IMG/VR virus record: IMGVR_UViG_3300021959_007005 | DNA: 64,000 nucleotides | DNA from: a virus | Lineage: Duplodnaviria; Caudoviricetes | Strand: one strand, 5' to 3' | In this document: piece by piece, positions 1-64,000 of the stretch | Position numbering within the stretch: the stretch's first letter is position 1 | Layout of the letters: each line of letters opens with the position of its first letter | Made by a program: the position numbers and the translations under genes | Notes under the pieces: generated by a model | Told to the model about the DNA's origin: nothing | Seen by the model: the letters and a program-made list of their open reading frames with translations, nothing else | Databases searched by the model: none

Positions 1-883
1 TAGTTGAAGGAAACGCTCGTCCTGTACCGTATATAATACGAACTGCGCCATCACCGCCGTCTAATGTATAAGAACCCCCGTAAGCACTACCAGTACCAGC
101 ACCATGAGTTACACCCGATCCACTTGATCCTGCAGTACCGTGTGCATCTGCTTGAGTTGATGCATTAGCCTGTCCTGCGGTTCCATTTGAACCTTCGCCG
201 TATATGCCTACACCACCACCTGACCCGCCATAGTCATATGTGTTTGAAGCCGTACCAGCACCAGAACCGCCAGAACCACCTGCTCCTGCCGCACCGCCAG
301 AAGATGCGTATGCGCTACCACCGTTTTTACCATTTGAACTATAACCTGCAGCACTACCACCGCCTGCGTTATCGCCTATGCCTGAATGTCCTCCACCGCG
401 ACCGCCTGTACGTCCAATTGTATATACACCACTTGGTACTCCACCAAGGCCACCGCCTCCAAATTGTCCATCTGTACCATATGCAGGGGTACCAGACTGA
501 CCGCCTCGGCCTCCGCCAGCATGGGCACCTAACGCATAACTACTTCCACCATCTTCCCCAGGTTGGTTATTTGTACCAGCACCTGATGGTCCTGTCCCAC
601 CAGCGCCAACAACAATAGTAAGAATCGTGCCTGAATTATATGTTTTATTATTTACATATACTAACGCACCGCCGCCTGCGGCATTTGTGCCTTTACCTCC
701 TGAGCCACCAGCTCCAACAACTACTGCACTAAGCGATGTGACACCAGCAGGTACTGTAAAATAATATTGACCCGGTGTGGTATAAGTGTGTTCACCAATT
801 AAAGGGTCGAAACTGCCGCCTCCGCCTGCTGTGTTACCTCTTAACATTGAACTACTTGAACTTGGTAAATTAATAATTGGCAT
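1..883 (-). CDS. Glycine-rich virion/tail-associated protein (partial, runs off the window start)
   Basis: Read manually: ATG at 883, MPIINLPSSSSSMLRGNTAGGGG..HTYTTPGQYYFTVPAGVTSLSAVVVGAGGSGG..GGDGAVRIIYGTGRAFPST with no stop inside the window; typical Gly-rich phage domain. Missing from the ORF track. Confidence 0.8.
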   Translation of the reverse strand, partial: MPIINLPSSSSSMLRGNTAGGGGSFDPLIGEHTYTTPGQYYFTVPAGVTSLSAVVVGAGGSGGKGTNAAGGGALVYVNNKTYNSGTILTIVVGAGGTGPSGAGTNNQPGEDGGSSYALGAHAGGGRGGQSGTPAYGTDGQFGGGGLGGVPSGVYTIGRTGGRGGGHSGIGDNAGGGSAAGYSSNGKNGGSAYASSGGAAGAGGSGGSGAGTASNTYDYGGSGGGVGIYGEGSNGTAGQANASTQADAHGTAGSSGSGVTHGAGTGSAYGGSYTLDGGDGAVRIIYGTGRAFPST

Positions 884-892
884 TTTTATTCC

Positions 893-3800
893 TTAACTAT
901 ATGCTACTGATTGACCTAACACTACATAAGTTCCACCATCATTAAGTATTGTAAAGGATACAATATCTATTCCAGAATCTGTACCAGATGGTGCACTTCC
1001 ACCTTGCCAATTAATTGTCTGTACTGACCCGCCAATTTGTAATGCAGTTGGCATGTATGCTGTAGCACCTTGATTGACAACTACTGCTATTCCTTTTGCA
1101 TATTCTTGTGTAGAATTTATATTTGTTAGGTTTATAGTAAAATCTCCTGTCGCCCCTGTATGATAAAATATAGCGGCTGTACTACAGTCGTGTGCAACGA
1201 TTGATGATGAACTTGTAAGTGTAGTAAACTTTTCCTCAACATCTCCAGAAACTTTAAATCCACTAACATCAAGTGTTCCGTCAACTTTTACTAGAGTAGT
1301 TGCACCGCCCAACGCAATTGTATCGTTACCAGTTGCAGAGGCATTTTTACCAATGGCAACTGAAAAGTCTCCTGCAGCTTTAGCATAATATCCTAAGGCA
1401 ACTGCATTTGTAGCACTAGCGCCATATGAAGACGAATTGCTACTAATAGCAGCCGCAAAACTATCTGATCCGCTAGCTCTTGCCTGAGTAAATGCTACTG
1501 AATTATCACCTATAGCCACAGCAGATGATCCAATAGCATTAGCAAACGCTCCACTGGCACTCGATCCGTAACCTAATGAATTTGAACCTGCTCCAGTGGC
1601 ACTCGATCCATGTCCGTATGCTGATGCATGATTTCCTGTAACTTGTGCAGTATAACCAATAGCAGTTGATCGATCAGCCGCCGCTTTTGCCTGATATCCT
1701 ATTGCAATACTATGTGGATTTAACGCACCATATGATGATGTGTTGTTATCAATAGCCGCTGCAAAACTTTGAGTACCTCCTGCATACGAATTACCTAACG
1801 CAATTGCATCTGTTGCAACGGCTTGTGCTGAGTTACCGCCAATAGCAATCGAGTCGTTTCCTGTAGCATAAGAAAGATAGCCTATTGCAACCGCCCCGGT
1901 GCCTTGTGCAGTAGCTTGTCCGCTAATAGCAACGCCTCCCCAGCCAGTAGCATTTGCTCTGTTGGCATTTGCTGTGGAATTAACATCAATATCCCAGTTA
2001 GTACTATGAGTATCAAAAAGAAAGTTATCAGATGCTTCAGGATCTACAAATAAAATACCACCTTGTCTAGCCCTCATAATCCAGTTAGTATTTCCGTTAA
2101 CCCGTCCACCGTGCAAACTATATTGTGGATCAATGGTTAAGTCACCAACTGATCCATAACTTGGTTGGAAACTATTACCTTTGGTGTAGATTCTAATAAA
2201 CCAGTCACTATCTAAAGTAGAATCTTCTGGTAAAGTAAGAGTTAAGTTATCAGTATCAACAATATATACTTTACCTTTATCTGCATTAGTTACTGACCAA
2301 TCCGATGTTTTAACTTCAGGCGTTGTAAAAGCTGATCCTCCTCCAGCGTTTGCATCAACATATGCTTTGGTTGCAGCATCTGATGTTGATGTTGGTGTTC
2401 CTAGGTTTGTAATTTTACTTCCACTAACATTAACTATCCCGCTGCCACTATTGGCCGCTAGAACAATATCAGTACTACTAGTAATAGTTGGTGTGCCTAC
2501 GGCAGTTGATGTAATGGAACCTGTTAGAGAAACATCACCTGTAACATCTACACCAGTGGAAGCTGTTTTGAGTTTAATATTACCGCCTTGGCGTAATCTA
2601 ACTTCAGATGCATCTGCAGAAATTAATTCCACATTGCTTGCATCTTTAATATCTAAAAATGACGATTTAATAATAAGATTTCCAGTACCAGTCTCGTCAA
2701 TATAACTATTAGATCCGTCATGTTTTATTACTAAATCATCAGTACTACCAAAACGTGCTTGTACTCCATCTCTAAAACTCCAATGTCCTACAGATAACCA
2801 TTCAGTAGTATAGCTAGTACCTACAAATTGTATTTCGTTTTCAAATTCAGTATGTCCTGTTCCAGCAGGCTTAATTTGAATATTTCCGTTACTAGAACTA
2901 GTAATTACTTTTCCATTTACGTCTAGTGGTCCGCCAAGTTGTGGACTAATATCTTCTACTATATTACCTAAGCCACTACTCATCGTTACCCAGTTAAAGT
3001 CTGAGCCAGTCCAACCTAATACTTGTCCAATTCCAGCACTTGTTGTTTTGAGATGTGTGTCTACATCTCCTTCCAATGCATTTTCGTTTTGTAATGCTAT
3101 CCAGTTACCACTATGTGCAAAATATCCTTTTCCGGTACCATGAACATGTGCAAACATTCCATGATATGTACTAGCATTTGGCAGGTCAACTTCGGCACTA
3201 TAAACATTACTATAAAGCATTTGGCCTGTTGTGGTAATATTATTACTGCCCATGTCTAATGGTTTGTTGAACGCCCAATTATCTCCTGCACTTGCATATG
3301 TTAATGTTGCACTAGCCCCATCAACAGTAAGGCCTGCACCATTAGCAGCGGCGGCGTTTGCCGCTCCCTTTGCTACAGTAATATTGATATCTGCAACGTC
3401 AAGTGTGGCGCTGTTTACTGTGGTTGTGGTCCCATCAACTTGTAAGTCTCCTGCTATTACAACTGTACCAGTATCGTCGCCCACCGCAGCTGGATCAATT
3501 GTCAATGTAGCAGGTCCAGCAATATATCCTGTTGTAGTTATGTTACCTGATACTGTAATACCATCAGCAGATAAAGCGAGCTTTTCAGAGTTACTACCAA
3601 AATAAAATTTAACTTCGTCTACTGTTGTTCCACCAGAGGCTCGACCTGACATATATTTGTATCCGCCAGAAGCTCTTAATTCCATATGGTTTGAATTAAC
3701 CATAAGTTTTCCAGGAGCCGTTGGACGATGTTCAATATAACTATTAGTTCCATCATGGAATATCCAAAAATCTTCACCGTTAGCTGCACCAGAGCCTGTG

Positions 3801-6800
3801 CCCATTCTTATTGTCATACCATCTTCAAAATGAAGTATGTCTTGACTAGCATCAAAAGTTATATTATTATTATAAAAAGGACCAGTACCTTTAAGCACTA
3901 CATCATGGTTGTTAGAATCTAGAGCACCACCTAGTTGTGGTGTTGTGTCATCTGCTAAACTAACCATGCCTCCACTGCTTAATGATGTAAAACTTAAAAC
4001 ACCTGCGCCATTGGTTTGTAGTACTTGTCCGGTTGTGCCATCACTTGAAGGAAGAGTATATGCCTGGCTAATTGTAACGACATTTCCAACAACTTCTAAA
4101 GGCGTGAAATGACTAGAGTCATATGTCTGCAATCGTATGTATTCGCCCCCACTATTAGATTTTATTTCAAATCCACTATTTGCGATATGTGTAATGTGTC
4201 CTGATACGCCAGTTATGCCGGCGTTGAAATTGATAATAGGATTACCGAAGTTGCCAGTACCGTCACCAAGGTTTATGCTAGGACTTCCAGATGCTGGGCC
4301 TGTGGTAATATCAGTAACGCCTGTCAGTGTGCCTGTAACTGCTACGCCAGTTGCGGTCGTTTCTAGCTTTTTAGAGCCTGAATGATATAAGTCTACCGCA
4401 CCAGTAGCACGGAGTGTAATTCTATCAGAATTAGACACTTTCATGTCTACTTCTTTGTTAGATATTATTTGAAAATTTCCAGAACCAGATTGATTATAGG
4501 TAAGGTTTGTTTCATTAATGGTTAAAGCCGAGCCTATTGCCGCGGCGCCTGTAACAGTAATACCCGATGGCGATGTCTTAACCTTTTCATTTCCATTGTG
4601 GTAAAGCTGTACAGCACCGTTTGACCCAAATCTCGCTAAAAACTCGTCTGACGGGCCCCCTGTGTAGACCAAATCAAGGCCGTAAAGACTTGGAATTTCA
4701 ATATCCATGCCAAGGCCGCTAGCGTTAGTAGGGCCAATTATTTTGCCTGAAGCAAAAGTTACATCACCAGTAAACGTGCCGCCTGATGTTGGCATATCGC
4801 CACTAAGTCCAGGAGCCCATTGGCTGCCCCCCCATTTTAAAACATGGCCAGTTGTTGGGGCTACCGGATCTACATTTGATAAATCTCCTAGTGATAAAGC
4901 TAAATTGTTAATTGTAGCACCATTGAAATCTACTGTACCTGAGAATGATGATGAACCATTTGATGAAATATTACCACCGAAACCTGCCGCACCACTTGTA
5001 TTATCAAGTAGAACATTACCGTTAGTATCGTATAGTTTACCTTGGAATGCATTTGCTGTAACTGTAGTTGTTGTAGCAATACGATTAAATGTTACATCGT
5101 CTGTAGTAGAAAGTGCTTGATCAGAAACAACTGCCTGAGAATATTCATACTGATTGTTAAGTGCATTCCATACTAAAGTATCACCGTTTGTCGGATTATT
5201 CAGTCTATCAACATTTGATAAATGCTGTGTATTAGGATAAGCGTTTACCCATTTTGTCCCACTCCATTGTAATGATTGGAATTGCTGTACGCTTGCAATT
5301 GTTGTATCAGTTAGTCCAGAAAGTGTAGTAGATCCACCAGCTGAAATAGATTGGAAGGTAAAGTTTCCGCTACCATCTGTTGTTAATATTTGACCATTTG
5401 TGCCATCACTAATACTTAAATCTGTAAGCACAGCAGGTATGGTAGGTTTATTTGTTAAGTTCGTGTAGTCACCATCAAATAATGCTGTATCACCTGCTAG
5501 TGCTGTTGTACTAGTTGTACCTAATGCCAATGCATCAGTAATTCCATAACCTGCTATTGTAGTTGGCGTGTTAGTTAAAGAACTAAACTTCCCATCAAAT
5601 AATGTTGGTTTGTTTGTTAAATTTGTATAGTCACCATCAAATGCATCTGTAATTCCATACCCTGATATTGTAGTTGGTTTACCAGTAAGACTACCAAATT
5701 GTCCATTAAATAGAGTTGGTAGGTTTGTTAGTGAATTATAATCTCCATCAAACAAACCAGCATTAGTGATTCTTGCATCTACTCTAGCATCTGTATAGTA
5801 AAGGTTGTTTCCTTCGGAAAGGTCTGTTGTAGATTTAGTAGATAGTGCAGAATTGAATCTTGCTTGAGTATAATAAAGATTTGTAGACCCTTCAGAAAGA
5901 TTATCAGTATCTTGCGCGGCTAAGTTTTGTAGATATCTACCGTCCAAACTGACGGTAGATGCAGTTGATGCATCACTTCTAGTAAGTGTTAGAGTTCCAC
6001 TAGCAAAGGTTGCGCTGTCAATTCTAGATAAGTTTGTATCGTCAAAGAGTTGACTAAAATCAACTGTAAAAGATGAAGCATCATCTCTGAGAAATGTTGC
6101 TATACCAGTAGCTCCATCAATTGTACCAGATGTTAATTTTGCTAAATTTGTGTCGTCTAAATATAAACTTAAATCTATGTTTGTTACTGCGCCAGCTTCG
6201 TCTGTATACTTTAGTATATTAGTAGCAAGTGATAAACTAGTATTCGTTTCTGTAAAACTTGTTAAGTAACCTGCTGTGCTATGATCTCCCCACCCATATG
6301 ATGTATCCCAATTGGTAATTTTTGTATTTGTTATAGTACTTGCTGGACTTGCGGTAAATATTGGATCTGTTTCTGACTTTAAATAACCTTCTACTGAGTG
6401 ATCTCCCCACCCATATGATGTATCCCAATTAGTAATTTTTGTATTTGTTACGTTATTTGCCGCATGTGCTGTAAAGATTGGATCTGTTTCTGACTTTAAA
6501 TAACCTTCTACTGAGTGATCTCCCCACCCATATGATGTATCCCAATTGGTAATTTTTGTATTTGTTATAGTACTTGCTGGACTTGCGGTAAATATTGGAT
6601 CTGTTTCAGTAATAACTCCATTGTCTACCCACGTATAATCACTACCATTCCAACTAAGAACATAACCATTAGTTGGGTTACTTTGGTTTAAATGTGAATC
6701 TACATCTGAAGTTGTAAATAATTGAGTTGTTTTAGCATATGGTGTTAAATCTGGCATTGCAATAGTAAATTGTCCAGTTACGCTGTTATATGTTGCAGAA

Positions 6801-7111
6801 CCTAAGCCGCTATCTGCAGATTGTATTAAGCTCAGGTCTGTTAGTGCAATCCCTCCTCCACTACCGCCACCAGACAAATCTGATGATGGTTTCCATTTGT
6901 TAGCATTACTATCATATTTCAATACTTGCCCATTAATAACACCAGTTGTATCCACATTAAGTAATGAACCAATATTAGCATTAGTTACTTGTGAACTAGT
7001 ACTATTTGCAGTTTCAAGTACTACTGTTCTTTCATCTAAGTCAGTAAAATTTGCATCCATTTCTGCATATGATAGTTCACTTCCTTTTACTAATCTTTTT
7101 GTTATAGTCAT
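893..7111 (-). CDS. Long tail fibre / adhesin, 2072 aa, with YadA-head-like repeats near the C-terminus
   Basis: N-terminal KGSELSYAEMDANF fibre motif, G/S/T-rich beta repeats, AxAxGxxSxAIG repeats at about 1300-1950. Confidence 0.85.
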   Translation of the reverse strand: MTITKRLVKGSELSYAEMDANFTDLDERTVVLETANSTSSQVTNANIGSLLNVDTTGVINGQVLKYDSNANKWKPSSDLSGGGSGGGIALTDLSLIQSADSGLGSATYNSVTGQFTIAMPDLTPYAKTTQLFTTSDVDSHLNQSNPTNGYVLSWNGSDYTWVDNGVITETDPIFTASPASTITNTKITNWDTSYGWGDHSVEGYLKSETDPIFTAHAANNVTNTKITNWDTSYGWGDHSVEGYLKSETDPIFTASPASTITNTKITNWDTSYGWGDHSTAGYLTSFTETNTSLSLATNILKYTDEAGAVTNIDLSLYLDDTNLAKLTSGTIDGATGIATFLRDDASSFTVDFSQLFDDTNLSRIDSATFASGTLTLTRSDASTASTVSLDGRYLQNLAAQDTDNLSEGSTNLYYTQARFNSALSTKSTTDLSEGNNLYYTDARVDARITNAGLFDGDYNSLTNLPTLFNGQFGSLTGKPTTISGYGITDAFDGDYTNLTNKPTLFDGKFSSLTNTPTTIAGYGITDALALGTTSTTALAGDTALFDGDYTNLTNKPTIPAVLTDLSISDGTNGQILTTDGSGNFTFQSISAGGSTTLSGLTDTTIASVQQFQSLQWSGTKWVNAYPNTQHLSNVDRLNNPTNGDTLVWNALNNQYEYSQAVVSDQALSTTDDVTFNRIATTTTVTANAFQGKLYDTNGNVLLDNTSGAAGFGGNISSNGSSSFSGTVDFNGATINNLALSLGDLSNVDPVAPTTGHVLKWGGSQWAPGLSGDMPTSGGTFTGDVTFASGKIIGPTNASGLGMDIEIPSLYGLDLVYTGGPSDEFLARFGSNGAVQLYHNGNEKVKTSPSGITVTGAAAIGSALTINETNLTYNQSGSGNFQIISNKEVDMKVSNSDRITLRATGAVDLYHSGSKKLETTATGVAVTGTLTGVTDITTGPASGSPSINLGDGTGNFGNPIINFNAGITGVSGHITHIANSGFEIKSNSGGEYIRLQTYDSSHFTPLEVVGNVVTISQAYTLPSSDGTTGQVLQTNGAGVLSFTSLSSGGMVSLADDTTPQLGGALDSNNHDVVLKGTGPFYNNNITFDASQDILHFEDGMTIRMGTGSGAANGEDFWIFHDGTNSYIEHRPTAPGKLMVNSNHMELRASGGYKYMSGRASGGTTVDEVKFYFGSNSEKLALSADGITVSGNITTTGYIAGPATLTIDPAAVGDDTGTVVIAGDLQVDGTTTTVNSATLDVADINITVAKGAANAAAANGAGLTVDGASATLTYASAGDNWAFNKPLDMGSNNITTTGQMLYSNVYSAEVDLPNASTYHGMFAHVHGTGKGYFAHSGNWIALQNENALEGDVDTHLKTTSAGIGQVLGWTGSDFNWVTMSSGLGNIVEDISPQLGGPLDVNGKVITSSSNGNIQIKPAGTGHTEFENEIQFVGTSYTTEWLSVGHWSFRDGVQARFGSTDDLVIKHDGSNSYIDETGTGNLIIKSSFLDIKDASNVELISADASEVRLRQGGNIKLKTASTGVDVTGDVSLTGSITSTAVGTPTITSSTDIVLAANSGSGIVNVSGSKITNLGTPTSTSDAATKAYVDANAGGGSAFTTPEVKTSDWSVTNADKGKVYIVDTDNLTLTLPEDSTLDSDWFIRIYTKGNSFQPSYGSVGDLTIDPQYSLHGGRVNGNTNWIMRARQGGILFVDPEASDNFLFDTHSTNWDIDVNSTANANRANATGWGGVAISGQATAQGTGAVAIGYLSYATGNDSIAIGGNSAQAVATDAIALGNSYAGGTQSFAAAIDNNTSSYGALNPHSIAIGYQAKAAADRSTAIGYTAQVTGNHASAYGHGSSATGAGSNSLGYGSSASGAFANAIGSSAVAIGDNSVAFTQARASGSDSFAAAISSNSSSYGASATNAVALGYYAKAAGDFSVAIGKNASATGNDTIALGGATTLVKVDGTLDVSGFKVSGDVEEKFTTLTSSSSIVAHDCSTAAIFYHTGATGDFTINLTNINSTQEYAKGIAVVVNQGATAYMPTALQIGGSVQTINWQGGSAPSGTDSGIDIVSFTILNDGGTYVVLGQSVAYS
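5437..5760 (-). repeat. Degenerate LFDGDYxxLTNxPT / TTIxGYGITDA peptide repeats in the tail fibre
   Basis: Seen in the translation; boundaries approximate. Confidence 0.8.
6281..6607 (-). repeat. Three tandem 117-nt (39-aa) in-frame repeats in the tail fibre
   Basis: Units start at 6281, 6398 and 6515; they encode ETDPIFTA..ITNTKITNWDTSYGWGDHS; the unique segments of copies 1 and 3 match while copy 2 differs. Confidence 0.95.
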
Positions 7112-7114
7112 GTT

Positions 7115-8275
7115 TTATTCTCCATCAGGTGTTACATAGCCAGTAGCTACATATCCAGCAGTCATATATAGACTACTTTTTTTTTGATTGTCTGGTTGTG
7201 CAGTTATCGCTGTACTAATTGGTTGCAGCTCTTGCGTTTCTCTGTTATCTACAACTGTAGTGTTTTTTTCATTAAAAATATAATCACTAGCATTATATGT
7301 TTTATCTGTCCATGTTTGTTCAGTGATATTATCATATAGCCTATGCCATCTTGATCCACGACGAACAAACATTCTATTAGGAACAAAGTCGTTTCTTATA
7401 AAGTAATCGCCCTCATTAGGTTCTACTGGAAATTGATCACCAGTTGCAATTGTCTCACCGTGGTTATAACTATTGTCCTTGTTAACAATACCACCACTAG
7501 TAGCATGGTCATATCCAAATAAATGGTCAACCATACTTGTACCATTTGGATCAGCAGCGTCAGCGGCTGCAATAATCGCATCACTTATATTATATTCTGC
7601 TTTATATGTACTAACATCATTTTTGAGACTATTAGCATCACTGCTATCGCCAAGTATATCGTAGTATTCTTGACTGTCTGTTAGTGGGCTTAGTTTGACT
7701 CGCCAAATATGCGGATACCAAGTTTGACTAAATCCTTCAGCACCTCTGTTCGCATCGTTAACAACATAATATTTGTTTACTGCGGCTTTACTAGCATTAA
7801 GAAGTAAGTCATCACGTAAATGTGGTAATTCCAAGACATCACCAGGCATCAAACGCCTACCCATTATCTCCACCATATCATTTATATGAAAGGTCATATA
7901 TAATTGATCATTACTGAGAAATAATCCAAACTGTGTTAAATCATAATCATTATCTTGAACATTATACACTCCACGCATATCGAAAATATCTTGATCATAT
8001 TTTCGATCTCTGTTTTCCATAAACAATAAATCTTGTATTTTTGTTTCATTAATTATGCCTTCAACATTGATATATTCACCACTAAGTGGATCAATTTCAC
8101 CGCCACCAATATAATTTGGTTGACTTGGGTCGTCCTTGTTGGGTTGTGCTGCTGGTCCAAGATATTTGTGTACATGTACCCCAGTCCCTCCGATATTAAA
8201 CTGTTCACGGATTGATCGATCCTGAAAGTAAAAATCGTTAGTTTTAGTTGGTTTATATAAGGTCAAACGTGGCAT
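7115..8275 (-). CDS. Virion structural protein, probably neck/head-closure (T4 gp14-like)
   Basis: 386-aa ORF with TAAATA 5 nt upstream of the ATG, next to fibre genes; family assignment from recall only. Confidence 0.5.
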   Translation of the reverse strand: MPRLTLYKPTKTNDFYFQDRSIREQFNIGGTGVHVHKYLGPAAQPNKDDPSQPNYIGGGEIDPLSGEYINVEGIINETKIQDLLFMENRDRKYDQDIFDMRGVYNVQDNDYDLTQFGLFLSNDQLYMTFHINDMVEIMGRRLMPGDVLELPHLRDDLLLNASKAAVNKYYVVNDANRGAEGFSQTWYPHIWRVKLSPLTDSQEYYDILGDSSDANSLKNDVSTYKAEYNISDAIIAAADAADPNGTSMVDHLFGYDHATSGGIVNKDNSYNHGETIATGDQFPVEPNEGDYFIRNDFVPNRMFVRRGSRWHRLYDNITEQTWTDKTYNASDYIFNEKNTTVVDNRETQELQPISTAITAQPDNQKKSSLYMTAGYVATGYVTPDGE

Positions 8276-8374
8276 GTACTTATTTATCAGAACATTAGTT
8301 AGAAAAAAGTGTTGACTATTGGTATTATTTGCTTTATAAGGTGTAAGTATAAATTAATTAAATGGAGAAACGAC

Positions 8375-9541
8375 ATGGCTAAGATAGCTGGTATAAAAGT
8401 TAAAAAGAAAGCTCCAAGAGCTAAACGCCGTACTACTGGAATTAATGCCATGCCGGTTAATGATGGATGGCATGCATGTCACTATTATGTACATAATGAA
8501 GTTGAAAACCGTGAATGGGGTTCAATTGTAAAAGCATATATTAGTCAAAATTGGAGCAAAGAAGACGCACAGGCTGTGAATAGACTGCCAGACTGGAAAA
8601 CTTCTATGCATAGTGGATGGTCAACAGCCGCCTGGTTGTTTGTTAATGATTTTGCAGATGTGGTGCATCCCGACTACATTACTGGACTTCCTAAACGAAT
8701 TAATGCATTGGTTGAAGAAGGAAAACTAGTTGCGGAAGTTAAGAAATCAGCAAAGGCGTCTAAGAAACATATTCATGTCCCAACTATTCAAGAACGTCTT
8801 CAAGAAGCTACCATCGATAAATTAGAAGACATGGACAGTTGGTTGGACGATTGGATGCGTGACAGCAAAAAGAATCCATTAATTAAGCAAAATCCATTGC
8901 TGTATTTTAAAAAGCACGAAATGAATCTAGGTCATTTGCGTTTTGTTAGTGAGTTCTTTAAAGGTGCGCATGAAGAAATGCAGGAATTAAATAATTTACC
9001 TGCTCCTAAGAAACGTAATGATATGCAAGAACAGCTTGCAGAAGGATATAGCTCGTACAGTAAAAAAGAAATCAAGGAACTAACAGATTTTTATAAACGA
9101 CTGTTTGATGCTATTGAAATTTTTAAAGCAGAAAGAAAACAGTCACAAACACCACGTAGAGCAAAGGTTAAAAGTGCAGCAGACCAAGTTAAGAAACTCA
9201 AGTTTAATCCTAGTGATACTAAAATTGGAATTGCTAGTATTAATCCAGCTGATGTTATTGATGCAACATGTGTTGTTGTGTTTAATACAAAAAACCGTAA
9301 ACTTGGAGTATATTATGCAGATGATAATTGTACACTTAAAGTCAAAGGAACCACACTTCAGTTCTTTGATGAAAAGAAAAGTGTACAACGTACAGTACGT
9401 AAGCCAAGTGAAATTATGCCACAGTGGAAAAAAGTTACACGGCATAAGGTACCAACACAGTTTGGATATTTAAAAACTACTGAGACTAAACTTAATGGTA
9501 GGTTTAATGCAGACACAATCATCCTAAAAGCATTTAAGTAG
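8375..9541 (+). CDS. Conserved T4-like phage hypothetical protein
   Basis: Start re-called to ATG 8375 (GGAGA RBS); TTGACT early promoter upstream; C-terminal VKGTTLQFFD..K..RKP motif. Confidence 0.7.
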   Translation: MAKIAGIKVKKKAPRAKRRTTGINAMPVNDGWHACHYYVHNEVENREWGSIVKAYISQNWSKEDAQAVNRLPDWKTSMHSGWSTAAWLFVNDFADVVHPDYITGLPKRINALVEEGKLVAEVKKSAKASKKHIHVPTIQERLQEATIDKLEDMDSWLDDWMRDSKKNPLIKQNPLLYFKKHEMNLGHLRFVSEFFKGAHEEMQELNNLPAPKKRNDMQEQLAEGYSSYSKKEIKELTDFYKRLFDAIEIFKAERKQSQTPRRAKVKSAADQVKKLKFNPSDTKIGIASINPADVIDATCVVVFNTKNRKLGVYYADDNCTLKVKGTTLQFFDEKKSVQRTVRKPSEIMPQWKKVTRHKVPTQFGYLKTTETKLNGRFNADTIILKAFK

Positions 9542-9551
9542 TAAAATATAA

Positions 9552-9577
9552 ATGCGGCGAGGATAACTTCGCCGCAT
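9552..9577. terminator. Hairpin, probable terminator
   Basis: ATGCGGCGA/TCGCCGCAT 9-bp inverted repeat after the stop codon. Confidence 0.6.
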
Positions 9578-9587
9578 AAATATTAAC

Positions 9588-10325
9588 ATGGCTTATAGAG
9601 ATGATTTAATTAAAGAGATAGAACTACGTTTAGGTGGGCAAATGGTAGATGTGGAATTAGATCCTGAACACTACGATTTAGCTATGAATAAGAGTTTTGA
9701 AAAGTATAGACAGCGTAGTGAAAATGCTATTGAAGAAACATTTATTCCACTGCAAGTTATTAAAGATGTAGCTGAGTATACTTTAGCATCAGACATTATT
9801 GAAGTAAAAGATATTTACAGATATGCTACCGGCACAAGTTCAACTAGCAGTGGTGGTATTGAGCCATTTGAGAGCGCATACTTAAATAATTTTTTACTCA
9901 ATAGTGGTAGAGCAGGCGGTATGGCAACATATGATGCTTTAGCGCAACACCGAGAAGCATTAGGACGTATGTTTGGTCAAGAAATTATGTTTACTTGGAA
10001 TACTGTTAATAAAAAATTACTACTTCATCGTAAAATTAAATCTTCGGATGAAATATTTTTACACGTATATAAGCAACGTGGCGACGAAGAGATATTACAA
10101 GATAGTTATGCATCGCCTTGGATTAAGGAATATGCTTTAGCACAGGCCAAACTAATGTTAGCAGAAGCTCGTGGAAAATTTAACACAGTAGCTGGACCAC
10201 AGGGAGGTACATCAATGAATGCAGACGCACTTAGAACTGATGCGTTTACAAGCATTGATAAACTAGAGGAAGACTTAAAATTCTATGCTGAAGGCAGTGC
10301 AGGTTTAGGATTTATTATAGGCTAA
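9588..10325 (+). CDS. Neck protein (T4 gp13-like)
   Basis: LRLGGQMVDVELDPEHY and WIKEYALAQAKLMLAEARGKF motifs; TAAATA at 9577-9582. Confidence 0.7.
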   Translation: MAYRDDLIKEIELRLGGQMVDVELDPEHYDLAMNKSFEKYRQRSENAIEETFIPLQVIKDVAEYTLASDIIEVKDIYRYATGTSSTSSGGIEPFESAYLNNFLLNSGRAGGMATYDALAQHREALGRMFGQEIMFTWNTVNKKLLLHRKIKSSDEIFLHVYKQRGDEEILQDSYASPWIKEYALAQAKLMLAEARGKFNTVAGPQGGTSMNADALRTDAFTSIDKLEEDLKFYAEGSAGLGFIIG

Positions 10326-10329
10326 AATT

Positions 10330-10515
10330 ATGAAGATTAATGAAGTAATTCAACCATTAACTGAAGAACAGTTTGATGAAAAAGCAGGTAAAAAAGATGC
10401 TTGCTATCACAAAGTTAAATCACGTTACAAAGTATGGCCATCAGCATACGCATCAGGTGCATTAGTTAAGTGTCGTAAAGTTGGTGCAAAGAACTGGGGT
10501 AATTCAAAGAAATGA
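10330..10515 (+). CDS. Small basic protein conserved in T4-like marine phages
   Basis: KKDACYHKVKSRYKVWPSAYASGALVKCRKVGAKNWG motif; MKINEVI N-terminus. Confidence 0.75.
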   Translation: MKINEVIQPLTEEQFDEKAGKKDACYHKVKSRYKVWPSAYASGALVKCRKVGAKNWGNSKK

Positions 10516-10811
10516 AGATAACCGAAATCATAAACGAAGATTTACGTGCATGGTTTGGCAAAGGTAAAAAGGGCGGTGCAGGCGGCGGTGGCTGGGATGC
10601 ATACAATACAAAAGGCGAACGTATAGGCAAATGCGGAGACACAAAAAGCAAAGCAAAGCCCAAGTGTTTAAGTAAAAGTAAAGCCGCAAGTCTAAGAGCA
10701 AAAGGTGGCAAAAAAGCAATTGGCGCCGCAGTTAGTAAGAAACGTAGACAAGACCCTAATAAAAATCGCAGAGGCAAAGCTAAAAACGTAAGCAATACCA
10801 AAGGGAAATAA
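10512..10811 (+). CDS. Small Lys-rich protein conserved in T4-like marine phages
   Basis: EDLRAWFGKG..GGGGW..PKCLSKSKA motif; MKITEIINED N-terminus. Confidence 0.75.
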   Translation: MKITEIINEDLRAWFGKGKKGGAGGGGWDAYNTKGERIGKCGDTKSKAKPKCLSKSKAASLRAKGGKKAIGAAVSKKRRQDPNKNRRGKAKNVSNTKGK

Positions 10812-10813
10812 CA

Positions 10814-10927
10814 GTGCATACAAAAACTTGTACAAAATGTGGACATGCTTGTCATTGTGACAAAGTAACTTGTCCTACCTGTGTAAATGATGTATGCGGA
10901 CACTGCGATTGCAAAACAAAATCTTAG
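10814..10927 (+). CDS. Cys/His-rich 37-aa microprotein (metallothionein-like)
   Basis: GTG start after AAGGGA; MHTKTCTKCGHACHCDKVTCPTCVNDVCGHCDCKTKS, 9 Cys and 4 His; below the ORF-track cutoff. Confidence 0.7.
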   Translation: MHTKTCTKCGHACHCDKVTCPTCVNDVCGHCDCKTKS

Positions 10928-10956
10928 TTGACATTTGTATATAAATCTGTTATCAT
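10928..10956 (+). promoter_or_regulatory. sigma70-like early promoter
   Basis: TTGACA-N17-TATCAT, ATG 5 nt downstream. Confidence 0.7.
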
Positions 10957-10961
10957 AAATT

Positions 10962-11474
10962 ATGAAATTAAAATTACTTGTAATAGGCCATGGACGTCAT
11001 GGCAAAGATACAGTTTGTGAAATACTGAGAGATCGGTATGGTTATACTTTTGAAAGTAGTAGTAAGTTTTGTAGTAAACTATTCATATATAATGACTTAA
11101 AAAACAAATATAACTATTTAAATGAAGAAGAATGCTATGCTGATAGACATAATCACAGAGCAGAATGGTATAATGCAATATGCAACTATAATGTAAAAGA
11201 TGGTGCATCTCTAGGAAGAGAAATATTTAAAGAACATGATATCTATTGTGGATTACGTAACAAACGTGAATTCTTTGCAATGCAGAATACAGGCGTATTT
11301 GATAAGGTTATATGGGTTGACCGTAGTGATCATTTACCACCAGAAAGTATAAACAGTATGAGTTTACAACAATGGATGGCAGATCATACTATTGATAATA
11401 ATGGAACATTAGATGATCTTGCATTTAATGTACGACAATTATTGACACATATTGATTCTTATAGTGTTAGTTAA
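10962..11474 (+). CDS. Deoxynucleoside monophosphate kinase (T4 gp1-like)
   Basis: P-loop GHGRHGKDT, LRNKRE and VIWVDR motifs. Confidence 0.75.
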   Translation: MKLKLLVIGHGRHGKDTVCEILRDRYGYTFESSSKFCSKLFIYNDLKNKYNYLNEEECYADRHNHRAEWYNAICNYNVKDGASLGREIFKEHDIYCGLRNKREFFAMQNTGVFDKVIWVDRSDHLPPESINSMSLQQWMADHTIDNNGTLDDLAFNVRQLLTHIDSYSVS

Positions 11475-11561
11475 CTACTAAGATAACTACCGTAACCCCC
11501 TGGATAAATGGCAATCTTGTTAAATACATATAACATTATGTAAACAAAGAGGAGTAATGAA

Positions 11562-14048
11562 ATGGCCTTAACGTCACCAGGCGTACAAGTATCGGTAGTT
11601 GATGAGAGTGCATATGGTGCACCAGGATCCGGTACTGTACCACTATTAGTTCTAGCTACTAGATCAAACAAAGCAGATCCAACCGGCGGATCGGCAGATA
11701 ATATTGCGGCAAAAACTAAATCCACAGCCGCTGGCGAAGTAGTGAAAGTTACTAGCCAAAGAGAATTAACACAATTTTTTGGAAACCCAACATTTACCAC
11801 AGTTGGCTCAACAGTTTCACAAGGAAGTGAAACAAGTGAATATGGTCTGTTAGCTGCATATAGTTATCTTGGACAAGGAAGCCAAGCATTTGTTGTAAGA
11901 GCAGATATTGATCTTGCACAATTAGAAAATAGTGCAACTGAACCAACAGCGCCATATAATATAGGCAACACAGTGTGGTTAGACACAGACGCTAGTAAGT
12001 ATGGTATCCATCAGTGGAACAGCACAACTAGCAAATGGGAAAACAAAATACCAGCAGTACAGACTAATTATGATGACGCAGATATTGATGGTGACGTTAA
12101 TACACCAAGCGGCGCAAGTGCTGCAACTGACGGAACATTCCTAGTTGTAACAAACGTTGATAACGAAATAGCAAATAGCGCAGGTCGTGGTATGAGTATT
12201 GAATACTTTTACGGCGTAGGCGGCGCATGGGAATCACTAGATTCAGATACTGCTCTAAGCACTGGTGAAGCTGTAACTTATGATGCACACTATAATGCAC
12301 CAAGCTCTCCAGTAGCAAACGATGTTTGGGTTAAAACAACACGCCCAGGCAACGGTTTGGCACTAGCACTAAGCACACACAATGGCACGGCATTTACAAC
12401 AGCTACAGTACAAGGTATTAGTACTACACAAGCTGATGGTGCAGGAGCCATTGGTGATTTTGTAGCACAAGACGGTTCAAGCACAACTGCATTATCCGCA
12501 AGCACAGCTACAGTAGGTGCTTATTTGTTAGACCAACAAGCAAATACCAAAGCTACTGTTGTTATTAGAGAAGTTATAACAGCGGGTGCAGTAGGCGATT
12601 TAACAGCAACTACAGTATTAGGACAAGCTGCAACACCAACTAGAACACTAGCTACAGGTACATATTGGTTTGATAATACAATTGATAAGTTAGATTTGTA
12701 TGTAATTACAGCAGGTGAATTTTTACCAAAGTCAGCAACTTATAGTTCAACTGCTCCAACAGGTGCTTCTCTAAATGATATTTGGGTTGATACATCACTA
12801 GCAGCAGAAAACCAAACTAACGAACGTGCTTATCCACACATCAAAGTTTATAACGGAAGTGCATGGATTTCACATGACAATACAGATCAAACAACTACAA
12901 CAGGCGTATTGTTTGCAGATATTACAGACGCAGCAGGCGATGCTACTAATAGTGGTAATGCTACAGTTATTAGTGGCGGTCCAAACCCAGCAGTGTATCC
13001 AAATGGAATGGTAGCTGTTAATATGGGGCAGAGTAAAAACACAGTTCGAGCATGGAATGGAACTGCTTGGAGAAATGGTGCAAGCAATCATGCAGATGGT
13101 AGCGGACGTTTTGGTAGATATGCCCAACGTGGTGTTATTGCAACTGCAATGCAGGCAGTGGCAGCAGGTGCAGATCTTAGAGATCCAAGTAATGCATTTA
13201 GTTTAATTGCAGCACCTAACTATCCTGAACTAGTTGATGAAATGGTTACACTTAATAGTGATAGAGGCGAAACTGCATTTATTATTGTTGACTCACCAAT
13301 GCGTAAGAGTCCAACAGATGTTATTAATTGGACTAATAATACAGGAAGTGCATCAGAAAACGGTGAAGATGGTCTGGTAACTAATAATACATATAGTGCA
13401 GTTTATTACCCATCTGGCAGTTCTACATTGCCATCAACTGGTGCATCAGTAATGGTACCACCAAGTCATATGGCATTATATACATTTGCATATAACGATA
13501 ATATTAGTTTCCAATGGTTTGCACCAGCTGGACTAACACGTGGTGTGGTACAAAATGCTACTAGTGTTGGGCACTTGACAACTGAAGGCGAATTTAAAGC
13601 AATTAGCCTTACACAAGGACAGCGTGATGCAATGTATACAGCAAAGCTAAATCCAATCACAACTTTCCCTGGACAAGGCACAATAGTATTTGGACAGAAA
13701 ACTTTACATGCTGGAACTAGTGCATTAGATAGAGTTAATGTTGCTAGATTAGTTGCATACTTGCGTGACAGATTTGATGAACTAGGACGTCCGTTCTTGT
13801 TTGAGATTAATGATGAACAAACAAGAGCAAGAGCAAAGATTGCATTTGAAAGATTCCTCGCAGACATTTTAAGCAGACGTGGACTTACAGATTTTGCAGT
13901 TGTTTGTGATACAAGTAATAACACACCAGCAAGAATTGATCGTAATGAATTTTACGTTGATGTTGCAATTGAACCTTCAAAAGCAGCAGAATTCATCTAT
14001 ATTCCAATTAGATTAGTTAATACTGGTACATTAGCCACTACTAACTAA
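11562..14048 (+). CDS. Tail sheath protein (gp18-like)
   Basis: MALTSPGVQVSVVDES N-terminus; WFAPAGLTRG, LNPITTFPGQG..FGQKT, ALDRVNVARL, VDVAIEPSKAAEFIYIPI. Confidence 0.97.
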   Translation: MALTSPGVQVSVVDESAYGAPGSGTVPLLVLATRSNKADPTGGSADNIAAKTKSTAAGEVVKVTSQRELTQFFGNPTFTTVGSTVSQGSETSEYGLLAAYSYLGQGSQAFVVRADIDLAQLENSATEPTAPYNIGNTVWLDTDASKYGIHQWNSTTSKWENKIPAVQTNYDDADIDGDVNTPSGASAATDGTFLVVTNVDNEIANSAGRGMSIEYFYGVGGAWESLDSDTALSTGEAVTYDAHYNAPSSPVANDVWVKTTRPGNGLALALSTHNGTAFTTATVQGISTTQADGAGAIGDFVAQDGSSTTALSASTATVGAYLLDQQANTKATVVIREVITAGAVGDLTATTVLGQAATPTRTLATGTYWFDNTIDKLDLYVITAGEFLPKSATYSSTAPTGASLNDIWVDTSLAAENQTNERAYPHIKVYNGSAWISHDNTDQTTTTGVLFADITDAAGDATNSGNATVISGGPNPAVYPNGMVAVNMGQSKNTVRAWNGTAWRNGASNHADGSGRFGRYAQRGVIATAMQAVAAGADLRDPSNAFSLIAAPNYPELVDEMVTLNSDRGETAFIIVDSPMRKSPTDVINWTNNTGSASENGEDGLVTNNTYSAVYYPSGSSTLPSTGASVMVPPSHMALYTFAYNDNISFQWFAPAGLTRGVVQNATSVGHLTTEGEFKAISLTQGQRDAMYTAKLNPITTFPGQGTIVFGQKTLHAGTSALDRVNVARLVAYLRDRFDELGRPFLFEINDEQTRARAKIAFERFLADILSRRGLTDFAVVCDTSNNTPARIDRNEFYVDVAIEPSKAAEFIYIPIRLVNTGTLATTN

Positions 14049-14068
14049 ATAAAATTAACATAATACTT

Positions 14069-14097
14069 AATAGGTCCTTTATTGGGCCTATTTTTTT
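14069..14097 (+). terminator. Rho-independent terminator after the sheath gene
   Basis: AATAGGTCC/GGGCCTATT stem followed by a T-run. Confidence 0.8.
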
Positions 14098-14144
14098 GAG
14101 CAGGTTTTAATAAATACTAACAGCCGGTATAAAGGAGAAATTCG

Positions 14145-14750
14145 ATGGCAGTTATCACAACACTTGGTGTACCAGACAATGCAGGTAGCACCACAACAAT
14201 AATGCCCAAACTACAATATCGTTTTAGAGCGACATTCATTGGGGCAGCTTTTAGCAGTACACCTACACGTAGTGTTATTAGCGCAACTAGGCCTTCGTTA
14301 ACACACGAAGATGTAATTATTGAATCCTACAATAGTAGAATTTATGCAGCAGGAAAACACACATGGGATATGGTTACTGTAACCTTCCGTGATGATGTTG
14401 ATAGTGTAGTAATTAAAGAAATGAACAAACAATTAAATATGCAAGTCGATCATGCAAACCAAAGTGCAAGCCGTTCAGGAAGTGCTTATAAATTCCAATT
14501 TATACTTGAATCATTAGATGGTGCAAGCCCAACACCAGGAGTGTTAGACAAATTTGAATTAGCAGGTTGCTATATCCAAAATATTAATTATGGCGATATG
14601 GCTTATGGTAGTAGTGAACAAGTACAAGTAACAGTAAGTATTCGTTATGACAATGCAGAAATTTATGATGCAGCAGGTAATGCAACACTAACTGGAGAAA
14701 CACTTGATCAAACATTAAGTAATGCATCAGGTGCTGGTACACAGGGTTAA
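14145..14750 (+). CDS. Tail tube protein (gp19-like)
   Basis: Follows the sheath; PKLQYRFR, YAAGKHTWD, TVSIRYDNA; TAAATA at 14111 and AAGGAG RBS. Confidence 0.9.
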   Translation: MAVITTLGVPDNAGSTTTIMPKLQYRFRATFIGAAFSSTPTRSVISATRPSLTHEDVIIESYNSRIYAAGKHTWDMVTVTFRDDVDSVVIKEMNKQLNMQVDHANQSASRSGSAYKFQFILESLDGASPTPGVLDKFELAGCYIQNINYGDMAYGSSEQVQVTVSIRYDNAEIYDAAGNATLTGETLDQTLSNASGAGTQG

Positions 14751-14758
14751 TATAGAAT

Positions 14759-15793
14759 ATGGGATTAACTTCTAATACTGGCTTTTATAATGCTGCGGCA
14801 GATCATTTTGGTTCAGACGACCCTGTTACCTTAAGATATCCAAGGCAGAAGTTTAACTTTAGTATAGAGTTTATACTAAACGAAAATATCCCATTAATTG
14901 ACGATAGTTATGGTAGGTCTTTTACGTTTCACAGAGTGTTAGGTATAAGTCTACCAGACTTTGACTACAGTGTTCAGAGACTTAATCAATATAACAGACC
15001 TAGATATGTCCCTACTAGGTTAGAAACAGGACCAGCTGGTATTACCTTTTATGATACAAAAGATAATCAATTTTTACATTTAATGATGGCGTATGCTGGG
15101 CATTATTTTCATGGTCATCAGCTTGACCCTAGGAATTTTAGTGGAAATAATATAATACAAGAACAATTTAGCACTGGTGCAGGTCAACCATTTGGTGCTG
15201 AATCAATTACGCATGACACTAGATTTATGTTTGAAGAAATAAGAGTGCATCAAAAAGATACAGCACAGGGTGGAAAAACAACTACAATGTATAATTGTAT
15301 GATAAACAATGTACAGTACGATAGATTAGATTATAGTGACAGTCAACCAGTGATGTGGCAGGTAGCAATACAACCAGAACATGTTAACTTTGATCCATTA
15401 GGGGGTTCAGCACCTGAAAATAGTGTTAATGTTCAACAGGCAGCAAGACAACAAGCAGAAACTGGTAATACAACTGCTAGCACAATTGGTAATAGATCAG
15501 GGACAAATAAACAAACTCAATCAGATACAACTATAGCACAAACGTATACACCTCCACAAATTGGAGGAACTACTGTTGGTGATACTCTTAGATCACTACA
15601 AGAACAGCAAGGTGGACTTGTACAAGTCCCTACTATTACAAATATTGGTAAGCCAGTTAATATGCCAACCATTGGTGATGGTACAACAGCAGACGTTGAC
15701 CCAGGTATGGTTATACCAAATGACTCTGATAATAGTGAAACAGCAAAAAAATTAAATAATGGCACAATAACATTTGCAGCTGGACCACAGTAA
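14759..15793 (+). CDS. Tail-tube-fold baseplate protein (gp48/gp54-like)
   Basis: PRQKFNF..SLPDFD..LNQYNR..ITFYD tube-like N-terminal half; low-complexity C-terminal tail. Confidence 0.6.
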   Translation: MGLTSNTGFYNAAADHFGSDDPVTLRYPRQKFNFSIEFILNENIPLIDDSYGRSFTFHRVLGISLPDFDYSVQRLNQYNRPRYVPTRLETGPAGITFYDTKDNQFLHLMMAYAGHYFHGHQLDPRNFSGNNIIQEQFSTGAGQPFGAESITHDTRFMFEEIRVHQKDTAQGGKTTTMYNCMINNVQYDRLDYSDSQPVMWQVAIQPEHVNFDPLGGSAPENSVNVQQAARQQAETGNTTASTIGNRSGTNKQTQSDTTIAQTYTPPQIGGTTVGDTLRSLQEQQGGLVQVPTITNIGKPVNMPTIGDGTTADVDPGMVIPNDSDNSETAKKLNNGTITFAAGPQ

Positions 15794-15804
15794 ATAAATA
15801 CAAC

Positions 15805-16506
15805 ATGGAAGATGATATTATATTAGCAGAGCTCAACGACGAAGAGCTTGTACTGCAAATGGGTGACGACCTCTACGATGGACTCAAGGAAGAAATTGAA
15901 GAAGGTACTAATATTCTATTAGAACGTGGATGGGAACCATATCGGGTATTAACAGAATCTTTAGTTGCTGGTATGACTATTGTGGGCATAGACTTCCGTG
16001 ATGGTATATTGTTTGTGCCTGAAGTGCTACTAGCCGCAAACGCAATGAAAGGTGGTATGGCAATACTCAAACCATTGCTGGCTGAAACAGGTGCACCACA
16101 AGTTGGCAAGATGGTTATTGGCACAGTCAAAGGTGACATACACGACATTGGTAAAAACCTAGTAGGTATGATGATGGAAGGCGCCGGCTTTGAAGTTGTT
16201 GACTTAGGTATCAACAACTCAGTTGATGCATACCTCGATGCAATAGACGAACATGAGCCAGACATATTAGGAATGAGTGCATTGCTTACAACTACTATGC
16301 CTTATATGAAAGTTGTTATTGATACAATGACTGAGAAAGGTATACGTGACAACTATACAGTATTAGTTGGAGGAGCTCCTTTAAATGAAGAGTTCGGTAA
16401 AGCAATAGGTGCTGATGCTTACTGTCGAGATGCAGCCGTAGCAGTAGAAACTGCCAAAGTCTTTATGGATAGAAAACATAATCAACAAAACCTAGTTAGA
16501 AACTAG
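15805..16506 (+). CDS. Stand-alone cobalamin-binding (corrinoid) protein; cap plus B12-binding domains of a split methionine synthase/methyltransferase
   Basis: FVPEVLLAANAMK cap motif; GTVKGDIHDIGKNLV (DxHxxG base-off His-on motif), GMSALLTTT, VGGAP. Confidence 0.95.
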   Translation: MEDDIILAELNDEELVLQMGDDLYDGLKEEIEEGTNILLERGWEPYRVLTESLVAGMTIVGIDFRDGILFVPEVLLAANAMKGGMAILKPLLAETGAPQVGKMVIGTVKGDIHDIGKNLVGMMMEGAGFEVVDLGINNSVDAYLDAIDEHEPDILGMSALLTTTMPYMKVVIDTMTEKGIRDNYTVLVGGAPLNEEFGKAIGADAYCRDAAVAVETAKVFMDRKHNQQNLVRN

Positions 16507-16527
16507 TACATAATAAATACTTACATA

Positions 16528-16971
16528 ATGCCTAGAAAAACACATTTTCAACAAGGAAACTACCAAGTAAAGAATCCTAATAAGTACATAGGCAAAGGTG
16601 CGCCTAGGTATAGAAGTGGTTGGGAATTAAAATTCATGAGATTGTTAGACGGGCATCCTTATGTTAAAGCATGGGCTAGTGAAAGTCATAGAATACCATA
16701 TAGGCATCCAGCAACTGGTAAATCGACAACATATGTACCAGATTTTTTCATTGTTTATGAAGATAAAAACAAACAACAGAGAGCTGAGTTTATAGAAATA
16801 AAGCCTGCAGGACAAACAATGAAATTTGCTAAAAGTCAAGCACAGAAAATTGCAGCTATAGTAAACGAAGCTAAATGGCAAGCGGCTACTGCTTTTGCTA
16901 AACGTCAAGGAGTAGGGTTTAGAGTACTAACTGAAAATGAATTATTCAATAACCCTAAAAAGAGAAATTGA
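16528..16971 (+). CDS. Head completion nuclease (T4 gp4 / TnsA-like)
   Basis: YRSGWELKFM, WASE..IPY.HP..YVPDF, EIKP motifs; TAAATA at 16514. Confidence 0.88.
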   Translation: MPRKTHFQQGNYQVKNPNKYIGKGAPRYRSGWELKFMRLLDGHPYVKAWASESHRIPYRHPATGKSTTYVPDFFIVYEDKNKQQRAEFIEIKPAGQTMKFAKSQAQKIAAIVNEAKWQAATAFAKRQGVGFRVLTENELFNNPKKRN

Positions 16972-17222
16972 AGCCTGGTGACATTATAGACATACTAGAA
17001 GAATGGTATAATGAACGAAAACGTCATAAGGATAAAACCTTTAAACAGTGGCTTAAACATGTGGGTGGATTATGGACGTCTAAAGAAGAATGGGCTAAAT
17101 TAGGACGTTGGGAAACTTGGAAACACCCAGTTAAAGATACTGGAAAAGGTATCGGAAAAATGTTTCTAGTAAAAGTAATTACAGTAATTGTATTAATAAT
17201 AATATTTAAGTTGGGATTTTAA
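16968..17222 (+). CDS. Hypothetical protein with a C-terminal TM helix
   Basis: ORF track; hydrophobic VKVITVIVLIIIF. Confidence 0.55.
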   Translation: MKPGDIIDILEEWYNERKRHKDKTFKQWLKHVGGLWTSKEEWAKLGRWETWKHPVKDTGKGIGKMFLVKVITVIVLIIIFKLGF

Positions 17223-17750
17223 ATGACAAAGAAAATAGAAGAAATACTTAATTTGCCTAGTGCAGACGATATTGAACAAGAAGAGTCGACGATTAGTTTG
17301 CCACAGTCAGACTTTGATATTGGTACAATGAGTACAATTTTAGATAATGCGGATAAGATTGATTCAGCACTACCAATGGTTAGAGATTTAGATAATTTAG
17401 ATGCTGATATGGACAAGTACGCTGATAAAGCAATGCATGCATTTGCAGACTTAATGGATCTTGGACAAAATGTTGAAGACAGACACGCTGCTAATATTTT
17501 TGCTGTGGCAAGTACAATGATGGGAAATGCTATCACTGCCAAAACAGCAAAAATGGATAAAAAACTTAAAATGGTACAGTTACAGTTACAAAAAGCTAAA
17601 CTAGATCATACAGTACAGGTACAAGCTACCAAAGGAGCAAAAGACGATGGTATGATGCAAGGAGAAGCTGAAGAATTTGAAGATCGAAACAGTTTAATTA
17701 ATGCAGTACTTGATAAAATGGGCACTCAATCGTCTAATAAAGATAAATAA
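17223..17750 (+). CDS. Possible terminase small subunit (gp16-like)
   Basis: Helical DLMDLGQNVEDRHAANIFAVA motif resembles the gp16 core; upstream of TerL. Confidence 0.45.
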   Translation: MTKKIEEILNLPSADDIEQEESTISLPQSDFDIGTMSTILDNADKIDSALPMVRDLDNLDADMDKYADKAMHAFADLMDLGQNVEDRHAANIFAVASTMMGNAITAKTAKMDKKLKMVQLQLQKAKLDHTVQVQATKGAKDDGMMQGEAEEFEDRNSLINAVLDKMGTQSSNKDK

Positions 17751-17770
17751 TAGTAACAAGGATATTCGCG

Positions 17771-18277
17771 ATGAAAAGTTTAAAACATTATTTGGCAGAA
17801 AATGAAAGAACATACGAGTTTAGATTACGTAGTGTTGTAGATATGTCAAACGAACAAATTGATAAATTAGAAATGCATATGAAAAAATATAATGTTGAGA
17901 GTGTGAGCTCTCCTAAGAAAACAATTATGCAACAAACTCCTAGAGGATTTAATGCAGACTTGGGTCCTAGAGAAGTATTTGTCACTGATATTGCCACCAA
18001 GTTGCCAGTAACAACTGCACAACTAAAAGATGAAATTAGAGTATGTTGTGGACTTTCAGAAGGCGAATTAATAGTCAATAGTAAACATGAATCACAAGAG
18101 CTTTGGGAAACAGATGAAGAAGCTGTAGATGAAGATGTAACAAGTGTTCTTGCCGATGCAGAATATAAAGACTCAGAAAAGGTTGACCATAGTGAGCATT
18201 ATGGTGATGCATATAATGAAAAAATGATTAAAGATGCAGTAGGATCTAGTGAGCTATACAAAGAATATAAGGTGTAA
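17771..18277 (+). CDS. Hypothetical late (probably head) protein
   Basis: TAAATA at 17744; MKSLKHYLAE N-terminus. Confidence 0.6.
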   Translation: MKSLKHYLAENERTYEFRLRSVVDMSNEQIDKLEMHMKKYNVESVSSPKKTIMQQTPRGFNADLGPREVFVTDIATKLPVTTAQLKDEIRVCCGLSEGELIVNSKHESQELWETDEEAVDEDVTSVLADAEYKDSEKVDHSEHYGDAYNEKMIKDAVGSSELYKEYKV

Positions 18278-18278
18278 C

Positions 18279-19526
18279 ATGGATTTAAATGATTTATACA
18301 AATTAGCAGGAATTCAAAAAAATGATACACCTGCAATAGAGCCAACAGAAGTATCTGAACAACCAATGGGTGATAGAGAACAAATGCAAGCAATGATTGC
18401 GTTAGTTTCTCCAGAACTTTTAAATAAATTACAAGGCACAACAGAAGTTGAAGAAGTTGTTAGCGATCCAGGCGGACAAGGTGAAGGCTATGCTAATAGT
18501 GGTGCAGAGATGGGCTACGATGGTAAGGCAAGAGAAGTAAAACCAAATGATACTGCTGGCGATACAAGTTTAAGACGTTATTTAGGAGCAATGGGAGACC
18601 ATGTTTCTGTAGACGAAGATGTGTATCCAGATCACACAGTAGAAAGTGTCAGCGAAGCATATCAGTCATTTAAAGCAGAAGGCAAATACGGTAAAAAAAA
18701 GAAGTATAAAGAAGATTGTGGATGTGAAGATTGTGGATGTAGTGATGAGGTTGCAACAGAATCTAAAAACCTCCATGATATGGATTGGCCAACTGATGAA
18801 ATGAGACAGCATGCTGAAAATGCTGTACGTCATGAATTTACGCCAAATGATTCAGTTTCTCATATTTTTTCTATGGCACATCCTGAAGAACAAGAGTGGA
18901 TCAAACATAACATGGATGATTTAGAAGAAATGTTTGCACAGTATGCAGTAGATGAGTCAGTAGAAGAAGACTTTACTCCAATGACAAAGTGTACTGATTG
19001 CGATGGTGACGGAGAGGTTGAAGTTGAAACATACAGACCACAAAGTTTTAGCAGAGATATTGGTGAGATTGACAGTCATATGGAAACATGTGAGACTTGT
19101 AACGGTGAGGGTGAAGTTGAAGATGAAGACTACGACTGGGACCAAATGGAAGAGGTCGATGTTGAAGAGGGCAACAAATTCTCACTAGAACTTAAAAAAG
19201 CAAAAGACGCCAACCAAGATGAGTTTGAAGTAGACGGTAAAACCTACAAAGTAACAGAAGCTGAGGGTGAAATGTACGATGATGACGAACAACTAATGAT
19301 TCGTTGGTCAACCGATGATGGTGAAACATGGAACCTAGAAGCATATAATAGAAATGATCAATATGTTCCATTATCACAAGAGGAAGAAATGCGATACATT
19401 GATCAGATTAGAGACGAAGAAGAAGATAGACAAACAATGTCTGCAGACGATGCTGCACATGCAATGCGTGATACAATGCGTATGGATGACGACATTGATA
19501 TGTTAAGAAAGTTAGCAGGAGTTTAA
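18279..19526 (+). CDS. Very acidic probable prohead core/internal protein with a CxxCxGxG zinc-finger pair
   Basis: Start re-called to ATG 18279; KCTDCDGDG..TCETCNGEG; LYKLAG / LRKLAG terminal motifs. Confidence 0.6.
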   Translation: MDLNDLYKLAGIQKNDTPAIEPTEVSEQPMGDREQMQAMIALVSPELLNKLQGTTEVEEVVSDPGGQGEGYANSGAEMGYDGKAREVKPNDTAGDTSLRRYLGAMGDHVSVDEDVYPDHTVESVSEAYQSFKAEGKYGKKKKYKEDCGCEDCGCSDEVATESKNLHDMDWPTDEMRQHAENAVRHEFTPNDSVSHIFSMAHPEEQEWIKHNMDDLEEMFAQYAVDESVEEDFTPMTKCTDCDGDGEVEVETYRPQSFSRDIGEIDSHMETCETCNGEGEVEDEDYDWDQMEEVDVEEGNKFSLELKKAKDANQDEFEVDGKTYKVTEAEGEMYDDDEQLMIRWSTDDGETWNLEAYNRNDQYVPLSQEEEMRYIDQIRDEEEDRQTMSADDAAHAMRDTMRMDDDIDMLRKLAGV

Positions 19527-19528
19527 TA

Positions 19529-19816
19529 ATGTTAGAACCAAAAATAGACAGAACTTTTATGGGTGCAATGAGTAAAGTAGACGCATTACAGAAAGTTTTC
19601 CGTAATGAAGGCAGGTTGCAGAAAGCATGTACTGAAATTGGCGGTGACTCAGACTTTACCGAAATCCAAGAAGCATTTGACGAGCTATATGATGCATTGG
19701 AACGTGGACATCATGACTGTGTAGCACACTTAGGTGCCAATGGCGGAAATACAGAAGAATCATTAGAAACAAACGAATCAATTAATACTCTTAAGATGTT
19801 ATCAGGCATCTTATAA
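19529..19816 (+). CDS. Hypothetical protein
   Basis: 95 aa, ends LKMLSGIL, like the upstream protein. Confidence 0.6.
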   Translation: MLEPKIDRTFMGAMSKVDALQKVFRNEGRLQKACTEIGGDSDFTEIQEAFDELYDALERGHHDCVAHLGANGGNTEESLETNESINTLKMLSGIL

Positions 19817-19830
19817 GTAGGTTTACATTA

Positions 19831-19861
19831 AAGAGGCTGCATAATATTGTAGCCTCTTTTT
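19831..19861 (+). terminator. Rho-independent terminator
   Basis: AAGAGGCTGC/GTAGCCTCTT stem plus T-run. Confidence 0.75.
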
Positions 19862-19879
19862 CCTATCATAAGTAGTTGT

Positions 19880-21427
19880 ATGTCAGTAGATACAAATTTA
19901 ATAAAAAAACCATATCAAAAGGAAAAATTTACAACCGAGCAATTCCAAGAACTTGCTCGTTGTGCTGTTGATCCAGAATACTTTATGTTAGAACACTGCT
20001 ATATTCAACATCCCACTAAGGGACGTATGAAATTTTCATTGTATCCATATCAAAAACGTTTAGTAGAAGTATATCATCAAAATCGTTATAGTATTGCTAT
20101 GTTACCCAGACAAACAGGTAAATCAACATGTGCGGCAGGATACTTGCTATGGTATGCAATGTTTAATCCAGACCAAACTATTCTAATTGCAGCACACAAG
20201 TACAGTGGCGCTCAAGAGATCATGCAACGTATACGGTTTGCATATGAAACATTACCTAATCATATACGTGCAGGTGTTACTGCATATAACAAAGGAAGTT
20301 TAGAGTTTGATAATGGCAGTCGTATTATTGCACAAGCTACAACAGAAAATACAGGACGTGGTTTATCATTATCATTAGTATACTTAGACGAGTTTGCATT
20401 TGTGCCACCCCGTATTGCCAAAGAGTTTTGGACAGCACTGAGTCCAACACTTAGTACAGGTGGTAAATGTATGATCACAAGTACACCAAACCAGGATAAT
20501 GATCAATTTGCACAAATTTGGAAAGCAGCAAATAAAACTATTGATCAATATGGTAATGAAACAAAAGTAGGAGTTAATGGATTTAAACATATTCTAGTTG
20601 ATTGGAGAGAACATCCGGATAGAGATCAAGAATGGGCTGACGAAGAAGCAGCTAAAATTGGTGAAGAAAGATTTAGACGAGAACACGGATGTGAATTTAT
20701 TAGTGCTGACGAAACACTTATTAGTGGACTAATATTGCCAACACTAGAGTCTAAAGAAGTATACAAACGTACAGGTCAAGTACGCTGGTATAAAAATTTA
20801 CAAAAGGGAAAAACTTATATTGCAGGGCTTGATCCAAGTTTAGGTACTGGTGGTGATAATGCAGCAATACAAGTTTTTGAACTACCAGGAATGAATCAAG
20901 TAGCTGAATGGATGCACAACAAGACGCCAATCACGGAACAGATAAGAATACTCAGACAAATACTGAAGGAAATAGAACAAGAAGTAACCGATACTGAAAT
21001 ATATTGGAGTGTGGAAAATAACACGCTGGGTGAAGCTGCCCTTGTGGTCATAGCGGAAATGGGTGAAGAAAACATTCCTGGTACATTAATTAGTCAGCCA
21101 AAAAGCAGTAATAGAGGACACAGAAAAGGATTTACAACAACTAATAAAAGTAAACTTGAGGCATGTAGTAGATTAAAGAACTGGATTGAAACTGGAAAAA
21201 TGGTGGTTAACAGCGAAGCGTTATTACAAGAGCTTAAAACGTTTATTGCTAGGGGATCAAGTTTTGCTGCTAAATCTAGCGAAACAGATGATTTAGTTAT
21301 GGCAAGTGTACTAGTTGTCCGTATAGCTCAACAGGTTGCACAGTATGACGAAGTAACTTATGAAGAGCTTAAAGATAGTTTTGATGAAGATGGAACTGAT
21401 GCACCAATGCCAATTATGGTCTTTTAG
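19880..21427 (+). CDS. Terminase large subunit (gp17-like)
   Basis: Walker A PRQTGKS, Walker B LDEFAF, ITSTPN coupling motif, RNase H-like GLDPSLGTGGD and TDDLVMA. Confidence 0.97.
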   Translation: MSVDTNLIKKPYQKEKFTTEQFQELARCAVDPEYFMLEHCYIQHPTKGRMKFSLYPYQKRLVEVYHQNRYSIAMLPRQTGKSTCAAGYLLWYAMFNPDQTILIAAHKYSGAQEIMQRIRFAYETLPNHIRAGVTAYNKGSLEFDNGSRIIAQATTENTGRGLSLSLVYLDEFAFVPPRIAKEFWTALSPTLSTGGKCMITSTPNQDNDQFAQIWKAANKTIDQYGNETKVGVNGFKHILVDWREHPDRDQEWADEEAAKIGEERFRREHGCEFISADETLISGLILPTLESKEVYKRTGQVRWYKNLQKGKTYIAGLDPSLGTGGDNAAIQVFELPGMNQVAEWMHNKTPITEQIRILRQILKEIEQEVTDTEIYWSVENNTLGEAALVVIAEMGEENIPGTLISQPKSSNRGHRKGFTTTNKSKLEACSRLKNWIETGKMVVNSEALLQELKTFIARGSSFAAKSSETDDLVMASVLVVRIAQQVAQYDEVTYEELKDSFDEDGTDAPMPIMVF

Positions 21428-21451
21428 CATAAATAATACAAAGGACGTAAT

Positions 21452-22804
21452 ATGATTAGTGATGACAAAATAACAACTGGTATTTTTAAAATTTTAAAAG
21501 GCAACGGTTATAATATAGAATTATTTACTGAAGAAGGTGAAAATACTATTGATCCAAATAATGCTCGTAGATTCTATGTTAAAGATATGGGAGCAATGGT
21601 TAATTTTGAAACTAGTAATGCTAATAGAGAAATTAGAGTTAGTGTTAGTCAAACCACTAGTGTAGAACAACTAAAAGATACATTGGCTCAGTTAAAAAAT
21701 TTAGCCAATAAAAGTATAGTAGAATATACACTAAAGAGTTTTTCTAAAGCTATTACTCCTAAAGATCAAGATTTTGAAGCACAAAAGGCGAGAGATATGA
21801 AACAAGATGTACAAGAAGGCATTAGCACAGCATATGGTAGCACAAAAAGTAGTTATCAAAAATTAGAATCAGCAAAGTTGGTTATTAAACACACTAAACC
21901 AGTCAATGAAGAAACACGTGGTAGCAGAAGTAGAAATATTAGTGCTATCTATATTGAAAACGCAGATGGTGAAAGACATAAATTTCCAAGTAAAAATCTA
22001 GCAGGTGGCCGAGCAATGTTGCGTCATATACAACAAGGTGGACAAATGCATGACGATCTTGGAGAACATATTATTGAACAGTGTAAAGAACTTAGTAAAC
22101 TAAAAGAGTTTAAAAAGTATAGTCAACGTAATGGATTAGTAAATGAAGAGACAAACGATATTCTAGAAGCAGTTACAGCAAGAATAGAACATGTTAGAGA
22201 AACAATTAGTAAAATGAAAGGCAGTAAAGGATATGCTGCTATGCGTGATACATTCGAATCAAGAGAGTTAAAAATTAACGAAAGAGATAAGACTTCACTA
22301 CGCAACCAATTTACAGTACGGCATTTTGACGAAAATTTAGAAGATGCGTTACCATATGTTAATTCAATTATGAAAGAAGTAAATGGAGTTAAGGAAGCAA
22401 ATATTTCAGCAGCTAATACAGTTAAAGAACTAGCAGAAGCAATTGCAGAAATGGAAACTATTAACTTCACTGGTGCTGATCCAAAATCAGATCCAGAAAA
22501 TCCATTAGTTAATGAACATTCAGCATCTGCGTCAGCTAATACACAACTTGCAATGACAATGAAATACTTTTCAGAAGCAGTTTGTGAAAACGAAAAACTA
22601 TCAGGATTACTTGAACAGTTTGGTAGTATGGTAACTGATGTTACTGAGCAATCAACAATAGCAGCAGGTATTACGGCAGTCAAAAATATGATGCCAAAAC
22701 TTTCTGCTAAAACAAGTGAAAGCAGTGAACGTAACACTGTAGATTATGAAGCACAATTTGAAAGCACACTCGACAGTTATGAGTTTGATGATTTATTTAA
22801 ATAA
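21452..22804 (+). CDS. Hypothetical late protein, 450 aa
   Basis: ORF track; TAAATA at 21430 and AAGGA RBS. Confidence 0.7.
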   Translation: MISDDKITTGIFKILKGNGYNIELFTEEGENTIDPNNARRFYVKDMGAMVNFETSNANREIRVSVSQTTSVEQLKDTLAQLKNLANKSIVEYTLKSFSKAITPKDQDFEAQKARDMKQDVQEGISTAYGSTKSSYQKLESAKLVIKHTKPVNEETRGSRSRNISAIYIENADGERHKFPSKNLAGGRAMLRHIQQGGQMHDDLGEHIIEQCKELSKLKEFKKYSQRNGLVNEETNDILEAVTARIEHVRETISKMKGSKGYAAMRDTFESRELKINERDKTSLRNQFTVRHFDENLEDALPYVNSIMKEVNGVKEANISAANTVKELAEAIAEMETINFTGADPKSDPENPLVNEHSASASANTQLAMTMKYFSEAVCENEKLSGLLEQFGSMVTDVTEQSTIAAGITAVKNMMPKLSAKTSESSERNTVDYEAQFESTLDSYEFDDLFK

Positions 22805-22918
22805 AATCTTGACAATCTAGACAAAACGTAATATAGTGGTAACATGTATTATTATATACACTGTTGTCACAAAGGCATACTTAGGCAAACAAACATAGGC
22901 AAATAGGAGATTAAAACT

Positions 22919-23965
22919 ATGGCATCATTAGCAGAAATTCGAGCAAAATTACAAGCATCTGAGCAAGGCAATCAACGCCAAGGCGGAGCAACTGGTGGAG
23001 ATAACGCTATCTTCCCATTTTGGAACATCCCAGAAAATACAACTAGCGTGATTCGCTTTTTACCAGATGGAGATACGGAAAATCCGTATTTTTGGAGAGA
23101 GCGTCAAATGATCCGCATGGAATTTGCGGGTGTAAAAAACCAACCAGACAGTCGTAAAGTGATTGTTAATATTCCATGTAATGAAATGTGGGGACCAGTA
23201 GGCAGTTGCCCAGTACTATCTGAAGTACGTGCCTGGTTTAAAGATCCTAACTTAGAAGAAATGGGTCGCAAGTATTGGAAAAAACGTTCATATGTATTCC
23301 AAGGCTTTGTAACTGAAAATAGCTTACAAGAGGAATCTCCAGATAATCCAATCCGTAGATTTATTATTAATCCAAGTATCTTTAATATTATCAAAGGTGC
23401 ATTAATGGATACAGATTTTGTTGAACTTCCAACAGATATTGAACAAGGTACTGACTTCCGTCTTACTAAAACTACTAAAGGTCAATATAGTGATTATAGT
23501 ACGAGTAGTTGGGCACGCCGTGAGCGTAGTTTAGACAGTAATGAGCGTTCAGCAATTGACACTCATGGGTTGTATAACTTAAATGACTATCTTCCTAAAC
23601 AACCTAGCGAATCTGAATTAGCAGTAATTGCTGAAATGTTTGAAGCTAGTGTAGATGGGCAATTATATGATGCAGAGCGTTGGGGTAATTTTTATCGTCC
23701 AAGTGGTGTACAAATCGATACATCAAATAGTGCGCCAAATACGTCAGCTGGTAAAGCACCAGCAGCAAGCATTCCACAAGCACCAGTAGCACCAGTTGCT
23801 GATAGTCAACCAGCGCCGGTACCAGTTGCTCCCCCTGTTCAACAGGAAGTAGTAGCACCAACACCGCAGCCTGCTCCAGTAGCAGAGCCAGCGATAGCAG
23901 GTGGTGATGAAGCTAAACCATCAGCACAAGATATACTTGCTGCTATCCGTAACCGCGGATCATAA
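22919..23965 (+). CDS. Single-stranded DNA-binding protein (gp32-like)
   Basis: IRFLPDGD..NPYFW, C..CPV, YWKKRSY, GTDFRLTKT..YSDYSTSSW; Pro/Ala-rich tail. Confidence 0.9.
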   Translation: MASLAEIRAKLQASEQGNQRQGGATGGDNAIFPFWNIPENTTSVIRFLPDGDTENPYFWRERQMIRMEFAGVKNQPDSRKVIVNIPCNEMWGPVGSCPVLSEVRAWFKDPNLEEMGRKYWKKRSYVFQGFVTENSLQEESPDNPIRRFIINPSIFNIIKGALMDTDFVELPTDIEQGTDFRLTKTTKGQYSDYSTSSWARRERSLDSNERSAIDTHGLYNLNDYLPKQPSESELAVIAEMFEASVDGQLYDAERWGNFYRPSGVQIDTSNSAPNTSAGKAPAASIPQAPVAPVADSQPAPVPVAPPVQQEVVAPTPQPAPVAEPAIAGGDEAKPSAQDILAAIRNRGS

Positions 23966-23982
23966 TTAACCTTACATCTTAA

Positions 23983-24007
23983 AGAAGGCAGTACTATGCT
24001 GCCTTCT
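23983..24007 (+). terminator. Hairpin, probable terminator
   Basis: AGAAGGCAG/CTGCCTTCT 9-bp stem. Confidence 0.6.
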
Positions 24008-24030
24008 ATTATTCTTATTAGGAGACATAA

Positions 24031-25146
24031 ATGCCAAGACCTTTTGACGTAAGTAAATTCCGCAAAAGTATTACCAAAGCGGTGCCCGGACTAAGTGTTG
24101 GGTTTAATGATCCAGATACATGGATTTCAACAGGTAATTATACACTAAACAAACTAATCAGTGGAGACTTTAATAAAGGTATTCCACTAGGTAAAGTATC
24201 AGTATTGGCTGGAGAAAGTGGCGCAGGTAAGTCATATATTGCGGCTGGTAATATTGTTAAACAAGCACAAGACCAAAACATCTTTGTTGTGCTAATTGAT
24301 ACTGAAAACGCACTAGATGAGACTTGGTTACATGCACTGGATGTAGACACAAGTCCAGACAAATTGCTAAAACTTAACTTAGCAATGATTGACGATGTAG
24401 CCAAAGTTATGAGTGATTTTATGACAGACTACAAAAAAGAATGGGCAGACAAAGAAAAGGATGAACGTCCTAAAGTATTGTTTGTAATTGACTCATTAGG
24501 TATGATGTTGACGCCAACTGATGTTAAACAGTTTGAAGCAGGTGATATGAAAGGTGACTTGGGTCGTAAGCCTAAGGCATTAACGTCATTGGTTCGTAAT
24601 ACTGTCAATATGTTGGGAGAATACAATGTAGGACTAATGGCAACTAACCATACATATGCATCACAAGATATGTTTGATCCAGATGACAAGATTAGTGGCG
24701 GACAAGGCTTTATCTACGCAAGTAGTATTGTAGTTGCCATGCGTAAACTTAAACTAAAAACTGATGCAGATGGTAACAAAACATCACAGGTACATGGTAT
24801 TAGAGCGGCGTGTAAAGTAATGAAAACACGTTATGCTAAACCTTTTGAAAGTGTACAAGTGGAGATTCCATATGAGACAGGAATGTCACCATATAGTGGA
24901 CTTGTTGAGTTTTTAGAAGCAAAAGAGGTTCTTAAGAAAAGTGGCAATAGTTTAGAATATACTAGTCATGTAACTGGCGAAGTAATTAAAATGTTTCGTA
25001 AACCTTGGAATGCTAATAAAGATGGTGCTCTTGACCTAGTTATGACAGAATGGGATGACATCGCTGTTGACAAAGCAGCCGATGAACTAAATAACCAAGC
25101 TGATGACCAAGTATTAGAGGACAACGAATCATATGAAAATGAGTGA
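24031..25146 (+). CDS. uvsX: RecA-like recombinase (UvsX)
   Basis: GESGAGKS Walker A, IDTENA, VIDSLG, TNHTY, SGGQGFIYASS. Confidence 0.95.
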   Translation: MPRPFDVSKFRKSITKAVPGLSVGFNDPDTWISTGNYTLNKLISGDFNKGIPLGKVSVLAGESGAGKSYIAAGNIVKQAQDQNIFVVLIDTENALDETWLHALDVDTSPDKLLKLNLAMIDDVAKVMSDFMTDYKKEWADKEKDERPKVLFVIDSLGMMLTPTDVKQFEAGDMKGDLGRKPKALTSLVRNTVNMLGEYNVGLMATNHTYASQDMFDPDDKISGGQGFIYASSIVVAMRKLKLKTDADGNKTSQVHGIRAACKVMKTRYAKPFESVQVEIPYETGMSPYSGLVEFLEAKEVLKKSGNSLEYTSHVTGEVIKMFRKPWNANKDGALDLVMTEWDDIAVDKAADELNNQADDQVLEDNESYENE

Positions 25147-25387
25147 AACAGAACTATCTACGTTTATTGATATTTGGATTTCGTTAAAGCCTTACATTAA
25201 TTCTAAAGATAGAGATTCTGCATGCGAAAAATATTTAGAACTGATTAATGAAAATTTACATGATTTAAGTGAAGTTGGTGATGAATGGTTTGGCTATGAT
25301 AATACACTTGATAAATCACTCAAAGAAAACTTTTATAGTGAGCCCACTGGTGGTGACTATGAACAAGATGAGGATGACGACTGGTAA
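25133..25387 (+). CDS. Hypothetical acidic protein
   Basis: ORF track; coupled between uvsX and uvsY. Confidence 0.65.
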   Translation: MKMSETELSTFIDIWISLKPYINSKDRDSACEKYLELINENLHDLSEVGDEWFGYDNTLDKSLKENFYSEPTGGDYEQDEDDDW

Positions 25388-25845
25388 TGAGCGCATGGTT
25401 TGGTAAAATACGCCAAGACTTAGCTAACATTATTCCTGCAATTGATTACTTCGAACTACAATTACAAGAAGCAAAACTTGAATGTGGTCTCAAAGGAAAC
25501 GTTGAGAGACACAGTAGAGATATGCCTGGTATAGTAGAATATCGATTTAATCAGTTACAGGAACTAGAAGCTATACTTGAATATTTGAATATTGAAATGC
25601 GTAAAATACGCAATAAGCATTATCGCATATATTTGGAAGGATATAACAAGGCACTTTCAAGTAGAGATGCAGAAAAATTTGCTGATGGCGAAAGTGAAGT
25701 AATTAACCAACAACATATTATTAATGAGCTTTCATTAGTAAGGAACAAGTTTATGGGATTAGTTAAAGCACTTGATGCCAAACAATTTCAAATTAATAAC
25801 ATTGTAAAACTACGTGCAGCAGGTCTGGAAGATATTAGTTTATGA
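25387..25845 (+). CDS. uvsY: Recombination mediator (UvsY-like)
   Basis: Helical; Y.EGYNKALSSRDAEKFADGE and KALDAKQFQINNIVKLR motifs; follows uvsX. Confidence 0.75.
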   Translation: MSAWFGKIRQDLANIIPAIDYFELQLQEAKLECGLKGNVERHSRDMPGIVEYRFNQLQELEAILEYLNIEMRKIRNKHYRIYLEGYNKALSSRDAEKFADGESEVINQQHIINELSLVRNKFMGLVKALDAKQFQINNIVKLRAAGLEDISL

Positions 25846-26057
25846 ATTGGATGGAAATTGATAAGATACTTCATAGTATGATTTCCATCTATAGTGATAA
25901 AGAGTTGTTGTATAGTGATGTAAAGAAAAAATTTAAATGGACTGATAGCCAAGTAGAAGCGGCTGTTGGTCCATTGTTACGATATAGTAACTTAAAGAAA
26001 GTTGAAGAAATAAAGCCTAAGGCTAAACCCAAAGCGAGGAAAGCAAAGAGAAAATGA
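25842..26057 (+). CDS. Hypothetical protein with a basic tail
   Basis: ORF track. Confidence 0.55.
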   Translation: MNWMEIDKILHSMISIYSDKELLYSDVKKKFKWTDSQVEAAVGPLLRYSNLKKVEEIKPKAKPKARKAKRK

Positions 26058-26476
26058 TTATAACAATAGCAAGTGATCATGGAGGTTACAAAACAAAACA
26101 AGCAATTAGTGAATGGTTAATGGACCAAGGACACAATGTTCGAGATTGGGGTTGTGATAGTGAAGAAAGTTGCGACTATCCAGACTTTGCTAAAGGTGTA
26201 TGTGAACTTGTAGCAACAGGCGCCGCTACCTTTGGTATCCTTGTTTGCGGTACAGGTATTGGCATGAGTATGACAGCTAATCGTAATCCAAAGATTCGTG
26301 CAGGGCTTTGTAAAGATACACATACTGCAATGCTTACAAGACAGCATAACAATGCAAATGTATTATGTTTGGGTGCTAGAGTAACTGATCCAGCTTGGAT
26401 TATTAACATAGTTGACACCTTTCTCACTACAGAATTTGAAGGTGGCAGACACGAAAAAAGAATAGAAAAACTTTAA
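26054..26476 (+). CDS. rpiB: Ribose-5-phosphate isomerase B
   Basis: IASDHGG, DYPD, CGTGIGMS, ANR, RQHNNANVL, FEGGRH. Confidence 0.95.
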   Translation: MIITIASDHGGYKTKQAISEWLMDQGHNVRDWGCDSEESCDYPDFAKGVCELVATGAATFGILVCGTGIGMSMTANRNPKIRAGLCKDTHTAMLTRQHNNANVLCLGARVTDPAWIINIVDTFLTTEFEGGRHEKRIEKL

Positions 26477-26531
26477 GAAAAAGGTTGACTACCAATACGT
26501 CTTACTATATGGTATAAGAGTAATAGCGGAG

Positions 26532-26933
26532 ATGGTACATATGCTTTATTCAGTAATTGGCGGAACTAAAAAAGAACGTGCAGCGGTAACTGAAGCACTT
26601 TGGTTTGCTAAATCATATCTACTTCCCAAGCATCGTAAACTAACAGTTGATGTTGAAATTGCACCTGGATTAAGTGCTGAAGCAGATCTATTAGATGGTG
26701 ATGATGATAGAGAATATGAACTAAGAGTTCGCAAAGGACTTAGCTACGAAGATTTGATTACTGCTATCTTTCACGAAATGGTACATGTAAAGCAGGCAGT
26801 ACGTAAAGAGTTTCCAATGTTTGAGCCTAGTGACATTCCTTATTTTGACCGTCCTTGGGAGATTGAAGCATATGCTGAACAAGAAAAAATGTTAGAAAGT
26901 TTTAATAACAGTGTTGACACTAGGAACTCTTGA
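26532..26933 (+). CDS. HExxH metallopeptidase-like protein
   Basis: FHEMVHVKQ and PWEIEAY. Confidence 0.7.
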   Translation: MVHMLYSVIGGTKKERAAVTEALWFAKSYLLPKHRKLTVDVEIAPGLSAEADLLDGDDDREYELRVRKGLSYEDLITAIFHEMVHVKQAVRKEFPMFEPSDIPYFDRPWEIEAYAEQEKMLESFNNSVDTRNS

Positions 26934-26977
26934 TGCTATATATGATATATAGAAACAGCGAAACAAAGGAATACTAA

Positions 26978-27214
26978 ATGATTCACTCAATGTTAGAAAT
27001 CGAAATCCGTGACGCAATTGAAAAAGAAGAGAACCTTAATGAAGATGGTTCTATTAATTGGAGCTTCGTGGATGCAGATGCATACGCAGAATGTCGTTCT
27101 TTCTGGAAAGATGATGAACAGTTTTATGAATCATTTGATGAAATTGTGTCAGCTATTATTGCAAATGAAGAAGAAGAAGTTGCTGTTGATACACAAATTG
27201 AAATGGCATTTTAA
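26978..27214 (+). CDS. Hypothetical acidic early protein
   Basis: TTGACA promoter at about 26914 and AAGGA RBS. Confidence 0.6.
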   Translation: MIHSMLEIEIRDAIEKEENLNEDGSINWSFVDADAYAECRSFWKDDEQFYESFDEIVSAIIANEEEEVAVDTQIEMAF

Positions 27215-28078
27215 ATGGGTAAACTATGGATCTTTGGTGATAGTTTCACAAACGCACCATTAGAAAAAAGAATGTTAGTAAATGACTTGGTGTTTACAGA
27301 AGAAAGTAAAAAAGACTTTTCAATGACTTGGCAATCTTTATTATGTCAAAAACTTGGATTGTCTGAAATCTGTAATCACGGTATGCCAGGGATAGGATTA
27401 GATTATATTCAATGGAGATATGTTCAAGAAAGAACCGATATTGATAAAGAAAATGACGTTATTATAATTGGACACACAATGCCTGCTCGTAGATGGTTTA
27501 TACAAAAATCGCCAGAGCTTAGTAACTTTATTAATTTTATCAAAACAGATAGCACACTAAACATAGAATATCTTAAAAAAATGACATTACGTCATGATCA
27601 TGAAACAAGACAAAAGTCTCTTTATCAAGCAGAAGCGGCTAGGCAATATGTTATTAATATAGCTGATCCAGTAATGGAGGAATTGTACGGAGTATCTGTA
27701 TTAGCGTATTTTAATATGCAACAGCATGAGGGGTATCAAATAATTAATATCCCAATTTATGAAAATAGTGAAGTAACTAAATGGAATAATAATTTTAATT
27801 CAATTGGAAATTTAAATTCAGTTAGTGCTAATGAATGGCAATCAGAAAAAAGAGATGAACAAAGTCTTTGGACAGCATTTATGGATATTTGCGGTGGAGC
27901 TGACGGCAGGGTTAACCATCTAATAATGGATAACCATACTATACTAGCTGATAAATTATTTAAAACCATAACAGAAAATGAAACTTTAGACTTGACAACA
28001 GGGTTTATTTCTAATATAGTTAATGCAACAAGTTACGACAGTAAATATGATGTTTATAAAATGAAACAGGTCCCTTAG
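27215..28078 (+). CDS. SGNH/GDSL hydrolase-like protein
   Basis: IFGDSF block I, NHGMPGIG block II, NHL..NH near the C-terminus; stop codon lies inside tRNA-Arg. Confidence 0.6.
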   Translation: MGKLWIFGDSFTNAPLEKRMLVNDLVFTEESKKDFSMTWQSLLCQKLGLSEICNHGMPGIGLDYIQWRYVQERTDIDKENDVIIIGHTMPARRWFIQKSPELSNFINFIKTDSTLNIEYLKKMTLRHDHETRQKSLYQAEAARQYVINIADPVMEELYGVSVLAYFNMQQHEGYQIINIPIYENSEVTKWNNNFNSIGNLNSVSANEWQSEKRDEQSLWTAFMDICGGADGRVNHLIMDNHTILADKLFKTITENETLDLTTGFISNIVNATSYDSKYDVYKMKQVP

Positions 28079-28145
28079 CTCAGCTGGATAGAGCAAGTGC
28101 CTTCTAAGCACTAGGTCAGAGGTTCGAATCCTCTAGGGTCCGCCA
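28069..28145 (+). tRNA. tRNA-Arg(UCU)
   Basis: Cloverleaf; anticodon arm AGTGC-CTTCTAA-GCACT; GGTTCGAATCC; encoded CCA; U3:U70 mismatch. Confidence 0.93.
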
Positions 28146-28153
28146 GAATATGT

Positions 28154-28230
28154 ACTCCTCTAGCTCAATTGGTTAGAGCAGAACGCTCATAACGTTTTGG
28201 TTACAGGTTCGAGTCCTGTGGGGAGTACCA
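28154..28230 (+). tRNA. tRNA with CAU anticodon (Ile2-lysidine type or elongator Met)
   Basis: ACTCCTC/GGGGAGT acceptor stem, CTCATAA loop, encoded CCA; paired 1-72 so not initiator. Confidence 0.9.
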
Positions 28231-28235
28231 ATTAT

Positions 28236-28309
28236 AAGGGTGTGGTGAAATGGTATCACGCTGGTCTCCAAAACCAGAAGCAGGAGTTCGATTCTCCTCA
28301 CCTTTGCCA
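28236..28309 (+). tRNA. tRNA-Trp(CCA)
   Basis: CTGGT-CTCCAAA-ACCAG arm, G73, encoded CCA. Confidence 0.93.
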
Positions 28310-28318
28310 AAGTTTATG

Positions 28319-28490
28319 GTGCAGAGAACACCGCAGGAATAAACTGATAAGAGTAAACTGCAACGTTCTTTGTACAGTAGGAAAATCGTCGGAAGACTAG
28401 ATAGTTAAAATCTATGCATAGTCATATCTAGCTTCGACAGGCGTTGGAAATTAATAGGAGTAATTACCTAGTGACCTTCCTGAATCCTAC
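28319..28490 (+). ncRNA. Candidate structured RNA of unknown class inside the tRNA array
   Basis: Stems 28319-29/28365-75, 28377-82/28485-90, 28397-403/28425-31 and TAGG/CCTA; no convincing ORF. Confidence 0.5.
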
Positions 28491-28499
28491 AAGTGTTAA

Positions 28500-28589
28500 G
28501 GTGAGGTGGCTGAGTGGCCGAAAGCGCCGGATTACTAATCCGGAGAACGTGCAAGCGTTCCGTGGGTTCGAATCCCACCCTCACTGCCA
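28500..28589 (+). tRNA. tRNA-Ser(ACU), type II with long variable arm
   Basis: CCGGA-TTACTAA-TCCGG anticodon arm, GAACG/CGTTC variable arm, G73, encoded CCA. Confidence 0.92.
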
Positions 28590-28592
28590 GAT

Positions 28593-28676
28593 GCTCGCAT
28601 GATGGAATGGTAGACATAACAGACTTAAAATCTGTGGCCGTAAGGCGTCCCGGTTCGAGTCCGGGTGCGAGTACCA
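28593..28676 (+). tRNA. tRNA-Leu(UAA)
   Basis: ACAGA-CTTAAAA-TCTGT arm, long variable arm, A73, encoded CCA. Confidence 0.95.
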
Positions 28677-28701
28677 AATTAAACCACGGATAAGTATTTT
28701 T

Positions 28702-28776
28702 ATGAAAACTTGTCCAGATTGTAAAACAGAATTAGGTCATAACGATTTTTGTCCTAATTGCAGAGTAAAACGATAA
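28702..28776 (+). CDS. 24-aa zinc-ribbon microprotein
   Basis: MKTCPDCKTELGHNDFCPNCRVKR; TAAGTA promoter-like motif just upstream. Confidence 0.55.
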   Translation: MKTCPDCKTELGHNDFCPNCRVKR

Positions 28777-28777
28777 C

Positions 28778-28853
28778 GCCGCAATAGCTCAGTTGGTAGA
28801 GCAACTGATTTGTAATCAGTAGGTCCCGAGTTCGAATCTTGGTTGCGGCACCA
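28778..28853 (+). tRNA. tRNA-Thr(UGU)
   Basis: GCCGCAA/TTGCGGC acceptor stem, ACTGA-TTTGTAA-TCAGT arm, encoded CCA. Confidence 0.95.
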
Positions 28854-28873
28854 CAACAACAATGGATTAAATA

Positions 28874-29305
28874 ATGTATAGAGTAACAGCATGGTTTAAA
28901 GATCGTAAAGTGTCAGAAGAGTTTCATGATGTGAACGATGCAATTGAATATCGTGATGATGTCGATGCACATTATCCATTAAAAGTAACTTTTAGAAAGG
29001 TAATATCAATGAGAGAATGGGTATATAATTGTTGGAACGTAGTAATGGATCATAACTTGAATCCACTGAGTAACATTCCAGACTTTAGCACACGACATAT
29101 GATCATGCAGGTACTTGCATGGATGTGGTGTATTGTGTTTGCTATTATAGTAGGTAGTATGTGGGCAGGAGTGTTCAGCATGATTCTACACGTACTATTG
29201 CTAGGAGCTATTGCAATTACAGTAGCAACATTTGAAACAGCCAAACGTAAACCAAATATGTTTGGCGCATATAATGGCCGCGGTTTAGGCGGCGAACACG
29301 AATAA
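28874..29305 (+). CDS. Hypothetical membrane protein
   Basis: Two hydrophobic helices in the C-terminal half. Confidence 0.6.
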   Translation: MYRVTAWFKDRKVSEEFHDVNDAIEYRDDVDAHYPLKVTFRKVISMREWVYNCWNVVMDHNLNPLSNIPDFSTRHMIMQVLAWMWCIVFAIIVGSMWAGVFSMILHVLLLGAIAITVATFETAKRKPNMFGAYNGRGLGGEHE

Positions 29306-29439
29306 TGTATTATGTAATGAATCTTAAAACTGGAAGTATCATAGATACCTATGATAGTTTGTTAGAAGCAAATGAACTTGTTAACAAACACCCAGAATGG
29401 ACAATTATGATAAAATATAATGAAAGGAATGTAAAATGA
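29305..29439 (+). CDS. Small hypothetical protein, 44 aa
   Basis: Read manually; TAATG coupling upstream and ATGA coupling downstream. Confidence 0.5.
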   Translation: MYYVMNLKTGSIIDTYDSLLEANELVNKHPEWTIMIKYNERNVK

Positions 29440-29642
29440 GTATGAGTGCTCAATTAGTTAAAGCCGCACGTATGCACGCCGAAGGTGAGCTAGAACGTGC
29501 CAAAACAAACATCATGGTGTATATGCATCAGGCTGTTGGTATTGGTGAACATAGTGATATTGTTGAGGCTATTCAAGAAGAACTTGATAAAATGGCCGCG
29601 GCAACTGATCGTATTGAAATGTTAAATGTACATTTTAGCTAA
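29436..29642 (+). CDS. Conserved T4-like marine phage protein
   Basis: HAEG..N..VY....GIGEHSDIVEAIQEEL motif. Confidence 0.7.
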   Translation: MSMSAQLVKAARMHAEGELERAKTNIMVYMHQAVGIGEHSDIVEAIQEELDKMAAATDRIEMLNVHFS

Positions 29643-29667
29643 AATAAAGAAAAGATATTAATTGTAG

Positions 29668-30273
29668 ATGGCTAATATTACAGAACTAGGTCAAGTTAGT
29701 AACAATATTTCTTTATATGATAAGTGCGTTATTGGTCTGGACAGAGATGGTGTAATTAATGTGGACCGAGGAACTTACACATTTAGATCTGCTGACTTCC
29801 AGCCTATACCTGGTAGTATAGAAGCAATAGCTAGGTTACGCAATGCAGGACATAAAATTGTGATCATCACCAATCAAGGTGGTATTGAAAAAGGTTTGTT
29901 TACTCCAGCTGATGTAGATAAACTTCATGAGTATATGTTTGAACTTCTAGGGAAGGCTGGATGCAGTAGTATTGATGCACTATATTATAGTACTAGTAGT
30001 CGAAAAGACGATATTTACGCTAAACCAAATTTAGGCATGTTTCAGCGTTGCCAAAAAGAACATCCACATATAAAATTTAAAAGTGGATTATATGTTGGAG
30101 ATAAACTTTCTGACATGAAAGCCGCTGTTAAGATAGGAGCTCGACCAATTTTAGTTAGAACTGGTTATGGAGAAGCTACAGAAAAGGAACTTCATAAATT
30201 TACGTATCGTTCTATTGCAAAGAAAGTATCAGTGGTTGACTCACTAAGTGCATTAGCTGATGCTATTACGTAG
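29668..30273 (+). CDS. gmhB: HAD IIIA phosphatase (GmhB/HisB-N family)
   Basis: LDRDGVIN, IITNQGGI, KPNLGM, VGDKLSD. Confidence 0.85.
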   Translation: MANITELGQVSNNISLYDKCVIGLDRDGVINVDRGTYTFRSADFQPIPGSIEAIARLRNAGHKIVIITNQGGIEKGLFTPADVDKLHEYMFELLGKAGCSSIDALYYSTSSRKDDIYAKPNLGMFQRCQKEHPHIKFKSGLYVGDKLSDMKAAVKIGARPILVRTGYGEATEKELHKFTYRSIAKKVSVVDSLSALADAIT

Positions 30274-30281
30274 GAATTAAG

Positions 30282-30530
30282 ATGTCTTATAATGAATTTA
30301 AAAATAAAGAAAATAATAAAACTGCATCTATTAGCATAATGGATGATGAAGTATTAATGCTAGTTTGTTATGAAAATAATGAATATATTGGAACTATACA
30401 TTATCCTAATAATAGTTTTCATTATGTAAAGGATGCAGCTAACAATTATATTAACGGTATTTTAACTAATGAAGTAGTAAGAAAACATTCAGTTGAATAT
30501 GCCAATCAAATAAGGAAAGTAAATGATTAA
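30282..30530 (+). CDS. Hypothetical protein
   Basis: ORF track; AGGA RBS. Confidence 0.55.
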   Translation: MSYNEFKNKENNKTASISIMDDEVLMLVCYENNEYIGTIHYPNNSFHYVKDAANNYINGILTNEVVRKHSVEYANQIRKVND

Positions 30531-30936
30531 AAAATATTTGTACATGGCTCTAGGCTTTTTATGTCTAGGTATGGCCTACGTTGGAGTTGTAGTACCAGGG
30601 ATACCATTTAGTATCTTCTTGGTTATTGCAGCTTGGGCATTTGCTAAGTCTAGTAAACGTATGCACGATTGGTTATACAATCACAAATACTTTGGCCCGT
30701 TTTTAACTAATTGGGTAGAGAAAAGAGTATTTCCAACCAAGGGAAAATATGCAATGGTAATTGTGATGTCATCATCACTTGCATTTCTTTGGTTTACTAC
30801 TGGCAATATTATGGCAGTTGTATGGAGCGGTGGTTTTATGGCACTGGTCGCAATCTGGGCGTGGAGATATCCAGGCACAGTTGCTGAACAAGAACGCAGA
30901 ACAACCGCTGGTGAAAAAATAGCTTGGATACGTTAG
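30523..30936 (+). CDS. ybaN: DUF454/YbaN-family inner-membrane protein
   Basis: LGFLCLGMAYVGVVVPGIP..FL..AAW.FAKSS.R.H.WL..H..FGP. Confidence 0.88.
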   Translation: MIKKYLYMALGFLCLGMAYVGVVVPGIPFSIFLVIAAWAFAKSSKRMHDWLYNHKYFGPFLTNWVEKRVFPTKGKYAMVIVMSSSLAFLWFTTGNIMAVVWSGGFMALVAIWAWRYPGTVAEQERRTTAGEKIAWIR

Positions 30937-31442
30937 AGGTAAGAACTCCAACTATGATGTTGCATATTCATATGTAGTTGTTTACGTTTATTAACAAGAT
31001 CGTAATAATCAGGCGCATACGGAACTTTGATTGGTTTCATATGCGTTTTGTCACCTTTATTATGATTACATGGTCCACATGCAGCTACAATATTTTCCCA
31101 TGAAGTGTTACCGCCTTTACTTAACGGTATAACATGGTCTAAGGTTAAATTTGCTTTGGAATATGGAGTATTACAATATTGACAAGTGTAAGTGTCTCTA
31201 ATATATAAGTTGGCTTTTGAAAATCTAGGACGAGCTCGCCGTCGCTGCATTTCTTTAAGCATCATCACAGCCGGGACTCGAGTCTCCCACTTTTCTGATC
31301 TTACCATCCAATCATCATACCATTCTAGTACATGTACTTTATCAAGCCAAAGGTATGTAATTGCTTCTTTCCATTGAATTGCGCTAATTGGAAAATATGA
31401 AATCGGTTGTGCGTCTGCATTTAGTAACAGAGTATCTGCCAA
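30933..31442 (-). CDS. HNH endonuclease
   Basis: RDTYTCQYC, TLDHVIP.SKGG.TSWENIVAACGPCNH.KG. Confidence 0.92.
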   Translation of the reverse strand: MADTLLLNADAQPISYFPISAIQWKEAITYLWLDKVHVLEWYDDWMVRSEKWETRVPAVMMLKEMQRRRARPRFSKANLYIRDTYTCQYCNTPYSKANLTLDHVIPLSKGGNTSWENIVAACGPCNHNKGDKTHMKPIKVPYAPDYYDLVNKRKQLHMNMQHHSWSSYL

Positions 31443-31551
31443 GTGATGTTCCTTCTAATTAATTATATTTATTTTTTAAAAAAGTTCACTTTTATTGTTG
31501 ACACCAAGACGTATTGGTGTTAGAACATATACATAAGTTAAACAAACGGAG

Positions 31552-31941
31552 TTGAACATGACACAGTTTAATAAAGCAGATTTTAGCTACCATGGCGGAT
31601 ACTTAATGTACACAGGCGATTATGAAGGTCGTCCAGTTTATGAAGCAGGTAAAAATGTTCACCCCAGTAATGTTGGACGTGGAATTGATTTGTTTATTGC
31701 ACGTTTCAAGTATTCAGGAACGCCATTTACTAAAGCTAAATTCCTTGCACAACTTATTAAAAACTTCACAGTTGAAGAGTATGTAGCTGAGAGAGCAAAA
31801 GATGGTCTTGACAGCTCACCATTACAAATCCTTAAAAACAAAAATGAGGACTGGTATTACAAAGTGATGTTTGCTTTCAAAGCAAAGCAAGAAGCTCGCC
31901 GTGGTTATACTAGTCCGCATTGTGCATACGACTATGCATAA
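31552..31941 (+). CDS. Hypothetical early protein
   Basis: TTGACA promoter at about 31498 and GGAG RBS. Confidence 0.65.
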   Translation: MNMTQFNKADFSYHGGYLMYTGDYEGRPVYEAGKNVHPSNVGRGIDLFIARFKYSGTPFTKAKFLAQLIKNFTVEEYVAERAKDGLDSSPLQILKNKNEDWYYKVMFAFKAKQEARRGYTSPHCAYDYA

Positions 31942-32110
31942 TGGAACCTGAGTACCTAAGTGTTGAAGCGGCAGAACGTGATCTTCAACACACATTTACC
32001 ACTAGCTTTAAAAAGCCAAGCACTATAAAAGTCGTAATATACACTATTATATTATTGACATTAATATTTCCAGTGCTACTATAAAAATAAGAAAAAACAA
32101 GGATAAGAAA

Positions 32111-32803
32111 ATGACAAAGCGACAAAAACCAACATATAACACTCAGCAGATCCTTCAATTAGCCATCTATGTTGATAAAGCACAAGGTTTTGTTAAGAGC
32201 GGTTATGGTTATTATGATCAAGAAAATGCTACTATGATATATGATAATAAAACAACTATTATGAATTATATCAATGGCGAAGCAGAAATGCCAGAAATTG
32301 ATCAGGATATAATGACACAAGTTGAAGAAATTATTGAAAGTTTTAAATTAGAATTAATTGGCAAGAAAATGTCAGGACGCATCAATGACTTTGAAACAAA
32401 TGTTTTACAAAGCATCAGTAATGAAACTGTTGAGGCATTTGGTGTTGCTGTACTAGCAAGTTTGCCTAATAGTTTTAGAGTACAGTCTAAACGACAAACA
32501 CTTGATGAATGGTTTGATGCACATCGTAAAACTAGTGAATTCGTTGGTGTTATTGGGGATCGTATTAAGCTCGCTGTACATATTAAAGATGTTAAATTCA
32601 TTAGTAAGTATTCAATACACTTGGTAACTTGTGTTGATAATAATAAAAATATTATTAAATTCTTCTTTAATAAAGAGCCTGATATTTCAGGTATTATTGA
32701 AGGGAAAGATGCTATGCTTACTGGTAAAGTTAAAACACATGATATTAGTAAATTTAGTGACTGTAAAGAAACAGTATTCAATTATGTTAGGATACAGCAA
32801 TGA
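32111..32803 (+). CDS. Hypothetical protein, possible C-terminal OB fold
   Basis: FVG.IGDRI.L.V.I..VKF..Y..HLV beta-strand pattern. Confidence 0.55.
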   Translation: MTKRQKPTYNTQQILQLAIYVDKAQGFVKSGYGYYDQENATMIYDNKTTIMNYINGEAEMPEIDQDIMTQVEEIIESFKLELIGKKMSGRINDFETNVLQSISNETVEAFGVAVLASLPNSFRVQSKRQTLDEWFDAHRKTSEFVGVIGDRIKLAVHIKDVKFISKYSIHLVTCVDNNKNIIKFFFNKEPDISGIIEGKDAMLTGKVKTHDISKFSDCKETVFNYVRIQQ

Positions 32804-33354
32804 AACAAGAAATTATTAATACCAGAGATGGTTTAAAAATAATTGTCATTGATGATTTGTTCAATTTCAATGATAGAACCTTAATGATGAATATAATATA
32901 CCAATCTGATTTTAGGTTTGCCACATCCTGGGATAGCCAAGTTACTGACTTTAAAAGTGCAAGTACATTGGGCGTCCAGTGGAATAAAGAAAAATGGGAT
33001 AACTTTGGATTAGAACGTCATCCTAACTGGAAACATATAAGGTCACATCTTGATAGTAGAACACAACAACGTGCTTGGATAAACTTACATACTGGCAGGG
33101 AATTATATCGATATCATGTAGACCATATTGAGCCAAATTCAATGAGTATGCTGTTTTATCCAAATTTAAAATGGGATCCAGACTGGGACGGTCAAACTAT
33201 TTTTAAATCTAAGGATTTAAAAAATATAGAATACTGTAGTGAATATGTTCCTGGAAGAATGGTATTATTTGATACTCGTATACCACACAAAGCCGTGCAT
33301 CCTAATTATGAAGCGGTGGGATTTAGAGCAATAATTAATGCAGTTTTTTATTAA
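32800..33354 (+). CDS. 2OG-Fe(II) oxygenase (prolyl-hydroxylase-like)
   Basis: HVD..GQTIF..PGRMVLFD..IPH..R facial triad. Confidence 0.85.
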   Translation: MKQEIINTRDGLKIIVIDDLFNFNDRTLMMNIIYQSDFRFATSWDSQVTDFKSASTLGVQWNKEKWDNFGLERHPNWKHIRSHLDSRTQQRAWINLHTGRELYRYHVDHIEPNSMSMLFYPNLKWDPDWDGQTIFKSKDLKNIEYCSEYVPGRMVLFDTRIPHKAVHPNYEAVGFRAIINAVFY

Positions 33355-33430
33355 AATACAAAAAACAGTTGACATATAATACAGTGATGCTATTATATAC
33401 ATATAGTTAATGCAAAACGGAGTGAGAACC

Positions 33431-34447
33431 ATGCAGCAAGTGTTAGTACATAACGGAACATATCGTAACGAACCAGTAACTGAACGAGTTTTTAATCTAA
33501 CAAAAGATTTTCGTAACGGCGCAAACGGTGCGTATATTACAGTAGACGGAACTGACCAAATTAATATGCCAGATCGTAATGTAAGAATTGGCGTGTCAGA
33601 TAAAACTTGTTTTTCTTTAATGTCAGAAACTGGAGAGCCACAAGTAACTGTTCCAGAAATAACTGAAACAGATGATCAAATAATTGAACGTCTGCGTGAG
33701 CGTTTTCAAGTACTAGAAGATATGAGCTATGCATCATGTGATGGTGTAGTACGTGGAATGGTTGTTACAGGCCCTCCAGGCGTAGGCAAATCATACGGTG
33801 TTGAAAAAGTAATGCGTGAAGCTGAAACTATGAACAAACTAAGTGGAGGTGCAGAATCAACTGGACGCAAGTTTGGAATGGAAAAAGGTGCAGCAAGTGC
33901 CATTGGTTTGTACAAGCTACTATTTGAATATGCAAATGCAGGAAGTGTACTTGTACTAGATGATTGCGATAGTGTACTGTATGATGAAACTTCGCTTAAC
34001 TTGTTAAAGGCAGCATTAGACAGTAGCCCAAAGCGGTTCCTAAGCTGGCGTAGCGAAAGCCGTGTACTGCATAACGAAGGAATTCCAGATAAGTTCGAAT
34101 TTAAAGGAAGTATTATCTTTATTACTAACCTTAAGTTTGAGAAAACACGTGGTAAGATTAAGGATCACTTAGATGCTATTATGTCACGTTGCCACTATTT
34201 GGACCTTACACTGGACACAATGCACGAAAAGTGGTTGCGTTGTAAGCAGATTGTTTCAGATGGCATGCTAGATGAATACAACTTCCCTCAAGACGAAAAG
34301 CAGGACATGTTGAATCACATACATGATAACCGTACTAAGCTACGTGAGATGAGCTTGCGTATGGTACTTAAAATTGCCGATCTCAAGAAGATGAACGGTG
34401 TAAAGTGGAAACGTTATGTGGAAATGACCTGCATGAAGCGAGGTTAA
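33431..34447 (+). CDS. P-loop AAA-family ATPase
   Basis: GPPGVGKS Walker A, LVLDDCD Walker B, SRC sensor/Arg finger; start after the GGAG RBS preferred. Confidence 0.85.
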   Translation: MQQVLVHNGTYRNEPVTERVFNLTKDFRNGANGAYITVDGTDQINMPDRNVRIGVSDKTCFSLMSETGEPQVTVPEITETDDQIIERLRERFQVLEDMSYASCDGVVRGMVVTGPPGVGKSYGVEKVMREAETMNKLSGGAESTGRKFGMEKGAASAIGLYKLLFEYANAGSVLVLDDCDSVLYDETSLNLLKAALDSSPKRFLSWRSESRVLHNEGIPDKFEFKGSIIFITNLKFEKTRGKIKDHLDAIMSRCHYLDLTLDTMHEKWLRCKQIVSDGMLDEYNFPQDEKQDMLNHIHDNRTKLREMSLRMVLKIADLKKMNGVKWKRYVEMTCMKRG

Positions 34448-34454
34448 CGGAAAA

Positions 34455-34506
34455 TACTAATTGACTAGGACTCCTCTGTCTGCACTCTCACTCAAGTCAA
34501 TTAGTA
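34455..34506 (+). other. 12-bp hairpin with a 28-nt pyrimidine-rich loop in the 3' UTR
   Basis: TACTAATTGACT/AGTCAATTAGTA; loop contains ACTCCTCT. Confidence 0.6.
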
Positions 34507-34510
34507 TAAG

Positions 34511-34541
34511 GAGGGGGCTAGTATTAAATACTAGTCCCCTC
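34511..34541 (+). terminator. Hairpin terminator
   Basis: GAGGGGGCTAGTAT/ATACTAGTCCCCTC. Confidence 0.7.
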
Positions 34542-34554
34542 ATCTTATTAACGA

Positions 34555-34583
34555 TTGACACATTTATTTAAAAAGCGTATAAT
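34555..34583 (+). promoter_or_regulatory. Consensus sigma70 promoter
   Basis: TTGACA-N17-TATAAT, ATG 6 nt downstream. Confidence 0.85.
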
Positions 34584-34589
34584 AATATT

Positions 34590-36044
34590 ATGAAAACTAA
34601 ACTGATTATCAAAGACGAAGTAAATTGTAAGTTTGAAGGTCTTGAGCTCAGCACTCGTAAGAAGTTAGAAAAAGAACTTAAATTTATGTTGCCACATGCC
34701 AGACATGTTCCTGCTTACAAACTAGGACGTTGGGATGGTTGTGTTGGGTATTTTACTATGGGAGGAAATACATTTATTAGTTGCCTTCCCAAGTGTTTGC
34801 CAATTATTCAAAATGAGGGTTATGAAATTGAAATACAAGACGAACGTGAAGCTCATGATTTGTCTTTTGAATTAGTAACAGAAGAATTGTTTTCAGATAG
34901 AGTATGGCCAGATAAACATCCAGCGGCTGGTCAGCCTATTACACTCAGAGACTATCAGGTTGAGATAATTAATCAGTTTTTACAAACACCACAATGTTTA
35001 CAAGAGATTGCCACAGGTGCAGGCAAGACCTTAATTACAGCGGCTCTGAGTTACAAAATTGAAGCATACGGACGCAGTATTGTTATCGTGCCCAACAAGG
35101 ATCTAGTAACACAGACAGAAGCTGACTACATTAACTTAGGTTTAGATGTAGGTGTGTACTTTGGTGACCGTAAAGAGTTTGGTAAAACACATACCATTTG
35201 TACTTGGCAAAGTTTAAACATTATGGAAAAGCGTTTCCGCGATGGTGAACAAGACTGGGGGTTGCATGCATTTGCAGAAGGTGTAGTATGTGTTATGGTA
35301 GACGAAGTACACCAAGCAAAAGCAGATGTACTTAAAAAACTACTAACAGGTGCATTTAGTAATGTTCCAATACGTTGGGGGTTAACTGGTACAATACCCA
35401 AAGCAGAACTTGAACGACTGAGCTTAGAGGTAAGTTTGGGGGAAGTGGTAAATAAACTTAGTGCAGCTGAATTACAAGACATGGGTGTGCTAGCACAATG
35501 TGAAGTTAATGTATTACAACTTCAGGATACTGTAGCGTATGGCGATTATCAAAGTGAGCTTACTTACTTAACTACTAATAAAGAACGATTAGACTATATG
35601 TCAGGTATTATTAAAACAATGTCCGAGTCAGGAAATACACTTGTATTAGTTGACAGAATCAAAGCAGGTGAAGGACTAGTTGAACGACTGGGAGATGATG
35701 TTGTGTTTATTAGTGGTAGTATGAAAAGTAAGGATAGAAAAGACGAATATGATGAAGTAGCTGATGCAACTGGTAAAATTATCGTTGCAACCTATGGGGT
35801 TGCCGCTGTTGGTATTAACATCCCTAGGATTTTTAATTTAGTCCTTTTTGAACCTGGAAAATCTTTTGTTCGTGTAATTCAAAGTATCGGTAGAGGTATT
35901 CGAAAAGCACAAGATAAAGACAGTGTTCAAATCTGGGATATAACGAGTAGTGCAAAATTTAGCAAGAGACATTTGACTGAGCGAAAGAAATTTTATCGAG
36001 AAGCCAAGTATCCCTTTCATATAGAAAAGGTGAATTATAAATGA
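34590..36044 (+). CDS. uvsW: SF2 DNA helicase (UvsW-like)
   Basis: LRDYQ Q-motif, ATGAGKT, VDEVH, GLTGT, QSIGRGIR. Confidence 0.9.
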   Translation: MKTKLIIKDEVNCKFEGLELSTRKKLEKELKFMLPHARHVPAYKLGRWDGCVGYFTMGGNTFISCLPKCLPIIQNEGYEIEIQDEREAHDLSFELVTEELFSDRVWPDKHPAAGQPITLRDYQVEIINQFLQTPQCLQEIATGAGKTLITAALSYKIEAYGRSIVIVPNKDLVTQTEADYINLGLDVGVYFGDRKEFGKTHTICTWQSLNIMEKRFRDGEQDWGLHAFAEGVVCVMVDEVHQAKADVLKKLLTGAFSNVPIRWGLTGTIPKAELERLSLEVSLGEVVNKLSAAELQDMGVLAQCEVNVLQLQDTVAYGDYQSELTYLTTNKERLDYMSGIIKTMSESGNTLVLVDRIKAGEGLVERLGDDVVFISGSMKSKDRKDEYDEVADATGKIIVATYGVAAVGINIPRIFNLVLFEPGKSFVRVIQSIGRGIRKAQDKDSVQIWDITSSAKFSKRHLTERKKFYREAKYPFHIEKVNYK

Positions 36045-36544
36045 CAAAAATACTAACTGTGGAAAATCAAATGTATGATTTAGATTTCGTACCAGAAGAA
36101 ATCGACGACATACGTTACTGTGTATTAGATTATAGTGATGCAAAAAATGCTGATTATATTTTTGTGCCATTGGTATTCTTAGAAAGTTTCAATAGCCCAG
36201 CCGCAGTTTTAAAGATTGGACAACGTACTGTTAAAATACCATTAGATTGGAGTTTAATTGTATGTGACCCAATGGTAGGTGATCCAGAAATATTACCAGT
36301 TACTAGCTTAAATGATAGAGGATTTAAAGCATTTGTTTTTAATCCAATTACTGGGTTCCTACCGAGCTTTGATCAAGTTGAAATTGTTAACTTGTATCAG
36401 GAAGTCAAGTGGTATTTCCCTAAACTAAAGTTTGGGCATATCCTTGCAATTCCACTTGAAGAAGGCGACAATCCACAATGTGCCTACTTTGTAAAAGACA
36501 CCAACAAGGTACCTGATGTACTGAGTACAGAAGACCTTTGGTAA
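36041..36544 (+). CDS. Conserved hypothetical beta-rich protein
   Basis: ORF track; coupled to the helicase stop. Confidence 0.65.
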   Translation: MTKILTVENQMYDLDFVPEEIDDIRYCVLDYSDAKNADYIFVPLVFLESFNSPAAVLKIGQRTVKIPLDWSLIVCDPMVGDPEILPVTSLNDRGFKAFVFNPITGFLPSFDQVEIVNLYQEVKWYFPKLKFGHILAIPLEEGDNPQCAYFVKDTNKVPDVLSTEDLW

Positions 36545-36571
36545 AACAAATGATGTTATAAGGAGAAAAAA

Positions 36572-36760
36572 ATGACAAATCATGAAAAAATTGAAGAAGC
36601 ATTTCGTACATATCTAGCAGAATCTGAAAACTTTGAAGTAAAAGGTGTTAAGGCATCATCTGCTCGTGCTCGTAAAGCACTAAGTGAAATGGGAAAATTA
36701 GCTAAAGAAAGACGAGCAGAAATCCAAGCAACTGTTAATGCTCGCGCCGAGCCCTACTAA
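36572..36760 (+). CDS. Hc1-like small nucleoid/DNA-binding protein
   Basis: KGVKASSARARKALSEMGKLAKERRAEI matches the recalled Hc1-family GNKAAGTRARK motif. Confidence 0.7.
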   Translation: MTNHEKIEEAFRTYLAESENFEVKGVKASSARARKALSEMGKLAKERRAEIQATVNARAEPY

Positions 36761-36762
36761 AA

Positions 36763-36972
36763 ATGAGTGGGCAAAGACGATGGCTTAAATTGTGGGCGAG
36801 AACAGTGGGCATGCCTGTTGGACTCAATGACGACGACAAGCCGGAGTTTTTGCCTATTACACAAACAGACGTTTTAAAAGCACTTGCTTTTAGAACGTTC
36901 TGGATTGTCTTGCATATTGTCACATGTGGCTTTATAATAGTAGGTAACAGTAAAACAATTGGATTATGGTAA
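36763..36972 (+). CDS. Small membrane protein
   Basis: W.LWART.G..DD motif plus a TM helix. Confidence 0.6.
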   Translation: MSGQRRWLKLWARTVGMPVGLNDDDKPEFLPITQTDVLKALAFRTFWIVLHIVTCGFIIVGNSKTIGLW

Positions 36973-37136
36973 TGACAAAAAAGACATGTGATGCATTCTT
37001 TTGTAGTAATAAAACACCAAAGAAATATCGCTATTGCTACGATTGTGCTAGAAGTAGAGGGCTAGTAGGAAATAATGGTATAGGTATTTTTGGCTGGTTT
37101 GTGATTATTGTAATTGTAATAACGGTGTTTGGATGA
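36972..37136 (+). CDS. 54-aa Cys-motif microprotein with a C-terminal TM helix
   Basis: Read manually: MTKKTCDAFFCSNKTPKKYRYCYDCARS..FGWFVIIVIVITVFG. Confidence 0.55.
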   Translation: MTKKTCDAFFCSNKTPKKYRYCYDCARSRGLVGNNGIGIFGWFVIIVIVITVFG

Positions 37137-37603
37137 GTAAACTATCTATCAAAGAAGAGATGCGGGCAATTGATTGTCGTGTTAAAGGTTGGTGGGAAAG
37201 TCTTACTGAAGAAGAAGTTAAAAAAATTAGTCCATTTGTCTTAATGCGTTGGACCAGTGCAGTACAATCTTCTAATTCAGATATCGAATTTCATTATATT
37301 GCATTAGTAAATGAACTAGTAAACAAGCATTATAATATTGTACGTCATCATCCTGAATTACAGTTTAAGTTGTTACAGTGTGTTGGTCTTGGGGTGTCAC
37401 AATACCATAAATGGATACCTCCTGGAAAACAAAAGAAACAGTCAATGGGTAAGTTATATAATTGGTTAAGTGAATTATACCCAACATATAACGATGATGA
37501 ACTTGAGCTACTAGTGAGCACAAATGAAATATCTGATTTTAAAAATATAGCAGAACAACTGGGATTAACCAAAAAACAAATTAAAGAGATCTTTAAAAAA
37601 TGA
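37133..37603 (+). CDS. Clamp-loader small subunit (gp62-like)
   Basis: SPFVLMRW.S, HPELQFKLL, HKWI, YPTYN.DE motifs. Confidence 0.7.
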   Translation: MSKLSIKEEMRAIDCRVKGWWESLTEEEVKKISPFVLMRWTSAVQSSNSDIEFHYIALVNELVNKHYNIVRHHPELQFKLLQCVGLGVSQYHKWIPPGKQKKQSMGKLYNWLSELYPTYNDDELELLVSTNEISDFKNIAEQLGLTKKQIKEIFKK

Positions 37604-38313
37604 ATATTAGTGCAGAGGAGTTAGTTGCGTTGGCAGGATCTATAAAAAATACTCCTGGTGCATTTAAGTGCGAATACTGTAATAAAAGTTTTAAAAGAGA
37701 AGGAACTATGTTAGCTCATAGTTGTGAGAAAAAGAGGCGTTGGCAACAAAAAGACGATAAGGAAACACTTGCAGGGTTTTCAGCATTTGATTTATTTTAT
37801 CGTATTAGTATGGGAAGCAAAGGAAAAGATTACAAGTCTTTTGTAGATAGCCAATACTATACAGCGTTTATTAAATACGGAAACTGGTGCTATAATAGTA
37901 ATGTTATTGATATTGAAGCATATACTAGATGGCTAATAAATAAAGAAGTTAAATTACGTGATTGGGCAAGTGAACGTTTTTATTTAATGTTTATCAAAGA
38001 CTTTGTTAAACGTGAAAGTGTAGAACGTGCATTAGAACGTTTTGTTGAGTATGCTATAGCCACTGGGTACTTTGAAGAATTTTGGGAACGTGCAAGCGGT
38101 TACTTAATTGCAGATTGGATCGAGGGTGGAAAAATATCTCCTTGGATTATAATATGTAGTCAACGAGCACAAACCGCACTAGGTAATATGCCAAGTGAAT
38201 GTTTCGAGAGAATTGCCAATTGTATAGATGCAGATTATTGGGGGAATAAAAGAACAATGAATCCTAAAGATGCATATTTTGTAGAAGAAATGATAGATGG
38301 AATTAAATTTTAA
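37600..38313 (+). CDS. C2H2-type zinc-finger protein
   Basis: FKCEYCNKSFKREGTMLAHSCE. Confidence 0.7.
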   Translation: MNISAEELVALAGSIKNTPGAFKCEYCNKSFKREGTMLAHSCEKKRRWQQKDDKETLAGFSAFDLFYRISMGSKGKDYKSFVDSQYYTAFIKYGNWCYNSNVIDIEAYTRWLINKEVKLRDWASERFYLMFIKDFVKRESVERALERFVEYAIATGYFEEFWERASGYLIADWIEGGKISPWIIICSQRAQTALGNMPSECFERIANCIDADYWGNKRTMNPKDAYFVEEMIDGIKF

Positions 38314-38867
38314 TGGATATTGATATTGATTTTGCAGATAGACAGTTAGCGTTAGATGTTCTTAGGAACACACCAGCTAGGCTTAAGAACAAAAAACATA
38401 ATACAGGTGTGTACTTTCATAATGTTCCAACAGATCCATTTACTGGCTTGTGTACTGTTGAACACACAAAAGCAGACGAAGCTGGATTTTTTAAACTTGA
38501 TATGTTAAATGTCAGTATATATAAAGACGTCAAAGATGATGACCACTTGACGCATTTAATAGAAAGGGAAACAGTATGGCAACTACTGGAGCACAAGGAC
38601 TTCGTCGACAAAGTATTTCATCTGTCAGGGCACGATATGCTCTTAAAACAATTGAAGCCGCAATCGGTAGAACAATTGGCGGCAGCACTAGCGATTATAC
38701 GACCAGCGAAAAGACACCTGGCAAGCAAGCCTTGGCCGTATATAATGGAACACGTTTGGCTAAAGCCAAAAAATAATGACTATTATTTTAAAAAAGCCCA
38801 TGCAGTAAGTTATGCAATGGCAGTTATCGTGCATATAAATCTTATATGCGAACAGTTAGGATATTAA
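38313..38867 (+). CDS. Miniature DNA polymerase III alpha (DnaE)-like catalytic core
   Basis: DIDIDF, KHNTGVY, FKLDML, FKKAHAVSYA. Confidence 0.85.
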   Translation: MDIDIDFADRQLALDVLRNTPARLKNKKHNTGVYFHNVPTDPFTGLCTVEHTKADEAGFFKLDMLNVSIYKDVKDDDHLTHLIERETVWQLLEHKDFVDKVFHLSGHDMLLKQLKPQSVEQLAAALAIIRPAKRHLASKPWPYIMEHVWLKPKNNDYYFKKAHAVSYAMAVIVHINLICEQLGY

Positions 38868-38868
38868 T

Positions 38869-39630
38869 ATGGATCAAACTAGATTTGTAGATGACATCAA
38901 TGATGTGGGGTTCACTGTACATCAAGATGTGTTTGATAAAGATTGTATTTCTGAACTCAATCAATACGCAAGTACATTTGCACCTGAGCGTGGACATACA
39001 AAAGATTTAAAGTGGTGGGGCTGGAATCAGATTTCTGAACAAATTGAAAAAGGTAAAGATCCACATAACGAAATTGATTGGGCTTACTTCTGGACAGCTG
39101 AACCCAAGGGCAACAATTTTATTGACAATATTATTAAGCCTGAGTTAGGTAAATGTGCAGATGCTGCATTTGGAGAAAATAATTGGGAATGGTATATGTG
39201 TGACTTTATTGTGTTACATCCTGGCATGAACTTTATTAGGCCACACATTGATACACCGTATAGGTTTAAAGAATTTAAATATGCAAAAGGATTATTAGGA
39301 TTACAGTTTATGGTAATGCTATGTGATTTCACACCGGATAATGGTGCAACTGGTTATGTTCCTGGATCACACAAATACATTTATGATTATTATCAAGACC
39401 TATATGTAAAAAATGCACATTTTGATATATTCTTTCAGGATAATTATAAACAACATACTGCACCTAAAGGAAGTTTTGTATGCTGGCATCCACGAGTTTT
39501 GCACAGTAGTATGCCCAATAAATCGGATGGCATCCGACGTGGATTGCTTCTACATGCTGCTGAAAAACAGACTGCTAGACATCTTAAAACAGTTGATCCT
39601 CAAAAGAATCAGAGTTTGCGTACTAGCTGA
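38869..39630 (+). CDS. Phytanoyl-CoA dioxygenase (PhyH)-family 2OG-Fe(II) oxygenase
   Basis: HIDTPY, DFTPDNGATGYVPGSH, LHSSMPN.S..RR. Confidence 0.88.
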   Translation: MDQTRFVDDINDVGFTVHQDVFDKDCISELNQYASTFAPERGHTKDLKWWGWNQISEQIEKGKDPHNEIDWAYFWTAEPKGNNFIDNIIKPELGKCADAAFGENNWEWYMCDFIVLHPGMNFIRPHIDTPYRFKEFKYAKGLLGLQFMVMLCDFTPDNGATGYVPGSHKYIYDYYQDLYVKNAHFDIFFQDNYKQHTAPKGSFVCWHPRVLHSSMPNKSDGIRRGLLLHAAEKQTARHLKTVDPQKNQSLRTS

Positions 39631-39989
39631 ATATTTCTTCGTTTAATACGTTTTTGTATGATGTTACTTAAACTTATTATTGGACCGTGCATAACTTCAA
39701 AATCTTTACCGCTAAATGTAACTAGTGAACTCCTATAATGTTCAAATGCTGATTTAAAAATAATGTTAATGGGGATCATTCTATTTGTTCCCCACCACCA
39801 TTCGTCTCCTAGATCTAAAAAATTTTGTTTAAGTTCTAGAGTTTTAATTTTATTATAATCATACATACTAGCTAAGTTATTGTCAATATTTTGAATAATT
39901 CCGATATATTCATTTCCACCATATTTAACTAGCGTTAAAAATGGAAAATCGTCTAATAAGTGTTGATACTTTATTGGTATTTGGCTCAT
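39609..39989 (-). CDS. Conserved hypothetical protein
   Basis: Start re-called to ATG 39989, downstream of TAAGTA; FPFLT..Y.G.EY.GII and WWW..NR.IPINI. Confidence 0.65.
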   Translation of the reverse strand: MSQIPIKYQHLLDDFPFLTLVKYGGNEYIGIIQNIDNNLASMYDYNKIKTLELKQNFLDLGDEWWWGTNRMIPINIIFKSAFEHYRSSLVTFSGKDFEVMHGPIISLSNIIQKRIKRRNIQLVRKL

Positions 39990-40021
39990 ACTAATACTTA
40001 GCACATAAATAATAGTGGAGA

Positions 40022-40807
40022 ATGTCAATGAGTTATCAAGCAACAGCATACAAATATAATCAAAGAGGCGAAGTATTCGTTCCTAATAGAACAGGTACAA
40101 CATATAATATACCTAGCAATCATAAAAATTTTATAGTTTACGCAGGTTATGATTCTGATATAGAATTTTTTGTAATTGGATCTGACAGAAAGCCAGTTGA
40201 TGTTAACAATATAACATTAAATGTAAAAATTATTCATCGTACAAGCCGTGTCGTAGTACTTACAAAAGCACTACAAATTACTTCTTATGAAGATGGACGA
40301 GCTTTATTAAAATTAACCGCAGCCGAAACATCAATACTTGGGTCTGCATTATATGATATGGTATTAACATTCACAGATAGTGCAAATAGAACATTTAGTA
40401 TGCAAAGCGATCAAAATAACAGAATTGGTTATGTATTAGAAAGTAAATTAAATCCAGCGGCTGGTGCTAGAACTACTGTGGAAAATACTTTTTTTGCTTC
40501 CAATGGTAATGAGTATTGGGGAGGGGATCTTGCTTCAACAACTCAATCTTTTAATACCATTGGTAACCAGAATATGGTAGTTTCTTCAACTTCTTATACT
40601 GGCGTACTAAAAGTACAAGCTACGTTAGCTCCAACTCCACAACCAGCTGATTGGCTTGATGTTCCAAATATCAATGATACATTAACTTCATTTACTGGGG
40701 ATACATTATTTCAATGGACGGGAAGATATGCATGGGTTCGATTAGTTCATACTCCTGATTCAGAAAATAATACAGGAACAGTTGACAAAGTAACTTATTC
40801 AAACTAG
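40022..40807 (+). CDS. Beta-rich virion structural protein (baseplate/BppU-like)
   Basis: TAAATA at 40006; Ig-like strand pattern. Confidence 0.5.
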   Translation: MSMSYQATAYKYNQRGEVFVPNRTGTTYNIPSNHKNFIVYAGYDSDIEFFVIGSDRKPVDVNNITLNVKIIHRTSRVVVLTKALQITSYEDGRALLKLTAAETSILGSALYDMVLTFTDSANRTFSMQSDQNNRIGYVLESKLNPAAGARTTVENTFFASNGNEYWGGDLASTTQSFNTIGNQNMVVSSTSYTGVLKVQATLAPTPQPADWLDVPNINDTLTSFTGDTLFQWTGRYAWVRLVHTPDSENNTGTVDKVTYSN

Positions 40808-40816
40808 AATACAACT

Positions 40817-41833
40817 ATGGAAGTATTAACTTTTTTAAAGCAACAGATACCGTCTGGCTGGAAACAAACTCCTAGTGGGTGGATAAGTGGCAACTGTACC
40901 ATGTGTAATAAACGTGGGCATAGTCCAGATAAGCGCAAACGTGGCGGTATTATATTCAGTGAAGATAAGTTTAGCTATAATTGTTTTAACTGTGGCTTTA
41001 AAACTGGCTGGAGTGTTGGGTCACGTATTGGTGATAAACTTGCTGAATTACTACAAACATTTGGTACAGACATGGCTCAGATTCAGCGTGTTAACTTTGA
41101 AATACTTAAACAGGAAAAAGAATCAGATATAGCTGGACAATTTTTAAATACACAAAAAGAAAAAGTTGTTTGTCTAGATTGGCAGTTAAAAGATTTGCCC
41201 ATGGATGCAGTTCGTATTGGTGAGGTTGATGTCGCTAAGTTAAATGATGATAAGTTAGATAAATTAACCCGAGCATGCACTTATCTAGTAGAACGTGGCC
41301 TGGATCATTATGAACATTGGTATTGGTCTCCACATATGCATTTTGCAAGTAGAGTAATTTTACCATTTTATTATAAAGGAAAGATAGTAGGATACACAGC
41401 AAGATGGTGTGGGAACGATCGACCAGATAAAATGCCAAAATACTATAACCAAATGCCTAGTAATTTTGTATATAATTTGGATGAGCAAGAAAAACATCAA
41501 TATGTTATTGTAACAGAAGGACAACTTGATGCACTTCAAGTTGGCGGAGTTGCGCTAGCTGGAAACACACCTAATGACACGCAATGCGCTATTATTAATC
41601 AATTAGGTAAACAAGTTGTGTTGTTGCCAGATTTTGACGCTGCTGGTAAAGAAACAATTGAAATAGCAATTAAACACGGCTGGGCTGTAAGTTTTCCTCC
41701 CTGGGAAGATGTTAAAGATGCATGTGATGCAGTAAACAAATATGGAAGATTATTCACAGTTAGGAGTGTATTAGAAAGTGTCGAGACAAGTAGCACGAAG
41801 ATTAAGATCTTGGCAAAGTCAAGATGCAAATAG
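40817..41833 (+). CDS. DNA primase (gp61-like)
   Basis: CTMC..RGG..YNCFNCG zinc finger; TOPRIM VTEGQLDA and PDFD.AG. Confidence 0.92.
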   Translation: MEVLTFLKQQIPSGWKQTPSGWISGNCTMCNKRGHSPDKRKRGGIIFSEDKFSYNCFNCGFKTGWSVGSRIGDKLAELLQTFGTDMAQIQRVNFEILKQEKESDIAGQFLNTQKEKVVCLDWQLKDLPMDAVRIGEVDVAKLNDDKLDKLTRACTYLVERGLDHYEHWYWSPHMHFASRVILPFYYKGKIVGYTARWCGNDRPDKMPKYYNQMPSNFVYNLDEQEKHQYVIVTEGQLDALQVGGVALAGNTPNDTQCAIINQLGKQVVLLPDFDAAGKETIEIAIKHGWAVSFPPWEDVKDACDAVNKYGRLFTVRSVLESVETSSTKIKILAKSRCK

Positions 41834-42083
41834 TATAGAGTATTTAGATATGAAACATGTTAGTGCGTACACTGATTTACAAAGTTGTTGGACTAAATAT
41901 TTTGCTTGGTTACCAAAGCGTAGCAATGGTAACGACAAGTTTATTTGGTTGACATCTTACTACGAATACGCTATAACTATGGATATGAATGGCGCAGTGC
42001 CAATTAAAGGCACCGCTTGGCGGATGATCTATACTCGGGAAGAATACATCACAAAGAAGTTGCAAGGAGATATGAATGAGTGA
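41778..42083 (+). CDS. Hypothetical protein (true start uncertain)
   Basis: ORF track; W..FAWLP...K.IWL..YY motif. Confidence 0.5.
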   Translation: MSRQVARRLRSWQSQDANSIEYLDMKHVSAYTDLQSCWTKYFAWLPKRSNGNDKFIWLTSYYEYAITMDMNGAVPIKGTAWRMIYTREEYITKKLQGDMNE

Positions 42084-43470
42084 AGATTACAGCGCAGACC
42101 TACAACAGTTATACTTGGAGTTCTTATTGGCTGACAAGGATCTGTTTGTGCGGTGTAATGCTATCTTAGAAAGCAGTTACTTTGACAGACAATTCAGAGA
42201 CACAGTAGATTTTATACAAAAACATGCAGATGAATACAACGATGTTCCCATGCTAGAGCAAGTTAAAGGCGTAGCTGGTGTTGAAATATCTGATGTGCGA
42301 GACAAACTAACCACAGAACATAAAAATTGGTTTATGGATAACTTTGAACAGTTCTGTAGACACAAAGCGTTGGAAGCAGCAATTCTAAAAAGTGCTGATA
42401 TGTTAGAGAACAAAGAGTATGGTACAGTAGAAGGCATCATCAAAGCGGCAACAGAGATTGGACTTGCTAAGAACTTTGGTACAAACTATTGGGATGATCC
42501 TGCAGGACGCATTCAAAGCATCAAAGACAACAGAGGACAGAATAGTAGTGGCTGGGAGACATTTGATAGAGTATTGTATGGTGGATTTAATCCAGGCGAA
42601 TTAAACATCTTTGCAGGTGGTAGTGGTAGTGGTAAGAGTTTGTTTATGCAGAACTTAGCACTAAACTGGGCGTTGCAAGGTAAAAACGTTGTGTACATCA
42701 GTTTAGAACTTAGTGAAGAACTGTGTGCTATGAGATTGGATGCTATGCTTACAGGCATGAGCACCAAAGACGTAATGAAGAATAGTAGCGATGTTGAGTT
42801 ACAAGTTAAGATGGCCAGTAAGAAAGCAGGTAAACTACAAGTAATACAAATGAAGAATGGTACTACTGTTAACGACATCAAAGCATACATGAGAGAATAT
42901 CAGATACAGCACAACTTGCATGTTGATGCACTACTGGTTGACTATTTGGATCTTATGATGCCAGTTACAGTTAAAGTTAATCCAAGCGATCAATTTATTA
43001 AAGATAAATTTGTTAGTGAAGAATTGCGCAATTTAGCAACTGAGCTGGGCATATTATTTGTAACTGCATCACAGTTAAACCGTGGTGCTGTTGATGAGAT
43101 TGAATTTGATCATAGCCATATTGCTGGAGGTATTAGTAAGATCAATACAGCAGATAACTTAATTGGTATCTTTAGTAGCAGGCCAATGCGAGAGCGTGGT
43201 AGAGTACAAATACAATTTATGAAAACACGTAGTAGTAGTGGAGTTGGTAGTAAACTAGATTTATCGTTTAATATTGATAGTTTACGGATACAGGATTTAG
43301 ATGAAAGTGAACGTGATGATCCAAATAGTGACACTACAAGCATATATCAAAAATTAAAAACAAAATCAACTATTGAAGCAGGGGAAAGCGTAACAGAAAA
43401 TAATATGACAGCTGATCCACAAATAAATCCAACTGACAGACTTAAAAGTTTATTAAGAAAGAGCGAGTAA
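42076..43470 (+). CDS. Replicative DnaB-like helicase (gp41-like)
   Basis: GGSGSGKS, ISLELSE, VDYLDL, TASQLNR, QFMKTR. Confidence 0.95.
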   Translation: MSEDYSADLQQLYLEFLLADKDLFVRCNAILESSYFDRQFRDTVDFIQKHADEYNDVPMLEQVKGVAGVEISDVRDKLTTEHKNWFMDNFEQFCRHKALEAAILKSADMLENKEYGTVEGIIKAATEIGLAKNFGTNYWDDPAGRIQSIKDNRGQNSSGWETFDRVLYGGFNPGELNIFAGGSGSGKSLFMQNLALNWALQGKNVVYISLELSEELCAMRLDAMLTGMSTKDVMKNSSDVELQVKMASKKAGKLQVIQMKNGTTVNDIKAYMREYQIQHNLHVDALLVDYLDLMMPVTVKVNPSDQFIKDKFVSEELRNLATELGILFVTASQLNRGAVDEIEFDHSHIAGGISKINTADNLIGIFSSRPMRERGRVQIQFMKTRSSSGVGSKLDLSFNIDSLRIQDLDESERDDPNSDTTSIYQKLKTKSTIEAGESVTENNMTADPQINPTDRLKSLLRKSE

Positions 43471-43471
43471 T

Positions 43472-43873
43472 ATGAGATTGATCAGCAACACTGAACTAGA
43501 TTTACTTAATAATGATCCAGTAAGACCTCATATTAATAAAATAGACATAGGTAAACAAGTATATGTATTAGATGACTTGACAGCCGTAATATGTATATGC
43601 TACTGTACGGGCATACCAACTAATGAGTTAGAGTTGGAAGAATATCGTGACGATACTGGAACGGTTGCAGTAGCATATACCGTATGGAGTAGTAAAAAAG
43701 GTGCAGGTAGAACCATCGTTAATAATTTATTGGGTATAGTAAAGGAAAAACATGTAAAAAAATTGGTTACATTAAGCCCATTAACAGATATGGCGGAACA
43801 TTTTCATATTAGTAATGGTGCAAAGTTAATTGGCAAAAGTGATACTTGCCAAAACTTTGAATACGCAGTTTAG
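43472..43873 (+). CDS. GNAT-like hypothetical protein
   Basis: YTVWSSKKGAGR acetyl-CoA-loop-like motif, TLSP..A..FH..NGA. Confidence 0.5.
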   Translation: MRLISNTELDLLNNDPVRPHINKIDIGKQVYVLDDLTAVICICYCTGIPTNELELEEYRDDTGTVAVAYTVWSSKKGAGRTIVNNLLGIVKEKHVKKLVTLSPLTDMAEHFHISNGAKLIGKSDTCQNFEYAV

Positions 43874-44043
43874 TGTTGAAGCAAAGGTGCAGTGTACCTT
43901 ATCTTTTATATATGTGGTCCTGAACTATTAACCTGTAGTAGGCCAATTTAAGCGTTGGTGAATTAATCTTATCGTTAACGGATCCTATGTTCTAATACCA
44001 GTTTCTGCAATTGCCATAAGTGCTAATCACCAATGCCTCAACT
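43872..44043 (-). ncRNA. Candidate late-expressed structured ncRNA, about 170 nt
   Basis: Minus-strand TAAATA at 44054-44049; terminal stem GTTGAGGCA/TGCTTCAAC; further stems TTGGTGA/TCACCAA, CTTAT/ATAAG, ATTGGCCT/AGGTTAAT and AAGGT/ACCTT; G-U pairs favour the minus strand; no ORF. Confidence 0.65.
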
Positions 44044-44081
44044 AAACTTATTTAACTTAACTTTAACTAAATAGTGTTACA

Positions 44082-44321
44082 ATGAAAAGAAAAACTAGAT
44101 CTTTACTGGAAGAAATTAATTCTATGTCACCCAAGCGTGACAAGAAGCAAATTGTTGAGAGTAATGCACAACAAGTAATTGGTACAGCAATACATCTTAT
44201 TGATTTAATAAATGAATCGTTCGACGAAGAAACAGCTAACGACCTTAACAAACGTTTAATTAACAGTATTAGGGCAAAAGACCCACGTAAGTTTCAACGA
44301 GGTATTGGTAAAGTATTATGA
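44082..44321 (+). CDS. Hypothetical late protein
   Basis: TAAATA at 44068, ATG 8 nt downstream. Confidence 0.65.
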   Translation: MKRKTRSLLEEINSMSPKRDKKQIVESNAQQVIGTAIHLIDLINESFDEETANDLNKRLINSIRAKDPRKFQRGIGKVL

Positions 44322-45151
44322 AAGTATCTGATATAATTGTTGGCGAAAAGTCACGTAAAATACGTAACAAGCGCCAAGTAAGAATTAATGGAAATAGTTT
44401 ACTGGCTAAAAGTGGTAAACATGCTATTAAACGTCTTAGTGAAAAAAATGCAATACCTGGTTCACTAGAAGTACCACATGAAATTATGCCAAGTTTGGTA
44501 AAAATAATTAACAGCGTTCTAGCAAAAACCAATAGCACAGGCATACCCATTGGAAGTGGCGCAACTCCTATACCCGGAGAGACCAGTGGTGATATAGACA
44601 TAATTGTTGATGTTAATGATCTTAAAAAGCACTTTAAGATGGAAGACCAAACTGATGGAGTTATTAGAAAAAAGCTAAAACAATTATTTGATTTAGCTGG
44701 ATTTCAAACAGTACAAACTGGTGTTATTGTTCATGTTGGACTTAACGTAAAAGGTAACTTATATCAAGCAGATGTTATGGTTGTACCTAATGCAGCCAAT
44801 GCGGCACAATTTCATACACACAATATTCCAAAAGGCAGTCCTTTCAAAGGTACTAACAAGCATCAGCTGCTGAGTATTATTGCTAGAGAAAAAGGTATGC
44901 TGTGGAGTAACTATGTTGGATTGTTTAAACGTTTACCAAACGGTAAAAAAGATCCCAACGGATTTATTACCAGTGATATTAATAAAATTGCACAATTATT
45001 ATTGGGTCCAAACGCAAAACCACTTGACATGGGGAGCGTAGAAGCTATAGTATCAGCATTAGGCGATGCAGGACAAGACCTGTTAGCAAACATTAGAGCA
45101 AATGATCCTAACTGGAAAGAAAAAACTAATGAGACTGCAATCAATCCTTAA
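44318..45151 (+). CDS. Pol-beta-superfamily nucleotidyltransferase
   Basis: IGSG..SGDIDIIVD (hGS..DxD motif) and a third Asp in YQADVMVV. Confidence 0.8.
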   Translation: MKVSDIIVGEKSRKIRNKRQVRINGNSLLAKSGKHAIKRLSEKNAIPGSLEVPHEIMPSLVKIINSVLAKTNSTGIPIGSGATPIPGETSGDIDIIVDVNDLKKHFKMEDQTDGVIRKKLKQLFDLAGFQTVQTGVIVHVGLNVKGNLYQADVMVVPNAANAAQFHTHNIPKGSPFKGTNKHQLLSIIAREKGMLWSNYVGLFKRLPNGKKDPNGFITSDINKIAQLLLGPNAKPLDMGSVEAIVSALGDAGQDLLANIRANDPNWKEKTNETAINP

Positions 45152-46211
45152 AGAATCTACCTCTAAAGGTAGAGAGTATAATCATTTAGAAGACCTTGTA
45201 TTTTTTGAAGGATCCAGTGGTGCATTTAAAGCAGCACAGTTACTAACACGTCTTGGACAGGATACTGGTGATGTTAGTATTAAATGGGATGGCAGTCCAA
45301 CTATATTTTGGGGACGTCAACCAAATGGTACATTTGTATTAGTAGGCAAAAATGGTTGGGGTAAGCGTATGAGTACCACACCAGAAGATTTATCAGATTA
45401 TATTTTAAATACTGGAAAAGGTGAAGATTGGCGTAAAGAATTTGCAGCAGGCATGAGTTCTCTTTTTGCTATTATGGAAGATAGTACTCCTGCTGATATG
45501 CGTGGATATGTGTATGGAGATCTATTGTTCCATCCAGGAAAGCCAGCAGTTAAAAATAAAGATAGTATAACATTTAAGCCTAATAATGTAACATATACTG
45601 TTGACAGTCAAAGCCCATTGGGACAAAAAATGTCTAAAAGTAGTGTTTGTGTAGTAGTACATACTTGGCATGATGCATTTGGTGACAAGGTTGGAACACC
45701 AATTAAAGCACCAAAAAAACTTAATAGTGAGTTAGTAACAGTATTAGGACAAACATATGTTACCCAAACTCCTGCTATAGATACTAGTGCAGTTGAAAAT
45801 ATTGTAAACACAACACGAAACAATAGCACTAAGATTGATAATTGGCTAGCACCAGAACAAGGATTGAGTAGGAAAGATCAAATACTTTATACCTATGTTA
45901 ATCAAATGACTAAGATGGGCAAACTAGACCAGATACGTAGTGGATTTTTTGATTGGCTTAAACAAAGTAAAGTAAGTCCAGGCCAACAAACTAAGTTAAT
46001 GTCTAATGACAGTCAAGGACTTGATATTATATTAGATTTAGTTGCACAAATACAGACAGCAAAAAATAATATAATTGATCAATTAGATGCTACTAGCACT
46101 GATGTTAAAGCAGTGACTGGTAATAAGCCAGGCGGCGAAGGATATGTAGTTACTAGGGATAAAATTAAGCTAGTACCTAGAGATAGATGGACACCAGTTC
46201 AAGTTGGATAA
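45129..46211 (+). CDS. RNA-ligase/covalent nucleotidyltransferase-like protein (probably DUF6267-type)
   Basis: Start re-called to ATG 45129; NHLED; motif I KWDG, YVYGDLL, motif IV GEGYVV, motif V KLV. Confidence 0.7.
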   Translation: MRLQSILKESTSKGREYNHLEDLVFFEGSSGAFKAAQLLTRLGQDTGDVSIKWDGSPTIFWGRQPNGTFVLVGKNGWGKRMSTTPEDLSDYILNTGKGEDWRKEFAAGMSSLFAIMEDSTPADMRGYVYGDLLFHPGKPAVKNKDSITFKPNNVTYTVDSQSPLGQKMSKSSVCVVVHTWHDAFGDKVGTPIKAPKKLNSELVTVLGQTYVTQTPAIDTSAVENIVNTTRNNSTKIDNWLAPEQGLSRKDQILYTYVNQMTKMGKLDQIRSGFFDWLKQSKVSPGQQTKLMSNDSQGLDIILDLVAQIQTAKNNIIDQLDATSTDVKAVTGNKPGGEGYVVTRDKIKLVPRDRWTPVQVG

Positions 46212-46219
46212 ATATTATT

Positions 46220-47005
46220 ATGGAAAAATATACAGCAAAACAATGGTCTGAAATTCAAGGTGGACATACTATGTCCAATAATCAAGAAACTAAATTTGGA
46301 TTTATATCAAACCTTAATGAAAGTAGAATGTATCGTACTAAGCAAAGCGTAGTTGGTACTAATGCCAGAGATATGGCAGATTTTGCTTTTATGAATATGT
46401 TAGCTGTTTATATTCTAAGTAAAGAATACGATTTTGCTCCAGCTATGCAAGGATATGCTAAACGTACTATGATGTTTGGTAATTTTTCTGCATATAGACA
46501 GACTGGTACAGATCTATATATTGCTCTTAATAGCCTACAAAATAATAGTAGCGGTACTAGCGATAAAGATAAAATACAAAATAATAAAATTAGTTTGCCT
46601 GATCAAAAAATTAAAGTATTTTTAAGACAAATAATGACTGGCAGACCAGTGTTGAACCCATCAGCATTTTTTCTTGCATTAGAACGAGGACTTGATATAC
46701 AAAGTTCTAACTATAGAAGTGTTAGAAGATTAGCACAAGACTGGGACAGATTAAACGGTATGCAAAAAAGTTTAGTAGTTACTCGAATGTTACAGTTTTT
46801 TAGAGCTAAAGCATTGCGCAGTGAGCTATACACATATATAAGAGATATGTCAAGAACACAGGGCTTAGAAATTAAAGGTGCAGGTAATGCAGAAGACCCC
46901 AAAGCAAGAGGAGTTGACACACTTAAAAGTGTAGCAGCAAATGTTGCTGTGGCGGCTGGGGGGTTTGCTGCTGGTAGAGCATTTGGTAGACGTATAGCCA
47001 AATAA
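46220..47005 (+). CDS. Hypothetical late protein
   Basis: TAAATA at 46209, ATG 46220. Confidence 0.65.
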   Translation: MEKYTAKQWSEIQGGHTMSNNQETKFGFISNLNESRMYRTKQSVVGTNARDMADFAFMNMLAVYILSKEYDFAPAMQGYAKRTMMFGNFSAYRQTGTDLYIALNSLQNNSSGTSDKDKIQNNKISLPDQKIKVFLRQIMTGRPVLNPSAFFLALERGLDIQSSNYRSVRRLAQDWDRLNGMQKSLVVTRMLQFFRAKALRSELYTYIRDMSRTQGLEIKGAGNAEDPKARGVDTLKSVAANVAVAAGGFAAGRAFGRRIAK

Positions 47006-47409
47006 TGAATACCTTTATTGCGTACACGCTGGTTGATATTACCAACAGTGGAATTACTAGACCGTTTAATAATATTTTAGCATATAATCAACAACAAAAT
47101 TTAAACACCTTAATACAGACAATTGGGATTAGGAGTCAGCCATTATCGCCAATAGTTGTAGTTGAATCTACACAAGATCTAGTTAAATATCAGTTCGGAA
47201 AGCAGTATAAAGGACTACATACTGTATGGAAAATAAAATTTAGTATAGAACATAGTGACGTTTTTAGTTATAAGGGTAATAGATTACATCATTTATATAA
47301 TGATTCTGATGGTATTGCTATTATATCTAATTTATCAGAAACAGCAAATATTAATACTGGATGTTTTGAAACTACTGACCAGTATAAAATTAACCTGTAC
47401 TTTAAATAG
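47005..47409 (+). CDS. Hypothetical protein
   Basis: ORF track; TAATG coupling. Confidence 0.6.
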   Translation: MNTFIAYTLVDITNSGITRPFNNILAYNQQQNLNTLIQTIGIRSQPLSPIVVVESTQDLVKYQFGKQYKGLHTVWKIKFSIEHSDVFSYKGNRLHHLYNDSDGIAIISNLSETANINTGCFETTDQYKINLYFK

Positions 47410-47568
47410 TCTAAGAATTTTACTAAATAGACGTACGGCAACAAATACTTAGGCAAATGCGGAGTTAGTCACAAGCCTCCGATATCAAAAGGCATTAATA
47501 TTAATTAATTCAATATCAAGATCCATCAACAGTTAAGACACTGGATGAATATAGAGAAGCAATAAATT

Positions 47569-47862
47569 ATGTCCGTAGGATTAGTAACCACCGCTTTAGA
47601 GCGCACAAATTTAGAAGCACATGTTGATCTGTGCGCTGAGAGGTATCGGGTATTGGAAGAAAAAGTTAATAATATTGATCGACGATTAGACGCCATGGCT
47701 GAAAACATGTATGCATTTAGAGACGAAACAAAACAATCTATTGCTGAAATGCGAGAAGAAAATATCAAATCAAATGCGGCGGCAAACAGAATAATAATTA
47801 CTGCGGCGGCAACCGTAGTAGCTGGTGTATTGAGTACACTAGTTGTACTAGTAATGTCCTAA
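47569..47862 (+). CDS. Coiled-coil protein with a C-terminal TM helix (XhlA/holin-like topology)
   Basis: LEAHVDLCAERY..LEEKVNNIDRRLD coiled coil; IIITAAATVVAGVLSTLVVLVMS. Confidence 0.55.
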   Translation: MSVGLVTTALERTNLEAHVDLCAERYRVLEEKVNNIDRRLDAMAENMYAFRDETKQSIAEMREENIKSNAAANRIIITAAATVVAGVLSTLVVLVMS

Positions 47863-47887
47863 TAATCTTTCCCACATAAATAGTATT

Positions 47888-48181
47888 ATGAATTTAAATG
47901 AATTACATAATGACACTGTGATTGAAGCACAACTTGTTTGGGCGAGGAAAGGTAATCAACTTACTCGTAAATACAGATGCACAGTAGGACAACGTGCTGG
48001 TAGGCTAGTTTCTAAGCCTGGTCAGTGTAGCGCACCTATTGATATCAAAAAAAGAATGACATTAAAAAGAACTAAAGCTAAGTTTGGAAAGAAAATGGCA
48101 CGTAAAGCAGCCAAGACAAAAAAGTTTAATCCAGCAAGCAAAGCACTGAAACGTTTAAACAAACCAGCGAGAAGAAAATGA
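47888..48181 (+). CDS. Basic late protein
   Basis: TAAATA at 47877; K/R-rich. Confidence 0.65.
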   Translation: MNLNELHNDTVIEAQLVWARKGNQLTRKYRCTVGQRAGRLVSKPGQCSAPIDIKKRMTLKRTKAKFGKKMARKAAKTKKFNPASKALKRLNKPARRK

Positions 48182-48537
48182 AGATATTTGAAGTTATTGC
48201 AGAAGATAAAAAGACTTGGATGAAGGATGGCGTTGAAATGTGCAGCAAAGACTGTTGCGGTCAACCTGTTACTGAATGCGAATGCGGTCCAGATTGCAAA
48301 CATTGTGATTGTTATAAAGTAAATGAAGGATATGGTATGCGTAAGGGCACAGCAATGGCACGTACCCAAACTAGTACTAGTATAAATTCTAATAAGCGGG
48401 CAAATAATAGTGCTAGAAATAATGCAGACGAGATTAATATTTCTACAAAAAGACAACAAAGAAAAATAGACCGAAATGCAAAAGTACAGCCAACTGGAAT
48501 ACCTATTAGAGCAATAGAACCGGAAGCAGGTGTATAA
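48178..48537 (+). CDS. Late protein with a Cys-cluster domain
   Basis: MKIFEVIAED; CSKDCCGQPVTECECGPDCKHCDC. Confidence 0.65.
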   Translation: MKIFEVIAEDKKTWMKDGVEMCSKDCCGQPVTECECGPDCKHCDCYKVNEGYGMRKGTAMARTQTSTSINSNKRANNSARNNADEINISTKRQQRKIDRNAKVQPTGIPIRAIEPEAGV

Positions 48538-48761
48538 TGCGTAGTATGGTAACCAAAGGCGGGATACTTACTTGGATCAATGTCGTTGAAAGCGAATTCA
48601 TTGAGTCCCACTTTTCTGGAGATGTTTTACTAGAACAAACAAATTTAAATGAGCGTGAAAAATATATTGCACAAACACTCGTTGGACGAGGCGTCCTAGA
48701 TAAAGTAGTTAGTGGCAAACAAGTCAATTATAAACTAAACATTAATAAATTTGGACAATAA
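48537..48761 (+). CDS. Hypothetical protein
   Basis: ORF track; translationally coupled. Confidence 0.55.
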   Translation: MRSMVTKGGILTWINVVESEFIESHFSGDVLLEQTNLNEREKYIAQTLVGRGVLDKVVSGKQVNYKLNINKFGQ

Positions 48762-48763
48762 TT

Positions 48764-49243
48764 ATGCAGATGCGAGAAATTATAGATACACTATCAAAAA
48801 TAGACTTAGTTACTCAACAACTTGTTGAAGAATCGTATAATGATATGGATCTTGAAGTAGCAATTACTAGTAAAATTACAGAAAATAGTATCACTATACA
48901 AAAATATAGAATTGATATTATTTTAAATGAATTTGCCAGTAAACAAAAGAAATTTTATAATATTGTAGATACTACTAATAATGAAATAATTTATGAACAC
49001 TTGGGACTATTTGAAACTGCTAAAGGAATAGTTAAAAAATTATTGTCTGGATCTAACACTGGGTCGCAAGAATTGCGCCAATTAAAATTATTAGATGACG
49101 CATATAGTAATGCCTTATATGAAGTTTGGATGTATAAGAATAAAGCTAGCACAGGTATCAATGAAGACGTTATGATTGCTAAAATGAGTAATGCAAAACA
49201 CAAATTACAAGAAACAAAACGAAAAATATTAAAGAACTTATAA
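48764..49243 (+). CDS. Hypothetical protein
   Basis: ORF track. Confidence 0.6.
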   Translation: MQMREIIDTLSKIDLVTQQLVEESYNDMDLEVAITSKITENSITIQKYRIDIILNEFASKQKKFYNIVDTTNNEIIYEHLGLFETAKGIVKKLLSGSNTGSQELRQLKLLDDAYSNALYEVWMYKNKASTGINEDVMIAKMSNAKHKLQETKRKILKNL

Positions 49244-49269
49244 ATATACTAAAGGATGGGAATGGTAAC

Positions 49270-50115
49270 ATGTACTTAAACGATTTAAATTCAGCACAGC
49301 ATAGTGTGCAAAAACTAAACAAGGTTCTAGCTGATAGTTTTGACCATGAGGTTAACTTGGCAGAAATGAGCTTTGGTAGCTTAGAGAAAATGTTAAACAC
49401 AACAAACGCTAAAATTCAATCAATTAAAGAAAGCAATGCAACATATTGGGAAAATCCACAATATAATAAATTAAGTTTAATCTCGCATACACTTTCAACA
49501 TATATTACTGAAATTGCACCAGGGCGTTCAGATGGTAAAACCAAAAGAACAATGGAAAGCACAGTAATGGAAGCAGATTTGGAACAAGCAGAAGTATTAT
49601 TGGCAGCAAGAGAATTGGTTGATCAACTTCAAGATATGGCAGAGGATATTGCTAAAATGCAAGTTCAAGAATTAATGCCAATTGTTGATGCAATGAAGGA
49701 TCAACTTGGATTCGAGCAAGCTGAAGCATACAATGCAGTAGCAGATGCAACATTGGGTGCCTTACTTGATGCAGCAAAAGCAGCAAAAACATCACTAGAT
49801 GATGCAACACTTAGTGCAGAAGGCAAACCAACATCAGGTGCAACTGACATGGCTATGGAACCAGACATGGATATGGACATGGACATGGATACTGATGAGG
49901 ACGAGTTTGCAGGAGATGAAGCCGCAGCAGGTGAAGAAAACGCTGTAGGTCGAGAACTTAAAGACGAAAGTGTTCTTTCTAATATGGAAGGCGAAGCATT
50001 AGCTGAGAAAAAGTTTTTAGAGAGTAAAGATAAACTTTTCACTATGGTAAAAGAAGGTAAACTAACACAAGAGCAGTTTATTAATATTATTAGTGAGTTT
50101 GATAAGGCAAAGTAA
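49270..50115 (+). CDS. Acidic helical late protein (scaffold/core-like)
   Basis: Full TATAAATA at 49239-49246; coiled coils; MDMD linker. Confidence 0.55.
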   Translation: MYLNDLNSAQHSVQKLNKVLADSFDHEVNLAEMSFGSLEKMLNTTNAKIQSIKESNATYWENPQYNKLSLISHTLSTYITEIAPGRSDGKTKRTMESTVMEADLEQAEVLLAARELVDQLQDMAEDIAKMQVQELMPIVDAMKDQLGFEQAEAYNAVADATLGALLDAAKAAKTSLDDATLSAEGKPTSGATDMAMEPDMDMDMDMDTDEDEFAGDEAAAGEENAVGRELKDESVLSNMEGEALAEKKFLESKDKLFTMVKEGKLTQEQFINIISEFDKAK

Positions 50116-50432
50116 TGAAGATATTTGAAGTCATAGGCGGAACATTACCACAGGATGACATTATTGATGCTATTCAAGAATTTGTGGCTAGAGCAAAAGC
50201 AAGAAATTTGGCAAAGATTAGTACACCAATGTTATTGGGAAAACTCCAGTCTCAAGGCTTCAGCATTGAAATGGAAACATTAATTCCTATACTCAGTTCA
50301 ATATCAAGTGTAGGGTCAGCAAATGAAAAAACAGTCACTCTGGATATCGCAATCCCCCCATCCGTTGATGATCCAGAGGATGATACCGTTAGTAAGCTAG
50401 CTAGTAGACAAATGAAGAAAGATATGAAATGA
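50115..50432 (+). CDS. Hypothetical late protein
   Basis: MKIFEVI N-terminus. Confidence 0.6.
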   Translation: MKIFEVIGGTLPQDDIIDAIQEFVARAKARNLAKISTPMLLGKLQSQGFSIEMETLIPILSSISSVGSANEKTVTLDIAIPPSVDDPEDDTVSKLASRQMKKDMK

Positions 50433-51046
50433 GTTATTATATTAATAAAAATGAAGCAAGGGCTACTGCTAGAAATGACCTAACAATTTTTAATGAAGTA
50501 CAGGCATTAATGAAACAAGTAATCACAGATGCTGGAAATGGGTTGTACCAAACAACTATATCAGATGCTACAACGATGACTGAATCTACCCCATCAGTGA
50601 CAGTTATTGGTGCGTCTGATCCTACAATTACTGGAACGCCAACTCTTATAATAGCAGGACACACAACTACATTAGGTGCAACTGGAACAAATTTAAATTC
50701 TATTATTGCAGACATCAATGATGCATCAATTTCTGGATTGGTTGCTAGTAAGAATACAAATAATAATTTAATATTAACATATCAAGCACCAGCATCTACG
50801 ACTTGGAGTGTAGAAGTTGGATCTGGTACAGCTAATACTGAACTGGGTCTTACGTCAGGTATTACATATGCTACTGATCCGTCAAGTGTCAGTTACAATA
50901 GTGTATGGCAAGGCAACGTTGCTGATAGAGCTAAGACAGACCAAATGAATCAAGTTGAATTATATTTTAAAAACTTAGGATATTCAATTGACCGTGTTAC
51001 AAATTCAGTTACTGGAAAAACATTTAAATGGGTAATTAGTTATTAA
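50429..51046 (+). CDS. Probable virion structural protein
   Basis: Thr/Ser/Gly-rich, sheath-insert-like segment. Confidence 0.5.
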   Translation: MSYYINKNEARATARNDLTIFNEVQALMKQVITDAGNGLYQTTISDATTMTESTPSVTVIGASDPTITGTPTLIIAGHTTTLGATGTNLNSIIADINDASISGLVASKNTNNNLILTYQAPASTTWSVEVGSGTANTELGLTSGITYATDPSSVSYNSVWQGNVADRAKTDQMNQVELYFKNLGYSIDRVTNSVTGKTFKWVISY

Positions 51047-51090
51047 TCATTACTATTGACAAAACATATTATTAATGTTATTTTAACTAT

Positions 51091-51765
51091 ATGTTAAAAA
51101 TCACATCACCTTATCAATATCAGGAATTAAAGCGTAAAAGTGTAGAAGGTAAACGCCTTTATGCAAACCCGTGGGGAGATCCTGTACCTAGTGTTACTAC
51201 CATTCTAGATAAAACAAAGCCACGTGAAAAACGTGAGGCGCTTAATAACTGGAAAAAACGGGTAGGCGAAAAGAAAGCACAGGAAATAACAACTGAAGCC
51301 GCGAATGTAGGCACAATCATGCATAACATGTTAGAGTCGTGGAGCCTTAATGAGGAATACACGGGCACTAATATGCTACAAGCCAAGATGATGGCAGACA
51401 CTGTTATTAAAAATGTAGAAGATGATATTGACGAAGTTTGGGGAAGTGAAGTAAACTTGTGTTATCCAGGACTATATGCAGGTACTACAGATTTAGTAGG
51501 TATATATAAAGGCCGTCCTACAATTATGGATTTCAAACAAACCAATCGTCCAAAGAAACGTGAATGGATTGATGATTATTTCATGCAAGCTGCCGCTTAT
51601 GGAATGGCACATAACGAATTATATGAAACTAAAATTGAAAATGCTGCTATCTTTATGTGTAGCAGAGATTGTGATTGGCAATTATGGGAAGTAGGGCCAG
51701 AAGAATTTAAACAATGGACAGAAAAATGGGCTTTACGGGTTGCAGAGTTTTATAATTTGTCATAA
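51091..51765 (+). CDS. PD-(D/E)xK exonuclease
   Basis: PSVTTIL, GTIMH, YAGTTDLVG, IMDFKQT, Q.AAY; early promoter at 51056. Confidence 0.85.
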   Translation: MLKITSPYQYQELKRKSVEGKRLYANPWGDPVPSVTTILDKTKPREKREALNNWKKRVGEKKAQEITTEAANVGTIMHNMLESWSLNEEYTGTNMLQAKMMADTVIKNVEDDIDEVWGSEVNLCYPGLYAGTTDLVGIYKGRPTIMDFKQTNRPKKREWIDDYFMQAAAYGMAHNELYETKIENAAIFMCSRDCDWQLWEVGPEEFKQWTEKWALRVAEFYNLS

Positions 51766-51787
51766 ATATAGTATAGAGGAAAAATAG

Positions 51788-52447
51788 ATGGCAGATACAC
51801 GAATTAGTAAAATACAAGTACGACAAGGAAATTATTCAGACTTACCAGTTTTAGATGCAGGAGAGTTTGGGTATGCAAAAGATACTCGTCAACTTTATAT
51901 TGGTAATGACTCAGTGTCAATTGCTACTGGTAATGGTGTTTTAACTGCATTTACTGTACCAATTAGTTTAGGCAACCCAAGTTTAATAACAGTATATGTT
52001 GATGGAACCGCAATTTCAGCTGGAGATTATTCTGTTTCAGGAACTACCTTGACTTTTAATAGTGCACCAACAGGTGTAATTACTGCTAGATTTAATAATG
52101 AACTAGAAATATATAATAACGGTGTAAGACCAACGTCAGTATCGTTAGCAGCTAATGCTAGTGCCGCTGAAACTGGATTTCAGGTTGACACTACTACATA
52201 TAATGTAGTGATTATGAATTATACATTGGAAAGTACTAATGGCGTCAGAGTTGGTGAATTGCGTTTCGCAACAGATGTCAGTGCAAGTACTAGCACAATC
52301 GACGATGTTATGACGGAAACTGCCGCAGTAGGCATTACGTTTAGTGTAGACATTGCAACTGCAAATACTATGAAACTAAAATACACTGATGCTGATAATT
52401 TAATTTCAACCTTTAAATATACGTATAAACTTTGGAACAGCAATTAA
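51788..52447 (+). CDS. Tail-fibre/baseplate-associated protein with an Mtd-N-like N-terminus
   Basis: KIQVRQG..DLP.L..GEFGYAKDTRQLYIGN; TAAATA at 51763. Confidence 0.65.
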   Translation: MADTRISKIQVRQGNYSDLPVLDAGEFGYAKDTRQLYIGNDSVSIATGNGVLTAFTVPISLGNPSLITVYVDGTAISAGDYSVSGTTLTFNSAPTGVITARFNNELEIYNNGVRPTSVSLAANASAAETGFQVDTTTYNVVIMNYTLESTNGVRVGELRFATDVSASTSTIDDVMTETAAVGITFSVDIATANTMKLKYTDADNLISTFKYTYKLWNSN

Positions 52448-52884
52448 ACCATAGAGCTTGGTTCGAATCCCCAAAAACTCGACTGAGTATGTGGAGACAA
52501 TTTAGGCAAAGTCTAGATACAAGCGATACTCATGAAGTATGTAATACAGTAATAACTTGGTGGAAAACTGCTCCTATTAGTAGTATGACCATCGACCCAG
52601 TAAACTGGTCAGCTTGGCCAACTCCCTGGGAGATGTTACATAGTGGAAATTTTTGTGAAAATAGTTTAGCATTAGGTATGAGTTATACGATTTATTATGC
52701 TAATCCAAATATTAAAAATGAACTATTGTACATAACTGACAGAAAAAATAGTAAGGAAATATTATGTTCGTTGATAGGGGATAAACACTTGCTTAACTAC
52801 GAACACGGCGTAATAAGTAGATTACCAGCCAGTGAAATTGATATAACAAATCAAATTAGTGTTGATGATATAGTTAATAGATGA
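52432..52884 (+). CDS. Conserved hypothetical protein
   Basis: WPTPWEML..FC..ALGM.YT motif. Confidence 0.55.
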   Translation: MEQQLNHRAWFESPKTRLSMWRQFRQSLDTSDTHEVCNTVITWWKTAPISSMTIDPVNWSAWPTPWEMLHSGNFCENSLALGMSYTIYYANPNIKNELLYITDRKNSKEILCSLIGDKHLLNYEHGVISRLPASEIDITNQISVDDIVNR

Positions 52885-52934
52885 CGGCCAGTCAGGTAAG
52901 AATAATATATAAATGATAGATAGGATAGGAAAAC

Positions 52935-55244
52935 ATGAGTGAAATTCAAGTAACAAAACGAGACGGCACTAAAGACAAACTAGATTTAGAAAAATTACAC
53001 AAAGTAGTATTTCATGCCTGTGAAGGAATTAATAGCGTAAGTGCAAGCGAAGTAGAAATTAAAAGTCATTTACAATTTTACAATGGTATTACTAGCAGTG
53101 AAATTCAAGAAACTTTAATTAAAAGCGCCGCCGATTTGATTACTGAAGATACACCAAATTACCAATGGGTTGCTGGCAGACTTATAGTTTATCATTTACG
53201 TAAAATGGTATATGGACAATATGATCCGTGGCCATTAATTGATATTGTAAAACATAATACTGATAGTGGATTTTATGACAGTGAATTAATAACCAATTAT
53301 TCAGAATCTGAATGGCAAGAATTGGAAGATCATATTAAACATGATCGTGATGAAACAATGACATACGCTGCAATGGAGCAATGGAGAGGTAAATACCTAG
53401 TACAAAATCGTGTTACTGGTGTTATTCATGAAACTCCACAAGTGGCGTATATGTTAATTGCAGCAACTTTATTCGCAGACTATCCTGTGGAAACGAGAAT
53501 GAAATGGGTAAAAGGTTATTATGATAGCGTCTCAACTTTTGACATTAGTTTGCCTACTCCTGTTATGGCTGGCGTCAGAACTCCGCAGAGACAGTTCTCG
53601 AGCTGCGTCCTTATTGAAACTGGCGATAGTCTTGATAGCATCAATGCTACTACTAGCAGTATTGTTAAGTATGTTAGTCAAAAAGCAGGGATTGGTATCG
53701 GAGCAGGAAGTATACGAGCTCTCGGATCCCCCATACGTAAGGGTGACGCCTATCATACAGGAGTAGTGCCCTTCTACAAAATGTTTCAAAGTGCTACAAG
53801 ATCTTGTTCACAAGGTGGTGTACGAAACGGCGCTGCAACCTTATATTACCCTATATGGCATTATGAAGTAGAAGATTTACTTGTGCTAAAGAATAACAAA
53901 GGTACAGAAGAAAATCGAGTGCGTCATATGGACTATGGTGTGCAGTTTAGTAAATTGTTTTACGAAAGACTAATCAGCAACGGAAATATTACTTTGTTTA
54001 GTCCACATGATGTTCCAGGATTGTATGATGCTTTTTTTGCTGACCAAGATAAATTTCGTGAACTATATGAAGCAGCAGAACGTAAAACTAGCATCCGTAA
54101 AAAAGTAGTAAGCGCAACTGAACTATTCAGTAGTTTTATGGAAGAGCGTAAAAACACAGGACGCATTTACTTACAAAACGTAGATAACTCAAATGATCAT
54201 AGTAGTTTTAAAGCAGATATTGCACCAGTAAAACAAAGTAATCTATGTTGTGAAATTAATTTACCTACTAAGCCACTTAACGACTTCAATGACGAAGAAG
54301 GTGAGATTGCACTGTGTACACTGAGTGCAATTAATTGGGGCAATATGCGTAGTCCAGCAGATTTTGAAAAAGCATGTACATATGCAGTACGTGGTCTTGA
54401 TGCACTTTTAACATATCAGAATTATCCAGTTAAAGCAGCGGAACGAGCTACAATGGGAAGACGACCATTAGGCGTAGGTATTATTAACCTTGCGTATTGG
54501 ATGGCCAAGAATGATATGACTTATTCCAATCCAGACTTGGTTAAAATTGATGAGTATGCAGAAGCATGGAGTTACTATCTAATCAAAGCAAGTGCAGACC
54601 TAGCAGCAGAAAAAGGTGCATGTTTGTGGAATGACCAAACAAAATATAGTGATGGATTACTTCCCATTGACACATACAAAAGAGATGTTGATGATTTATG
54701 TGCGCCAGTAGAGCGTATGGACTGGGCAGGATTGCGTGAACAATTAAAAGAAACAGGCATTCGTAATAGTACACTGATGGCACTCATGCCCGCTGAAACA
54801 TCAGCACAAATTAGTAATGCTACAAACGGTATTGAACCGCCACGTAGCCTAGTAAGTGTCAAGCAAAGTAAACACGGTGTATTACGGCAAGTTGTTCCTG
54901 GCATTCATAAACTGAAAAACAAATATGAACTACTATGGGATCAGTCTAGTCCTGAAGGTTATATGAGTATCATGGCAATACTACAAAAGTATATTGATCA
55001 AGGAATTAGTGTTAATACAAGTTATAATCCTACATTTTTTGATGATGAGAAAATACCAATGAGTACAATGTTACAGCATTTAATGATATTTTACAAATAT
55101 GGTGGTAAACAATTATATTATTTCAATACTTACGATGGTCAAGGTGAAATAGATATTGACAAATTAAATGAATCTAGTAATATAACTATATCTAGTGAGC
55201 TAGAAATATTAGAAGAAGAAGACTGCGAAAGCTGTGTACTGTAA
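52935..55244 (+). CDS. nrdA: Ribonucleotide reductase class Ia alpha subunit
   Basis: N-terminal ATP cone, PTPVMAG, FSSCVL, SNLCCEI, MPAETSAQ, C-terminal CESCVL. Confidence 0.98.
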   Translation: MSEIQVTKRDGTKDKLDLEKLHKVVFHACEGINSVSASEVEIKSHLQFYNGITSSEIQETLIKSAADLITEDTPNYQWVAGRLIVYHLRKMVYGQYDPWPLIDIVKHNTDSGFYDSELITNYSESEWQELEDHIKHDRDETMTYAAMEQWRGKYLVQNRVTGVIHETPQVAYMLIAATLFADYPVETRMKWVKGYYDSVSTFDISLPTPVMAGVRTPQRQFSSCVLIETGDSLDSINATTSSIVKYVSQKAGIGIGAGSIRALGSPIRKGDAYHTGVVPFYKMFQSATRSCSQGGVRNGAATLYYPIWHYEVEDLLVLKNNKGTEENRVRHMDYGVQFSKLFYERLISNGNITLFSPHDVPGLYDAFFADQDKFRELYEAAERKTSIRKKVVSATELFSSFMEERKNTGRIYLQNVDNSNDHSSFKADIAPVKQSNLCCEINLPTKPLNDFNDEEGEIALCTLSAINWGNMRSPADFEKACTYAVRGLDALLTYQNYPVKAAERATMGRRPLGVGIINLAYWMAKNDMTYSNPDLVKIDEYAEAWSYYLIKASADLAAEKGACLWNDQTKYSDGLLPIDTYKRDVDDLCAPVERMDWAGLREQLKETGIRNSTLMALMPAETSAQISNATNGIEPPRSLVSVKQSKHGVLRQVVPGIHKLKNKYELLWDQSSPEGYMSIMAILQKYIDQGISVNTSYNPTFFDDEKIPMSTMLQHLMIFYKYGGKQLYYFNTYDGQGEIDIDKLNESSNITISSELEILEEEDCESCVL

Positions 55245-55259
55245 TAAGAGAGAGAATTA

Positions 55260-56387
55260 ATGAGCGTACTAAATCAAAATCAACGAAATAAACACATGGA
55301 AAGTCTGATGTTTCTCGACCCAAACGGTGGGGTAGATATTCAGCGTTATGATACATTAAAGTATCGTCAGTTTGATAAATTAACTGACAAGCAGTTGGGA
55401 TTCTTTTGGCGTCCTGAAGAAGTGGATGTAACTAAGGACAGTAAAGACTTTAAAGCATTAACTGATCATGAACAGCATATTTTTAGTAGTAACTTAAAAC
55501 GGCAGATTCTATTAGATAGTGTACAAGGCCGAGCACCAGCTGACAGTTTTAATCCACTTGTTAGTTTACCTGAATTAGAGAATTGGGTAACAACATGGAC
55601 GTTCAATGAAACGATCCACAGTCGCAGTTACACACATATTATTCGTAATATCTACACTAATCCAAGTATCATCTTTGATGAAATGATGGACATTGCACCC
55701 ATTATGGATTGTGCAGGCGATATTAGTAAGCACTACGATGATCTTATTGAAATGGGTATGTGGTATAACCTATTAGGTGAAGGAACACATACAGTTAACG
55801 GTAAGAAAATTACAGTGGACAAATATGAACTTAAAAAACTAATCTGGAAAGCTATGATGAGTGTAAACATACTTGAAGGCGTTCGCTTTTATGTATCGTT
55901 TGCATGTAGTTGGGCATTTGCTGAACTTAAAAAGATGGAAGGCAATGCTAAGATTATTAAACTTATTTGTAGAGATGAGAATGTACACTTGGGTAGTACC
56001 CAAACGTTACTTAAACTGATGCCCAAAGATGATCCTGACTTTGCTCGTATCCAACAAGAAACTCAGGACGAAATGGTACAACTATTTGTAGATGCAGTAG
56101 ACCAAGAAAAGGCTTGGGCAGATTACTTGTTTAAAGATGGATCGATGATTGGTCTTAATGCACAACTTTTAGCTGAGTACGTAGAATGGATTGCAAACAA
56201 GCGTATGATTGCTGTTGGTTTACCGAGTCCGTATAAAGGGAGTAGTAACCCATTACCATGGACACAGAAATGGATTGCTGGTGCAGAAGTACAAGTGGCA
56301 CCACAAGAAACAGAAATTAGTAGCTATGTAATCGGCGGTACTAAACAAGATGTAAATGGAAGTACGTTTGCGGGTATGAAATTGTGA
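55260..56387 (+). CDS. nrdB: Ribonucleotide reductase class Ia beta subunit
   Basis: FFWRPEE, ETIHSRSY, EGVRFY, RDENVH, APQETEISSY. Confidence 0.98.
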   Translation: MSVLNQNQRNKHMESLMFLDPNGGVDIQRYDTLKYRQFDKLTDKQLGFFWRPEEVDVTKDSKDFKALTDHEQHIFSSNLKRQILLDSVQGRAPADSFNPLVSLPELENWVTTWTFNETIHSRSYTHIIRNIYTNPSIIFDEMMDIAPIMDCAGDISKHYDDLIEMGMWYNLLGEGTHTVNGKKITVDKYELKKLIWKAMMSVNILEGVRFYVSFACSWAFAELKKMEGNAKIIKLICRDENVHLGSTQTLLKLMPKDDPDFARIQQETQDEMVQLFVDAVDQEKAWADYLFKDGSMIGLNAQLLAEYVEWIANKRMIAVGLPSPYKGSSNPLPWTQKWIAGAEVQVAPQETEISSYVIGGTKQDVNGSTFAGMKL

Positions 56388-56662
56388 TAACTCTTTATAC
56401 TAAGCCGTTATGCCATTATTGTACAATGGCAAAAAACTACCTAAATCAGCACGGATTTAAATTTGAAGAAATCCGTGCTGATAATAATCCAGAAGTGAGA
56501 AACTTTCTAATAGAGAAAGGACATAAATCAATGCCGCAGATTTATCACAACGGAACATTATTAGTGTCTGGCGGGGGACAAGCACTTGTCCGACTTGATC
56601 CAGGATATGTAAGAAAATTAATAGGAGATGAACAAATAGATGTTAGTGACTTCAAACTTTAA
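56384..56662 (+). CDS. Glutaredoxin (NrdC/NrdH-like)
   Basis: CHYC active site and SMPQI; follows nrdAB. Confidence 0.9.
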   Translation: MITLYTKPLCHYCTMAKNYLNQHGFKFEEIRADNNPEVRNFLIEKGHKSMPQIYHNGTLLVSGGGQALVRLDPGYVRKLIGDEQIDVSDFKL

Positions 56663-56963
56663 GAAAAATAATGCAATATCAATTAAACTTGGTACAGGAG
56701 AGGAAGTCGTAGCTAGATTTCATACAAGTACACGAGATGAACTCAAGGTAACCAAAGCAAAAGTACTGACTTTAAATCCACAAACTGGTGCTGCAATGCT
56801 TATACCTTGGTTAATGAGTACTGATGCAGAAAATAATGATGTTGTTACGATTAATAATGCACAAGTTGTTGCACTTGCAAAGCCTAGTGAAGGACTTGCG
56901 ACTAGTTATATTAACAGTACTAGTTCAGTTAAAATGCAAGAGAAATCTACTCTACTAATTTAA
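56640..56963 (+). CDS. Hypothetical protein, possibly Sm-like
   Basis: IKL.TGEEVVA..PWL motif. Confidence 0.5.
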   Translation: MLVTSNFKKNNAISIKLGTGEEVVARFHTSTRDELKVTKAKVLTLNPQTGAAMLIPWLMSTDAENNDVVTINNAQVVALAKPSEGLATSYINSTSSVKMQEKSTLLI

Positions 56964-56974
56964 TAAATACTGGT

Positions 56975-57274
56975 ATGACAAATTATGTACACCGAAATAA
57001 TGACGCACGAGCTTGTGGTGCTAGAACAGTAGCTACAAGTCCAAATGTTAGAGTAAATTACGAGCCAATAAGCACACAAGGTAACCCTAATACCCATGGT
57101 GGCGGTGCATTAAAAGCCACGGAAACATTAGGAAAAGTTAGGGCAAATAACATTTCAGTTATAATCCTTAATGATCCAGCTAGTCCAGACTCATTATGTC
57201 CGACGGCTGGCGGCGCTCATTGTGGACCAAAAGCATCTAGCGCAAGTCCAAATGTTAGAGCAGGGAGTGGTTAA
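56975..57274 (+). CDS. PAAR-like spike tip protein (T4 gp5.4-like)
   Basis: HRNND.R.CGA..V.VN..H..; C/H zinc ligands; TAAATA at 56964. Confidence 0.8.
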   Translation: MTNYVHRNNDARACGARTVATSPNVRVNYEPISTQGNPNTHGGGALKATETLGKVRANNISVIILNDPASPDSLCPTAGGAHCGPKASSASPNVRAGSG

Positions 57275-59805
57275 TGGCATTAACAGATTTTACAAGTGGT
57301 TTACAAAGTGCTAGTGATTACCTCGATACTCGGCACCATTTAAGTGGAACAACTGCACTAGGAAGTGATGCACTTCGTGTAGTGGCAAATGCTGAATACA
57401 GTTTTTCTCTCAGAGAAATTTTGTGTGGAGTACTAGGCGGTAATGGCTTAAAAATGCCTAACTTGCAAATATGCATGAGTAGTAATATTAATGCATTATT
57501 AAACATACCAGGAATACAATCTGAATTATTCGACGCACTTAGTAATCTTGATTCGTCAATGAATAATTTTATGGAGCATACTAAACTTGATAGTGTGTTA
57601 GGAAGACTTAACGGTATATTAGCAGAAGCACAACAGGTCGCAAATTTAATTAATTTCTGTAGCGCACCAGTTGATCCAATTGCTATACCAAATATGTTAG
57701 AACGTGCATTTGGTAGTTTTCTTGGTGCTGGTAAATCAATTATTGACGATATTGGTTCTATTGCTCCTGAAAACGTGTGTGCATGTTTAAGTCTTGATGG
57801 TGGATTTAACGCCAATGTATTCAATGGCGGCGTACTAGGACGTATTGCAAACAATATTAACGATATTACTAGTGGAAATTTACTGCAAAGTGAACTAGAT
57901 GCAATCACAAATGATATTTCTAGTATTGGAGACGCAGTATCAGGTTTACTAGCATTTGAAAATAATATTAGCGGAAGTTATTCTAGTGGCGGAAGTCAAT
58001 TTGCCACACCAGACGGATCGTGTAATAGTGAAGTAGGTGTATTACATAATCCAACCAGTGGCAATATTGCAGATAATGCAAGACTTACGAGTAGTTTAAA
58101 GAGCTTATATGACAGAATGGCTGGATATCCAGTACAATATAGTTTAGGAGCAAGTACAGGCGGCAGCGGTACTGGACACCAATTTGATTCAAATGGTAAA
58201 CGTATTTTATCTGGTGATGTAGTTGAATATCCTAATATATTCCATTTATTACTTGATCCGGAAATGATTGCTCTATTAGATACATTAGATGATCCCCAAC
58301 CTGAAATTAATAACCAAGTACCAGTATATGACTACTGTGGGAATATAATTGGATATACTAGCAATTTAAGTCAGCGTGACTTAGATGAAAAAAGTCAAGG
58401 CACAAATCCATCTGTGCCAAATAGCCCAGGATATCTAGCAGGAGGATTACCAACAAGTACTTCTGGTACGACATCAACAGGTGGTGATGTCACTGTTATC
58501 AATAATTTTACCAGTGGTGGTGCTACGTTATATATTGTAAGCAGTGAAGCTGGACAACTTTCTTTGTCTGTTAATACCAATGATCTTGTAGTCAGATCTG
58601 ATCAGTTAGCAACATATGTTAGATTAGATACAGCAACATTTAATACTGGAACAATGGCTGATTATCAACCTAGTACACCAATATTAAATCCGTTTGTGGC
58701 AGATTTAAATACTACAAACAATAGTGGAATTATCATTAAAGATGGAAATACTAGTCGTGCAAGAGCATTAGAAGGCCAAGCTGGACAGATATCTATTGCC
58801 AACCCAACAGGACAAGGTGGTAATATAAAAGTTGAGATAGCTGAAAATGCAAGGATGCCAGGAACAGAAGCTATAAAAATACCAACTGGTTCAACAAGTC
58901 AACGTCCTAACACTGAAATCGGTGAAATAAGATATAATACAGATAGTGATAGAATTGAAGGATATTTTGGTGATACTAATTCTTGGAAAAGTATTGCGTT
59001 ACTTCCTGATATTGTAACAGCAAGTGTTAATAACGCAAACATTGGATCTGGTACTGGTATATTTAAACAAACTGCTGGAACAGTACAACAGTTTAAAAGT
59101 CTCACACCAGATGGTGCAATTACAATTGCAGATGGTGATCAAATTACCATTGGTGATAGTATTACTGCTAGTAATCAAGGATCTGGTGCTGGCGTATTTA
59201 AACAACGTAACGGGAATGATTTACAATTTAAATCATTAACAAGTACAGATAATAGTGTAGTGATTACAAATAATGCTGATACTATTGACGTAAGTGGAGA
59301 TCCAAATGTTCTTAAAGCGACACTTACTACTACAAACAATAACGTAACTGAAGTGTTATTTAATTCAGCGTCACTTAATATACCTACTGGAAAAACATGG
59401 TTATTTAATGCGTTAGTTTTAGCAAAAAATGGGACAGAAAATCAAGGTTGGAAACTTGAAGGTATGGTGCAGGATAACAGTGGAGCAGCGAGTCTAATTG
59501 GCAGTGTAAGTAAAGTGTATTATCAAAGAAATACTGCAGATGCGCAACCATTGGGAGTATGGGATGCAATGCAGACATATAATACAAGTGATTTAGTAGA
59601 ATATGATCTCAATGTATATCAAGCTAACACTGCGATTACTGGTGGTGGATTATCTCCTGATCAAGCAGGATCTAATTGGCAGGTAACATATACTGGTTGG
59701 AATGCTAGTGCAGATATAAATTCATCTGCTTTTAAAATAAGAGTTAAAGGAGAAATATCAACAACTGTAAACTGGAGCATACGATTAACGTATGTTGAGG
59801 CATAA
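57274..59805 (+). CDS. Large virion structural protein (baseplate/fibre), 843 aa
   Basis: Coupled to PAAR; GEIRYNTD fibre motif; duplicated N.GSG.G.FKQ..QFKSL units. Confidence 0.6.
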   Translation: MALTDFTSGLQSASDYLDTRHHLSGTTALGSDALRVVANAEYSFSLREILCGVLGGNGLKMPNLQICMSSNINALLNIPGIQSELFDALSNLDSSMNNFMEHTKLDSVLGRLNGILAEAQQVANLINFCSAPVDPIAIPNMLERAFGSFLGAGKSIIDDIGSIAPENVCACLSLDGGFNANVFNGGVLGRIANNINDITSGNLLQSELDAITNDISSIGDAVSGLLAFENNISGSYSSGGSQFATPDGSCNSEVGVLHNPTSGNIADNARLTSSLKSLYDRMAGYPVQYSLGASTGGSGTGHQFDSNGKRILSGDVVEYPNIFHLLLDPEMIALLDTLDDPQPEINNQVPVYDYCGNIIGYTSNLSQRDLDEKSQGTNPSVPNSPGYLAGGLPTSTSGTTSTGGDVTVINNFTSGGATLYIVSSEAGQLSLSVNTNDLVVRSDQLATYVRLDTATFNTGTMADYQPSTPILNPFVADLNTTNNSGIIIKDGNTSRARALEGQAGQISIANPTGQGGNIKVEIAENARMPGTEAIKIPTGSTSQRPNTEIGEIRYNTDSDRIEGYFGDTNSWKSIALLPDIVTASVNNANIGSGTGIFKQTAGTVQQFKSLTPDGAITIADGDQITIGDSITASNQGSGAGVFKQRNGNDLQFKSLTSTDNSVVITNNADTIDVSGDPNVLKATLTTTNNNVTEVLFNSASLNIPTGKTWLFNALVLAKNGTENQGWKLEGMVQDNSGAASLIGSVSKVYYQRNTADAQPLGVWDAMQTYNTSDLVEYDLNVYQANTAITGGGLSPDQAGSNWQVTYTGWNASADINSSAFKIRVKGEISTTVNWSIRLTYVEA

Positions 59806-59927
59806 TTAATAAAAAGTAAAACTTTTTACTTGACAAGTAAGTCGTCTTACCATAAACTTTTACTATATGGTTAGACGTCATGGCACATCTAAAATAGAAT
59901 ATTTTGGCATAAAGAAAGGCAAACAAA

Positions 59928-60215
59928 ATGAGGTCCAAAGATACTGGTGACGGTAGAAAAATTATAGCAAAGGTGGAAGTTCCACTAGGAGTAGATGATA
60001 TTGCAATATATGCATTACGTTACTTAACGGAGATGGAAGATAAAAAACCTTGCAAAACTGCTGATAGCAGTCAAAAACGTGAGATATTTAATATGGCGAA
60101 AACAGCTATACGAAATTGGGGGATAGAAGAACCCAAGATGTATATTACGAAAAACAATAAAGATTTACCGCATTTTCATGCTGTAATCAAAAATAAATTT
60201 CCGGAGTGTGATTAA
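59928..60215 (+). CDS. Hypothetical early protein
   Basis: TTGACA promoter at about 59830; GGCA-rich leader. Confidence 0.6.
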   Translation: MRSKDTGDGRKIIAKVEVPLGVDDIAIYALRYLTEMEDKKPCKTADSSQKREIFNMAKTAIRNWGIEEPKMYITKNNKDLPHFHAVIKNKFPECD

Positions 60216-60544
60216 TGGCTGATGATATTATTGACTTTAAATTTGAAAAAGCAAAGCGTAAGAGCGGAATAACTGATACAGCATTAATTAAGGATATGCT
60301 GGATAATGGTTATGATCCGTGTAATTCCATAGATGGAGTTAATTATTTTAACGAGCAGGAATTCAATGCAATGGTTCAAAATATGGAAACACCAGGAAGT
60401 ATACAAAACTGGTCTGATGAATCAATAAAACGATTGTTTAGAGATATCATGTCATCAGATCCTGAGAACATTCAAACTGAAACTGTGTCGTATACATTTG
60501 ATAGTAATGATTCTTACACATTTAATACAGACGATTATAATTAA
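60215..60544 (+). CDS. Hypothetical acidic protein
   Basis: ORF track; coupled. Confidence 0.55.
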   Translation: MADDIIDFKFEKAKRKSGITDTALIKDMLDNGYDPCNSIDGVNYFNEQEFNAMVQNMETPGSIQNWSDESIKRLFRDIMSSDPENIQTETVSYTFDSNDSYTFNTDDYN

Positions 60545-60759
60545 TGACACCAGTAGAAATGTTTGAATATAAACTAAATTGGAAACCAGGTTATAGTGTT
60601 AAATTACATAGTGACTGGGTTGACAAAGGTAAGACTTGGTGTCGAAAAAACTTAAAAAGGCATCAATGGAGTATGACACAATGGACTGACGTCTATGAGC
60701 ATACATTCCATTTTGAAGATCCAAGTGCTGGAAAAGAATTTAAAATAGATATGGCTTGA
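60544..60759 (+). CDS. Small conserved phage protein
   Basis: W..TDVYEHTFHFED motif. Confidence 0.6.
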   Translation: MTPVEMFEYKLNWKPGYSVKLHSDWVDKGKTWCRKNLKRHQWSMTQWTDVYEHTFHFEDPSAGKEFKIDMA

Positions 60760-60809
60760 CAATGTATCCTTATTCCTATACGATATTCTAGTATAACAAG
60801 GAGAGTAAC

Positions 60810-60995
60810 ATGCAAACATATGACATAGACGGCTTAACCTATATGCAAATTGTAATGCTAGAGCATATGCAAGAATTAGAAACAGCAAAAGAATGTTCAG
60901 ATTTCATTGCTAGCCTAACTCCAGCACAGCTCAAAATGGCTAAGTGTTTGCAAACACTTCTAAAGCAAATATACTCAGAAGTAGAAGAATTGTAA
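60810..60995 (+). CDS. Hypothetical protein
   Basis: AGGAG RBS and early promoter upstream. Confidence 0.55.
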   Translation: MQTYDIDGLTYMQIVMLEHMQELETAKECSDFIASLTPAQLKMAKCLQTLLKQIYSEVEEL

Positions 60996-62044
60996 TGTCT
61001 AATCAAAACATACAGCGTATCGGATTTGCATGTAAATATATGCACCCGGACCAAACACAAAAACCTAAAATACTTAAAGAAATACAATCTCAGTATACTG
61101 AGCGTAGTACAACTATTACATGGCTTAACAGACAGACACGTGAGGTAGCTGAAGAACGTCTATATGAGATTGCATTTGATAATATTGCAAACTTAGAAAG
61201 GCTAGTCAGATATGTTGGATCTTTACCACCACAATTACGTATGGTACGTATTGGTAGTAATCTTTTACCTGCTTATACTCACCATGATTGGTCTTATTTT
61301 TATAGGCAAAGAAGTCTCCAAGAAAGGCTCGAGAAAGGATACTCAGCAATCGGCACTCTTGCTCGCGAGCTTGATGTACGCCTGTCTATGCACCCTGGTC
61401 AGTTTACTGTGCTGGCAAGTGATAGTCCTGATATTGTAAATAGAAGTATAGAGGAGTTTGAATACCATGCGGATATCATCAGGTGGATGGGCTACGGTCA
61501 AAAGTGGCAAGATTTCAAATGTAACGTCCACATCTCAGGACGCCAAGGTCCAGCCGGTATCAAAGCCGTCCTTCCGAGACTCTCTCCAGAAGCAAGAAAC
61601 TGTATTACTATCGAAAACGACGAAAACGCCTGGGGTCTCGAAGCTAGCTTAGAACTAGAAAAAGATGTTGCACTAGTTGTAGATATCCATCACCATTGGG
61701 TAAACAGTGGTGGCGAATATATATCTCCTACAGATGACCGTATCAAGCGTGTACGTGACAGTTGGCGTGGTGTACGTCCTACTATGCACTACAGCGTAAG
61801 CCGTGAAGACTTATTAGTAGATCATAATGCATCCATAAAGCCAGATTATCAACAGTTGCTAGAAGCAGGATATAAGAAAGCAAAGATGCGAGCACACAGT
61901 GATTACATGTGGAATACTGCGGTTAACGATTGGGCCTTAAGTTTCTGGAACGACTTTGATATTATGGTCGAGGCTAAACACAAAAACTTAGCCAGTAATC
62001 AATTATTCAAACAATCTCAAATAAAAAGTAGTCTAGCGGCATAA
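60995..62044 (+). CDS. uvsE: UV damage endonuclease (UvsE/UvdE)
   Basis: Start re-called to 60995; RIGFAC, RLSMHPGQF, TIENDE, DIHHH, HYS, HSDY, MVEAKHK. Confidence 0.92.
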   Translation: MSNQNIQRIGFACKYMHPDQTQKPKILKEIQSQYTERSTTITWLNRQTREVAEERLYEIAFDNIANLERLVRYVGSLPPQLRMVRIGSNLLPAYTHHDWSYFYRQRSLQERLEKGYSAIGTLARELDVRLSMHPGQFTVLASDSPDIVNRSIEEFEYHADIIRWMGYGQKWQDFKCNVHISGRQGPAGIKAVLPRLSPEARNCITIENDENAWGLEASLELEKDVALVVDIHHHWVNSGGEYISPTDDRIKRVRDSWRGVRPTMHYSVSREDLLVDHNASIKPDYQQLLEAGYKKAKMRAHSDYMWNTAVNDWALSFWNDFDIMVEAKHKNLASNQLFKQSQIKSSLAA

Positions 62045-62049
62045 AACTG

Positions 62050-62078
62050 TTGACATTAACATGCTATGATGCTATAAA
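62050..62078 (+). promoter_or_regulatory. sigma70-like early promoter
   Basis: TTGACA-N17-TATAAA with an extended TG. Confidence 0.7.
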
Positions 62079-62109
62079 TTAAGAGTAAGTTAACACAGAG
62101 GAACATAAA

Positions 62110-62493
62110 ATGGCTTTTGCAAACACTGGTTGGAACCCAAAAAATGCATCATGGGGATGCACTACTGAAACCAAACAACTAGCAGAAGGTCTTACTTCTC
62201 TTAGTACTTGGCCATCGGCTGGCGAAGTTGAAGATAAGAAAAATAATCCTGCTATGGAAAAGTTTCGTAAAGCACAAAATGTTGTCTATGATATCTTTAA
62301 CAATGGGTTAGGCAATCGTGCTTATCAATGCAGACATGCATTAGATGGACTTACCAAAGCAGAACTTGCGTTTGCAACATATATTAATGGTCGGTTTTGT
62401 TATCCTGCAAATTGGGACCAGATTGAAGAAAAAGTTGAAGAAAAGTTTACGCCAATTGTAATGGCAGCGGCCCGGGAACAGGGTCTAATATAA
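62110..62493 (+). CDS. Hypothetical early protein
   Basis: GAGG RBS; N.VYDIFNNGLGN motif. Confidence 0.65.
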   Translation: MAFANTGWNPKNASWGCTTETKQLAEGLTSLSTWPSAGEVEDKKNNPAMEKFRKAQNVVYDIFNNGLGNRAYQCRHALDGLTKAELAFATYINGRFCYPANWDQIEEKVEEKFTPIVMAAAREQGLI

Positions 62494-62559
62494 AATAATT
62501 TTGGGAGGCAAAATTACCACCTGGGCAATAATGCCCCGCTCAACATAAAGGAGATCCCA

Positions 62560-62811
62560 ATGAGTGAAAAAACTGAAACTGTTGTTGAAGCAACAAAAAT
62601 TGTAGGCAAATTTGCATTTATATTTGTTGTATTAATGGCTAGCATCACTGCTTTTACATGGCTATATAAACAATATGGCGTAGAAGGAACACTAGCAGAA
62701 ATGTATGGAATTGGCACATTTGCAGTACCATTTTTTGTATACATGATTGCAAGTATGGTGTGGGGCGAAGCCAAACACCGTGTTTGGATGCGTAACAACA
62801 ACATAGAATAA
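62560..62811 (+). CDS. Two-TM membrane protein
   Basis: AAGGAG RBS; two hydrophobic helices. Confidence 0.6.
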   Translation: MSEKTETVVEATKIVGKFAFIFVVLMASITAFTWLYKQYGVEGTLAEMYGIGTFAVPFFVYMIASMVWGEAKHRVWMRNNNIE

Positions 62812-62974
62812 ACTATAAAAGGATGCAGTAAAATGCATCCTTTTTAAAGGAGAAGGAAATGAACAATTTACCAGATTATATTGCGGCACGATTTGCCCAA
62901 GTCGCGATTATTGTAATATTTTTAATGGGCATGATTGGTTTAGGTATTGAACTTTATACAGGGAGTCTTCCACT

Positions 62975-63184
62975 ATGAGCGTAGAAAATTTTATTGCAGA
63001 TGAAGTGTCTAAGATTAATGCTACATCCAAACAAGGAGAGCAAGCCGAGATGGTACAACTTGACATGAATGTGTGGGCAAAACAAAATGGTTATGAAGAC
63101 CGTACAAGTGCAATTTCTGTATATGCACAACAACGAGGTTGGTTACAGAAAAATATTAATGGAATGGAAATTGTGAATCTGTAA
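62975..63184 (+). CDS. Hypothetical protein
   Basis: ORF track. Confidence 0.5.
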   Translation: MSVENFIADEVSKINATSKQGEQAEMVQLDMNVWAKQNGYEDRTSAISVYAQQRGWLQKNINGMEIVNL

Positions 63185-63187
63185 AGA

Positions 63188-63226
63188 TTGACTAATCGTA
63201 TATAATCGTATATAATCGTATATAAT
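63188..63226 (+). promoter_or_regulatory. sigma70 promoter overlaid by a 3.4-copy 10-bp tandem repeat
   Basis: TTGACT at 63188, (TAATCGTATA)x3 from 63193, TATAAT at 63211 (17-bp spacer). Confidence 0.75.
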
Positions 63227-63245
63227 TTAGTTGTAAAGGTAGACT

Positions 63246-63437
63246 ATGGGATTTAATAATAAAGAAGATATTACTGAATGGGCAATGGTGCAAATAAACA
63301 AATATGGTATCAGACATCCTGATACATTTACTGAAAATGAGATTGCATATGCATGTCCAGAAATTCCAGTGCAAGTTATTAAAAATCACGTACATCAACG
63401 TGATATAGAAGAATATGAAATGGATGACGGGTCATAA
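63246..63437 (+). CDS. Hypothetical protein
   Basis: ORF track; downstream of the promoter. Confidence 0.55.
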   Translation: MGFNNKEDITEWAMVQINKYGIRHPDTFTENEIAYACPEIPVQVIKNHVHQRDIEEYEMDDGS

Positions 63438-63461
63438 CCCTCCAGAAAGATACGGCAATAA

Positions 63462-63701
63462 ATGACATACGAGATTGAAACTATTTTTTATAACAACTTA
63501 GGAGGAATTCGTACGAAGGAATGTGAGTTGTTTGATACTAAACAAAAAGCTATCAAGCATATGCATTATAAAGCATCTAAACGAGAACACCTAAAAAAAC
63601 AAGGTGCAGTTAAAGAGGGATGCATAAAATTTGTAGATGAACGAGGTGTCGTTAGAGAGGAAATTAAAATAGGTACTTTGTTATCTACACGTGAAACTTA
63701 A
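63462..63701 (+). CDS. Hypothetical protein
   Basis: ORF track. Confidence 0.5.
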   Translation: MTYEIETIFYNNLGGIRTKECELFDTKQKAIKHMHYKASKREHLKKQGAVKEGCIKFVDERGVVREEIKIGTLLSTRET

Positions 63702-63728
63702 TCATAATTATTACGAGGCAGAGTAAAA

Positions 63729-64000
63729 ATGAAGGCAGTTTTAATAGTAGTATCAATTGGGCTATTGTGGGCACAAGAATCGTTCGCAGAAACGATTACC
63801 CGTCCAAAGTCAAAAATACATCCAACTGTTGTTTTTGATCCAATAACATATCCTGAAGAACACTGTTTAGCTCTTAATGTATATTACGAAGCAAGAAGCA
63901 GTAATTTAGCAGATAAGTATGCAGTATCAGATGTTGTTCTTAATCGGGTATTAGATAGCAGATATCCAAACACTGTATGTGAAGTAATTAAGCAAGGGCC
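63729..64000 (+). CDS. Cell wall hydrolase, SleB/Hydrolase_2 family (partial, runs off the window end)
   Basis: Read manually: signal peptide, then CLALNVYYEARS..AV.DVVLNRV..YPNTVCEVIKQG. Confidence 0.9.
   Translation, partial: MKAVLIVVSIGLLWAQESFAETITRPKSKIHPTVVFDPITYPEEHCLALNVYYEARSSNLADKYAVSDVVLNRVLDSRYPNTVCEVIKQG

Follow-up and report, generated by a model that had tools for sequence, protein, structure and literature searches.

The locus lies in an uncultured marine myophage and was analysed within a stretch of 64,000 nucleotides, referred to here as the window. The genes around it are all carried on the plus strand and are listed with the other features of the region in Table 1: a primase-like gene, a DnaB/gp41-type helicase gene and a 133-aa ORF lie upstream of a gap, and a gene encoding a 79-aa protein lies downstream of it, followed by genes for proteins of 277 aa and 369 aa. 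The gap had been described in a first-pass annotation as free of ORFs, and no ORF of at least 60 aa was found inside it, only two mechanical ORFs that overlap its edges. The 133-aa protein, which the same annotation called GNAT-like, has no match in Pfam, NCBIfam, PHROGs or PDB sequence searches. In those four resources the 369-aa protein was identified as a DUF6267 match, and the 277-aa protein exhibited only a faint match to a pol-beta palm (E = 0.14). ARAGORN identified six tRNAs in the window.

Table 1. Genes, helices, hairpins and predicted promoters at the locus (window positions; helix strands as RNA).
Feature	Position	Strand	Remarks
tRNA array	28069-28853		far from the RNA gene
Primase-like gene	40817-41833	+	
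DnaB/gp41-type helicase gene	42076-43470	+	
133-aa ORF	43472-43873	+	no family match
Terminator-like hairpin	43830-43852	-	22 nt beyond P1; window only
Gap housing the RNA gene	43874-44081		
Structured ncRNA gene, 168-nt "mini" variant	43875-44042	-	covariance model and covariation
P1 3' strand, UGCUUCAAC	43875-43883	-	covariation
Terminator-like hairpin and T-run after upstream gene stop	43884-43900	+	overlaps P2/P3 3' strands
P2 3' strand, CACC	43886-43889	-	
P3 3' strand, AUAAGGU	43896-43902	-	
P4 3' strand	43915-43925	-	GUUC (43925-43922) and ACCA (43918-43915)
P6 hairpin, AUUGGCCU-ACUAC-AGGUUAAU	43927-43947	-	covariation
P5 hairpin, CGUU/AACG	43953-43980	-	20-nt loop with near-invariant UAAGA
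P4 5' strand	43989-44000	-	UGGU (44000-43997) and GAAC (43992-43989); long-range with 43915-43925
P3 5' strand, GC-A-CUUAU	44016-44023	-	pairs with AUAAGGU at 43896-43902
P2 5' strand, GGUG	44028-44031	-	pairs with CACC at 43886-43889
P1 5' strand, GUUGAGGCA	44034-44042	-	pairs with 43875-43883
T4-type late promoter core of the RNA gene, TAAATA	44049-44054	-	predicted activity
Divergent late promoter core of the 79-aa virion-protein gene, (C)TAAATA	44068-44073	+	back to back with RNA promoter
79-aa gene	44082-44321	+	PHROG "virion structural protein", phrog_11854
277-aa gene, then 369-aa DUF6267 gene		+	downstream of the 79-aa gene

The nearest cultured relatives of the helicase are about 49% identical and come from jumbo phages such as PA5oct. 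Locus-bearing IMG/VR contigs of 67-74 kb are rated only 20-23% complete, so the source phage is probably a jumbo phage as well. In Pseudomonas phage PA5oct the primase and helicase genes are followed, after a spacer of 40 nt, by the gene for a virion structural protein of 79 aa, which shares 37% identity (E = 3e-21) with the 79-aa protein of the window. This shared order, with its short spacer and homologous 79-aa protein, indicates that the RNA element described here is an insertion into an old gene junction. In relatives L075-L079, whose helicase is 64% identical, the element is absent and the slot is filled instead by a minus-strand ORF of ~110 aa that has a strong ribosome-binding site. 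L275-L276 are likewise of the RNA-lacking type. The locus lies where modules meet, and what occupies it varies. The genes for the 79-aa and 369-aa proteins are also present in relatives that lack the RNA, and this, together with the identity of the 79-aa protein as a virion-protein homolog and the faintness of the palm match in the 277-aa protein, weakens the earlier idea that the RNA is a substrate for the neighbouring enzymes.

Homologs of the element were sought in two steps. A scan of IMG/VR with the helicase gave 80 loci, and the gap sequence was present in 135 of 192 loci as judged by blastn and nhmmer, representing 54 distinct sequences. The 79-aa protein was then used against JGI, Tara and ENA metagenome contigs, which gave 80 further loci, and a covariance model built on a trimmed alignment detected the element in 77 of these. 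The comparative set contains ~70 distinct homologs from marine viral and metagenome contigs. The element occupies an equivalent position in all 135 of the first loci: 15-34 nt separate its 5' end from the start of the oppositely oriented 79-aa gene, and its 3' end borders on the stop codon of the 133-aa gene or, in loci without that gene, on the helicase stop codon. The element occurs as a single copy in the window, where covariance model R1 scores 134.7 bits on the minus strand and 14.4 bits on the plus strand. As to cultured phages, a full-length relative had no blastn match among 50,697 phage records, and Pelagibacter phage Mosig gave no match to the covariance model. The carriers, which have been sampled by Tara and in many coastal and open-ocean metagenomes, form a single clade of uncultured T4-like myophages from the sea, which are probably jumbo phages.

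Read on the minus strand, the gap encodes a Y-shaped non-coding RNA whose shape is kept in more than 200 related metagenomic loci. The distance from P1 to P1 is 206-224 nt in most homologs, about 185 nt in one lineage, and 165-168 nt in the window and its nearest relatives; lineages other than the mini variant span 184-224 nt. The two ends of the RNA are joined by P1, a helix of 9 bp in which 99.7% of cells are paired, and P2 often runs on from P1, where a UU/UU mismatch turns paired; P2 itself appears as AACG/CGUU in L235 and as GGUA/UACC in L274. The 3' partner of P3 was preferred over an internal copy of AUAAG because the internal copy has uncompensated changes in L273 and L238. A large internal loop separates P3 from P4, a probable long-range helix in which the UGGU/ACCA of the window compares with the consensus forms UGAU/AUCA and UUAU/AUAA, and in which GAAC/GUUC has as its counterparts UCUAUAC/GUAUAGA (GUAU/AUAC) in L061, GAAGC/GUUUC in L060 and AAAC/GUUU in L113 and L238. 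In the family form of P5, CCAUU/AAUGG closes a loop of ~20 nt containing UAAGA, and the change from A-U to G-C in the window is compensatory. P6 is present in all homologs and covaries strongly. In relatives it encloses a further 20-95 nt, made up of hairpin P7 and one to three copies of YAGGC, and in the window this interior has shrunk to a 5-nt loop. By its sequence the window copy is a mini-variant that lacks the P6 interior, and the existence of such natural variants indicates that the interior, which varies in the family, is dispensable. The overall fold is an interrupted stalk of ~30 bp leading to a three-way junction with arms P5 and P6, closed by the probable helix P4.

The statistical evidence for this fold was obtained with a core model of 38 pairs (P1, P2, P3, P5, P6 and P7), which was derived by eye from divergent members and then counted. 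In a plain MAFFT alignment (A4), 96.5% of cells are paired and 16 of the 38 pairs are changed on both sides, against 6.3 in shuffles. The corresponding figures are 98.2% and 19 of 38 pairs, against 7.0, in an alignment fitted with the covariance model (A6), and 96.5% and 25 of 38 pairs, against 15.6 +/- 1.7, in the most diverse set (A8); model-fitted alignments favor the model by construction and the MAFFT count is the unbiased one. In none of the three alignments was the observed value matched by any of 500 shuffles, and when the partners were slid, pairing fell to 31-46% from the 96-98% of the model, the most diverse set accounting for values of 32-44%. On the diverse set, changes on both sides were counted in 7 of 9 pairs of P1 (5 of 9 at the lowest across alignments), all 4 pairs of P2, 3 of 5 of P5, 8 of 9 of P6 and 3 of 4 of P7. 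As judged from these sequence comparisons, the pairing of the ends in P1 and the extension of the stalk by P2 are shown. P3 is unproven, since its core never varies and none of its 7 pairs changes on both sides. P4 contains indels and is only 79.6% paired by a fixed-column count; it appears in 18 of 37 constrained folds, and a local UCCU/AGGA hairpin competes with it in some lineages. A reading of this region as a local hairpin was dropped in favor of the long-range helix. Ranking by single-column covariance was uninformative, as it was dominated by U/C columns opposite an invariant G. Folding energy, which had been put forward as a check against shuffled sequences, gave a borderline result: z was -1.93 and -1.85 for the minus strand of the window, 7-8 of 200 shuffles doing no worse, and -0.83 for a full-length relative. 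The plus strand folds equally well or better by energy. Energy by itself makes a marginal case, and it is the comparison of homologs that decides the matter.

The first-pass annotation had proposed a discrete structured element on the minus strand, closed by a terminal stem (GTTGAGGCA with TGCTTCAAC), and the stem is present and corresponds to P1. The proposed inner helices fared unequally. All of them (TTGGTGA/TCACCAA, CTTAT/ATAAG, ATTGGCCT/AGGTTAAT and the hairpin AAGGT-ACACTGC-ACCTT) exist in the window where they had been placed, and ATTGGCCT/AGGTTAAT is P6. In the other three, only 1 of 17 pairs is changed on both sides; they fit most sequences and fail in the divergent L059, L061 and L235, in all of which P2 and P3 hold, in one case with a triple compensation (AACG/CGUU). 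The partner of the 5' segment UUGGUG...CUUAU is the 3' end, through P2 and P3, and not an internal stretch. The minimum free energy fold of the window uses the three helices, which may be alternative conformers, and as they and P2/P3 are mutually exclusive a conformational switch is possible. The three palindromes that had been pointed out in the apical region (GCAATTGC, GGATCC and CGTTAACG) are present in the window and are not conserved in relatives.

The strand on which the element folds can be read from its mismatches. In the MAFFT alignment, 168 G-U cells were counted against 4 A-C cells, and in a more diverse set 118 against 10; reading the same model on the plus strand lowers the paired cells from 96.5% to 88.3%. 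The great excess of G-U over A-C indicates that the minus strand is the folded one, which bears out and extends the bias to that strand noticed earlier. That the element is a real structured RNA of the minus strand is very probable.

The 5' end of P1 is preceded on the minus strand by the TAAATA core of a predicted T4-type late promoter, as had been observed for the window, and this arrangement was found in 29 of 29 representative lineages, at a spacing of 5 nt in most and 6 nt in some, including the window, while the flanking sequence differs. As in T4-type late units, a TATAAATA-like element thus lies ~6 nt before the putative start, unaccompanied by a -35 element, and no sigma-70-like site was found on the minus strand at the locus. 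In 10 of the 29 lineages the full T4 consensus TATAAATA precedes P1, there within the palindrome TATTTATAAATA, which presents the consensus on each strand so that the two promoters overlap. The distance between the RNA promoter and the divergent promoter of the 79-aa gene varies among lineages. Upstream of strong late genes the window has NATAAATA, from which the RNA promoter differs in the window itself and in most relatives. The window contains fewer copies of TAAATA than expected (73 against 118), and they often stand 4-8 nt ahead of ATG codons of plus-strand genes, most commonly 5 nt, a spacing shared by several late genes. The occurrence of the same 5-nt spacing before ATG and before P1 suggests that transcripts start at the sixth base after TAAATA, in which case many late mRNAs would be leaderless and the RNA would begin exactly at P1. 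Control of the RNA by a late promoter appears likely.

Beyond P1, the terminator-like hairpin on the minus strand of the window has no conserved counterpart in relatives, and a discrete 3' end of the RNA is assumed. On the plus strand, the terminator-like hairpin that follows the stop of the upstream gene is broken by A-C mismatches in L063-type sequences, L059 and L061, and may do double duty in some phages. In public RNA libraries that contain the phage, available as assembled, strandless Logan contigs, coverage of the locus is low and patchy, and some contigs span both promoters, as DNA carry-over or read-through would. Transcription of the element from the minus strand is predicted from the sequence features given above.

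Several identities were considered for the element. None of the 4227 models of Rfam 15 matched the gap within window positions 43000-45000 at E <= 10, and the full-length relatives L021, L007, L065 and L030 had no Rfam match at E <= 1, in keeping with the earlier remark that the RNA belongs to no recognized family. ARAGORN found no tRNA or tmRNA here and no CCA follows P1; the 3' end had been called loosely tRNA-like, and this description found no support, as AAGGT/ACCTT shows no compensatory change and the GUUC that might suggest a T-loop and T-stem pairs with GAAC in P4 and covaries. A small protein gene was rejected on the grounds that, even between close relatives, the ORFs do not agree in frame, start or length, and neither strand has a conserved one; no ORF of at least 25 aa lies in the element in the window or in L002, and alignments A1 and A5 contain gaps of 1-2 columns between relatives within it. 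A number of tertiary or mimicry motifs were also discarded, for lack of compensation as judged by eye: pairing of the P5 loop with the P6 interior through GAGC/GCUC, pairing of the P4-P5 junction with the P5 loop through GAU/AUC, a T-loop at GUUCAGAAUC, and Shine-Dalgarno or anti-Shine-Dalgarno mimicry by UAAGG, UAAGAG and CUUAU. A GAAA-tetraloop receptor was dropped as well, UAUGG being present and CCUAAG absent.

With this element a new family joins a known general kind of RNA, the phage-encoded structured RNAs. Fremin, Bhatt and Kyrpides (2023; PMC10690425) reported 8,495 candidate structured phage RNAs from IMG/VR, and as described there these candidates resemble the present element in being conserved, intergenic and covarying, with no Rfam family or assigned role. 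The text of that article mentions no helicase-associated or late-promoter RNA, and the element may already be among its candidates; what has been added here to the level of description in that text is the strand, the promoter, a full helix map and a natural mini-variant.

Among described RNAs, the phi29 pRNA (Phage_pRNA) is similar in size and in having its 5' and 3' ends paired as a stalk that leads to a three-way junction with two arms, an arrangement to which the P1-P4 stalk and the arms P5 and P6 would correspond. It differs in that no similarity to it was detected by sequence or covariance model and in that the carrier is T4-like, not phi29-like. By inspection, the ACUAC of the P6 loop in the window has no complement in the P5 loop of the kind that a pRNA-type loop-loop match would call for, and the GAGC/GCUC loop match of relatives is uncompensated in L063-type sequences and missing from the window. 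The element shares with 6S RNA a closing stem formed by its ends and a large internal loop, here between P3 and P4 (about 18 nt against about 15 nt), and a role as a protein decoy is conceivable; unlike 6S RNA, it has a distal three-way junction in place of a hairpin, the sequence of its internal loop is not a conserved promoter mimic, and it has no Rfam 6S match. Bacterial and phage Y RNAs (YrlA) likewise combine a terminal stem made from both ends with a multi-branched module, but the element has no tRNA-like T or D arm, its GUUC being paired in P4, and no match to them in Rfam. Phage T4 makes two small stable RNAs with no assigned function, RNAs C and D (species 1 and 2). These are located inside the tRNA cluster and are processed from a tRNA precursor, whereas the present element is remote from the tRNA array and has a predicted late promoter of its own.

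The main rival to a self-contained RNA gene is that the structure is the leader at the 5' end of a long antisense transcript, made late and running into the 133-aa, helicase and primase genes, which would silence early or middle genes by antisense pairing or transcriptional collision and would leave the leader only a stabilizing part. Late antisense transcripts across early regions are known in T4, in 135 of 135 loci the RNA gene and the replication genes point towards each other, and the missing conservation of a minus-strand terminator after P1 would fit a transcript that continues. However, stabilization alone would not require six conserved helices, invariant loops and a three-way junction spread over ~215 nt; moreover P1 pairs the 5' end with a site abutting the stop of the neighbouring gene in every lineage, which is the behavior of a discrete unit, and in the window P1 is followed closely by the terminator-like hairpin. 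We regard an antisense leader as unlikely.

Two further readings place the function elsewhere. The element could act on the plus strand or as DNA, whether as the 3' UTR or terminator of the helicase operon, an insulator between early and late genes, or a replication or recombination site; its position at a module boundary and variable slot would suit such a role, as would the plus-strand hairpin with its T-run directly after the upstream stop codon and the folding energy of that strand. This is very unlikely in view of the G-U/A-C asymmetry and the reduced plus-strand pairing described above; in addition, the hairpin is broken in some lineages and a terminator would account for only ~25 of the ~215 conserved bases. 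Folding of single-stranded DNA with G-T pairs is possible but leaves the promoter motif at its fixed 5-6 nt unexplained. Alternatively, the RNA could be associated with the virion or its assembly in the manner of phi29 pRNA, docking on a head, portal or packaging component, and here the pRNA topology and the late promoter back to back with the virion-protein operon are suggestive. Against this stand the absence of a pRNA match in Rfam, the lack in the window of P5-loop/P6-loop complementarity from which a ring might be built, and the occurrence of close relatives of the virion gene without the RNA; T4-type terminases are not known to need an RNA. We consider an assembly RNA of this kind highly improbable.

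On balance we favor, at somewhat better than even odds, the explanation that the element is a late, minus-strand non-coding RNA gene whose product may act in trans with proteins. The gene would have been inserted between the primase-helicase module and the late virion-protein operon, and the late transcription machinery is expected to initiate on the first base of P1, the sixth or seventh counted from the end of (TA)TAAATA. A start placed at this base implies that the RNA is made late and divergently from the virion operon. Closure of its ends in P1 might shield the RNA from exonucleases, and it may then serve in trans, late in infection, as a protein-binding scaffold or decoy. Its recognition surface would consist of the invariant unpaired bases, namely UAAGA in the P5 loop, GA at the P4-P5 junction, and, in the large loop that separates P3 from P4, RGC and AUA. 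The trans-acting, protein-binding role is our best guess, adopted as a prior and tentative, at somewhat less than an even chance. A more specific and quite improbable proposal is that the RNA is a subunit or decoy of an unrecognized late RNP in marine jumbo T4-like phages. If this were true, the RNA might, for example, dock on a virion or assembly component, in which case a pRNA-like assembly RNA would for the first time be seen beyond the phi29 group; or it might use its internal loop and P5 loop to catch a host factor, for instance the RNA polymerase holoenzyme or a nuclease.

In phages it is rare for a structured RNA of such a size to covary in most of its helices, and few such RNAs have an assigned role: pRNA, tRNAs, tmRNA and some riboswitches. 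The present element offers a widespread carrier clade, a late-promoter motif of its own, a position at the border of replication and virion genes, and natural deletion variants. Together, the variants of 165-168, about 185 and 206-224 nt define a minimal core consisting of the stalk, P4, P5 with its loop, and a bare P6, which provides a ready design for biochemistry as well as a covariance model for annotating the element. Should the RNA turn out to be no more than a leader or boundary element, it would remain a clearly delimited marker of this phage clade; as a true RNP component or decoy it would bring an RNA-based mechanism into the late program of T4-like phages.

The genes for the helicase and the 79-aa protein flank a slot that is a variable cassette site and is divergently transcribed. 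In L075, one of the related loci, a minus-strand ORF of ~110 aa lies in this slot in place of the RNA, and the same ORF replaces the RNA in L076-L079. A strong GGAG ribosome-binding site precedes the ~110-aa ORF throughout L075-L079, and the helicase of these relatives shows 64% identity. The RNA promoter and the promoter of the 79-aa gene vary in their spacing. They are merged into a 12-bp palindrome, TATTTATAAATA, just upstream of the terminal helix P1 in lineages L237, L113, L235, L252, L261, L262, L249, L254, L264 and L258, and this palindrome gives TATAAATA when read on either strand. Other lineages, and the window too, have 1 to ~14 nt between these promoter motifs. It would be hard for two polymerases to sit on the merged promoters at the same time.

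On the helicase side of the RNA, a 133-aa ORF was found in 114 of the 135 loci that carry the RNA; it is absent from L063-type lineages, where the RNA adjoins the helicase stop codon. Searches of Pfam, PHROGs, NCBIfam and PDB sequences gave no match for the protein of this ORF, which the first-pass annotation called GNAT-like. The plus-strand terminator-like hairpin that follows the ORF shares sequence with the minus-strand RNA, in the 3' strands of its stalk helices P2 and P3, and this stretch may serve both uses. Within the RNA itself, relatives carry one to three copies of the motif YAGGC(U/A) in unpaired parts of the interior of the arm helix P6, with the copy number differing among lineages, and the window mini-variant retains at most one degenerate copy, UUGGCCUA. 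These copies may represent repeated binding sites.

Features in the window and in related loci
Feature	Sequence	Coordinates	Strand
133-aa ORF	window	43472-43873	
Terminator-like hairpin and T-run, directly after the 133-aa gene stop	window	43884-43900	plus
79-aa gene and two following genes	window	44082-46211	
PA5oct region compared with these genes	L197	3957-6002	
~110-aa ORF in the slot	L075	3118-3462	minus
YAGGC(U/A) in P6 interior (examples)	L037	2135-2350	
	L063	2126-2347	
	L059	1747-1965	
	L070	2560-2769	
TAAATA near ATG (examples)	window	9577-9588	
	window	15795-15805	
	window	47877-47888	
	window	56964-56975	
	window	44068-44082	
	window	8286-8275	minus

TAAATA is rarer than expected over the whole window (73 observed vs 118 expected), and in many window genes the ATG lies only 4-8 nt downstream of this motif, mostly in the form NATAAATA. 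In T4, transcription starts 6-7 nt past the late motif; if the same spacing holds here, the late mRNAs of these genes would be leaderless or nearly so.

The 79-aa protein is a homologue of the PA5oct virion structural protein gp259. The next two genes in PA5oct encode structural proteins confirmed by mass spectrometry. BLASTP detected no significant similarity between these and the 277-aa and 369-aa proteins of the window. The earlier labels of the latter pair, "NTase" and "ligase", have as their basis one faint pol-beta palm match (E = 0.14) and DUF6267. CheckV-type completeness was 20-23% for two IMG/VR contigs with the locus, G001 (74 kb) and G003 (67 kb), which at ~70 kb predicts a genome of roughly 300-370 kb. 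The clade helicase is closest to those of PA5oct-like and Atu_ph07-like phages, in agreement with the marine clade bearing the RNA probably being a clade of jumbo phages.

Follow-up and report, generated by a model that had tools for sequence, protein, structure and literature searches.

Two overlapping genes of a large uncultured marine phage, encoding a predicted family X DNA polymerase (PolX)-like nucleotidyltransferase (NTase) and a predicted ligase-like protein of the DUF6267 family, may well form a fill-and-seal module that lies in a late head-cargo block, is probably loaded into the capsid, and has DNA as its likelier substrate, a reading to which we give slightly less than an even chance. 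The miniature PolX-type enzyme (44318-45151) would extend a 3' end or fill a gap by one or a few nucleotides, and DUF6267 (45129-46211), adenylylated on Lys52 in an ATP-dependent manner, would seal the resulting nick. The leaders would allow the pair and a neighbouring 245-aa protein to be loaded into a T4-type prohead and trimmed by the prohead protease, with the packaged pair then delivered with the genome, where it may mend nicks, gaps, and ends of the incoming DNA, or damage caused by host nucleases. The appearance of a repair kit stems from the linkage or fusion of the pair, combined with leaders resembling those that target proteins to the head.

The window (the whole stretch of phage DNA analysed, 64 kb) comes from a marine jumbo myophage of the Rak2/PA5oct/Phosso supergroup. 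An earlier, sequence-only reading had proposed a late operon pairing a Pol-beta NTase with an RNA-ligase-like enzyme for RNA repair or anti-defence; the genes, motifs, and promoter-like box it described are all present in the sequence, far beyond chance, and its interpretation is supported in part. The features are as follows.

44066..44073, + strand: ACTAAATA box, a one-mismatch variant of the T4-type late core ATAAATA; putative promoter
44082..44321, + strand: small protein of 79 aa, opening the block; match to phrog_11854 'virion structural protein', E 4.9e-20
44318-45151, + strand: NTase ORF of 277 aa, comprising the leader and domain below
44318..44440, + strand: basic N-terminal leader of the NTase, residues 1-41, last residues L-S-E; pLDDT 45-67
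44441..45151, + strand: predicted minimal PolX-like nucleotidyltransferase domain, with palm, thumb, and C-terminal helices
45129..46211, + strand: predicted ligase-superfamily protein DUF6267 (PF19782), with a 9-residue leader ending L-K-E, split core, and helical insertion
46208..46214, + strand: ATAAATA late-promoter-like box (motif scan), in the 3' end of the DUF6267 gene
46268..47005, + strand: 245-aa protein of no recognised family, a conserved downstream partner judged by homologues; leader end L-N-E before S
47005..47409, + strand: 134-aa protein, conserved and next in the block; homologous to Phosso 450 and PA5oct gp250

Gene order and linkage of the pair

The operon comes straight after replication genes (primase and helicase) and sits among virion-protein genes, with the remaining genes of the block matching virion-protein PHROGs. 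Homologues of the 79-aa protein are encoded after the helicase in Phosso, Vibrio phage 2.275.O, fHe-Yen9-04 (g285), and PA5oct (gp259), with g285 and gp259 annotated as virion structural proteins. The 134-aa protein has a homologue annotated 'structural protein, ESI-MS/MS' (PA5oct gp250) and weakly matches fHe-Yen9-04 g287. The 245-aa protein matches neither Pfam nor PHROG families; its homologues (Phosso 448, E 3e-26, and proteins of loci L007, L009, and L015) indicate a start at 46268 within an ORF open from 46187 (46187-47005). The genes overlap as first described, with the stop of the 79-aa gene (ORF 44082-44321) overlapping the NTase start (ORF 44318-45151) via ATGA, and the DUF6267 frame, open from 45102, beginning in homologues at Met 45129 (MRLQSILKES), 23 nt within the NTase gene.

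The NTase and DUF6267 are functionally linked, with the order helicase, 79-aa, NTase, DUF6267, 245-aa, and 134-aa kept in 80 of 80 IMG/VR loci. The two genes are adjacent on all 80 of these contigs, and are joined in the same polypeptide, in both orders, in seven of ten tested long representatives of the NTase family. More distant NTase homologues (loci L007, L013, and L015) have no adjacent DUF6267. At the same locus in Phosso and PA5oct, an NTase homologue (hhalign E 2.2e-5 and 2.2e-7 respectively) has in its vicinity a gene for a ligase-like protein with KLDG/KIDG followed by EGVV/EGYV. Phosso 445, considered as a relative of the NTase, was rejected as unrelated, and in fHe-Yen9-04 and Vibrio phage 2.275.O the genes that follow the small-protein gene show no homology to the pair. 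NTase homologues form 88 clusters and their relatives are encoded on 465 viral contigs; neither a blastn search with the operon nor a tblastn search with the NTase gave a match among 50,697 phage records.

The two predicted enzymes and their substrate

The Pol-beta fold attributed to the NTase in the earlier reading holds, with the palm pattern hG[GS], then DxD, then a third Asp present, and G79-S80, D92-I-D94, and D152 invariant or nearly so among 38 homologues. A thumb (nascent base-pair binding) subdomain directly follows the palm, and the structural match to PolX enzymes spans 161-191 residues, thumb included, with an ESM Atlas shape search likewise returning PolX clusters. CCA-adding, toxin, and CD-NTase structures match only the palm with lower scores, the toxin and CD-NTase matches covering ~95 residues, and the kinship to CCA-adding enzymes, toxins, or cyclic-nucleotide synthases raised earlier was rejected on these grounds. 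On its predicted structure, the NTase is a minimal family X DNA-polymerase-like enzyme of palm and thumb, a match that makes DNA rather than RNA the likeliest substrate. The best matches to Pfam DNA_pol_B_palm and DNA_pol_B_thumb (E 0.054-0.14, in 3 of 38 members) fall below the cut-off, and phmmer and profile searches of PDB sequences gave chance hits only. Before the palm lies only a ~41-residue low-confidence basic leader, with the 8-kDa dRP-lyase and helix-hairpin-helix fingers domains absent; ASFV Pol X likewise lacks both and consists of palm and thumb alone. The two enzymes have no sequence-level similarity, however, and the phage NTase adds an N-terminal leader and extra C-terminal helices.

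DUF6267 matches PF19782 (E 4.4e-29), and its covalent-nucleotidyltransferase motifs I, III, IV, and V occur in the correct order, as had been claimed. Motif I (I-K52-W-D-G, numbered from 45129), G130-D131-L-L, G335-G-E-G-Y, and K345-I-K347-L-V-P-R are invariant in 37 homologues, with motif I also kept in the homologue of cyanophage P-HM2. Motif III carries Asp where Glu is usual, and the ~200 residues between motifs III and IV include a helical insertion (about residues 222-321). The predicted model (pLDDT 86.3) stops ~10 residues past motif V, with no OB domain and a sole, helical, extra domain. Only PF19782 was matched by the 37 of 37 members at E up to 10, with no match to PF01068, PF09414, PF09511, or PF01331, and phmmer and profile searches of PDB sequences gave chance hits only. 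The profile, which is shallow (Neff about 2.1-2.4), gave no hhalign signal against four phage PF09414 RNA ligases, nor against Phosso 446 and PA5oct gp256. Neither protein of the pair is thus tied to PolX or ligase families by sequence (Pfam palm E at least 0.054, ligase none).

When the whole DUF6267 model was searched against the full structure library, helical bundles came back, a result uninformative for the core. The non-family structural neighbours are ligases, the nearest being Trl1, Rnl3, REL1, NgrRnl, and BFVD phage 'RNA ligase' entries, with searches of AlphaFold DB and BFVD finding, beyond DUF6267 itself, RNA ligases at E 2.6e-3 to 2.7e-3. We regard DUF6267, on its motifs and predicted model, as a divergent covalent-nucleotidyltransferase (ligase)-like enzyme. 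RNA ligases (T4 Rnl1, fungal Trl1, Naegleria Rnl5, and trypanosome REL1) share its KxDG, EGYV, and KxK motifs, and likewise have a helical accessory domain in place of an OB domain past the core; in DUF6267, however, the helical domain lies between motifs IIIa and IV rather than being appended, Asp replaces Glu in motif III, and there is no membership of their Pfam families.

By analogy, DNA is likely the preferred substrate of the pair, with RNA repair possible. ASFV Pol X (O174L) and the ASFV DNA ligase serve in base excision repair. A PolX core and a ligase are fused in one unit in PgVPolX (PMC5537341), as the two predicted enzymes are in relatives of the phage pair. A PolX with a ligase is the pattern of viral base excision repair, which favours DNA. 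The phage ligase-like partner nevertheless differs from that of ASFV: its family has no OB domain and carries a helical insertion. The host is moreover bacterial, and no AP endonuclease was identified in the phage operon. The ligase domain of PgV resembles NAD+-dependent ligases and is biochemically proven, whereas the phage partner is DUF6267, is fused in both orders, and has predicted activity only.

An RNA repair or tailing pair, in which the Pol-beta-fold enzyme first restores nucleotides and the ligase-like enzyme then reseals RNA, such as a tRNA cut by an anticodon nuclease, appears unlikely. In trypanosome RNA editing an RNA ligase follows a TUTase in this way, and such a role would suit the missing OB domain and nearest structures of DUF6267, and the weak Pfam RNA_ligase match of the Phosso counterpart at motif I (E 0.085). 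Also in its favour are the tRNA array of the window with an adjoining gene for a PNK3P-type HAD phosphatase (29668-30273, E 1.5e-10), an HAD_PNKP gene near one distant locus and a Metallophos gene near another, and the conserved structured spacer adjoining the operon. However, the NTase matches RNA-specific NTases in the palm only, and the structural scores of DUF6267 against DNA and RNA ligases differ by less than one Z unit, so that the fold is silent on substrate. T4 Pnkp-Rnl1 has a kinase-phosphatase partner, whereas the phage operon contains neither kinase nor phosphatase but the PolX-like enzyme instead, the HAD phosphatase lying 14 kb away beside the tRNA array. The sequence-only outline of an end-healing and sealing pair, possibly packaged, is fair, but a 5'-kinase or other end-healing partner is absent from the operon. 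P-HM2, a carrier of DUF6267, has no match to the conventional ligase families PF01068, PF01653, and PF09414, which argues for a DNA role of DUF6267 in that phage. The spacer beside the operon is strongly conserved, and gives a z of -1.9, which is not decisive, when folded as minus-strand RNA; relatives keep the NTase with a spacer of just 62-77 nt instead of 209 nt, leaving a tie to the adjacent ncRNA, and its suggested maturation by the pair, unsupported.

Leaders, promoter-like boxes, and packaging

The N-termini of the pair look like capsid-targeting leaders, consistent with the packaging signals suspected earlier, with the leader in three families of the block closing in hydrophobic-x-Glu, the type of site at which the T4 head protease cuts. 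The site lies directly before GGN (as LxE) in about 38 of 39 distinct NTase N-termini, as (L/I/V)-x-E in 30 of 32 distinct DUF6267 N-termini (LTE or LKE at residue 9), and as hydrophobic-x-E-S/A in all 35 distinct N-termini of the 245-aa protein (LNE before S). Short NTase homologues without a leader begin at M-GGNVF, an NTase-type leader is also found on the DUF6267 homologue P0152, and P0094 retains its leader despite 95 residues inserted after it. Fusion junctions carry such sites as well (ISE/GGK, INE/GGN, and ITE/GGK). T4 Alt is cut at ITE-6 and LTE-619, with T4 capsid-targeting leaders being 10-20 residues long (PMC5694885). Such leaders on three proteins of one block suggest that the pair is probably packaged, with its leaders trimmed, and delivered with the genome. 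The T4 cargo trimmed by gp21 (IPI-III and Alt) has short (L/I)-x-E leaders like those of the NTase, DUF6267, and the 245-aa protein; it is, however, anti-restriction or ADP-ribosylating, whereas the candidate cargo here would consist of nucleic-acid repair enzymes.

Phages related to the source phage have a T4-type prohead protease, Peptidase_S77 being encoded by the complete genomes of four of them (Phosso, P-HM2, Vibrio phage 2.275.O, and fHe-Yen9-04). Within the 64-kb window, tblastn found no prohead protease, NAD+ ligase, or PF09414 ligase, and no NMNAT-like HxGH gene is present. PA5oct has 93 virion-linked products (PMC7318152); its distant NTase homologue gp253 is annotated 'structural protein, ESI-MS/MS', and the ligase-like gp256 carries no virion-protein mark.

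The late-promoter-like box described before the operon is present, with TAAATA at 44068, 14 nt upstream of the first ATG. The 8-mer ACTAAATA is one base off the local consensus ATAAATA, which has 13 + strand and two - strand occurrences in the window, mostly 10-30 nt before gene starts. It is identical in locus L009 despite differing flanks and proteins merely 53-66% identical, and may act as a late promoter. The ATAAATA box at 46208..46214 lies 54 nt before the likely start of the 245-aa gene; RNA-library contigs break or continue into unlike sequence at 46206-46207, so variant genomes may also join at this site. The operon is covered by contigs of three metatranscriptome studies, at a contig depth exceeding that of the helicase gene upstream; as strand, ends, and level cannot be read from contigs, this coverage is not taken as proof of expression or of its timing.

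That the pair fills and seals DNA without being packaged, acting late in the cytoplasm on concatemer nicks and gaps or in Okazaki maturation, with the leaders having another role or none, also seems improbable. Maturation of T4 DNA requires ligase, and the operon directly follows the primase and helicase. In P-HM2, DUF6267 lies within the replication cluster, between gp41/MazG and nucleotide-metabolism genes, and carries no virion-protein mark; the adjoining genes show no similarity to the NTase profile, and cyanophage DUF6267 proteins lack the leader. The failure to detect PA5oct gp256 in virions fits the same role. In contrast, the conservation of the hydrophobic-x-E junctions in three families and at fusion junctions, the retention of the P0094 leader ahead of its insertion, the NTase homologue recorded in PA5oct virions, and the neighbouring virion-protein homologues all argue for packaging. 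Very improbable is an injected effector pair, with the NTase acting as a tRNA-modifying toxin of the MenT type or as a CD-NTase-like synthase or decoy, and its ligase-like partner adenylylating a host molecule: enzymes injected as cargo have a precedent in T4 Alt (PMC5694885), and in one relative a small gene between the pair has a faint ART-PolyVal match (E 0.12), but toxins and CD-NTases match far less of the NTase than does PolX, neither a CD-NTase C-terminal domain nor an effector gene is present, recurrent fusion or pairing with a ligase-type enzyme fits fill-and-seal, and nothing supports the interference with nucleotide signalling once proposed.

DUF6267 and PolX-like enzymes in marine phages

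DUF6267 is a widespread, unexplained family of marine phages, with more than 1400 clusters at 90% identity across cyanomyophages, pelagiphages, and jumbo phages, and its coupling, as a ligase-type protein, to a PolX-like polymerase makes its function testable. It is also a candidate for the ligase apparently missing in marine T4-like cyanophages. We hold as doubtful the broader proposition that marine jumbo phages load a gap-filling and nick-sealing kit into the capsid by T4-style leaders and inject it with the genome, to repair incoming DNA or defence-cut host RNA before phage expression, and that DUF6267 is the long-missing ligase of those cyanophages. A 2022 review of phage DNA polymerases gives ASFV as the sole viral example of family X (PMC8775771), and a phage PolX would extend the family. 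The compact polymerase-ligase pair may be a useful reagent. If it is head cargo, the pair would represent a new class of injected phage proteins, nucleic-acid repair enzymes rather than inhibitors or modifiers, and would inform how phage genomes withstand entry and attack by host nucleases.

Gene order and linkage of the two enzymes

The window is a portion of a large, AT-rich (about 35% GC) marine phage genome and carries genes for replication and structure as well as a tRNA array. Its helicase most resembles the helicases of the jumbo myophages PA5oct and Phosso (about 47–49% identity). The genes 3' of this helicase, beyond a 133-aa gene and a spacer, among them those of a 277-aa nucleotidyltransferase (the NTase) and a 360-aa ligase-type protein (DUF6267), form a tightly packed row, all on the plus strand.

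Genes from the helicase to the exonuclease
42076–43470: DnaB-like helicase gene, upstream of the row
between the helicase gene and 44082: 133-aa gene, then a 209-nt spacer
44082–44321, +: 79-aa gene, matching a 'virion structural protein' PHROG
44318–45151, +: NTase gene, 277 aa
45129–46211, +: DUF6267 gene, 360 aa (ORF open from 45102; homologues begin at MR...)
46268–47005, +: 245-aa gene (ORF open from 46187)
47005–47409, +: 134-aa gene
51091–51765: PD-(D/E)xK/Cas4-like exonuclease gene (phrog_298, E 4.7e-55)

The block between the helicase and the exonuclease has a counterpart in fHe-Yen9-04 and PA5oct, most of whose genes are annotated as coding for virion proteins. The exonuclease ends the virion-protein block, as it does in Vibrio phage 2.275.O and in fHe-Yen9-04 (g293).

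The NTase and DUF6267 are strongly linked. Of 465 IMG/VR contigs with an NTase gene, the 80 best all share one arrangement: helicase, (133-aa gene), 79-aa gene, NTase, DUF6267, 245-aa gene, 134-aa gene. In 2 of the 80, a 139-aa gene intervenes between the two enzymes. Such an insert is seen at 5774–6193 of L009, a locus on a related viral contig, and also in L102 and L103; its product starts MRFHHLIENQ and shows a faint match (E 0.12) to ART-PolyVal, the ADP-ribosyltransferase of polyvalent injected proteins.

An all-against-all profile search found 42 of 149 newly listed representatives to be at least 480 residues long, and in 7 of the 10 long representatives scanned DUF6267 shares a polypeptide with the NTase, either after it (P0226, P0227, P0248, P0275) or before it (P0242, P0252). 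In the fusion P0269, an extra N-terminal HxGH-type (NMNAT-like) nucleotidyltransferase precedes the PolX-like domain and DUF6267; no HxGH gene was found in the window. P0269 and two further metagenomic relatives, P0318 and P0348, are about 812–829 aa and bear NTase and DUF6267-type motifs, whilst in cyanophages cytidylyltransferase-like genes adjoin or are fused to DUF6267.

The pairing extends to remote relatives. Phosso gene 446, at the corresponding locus, carries KLDG ... EGVV (with a Pfam RNA_ligase match at motif I, E 0.085) and is followed by a remote NTase homologue, gene 447 (hhalign E 2.2e-5). In PA5oct the NTase homologue is gp253 (hhalign 93.6%, E 2.2e-7); three genes upstream of it stands gp256, with KIDG ... 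EGYV and 32% identity to Phosso 446 across the N-terminal part. A BFVD match of the DUF6267 model (E 1.2e-3) is a PA5oct protein of 446 aa, probably gp256. Remote NTase homologues sometimes have no adjacent DUF6267 (L007, L013, L015); L011 has one.

Folds of the two enzymes

The motifs cited for both enzymes in the sequence-only reading were all found, and are invariant or nearly so among homologues. The NTase is assigned to no family in Pfam or PHROG, and its homologues comprise 88 clusters in metagenomes and 577 representatives at 50% identity. Its AlphaFold model (38-sequence alignment, pLDDT 88.9) is confident from about residue 42 on, with residues 1–41 forming a basic leader of low confidence. 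Foldseek against the PDB returned 354 matches at E<=0.001, the best 50 of which are all family X DNA polymerases (about 205 columns aligned, E about 5e-9), and Swiss-Prot models rank likewise, with Pol beta and Pol lambda at E 6.5e-8 and CCA-adding enzymes at only 2e-4. Because these two fold searches agree, the modelled NTase is best described as a minimal PolX-like enzyme of palm plus thumb, as in ASFV; its sequence does not place it in PolX (Pfam palm E 0.054–0.14). In G001 (IMGVR_UViG_3300000115_000013), the nearest of the relatives compared (L001 1480–2205, 95–97% identical), the NTase match is split over two frames, residues 1–235 and 233–277, through a frameshift or assembly error near the 3' end.

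The second enzyme belongs to Pfam DUF6267 (E 4.4e-29), of which our literature search found no mention, and which exceeds 1400 clusters, with cyanomyophages, pelagiphages, and Methylophilales phages among its carriers. Its motifs IKWDG, GDL, GGEGY, and KxKLVPR are invariant and are arranged as ligase motifs I, III, IV, and V are. The model (pLDDT 86.3) has a core rich in beta structure, split by about 100 residues of inserted helices, with an OB domain absent. Structure matches beyond the family are weak and all point to ligases, namely DNA ligase IV as top PDB match by Foldseek (E 0.038) and, below the family's own members, 'RNA ligase' entries in AlphaFold DB and BFVD (E about 2.6e-3). Judged by where the alignments end, K347 would correspond to the motif V lysine of LigIV and Lig1 (four residues from the end) and to K238 of Palaeococcus Rnl3 (two residues from the end). 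Given the motif order and these weak but one-sided matches, we interpret DUF6267 as a ligase-type covalent nucleotidyltransferase, divergent and outside every named ligase family. P0096, P0175, and the DUF6267 proteins of two IMG/VR loci carry a Cys-rich insert (WVCGKC...PC.C) between leader and conserved domain that may be a small metal-binding module.

Leaders, possible packaging, and upstream signals

In this clade DUF6267 N-termini follow M-R/K-x-x-x-F/I/L-L-T/A/S-E-A, with E9 invariant and L7 nearly so, and this stretch has a pLDDT of 32 despite its conservation. The NTase leader is basic, of roughly 30–45 residues, with a final hydrophobic-x-E abutting GGN, precisely where short homologues begin (M-GGNVF), and in the 245-aa proteins the leader varies and ends in L/I/V/M-x-E-S/A. 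Leaders are retained despite a 95-residue insertion (P0094) or a Cys-rich segment behind them, and the DUF6267 homologue P0152 bears one of NTase type. Hydrophobic-x-E sites also occupy domain junctions of fusion proteins (ISE|GGK, INE|GGN, ITE|GGK), including those of P0269. T4 head cargo carries capsid-targeting leaders of 10–20 residues that are cut off by gp21, with Alt cut at ITE-6 and LTE-619 (PMC5694885). A Peptidase_S77 prohead protease is encoded in all related complete genomes examined, and PA5oct gp253 is recorded as 'structural protein, ESI-MS/MS', in a phage for which 93 virion-linked products are reported (PMC7318152). Against packaging, PA5oct gp256 is not marked as a virion protein, the DUF6267 protein of a cyanophage has no leader and is encoded among replication genes, and no prohead protease was found within the 64-kb window.

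Leader-like starts occur on further small ORFs (MKINEVI, MKIFEVIAED, MKIFEVIGG, MQMREII; window 10330, 48178, 50115, and also 48764). As the pattern is confined to 4 of 84 ORFs (5 counting the DUF6267 start at 45129) and concentrated in the 44–51 kb block, these sequences suggest a set of head-cargo proteins.

The box ACTAAATA, conserved in a diverged relative, lies 14 nt 5' of the first ATG. A similar motif, ATAAATA, shows a strand bias (13 vs 2) and stands close upstream of many gene starts, with other window genes having TTGACA-N17-TATAAT-like promoters instead. RNA-library contigs from three studies span the operon at a depth several-fold greater than the helicase gene, although contigs alone do not establish transcription. 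At 46206–46207, where an ATAAATA box precedes the 245-aa gene, contigs of two RNA-library studies stop or enter unlike sequence, which suggests co-occurring variant genomes differing upstream of this point.

The 209-nt spacer (43874–44081) shares long identical blocks with a relative whose proteins are only 53–66% identical. This conservation, exceeding that of coding DNA in the same comparison, would be expected of a regulatory region or a functional RNA; the fold of the spacer as minus-strand RNA reaches a z of only -1.9. The proposal that the pair matures an adjacent ncRNA finds no support, with just 62–77 nt separating the preceding gene from the small gene in the NTase-bearing L007 and L015.

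Predicted role and relation to known systems

The most economical reading is that the pair would fill a gap and then seal the nick. ASFV Pol X works with the ASFV ligase. A second viral case is PgVPolX, a polymerase–ligase fusion (PMC5537341). Cyanophage P-HM2 encodes DUF6267, yet no PF01068, PF01653, or PF09414 ligase was found in it, fitting the reported absence of the ligase gp30 from marine T4-like cyanophages (PMC2993671). DNA is favoured as the substrate because of the PolX-type thumb, these viral precedents, and the ligase pattern of P-HM2.

An RNA substrate, as the sequence-only reading had proposed, is possible, with DUF6267 lacking an OB domain and resembling RNA ligases at least as much as DNA ligases. 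It would also suit a PNK3P-type phosphatase gene adjoining the tRNA array:

29668–30273: HAD phosphatase, 201 aa (Pfam PNK3P, polynucleotide kinase 3'-phosphatase, E 1.5e-10, above cut-off), about 800 nt past the six-tRNA array

This protein may heal nucleic-acid ends or may instead act on sugar phosphates. The suggested CD-NTase and toxin readings of the NTase were not borne out beyond palm-level similarity.

The closest systems to this predicted gap-filling and sealing module are ASFV Pol X with its ligase, PgVPolX, T4 capsid-targeted cargo, and ATP-dependent RNA ligases. In contrast to all four, the module joins a sequence-orphan mini-PolX to an OB-less ligase-type family with an inserted helical domain, is found in bacteriophages, and bears leaders like those of head cargo. 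A 2022 review gives ASFV as the sole viral source of a family X polymerase (PMC8775771), which we count among the points setting the phage module apart.
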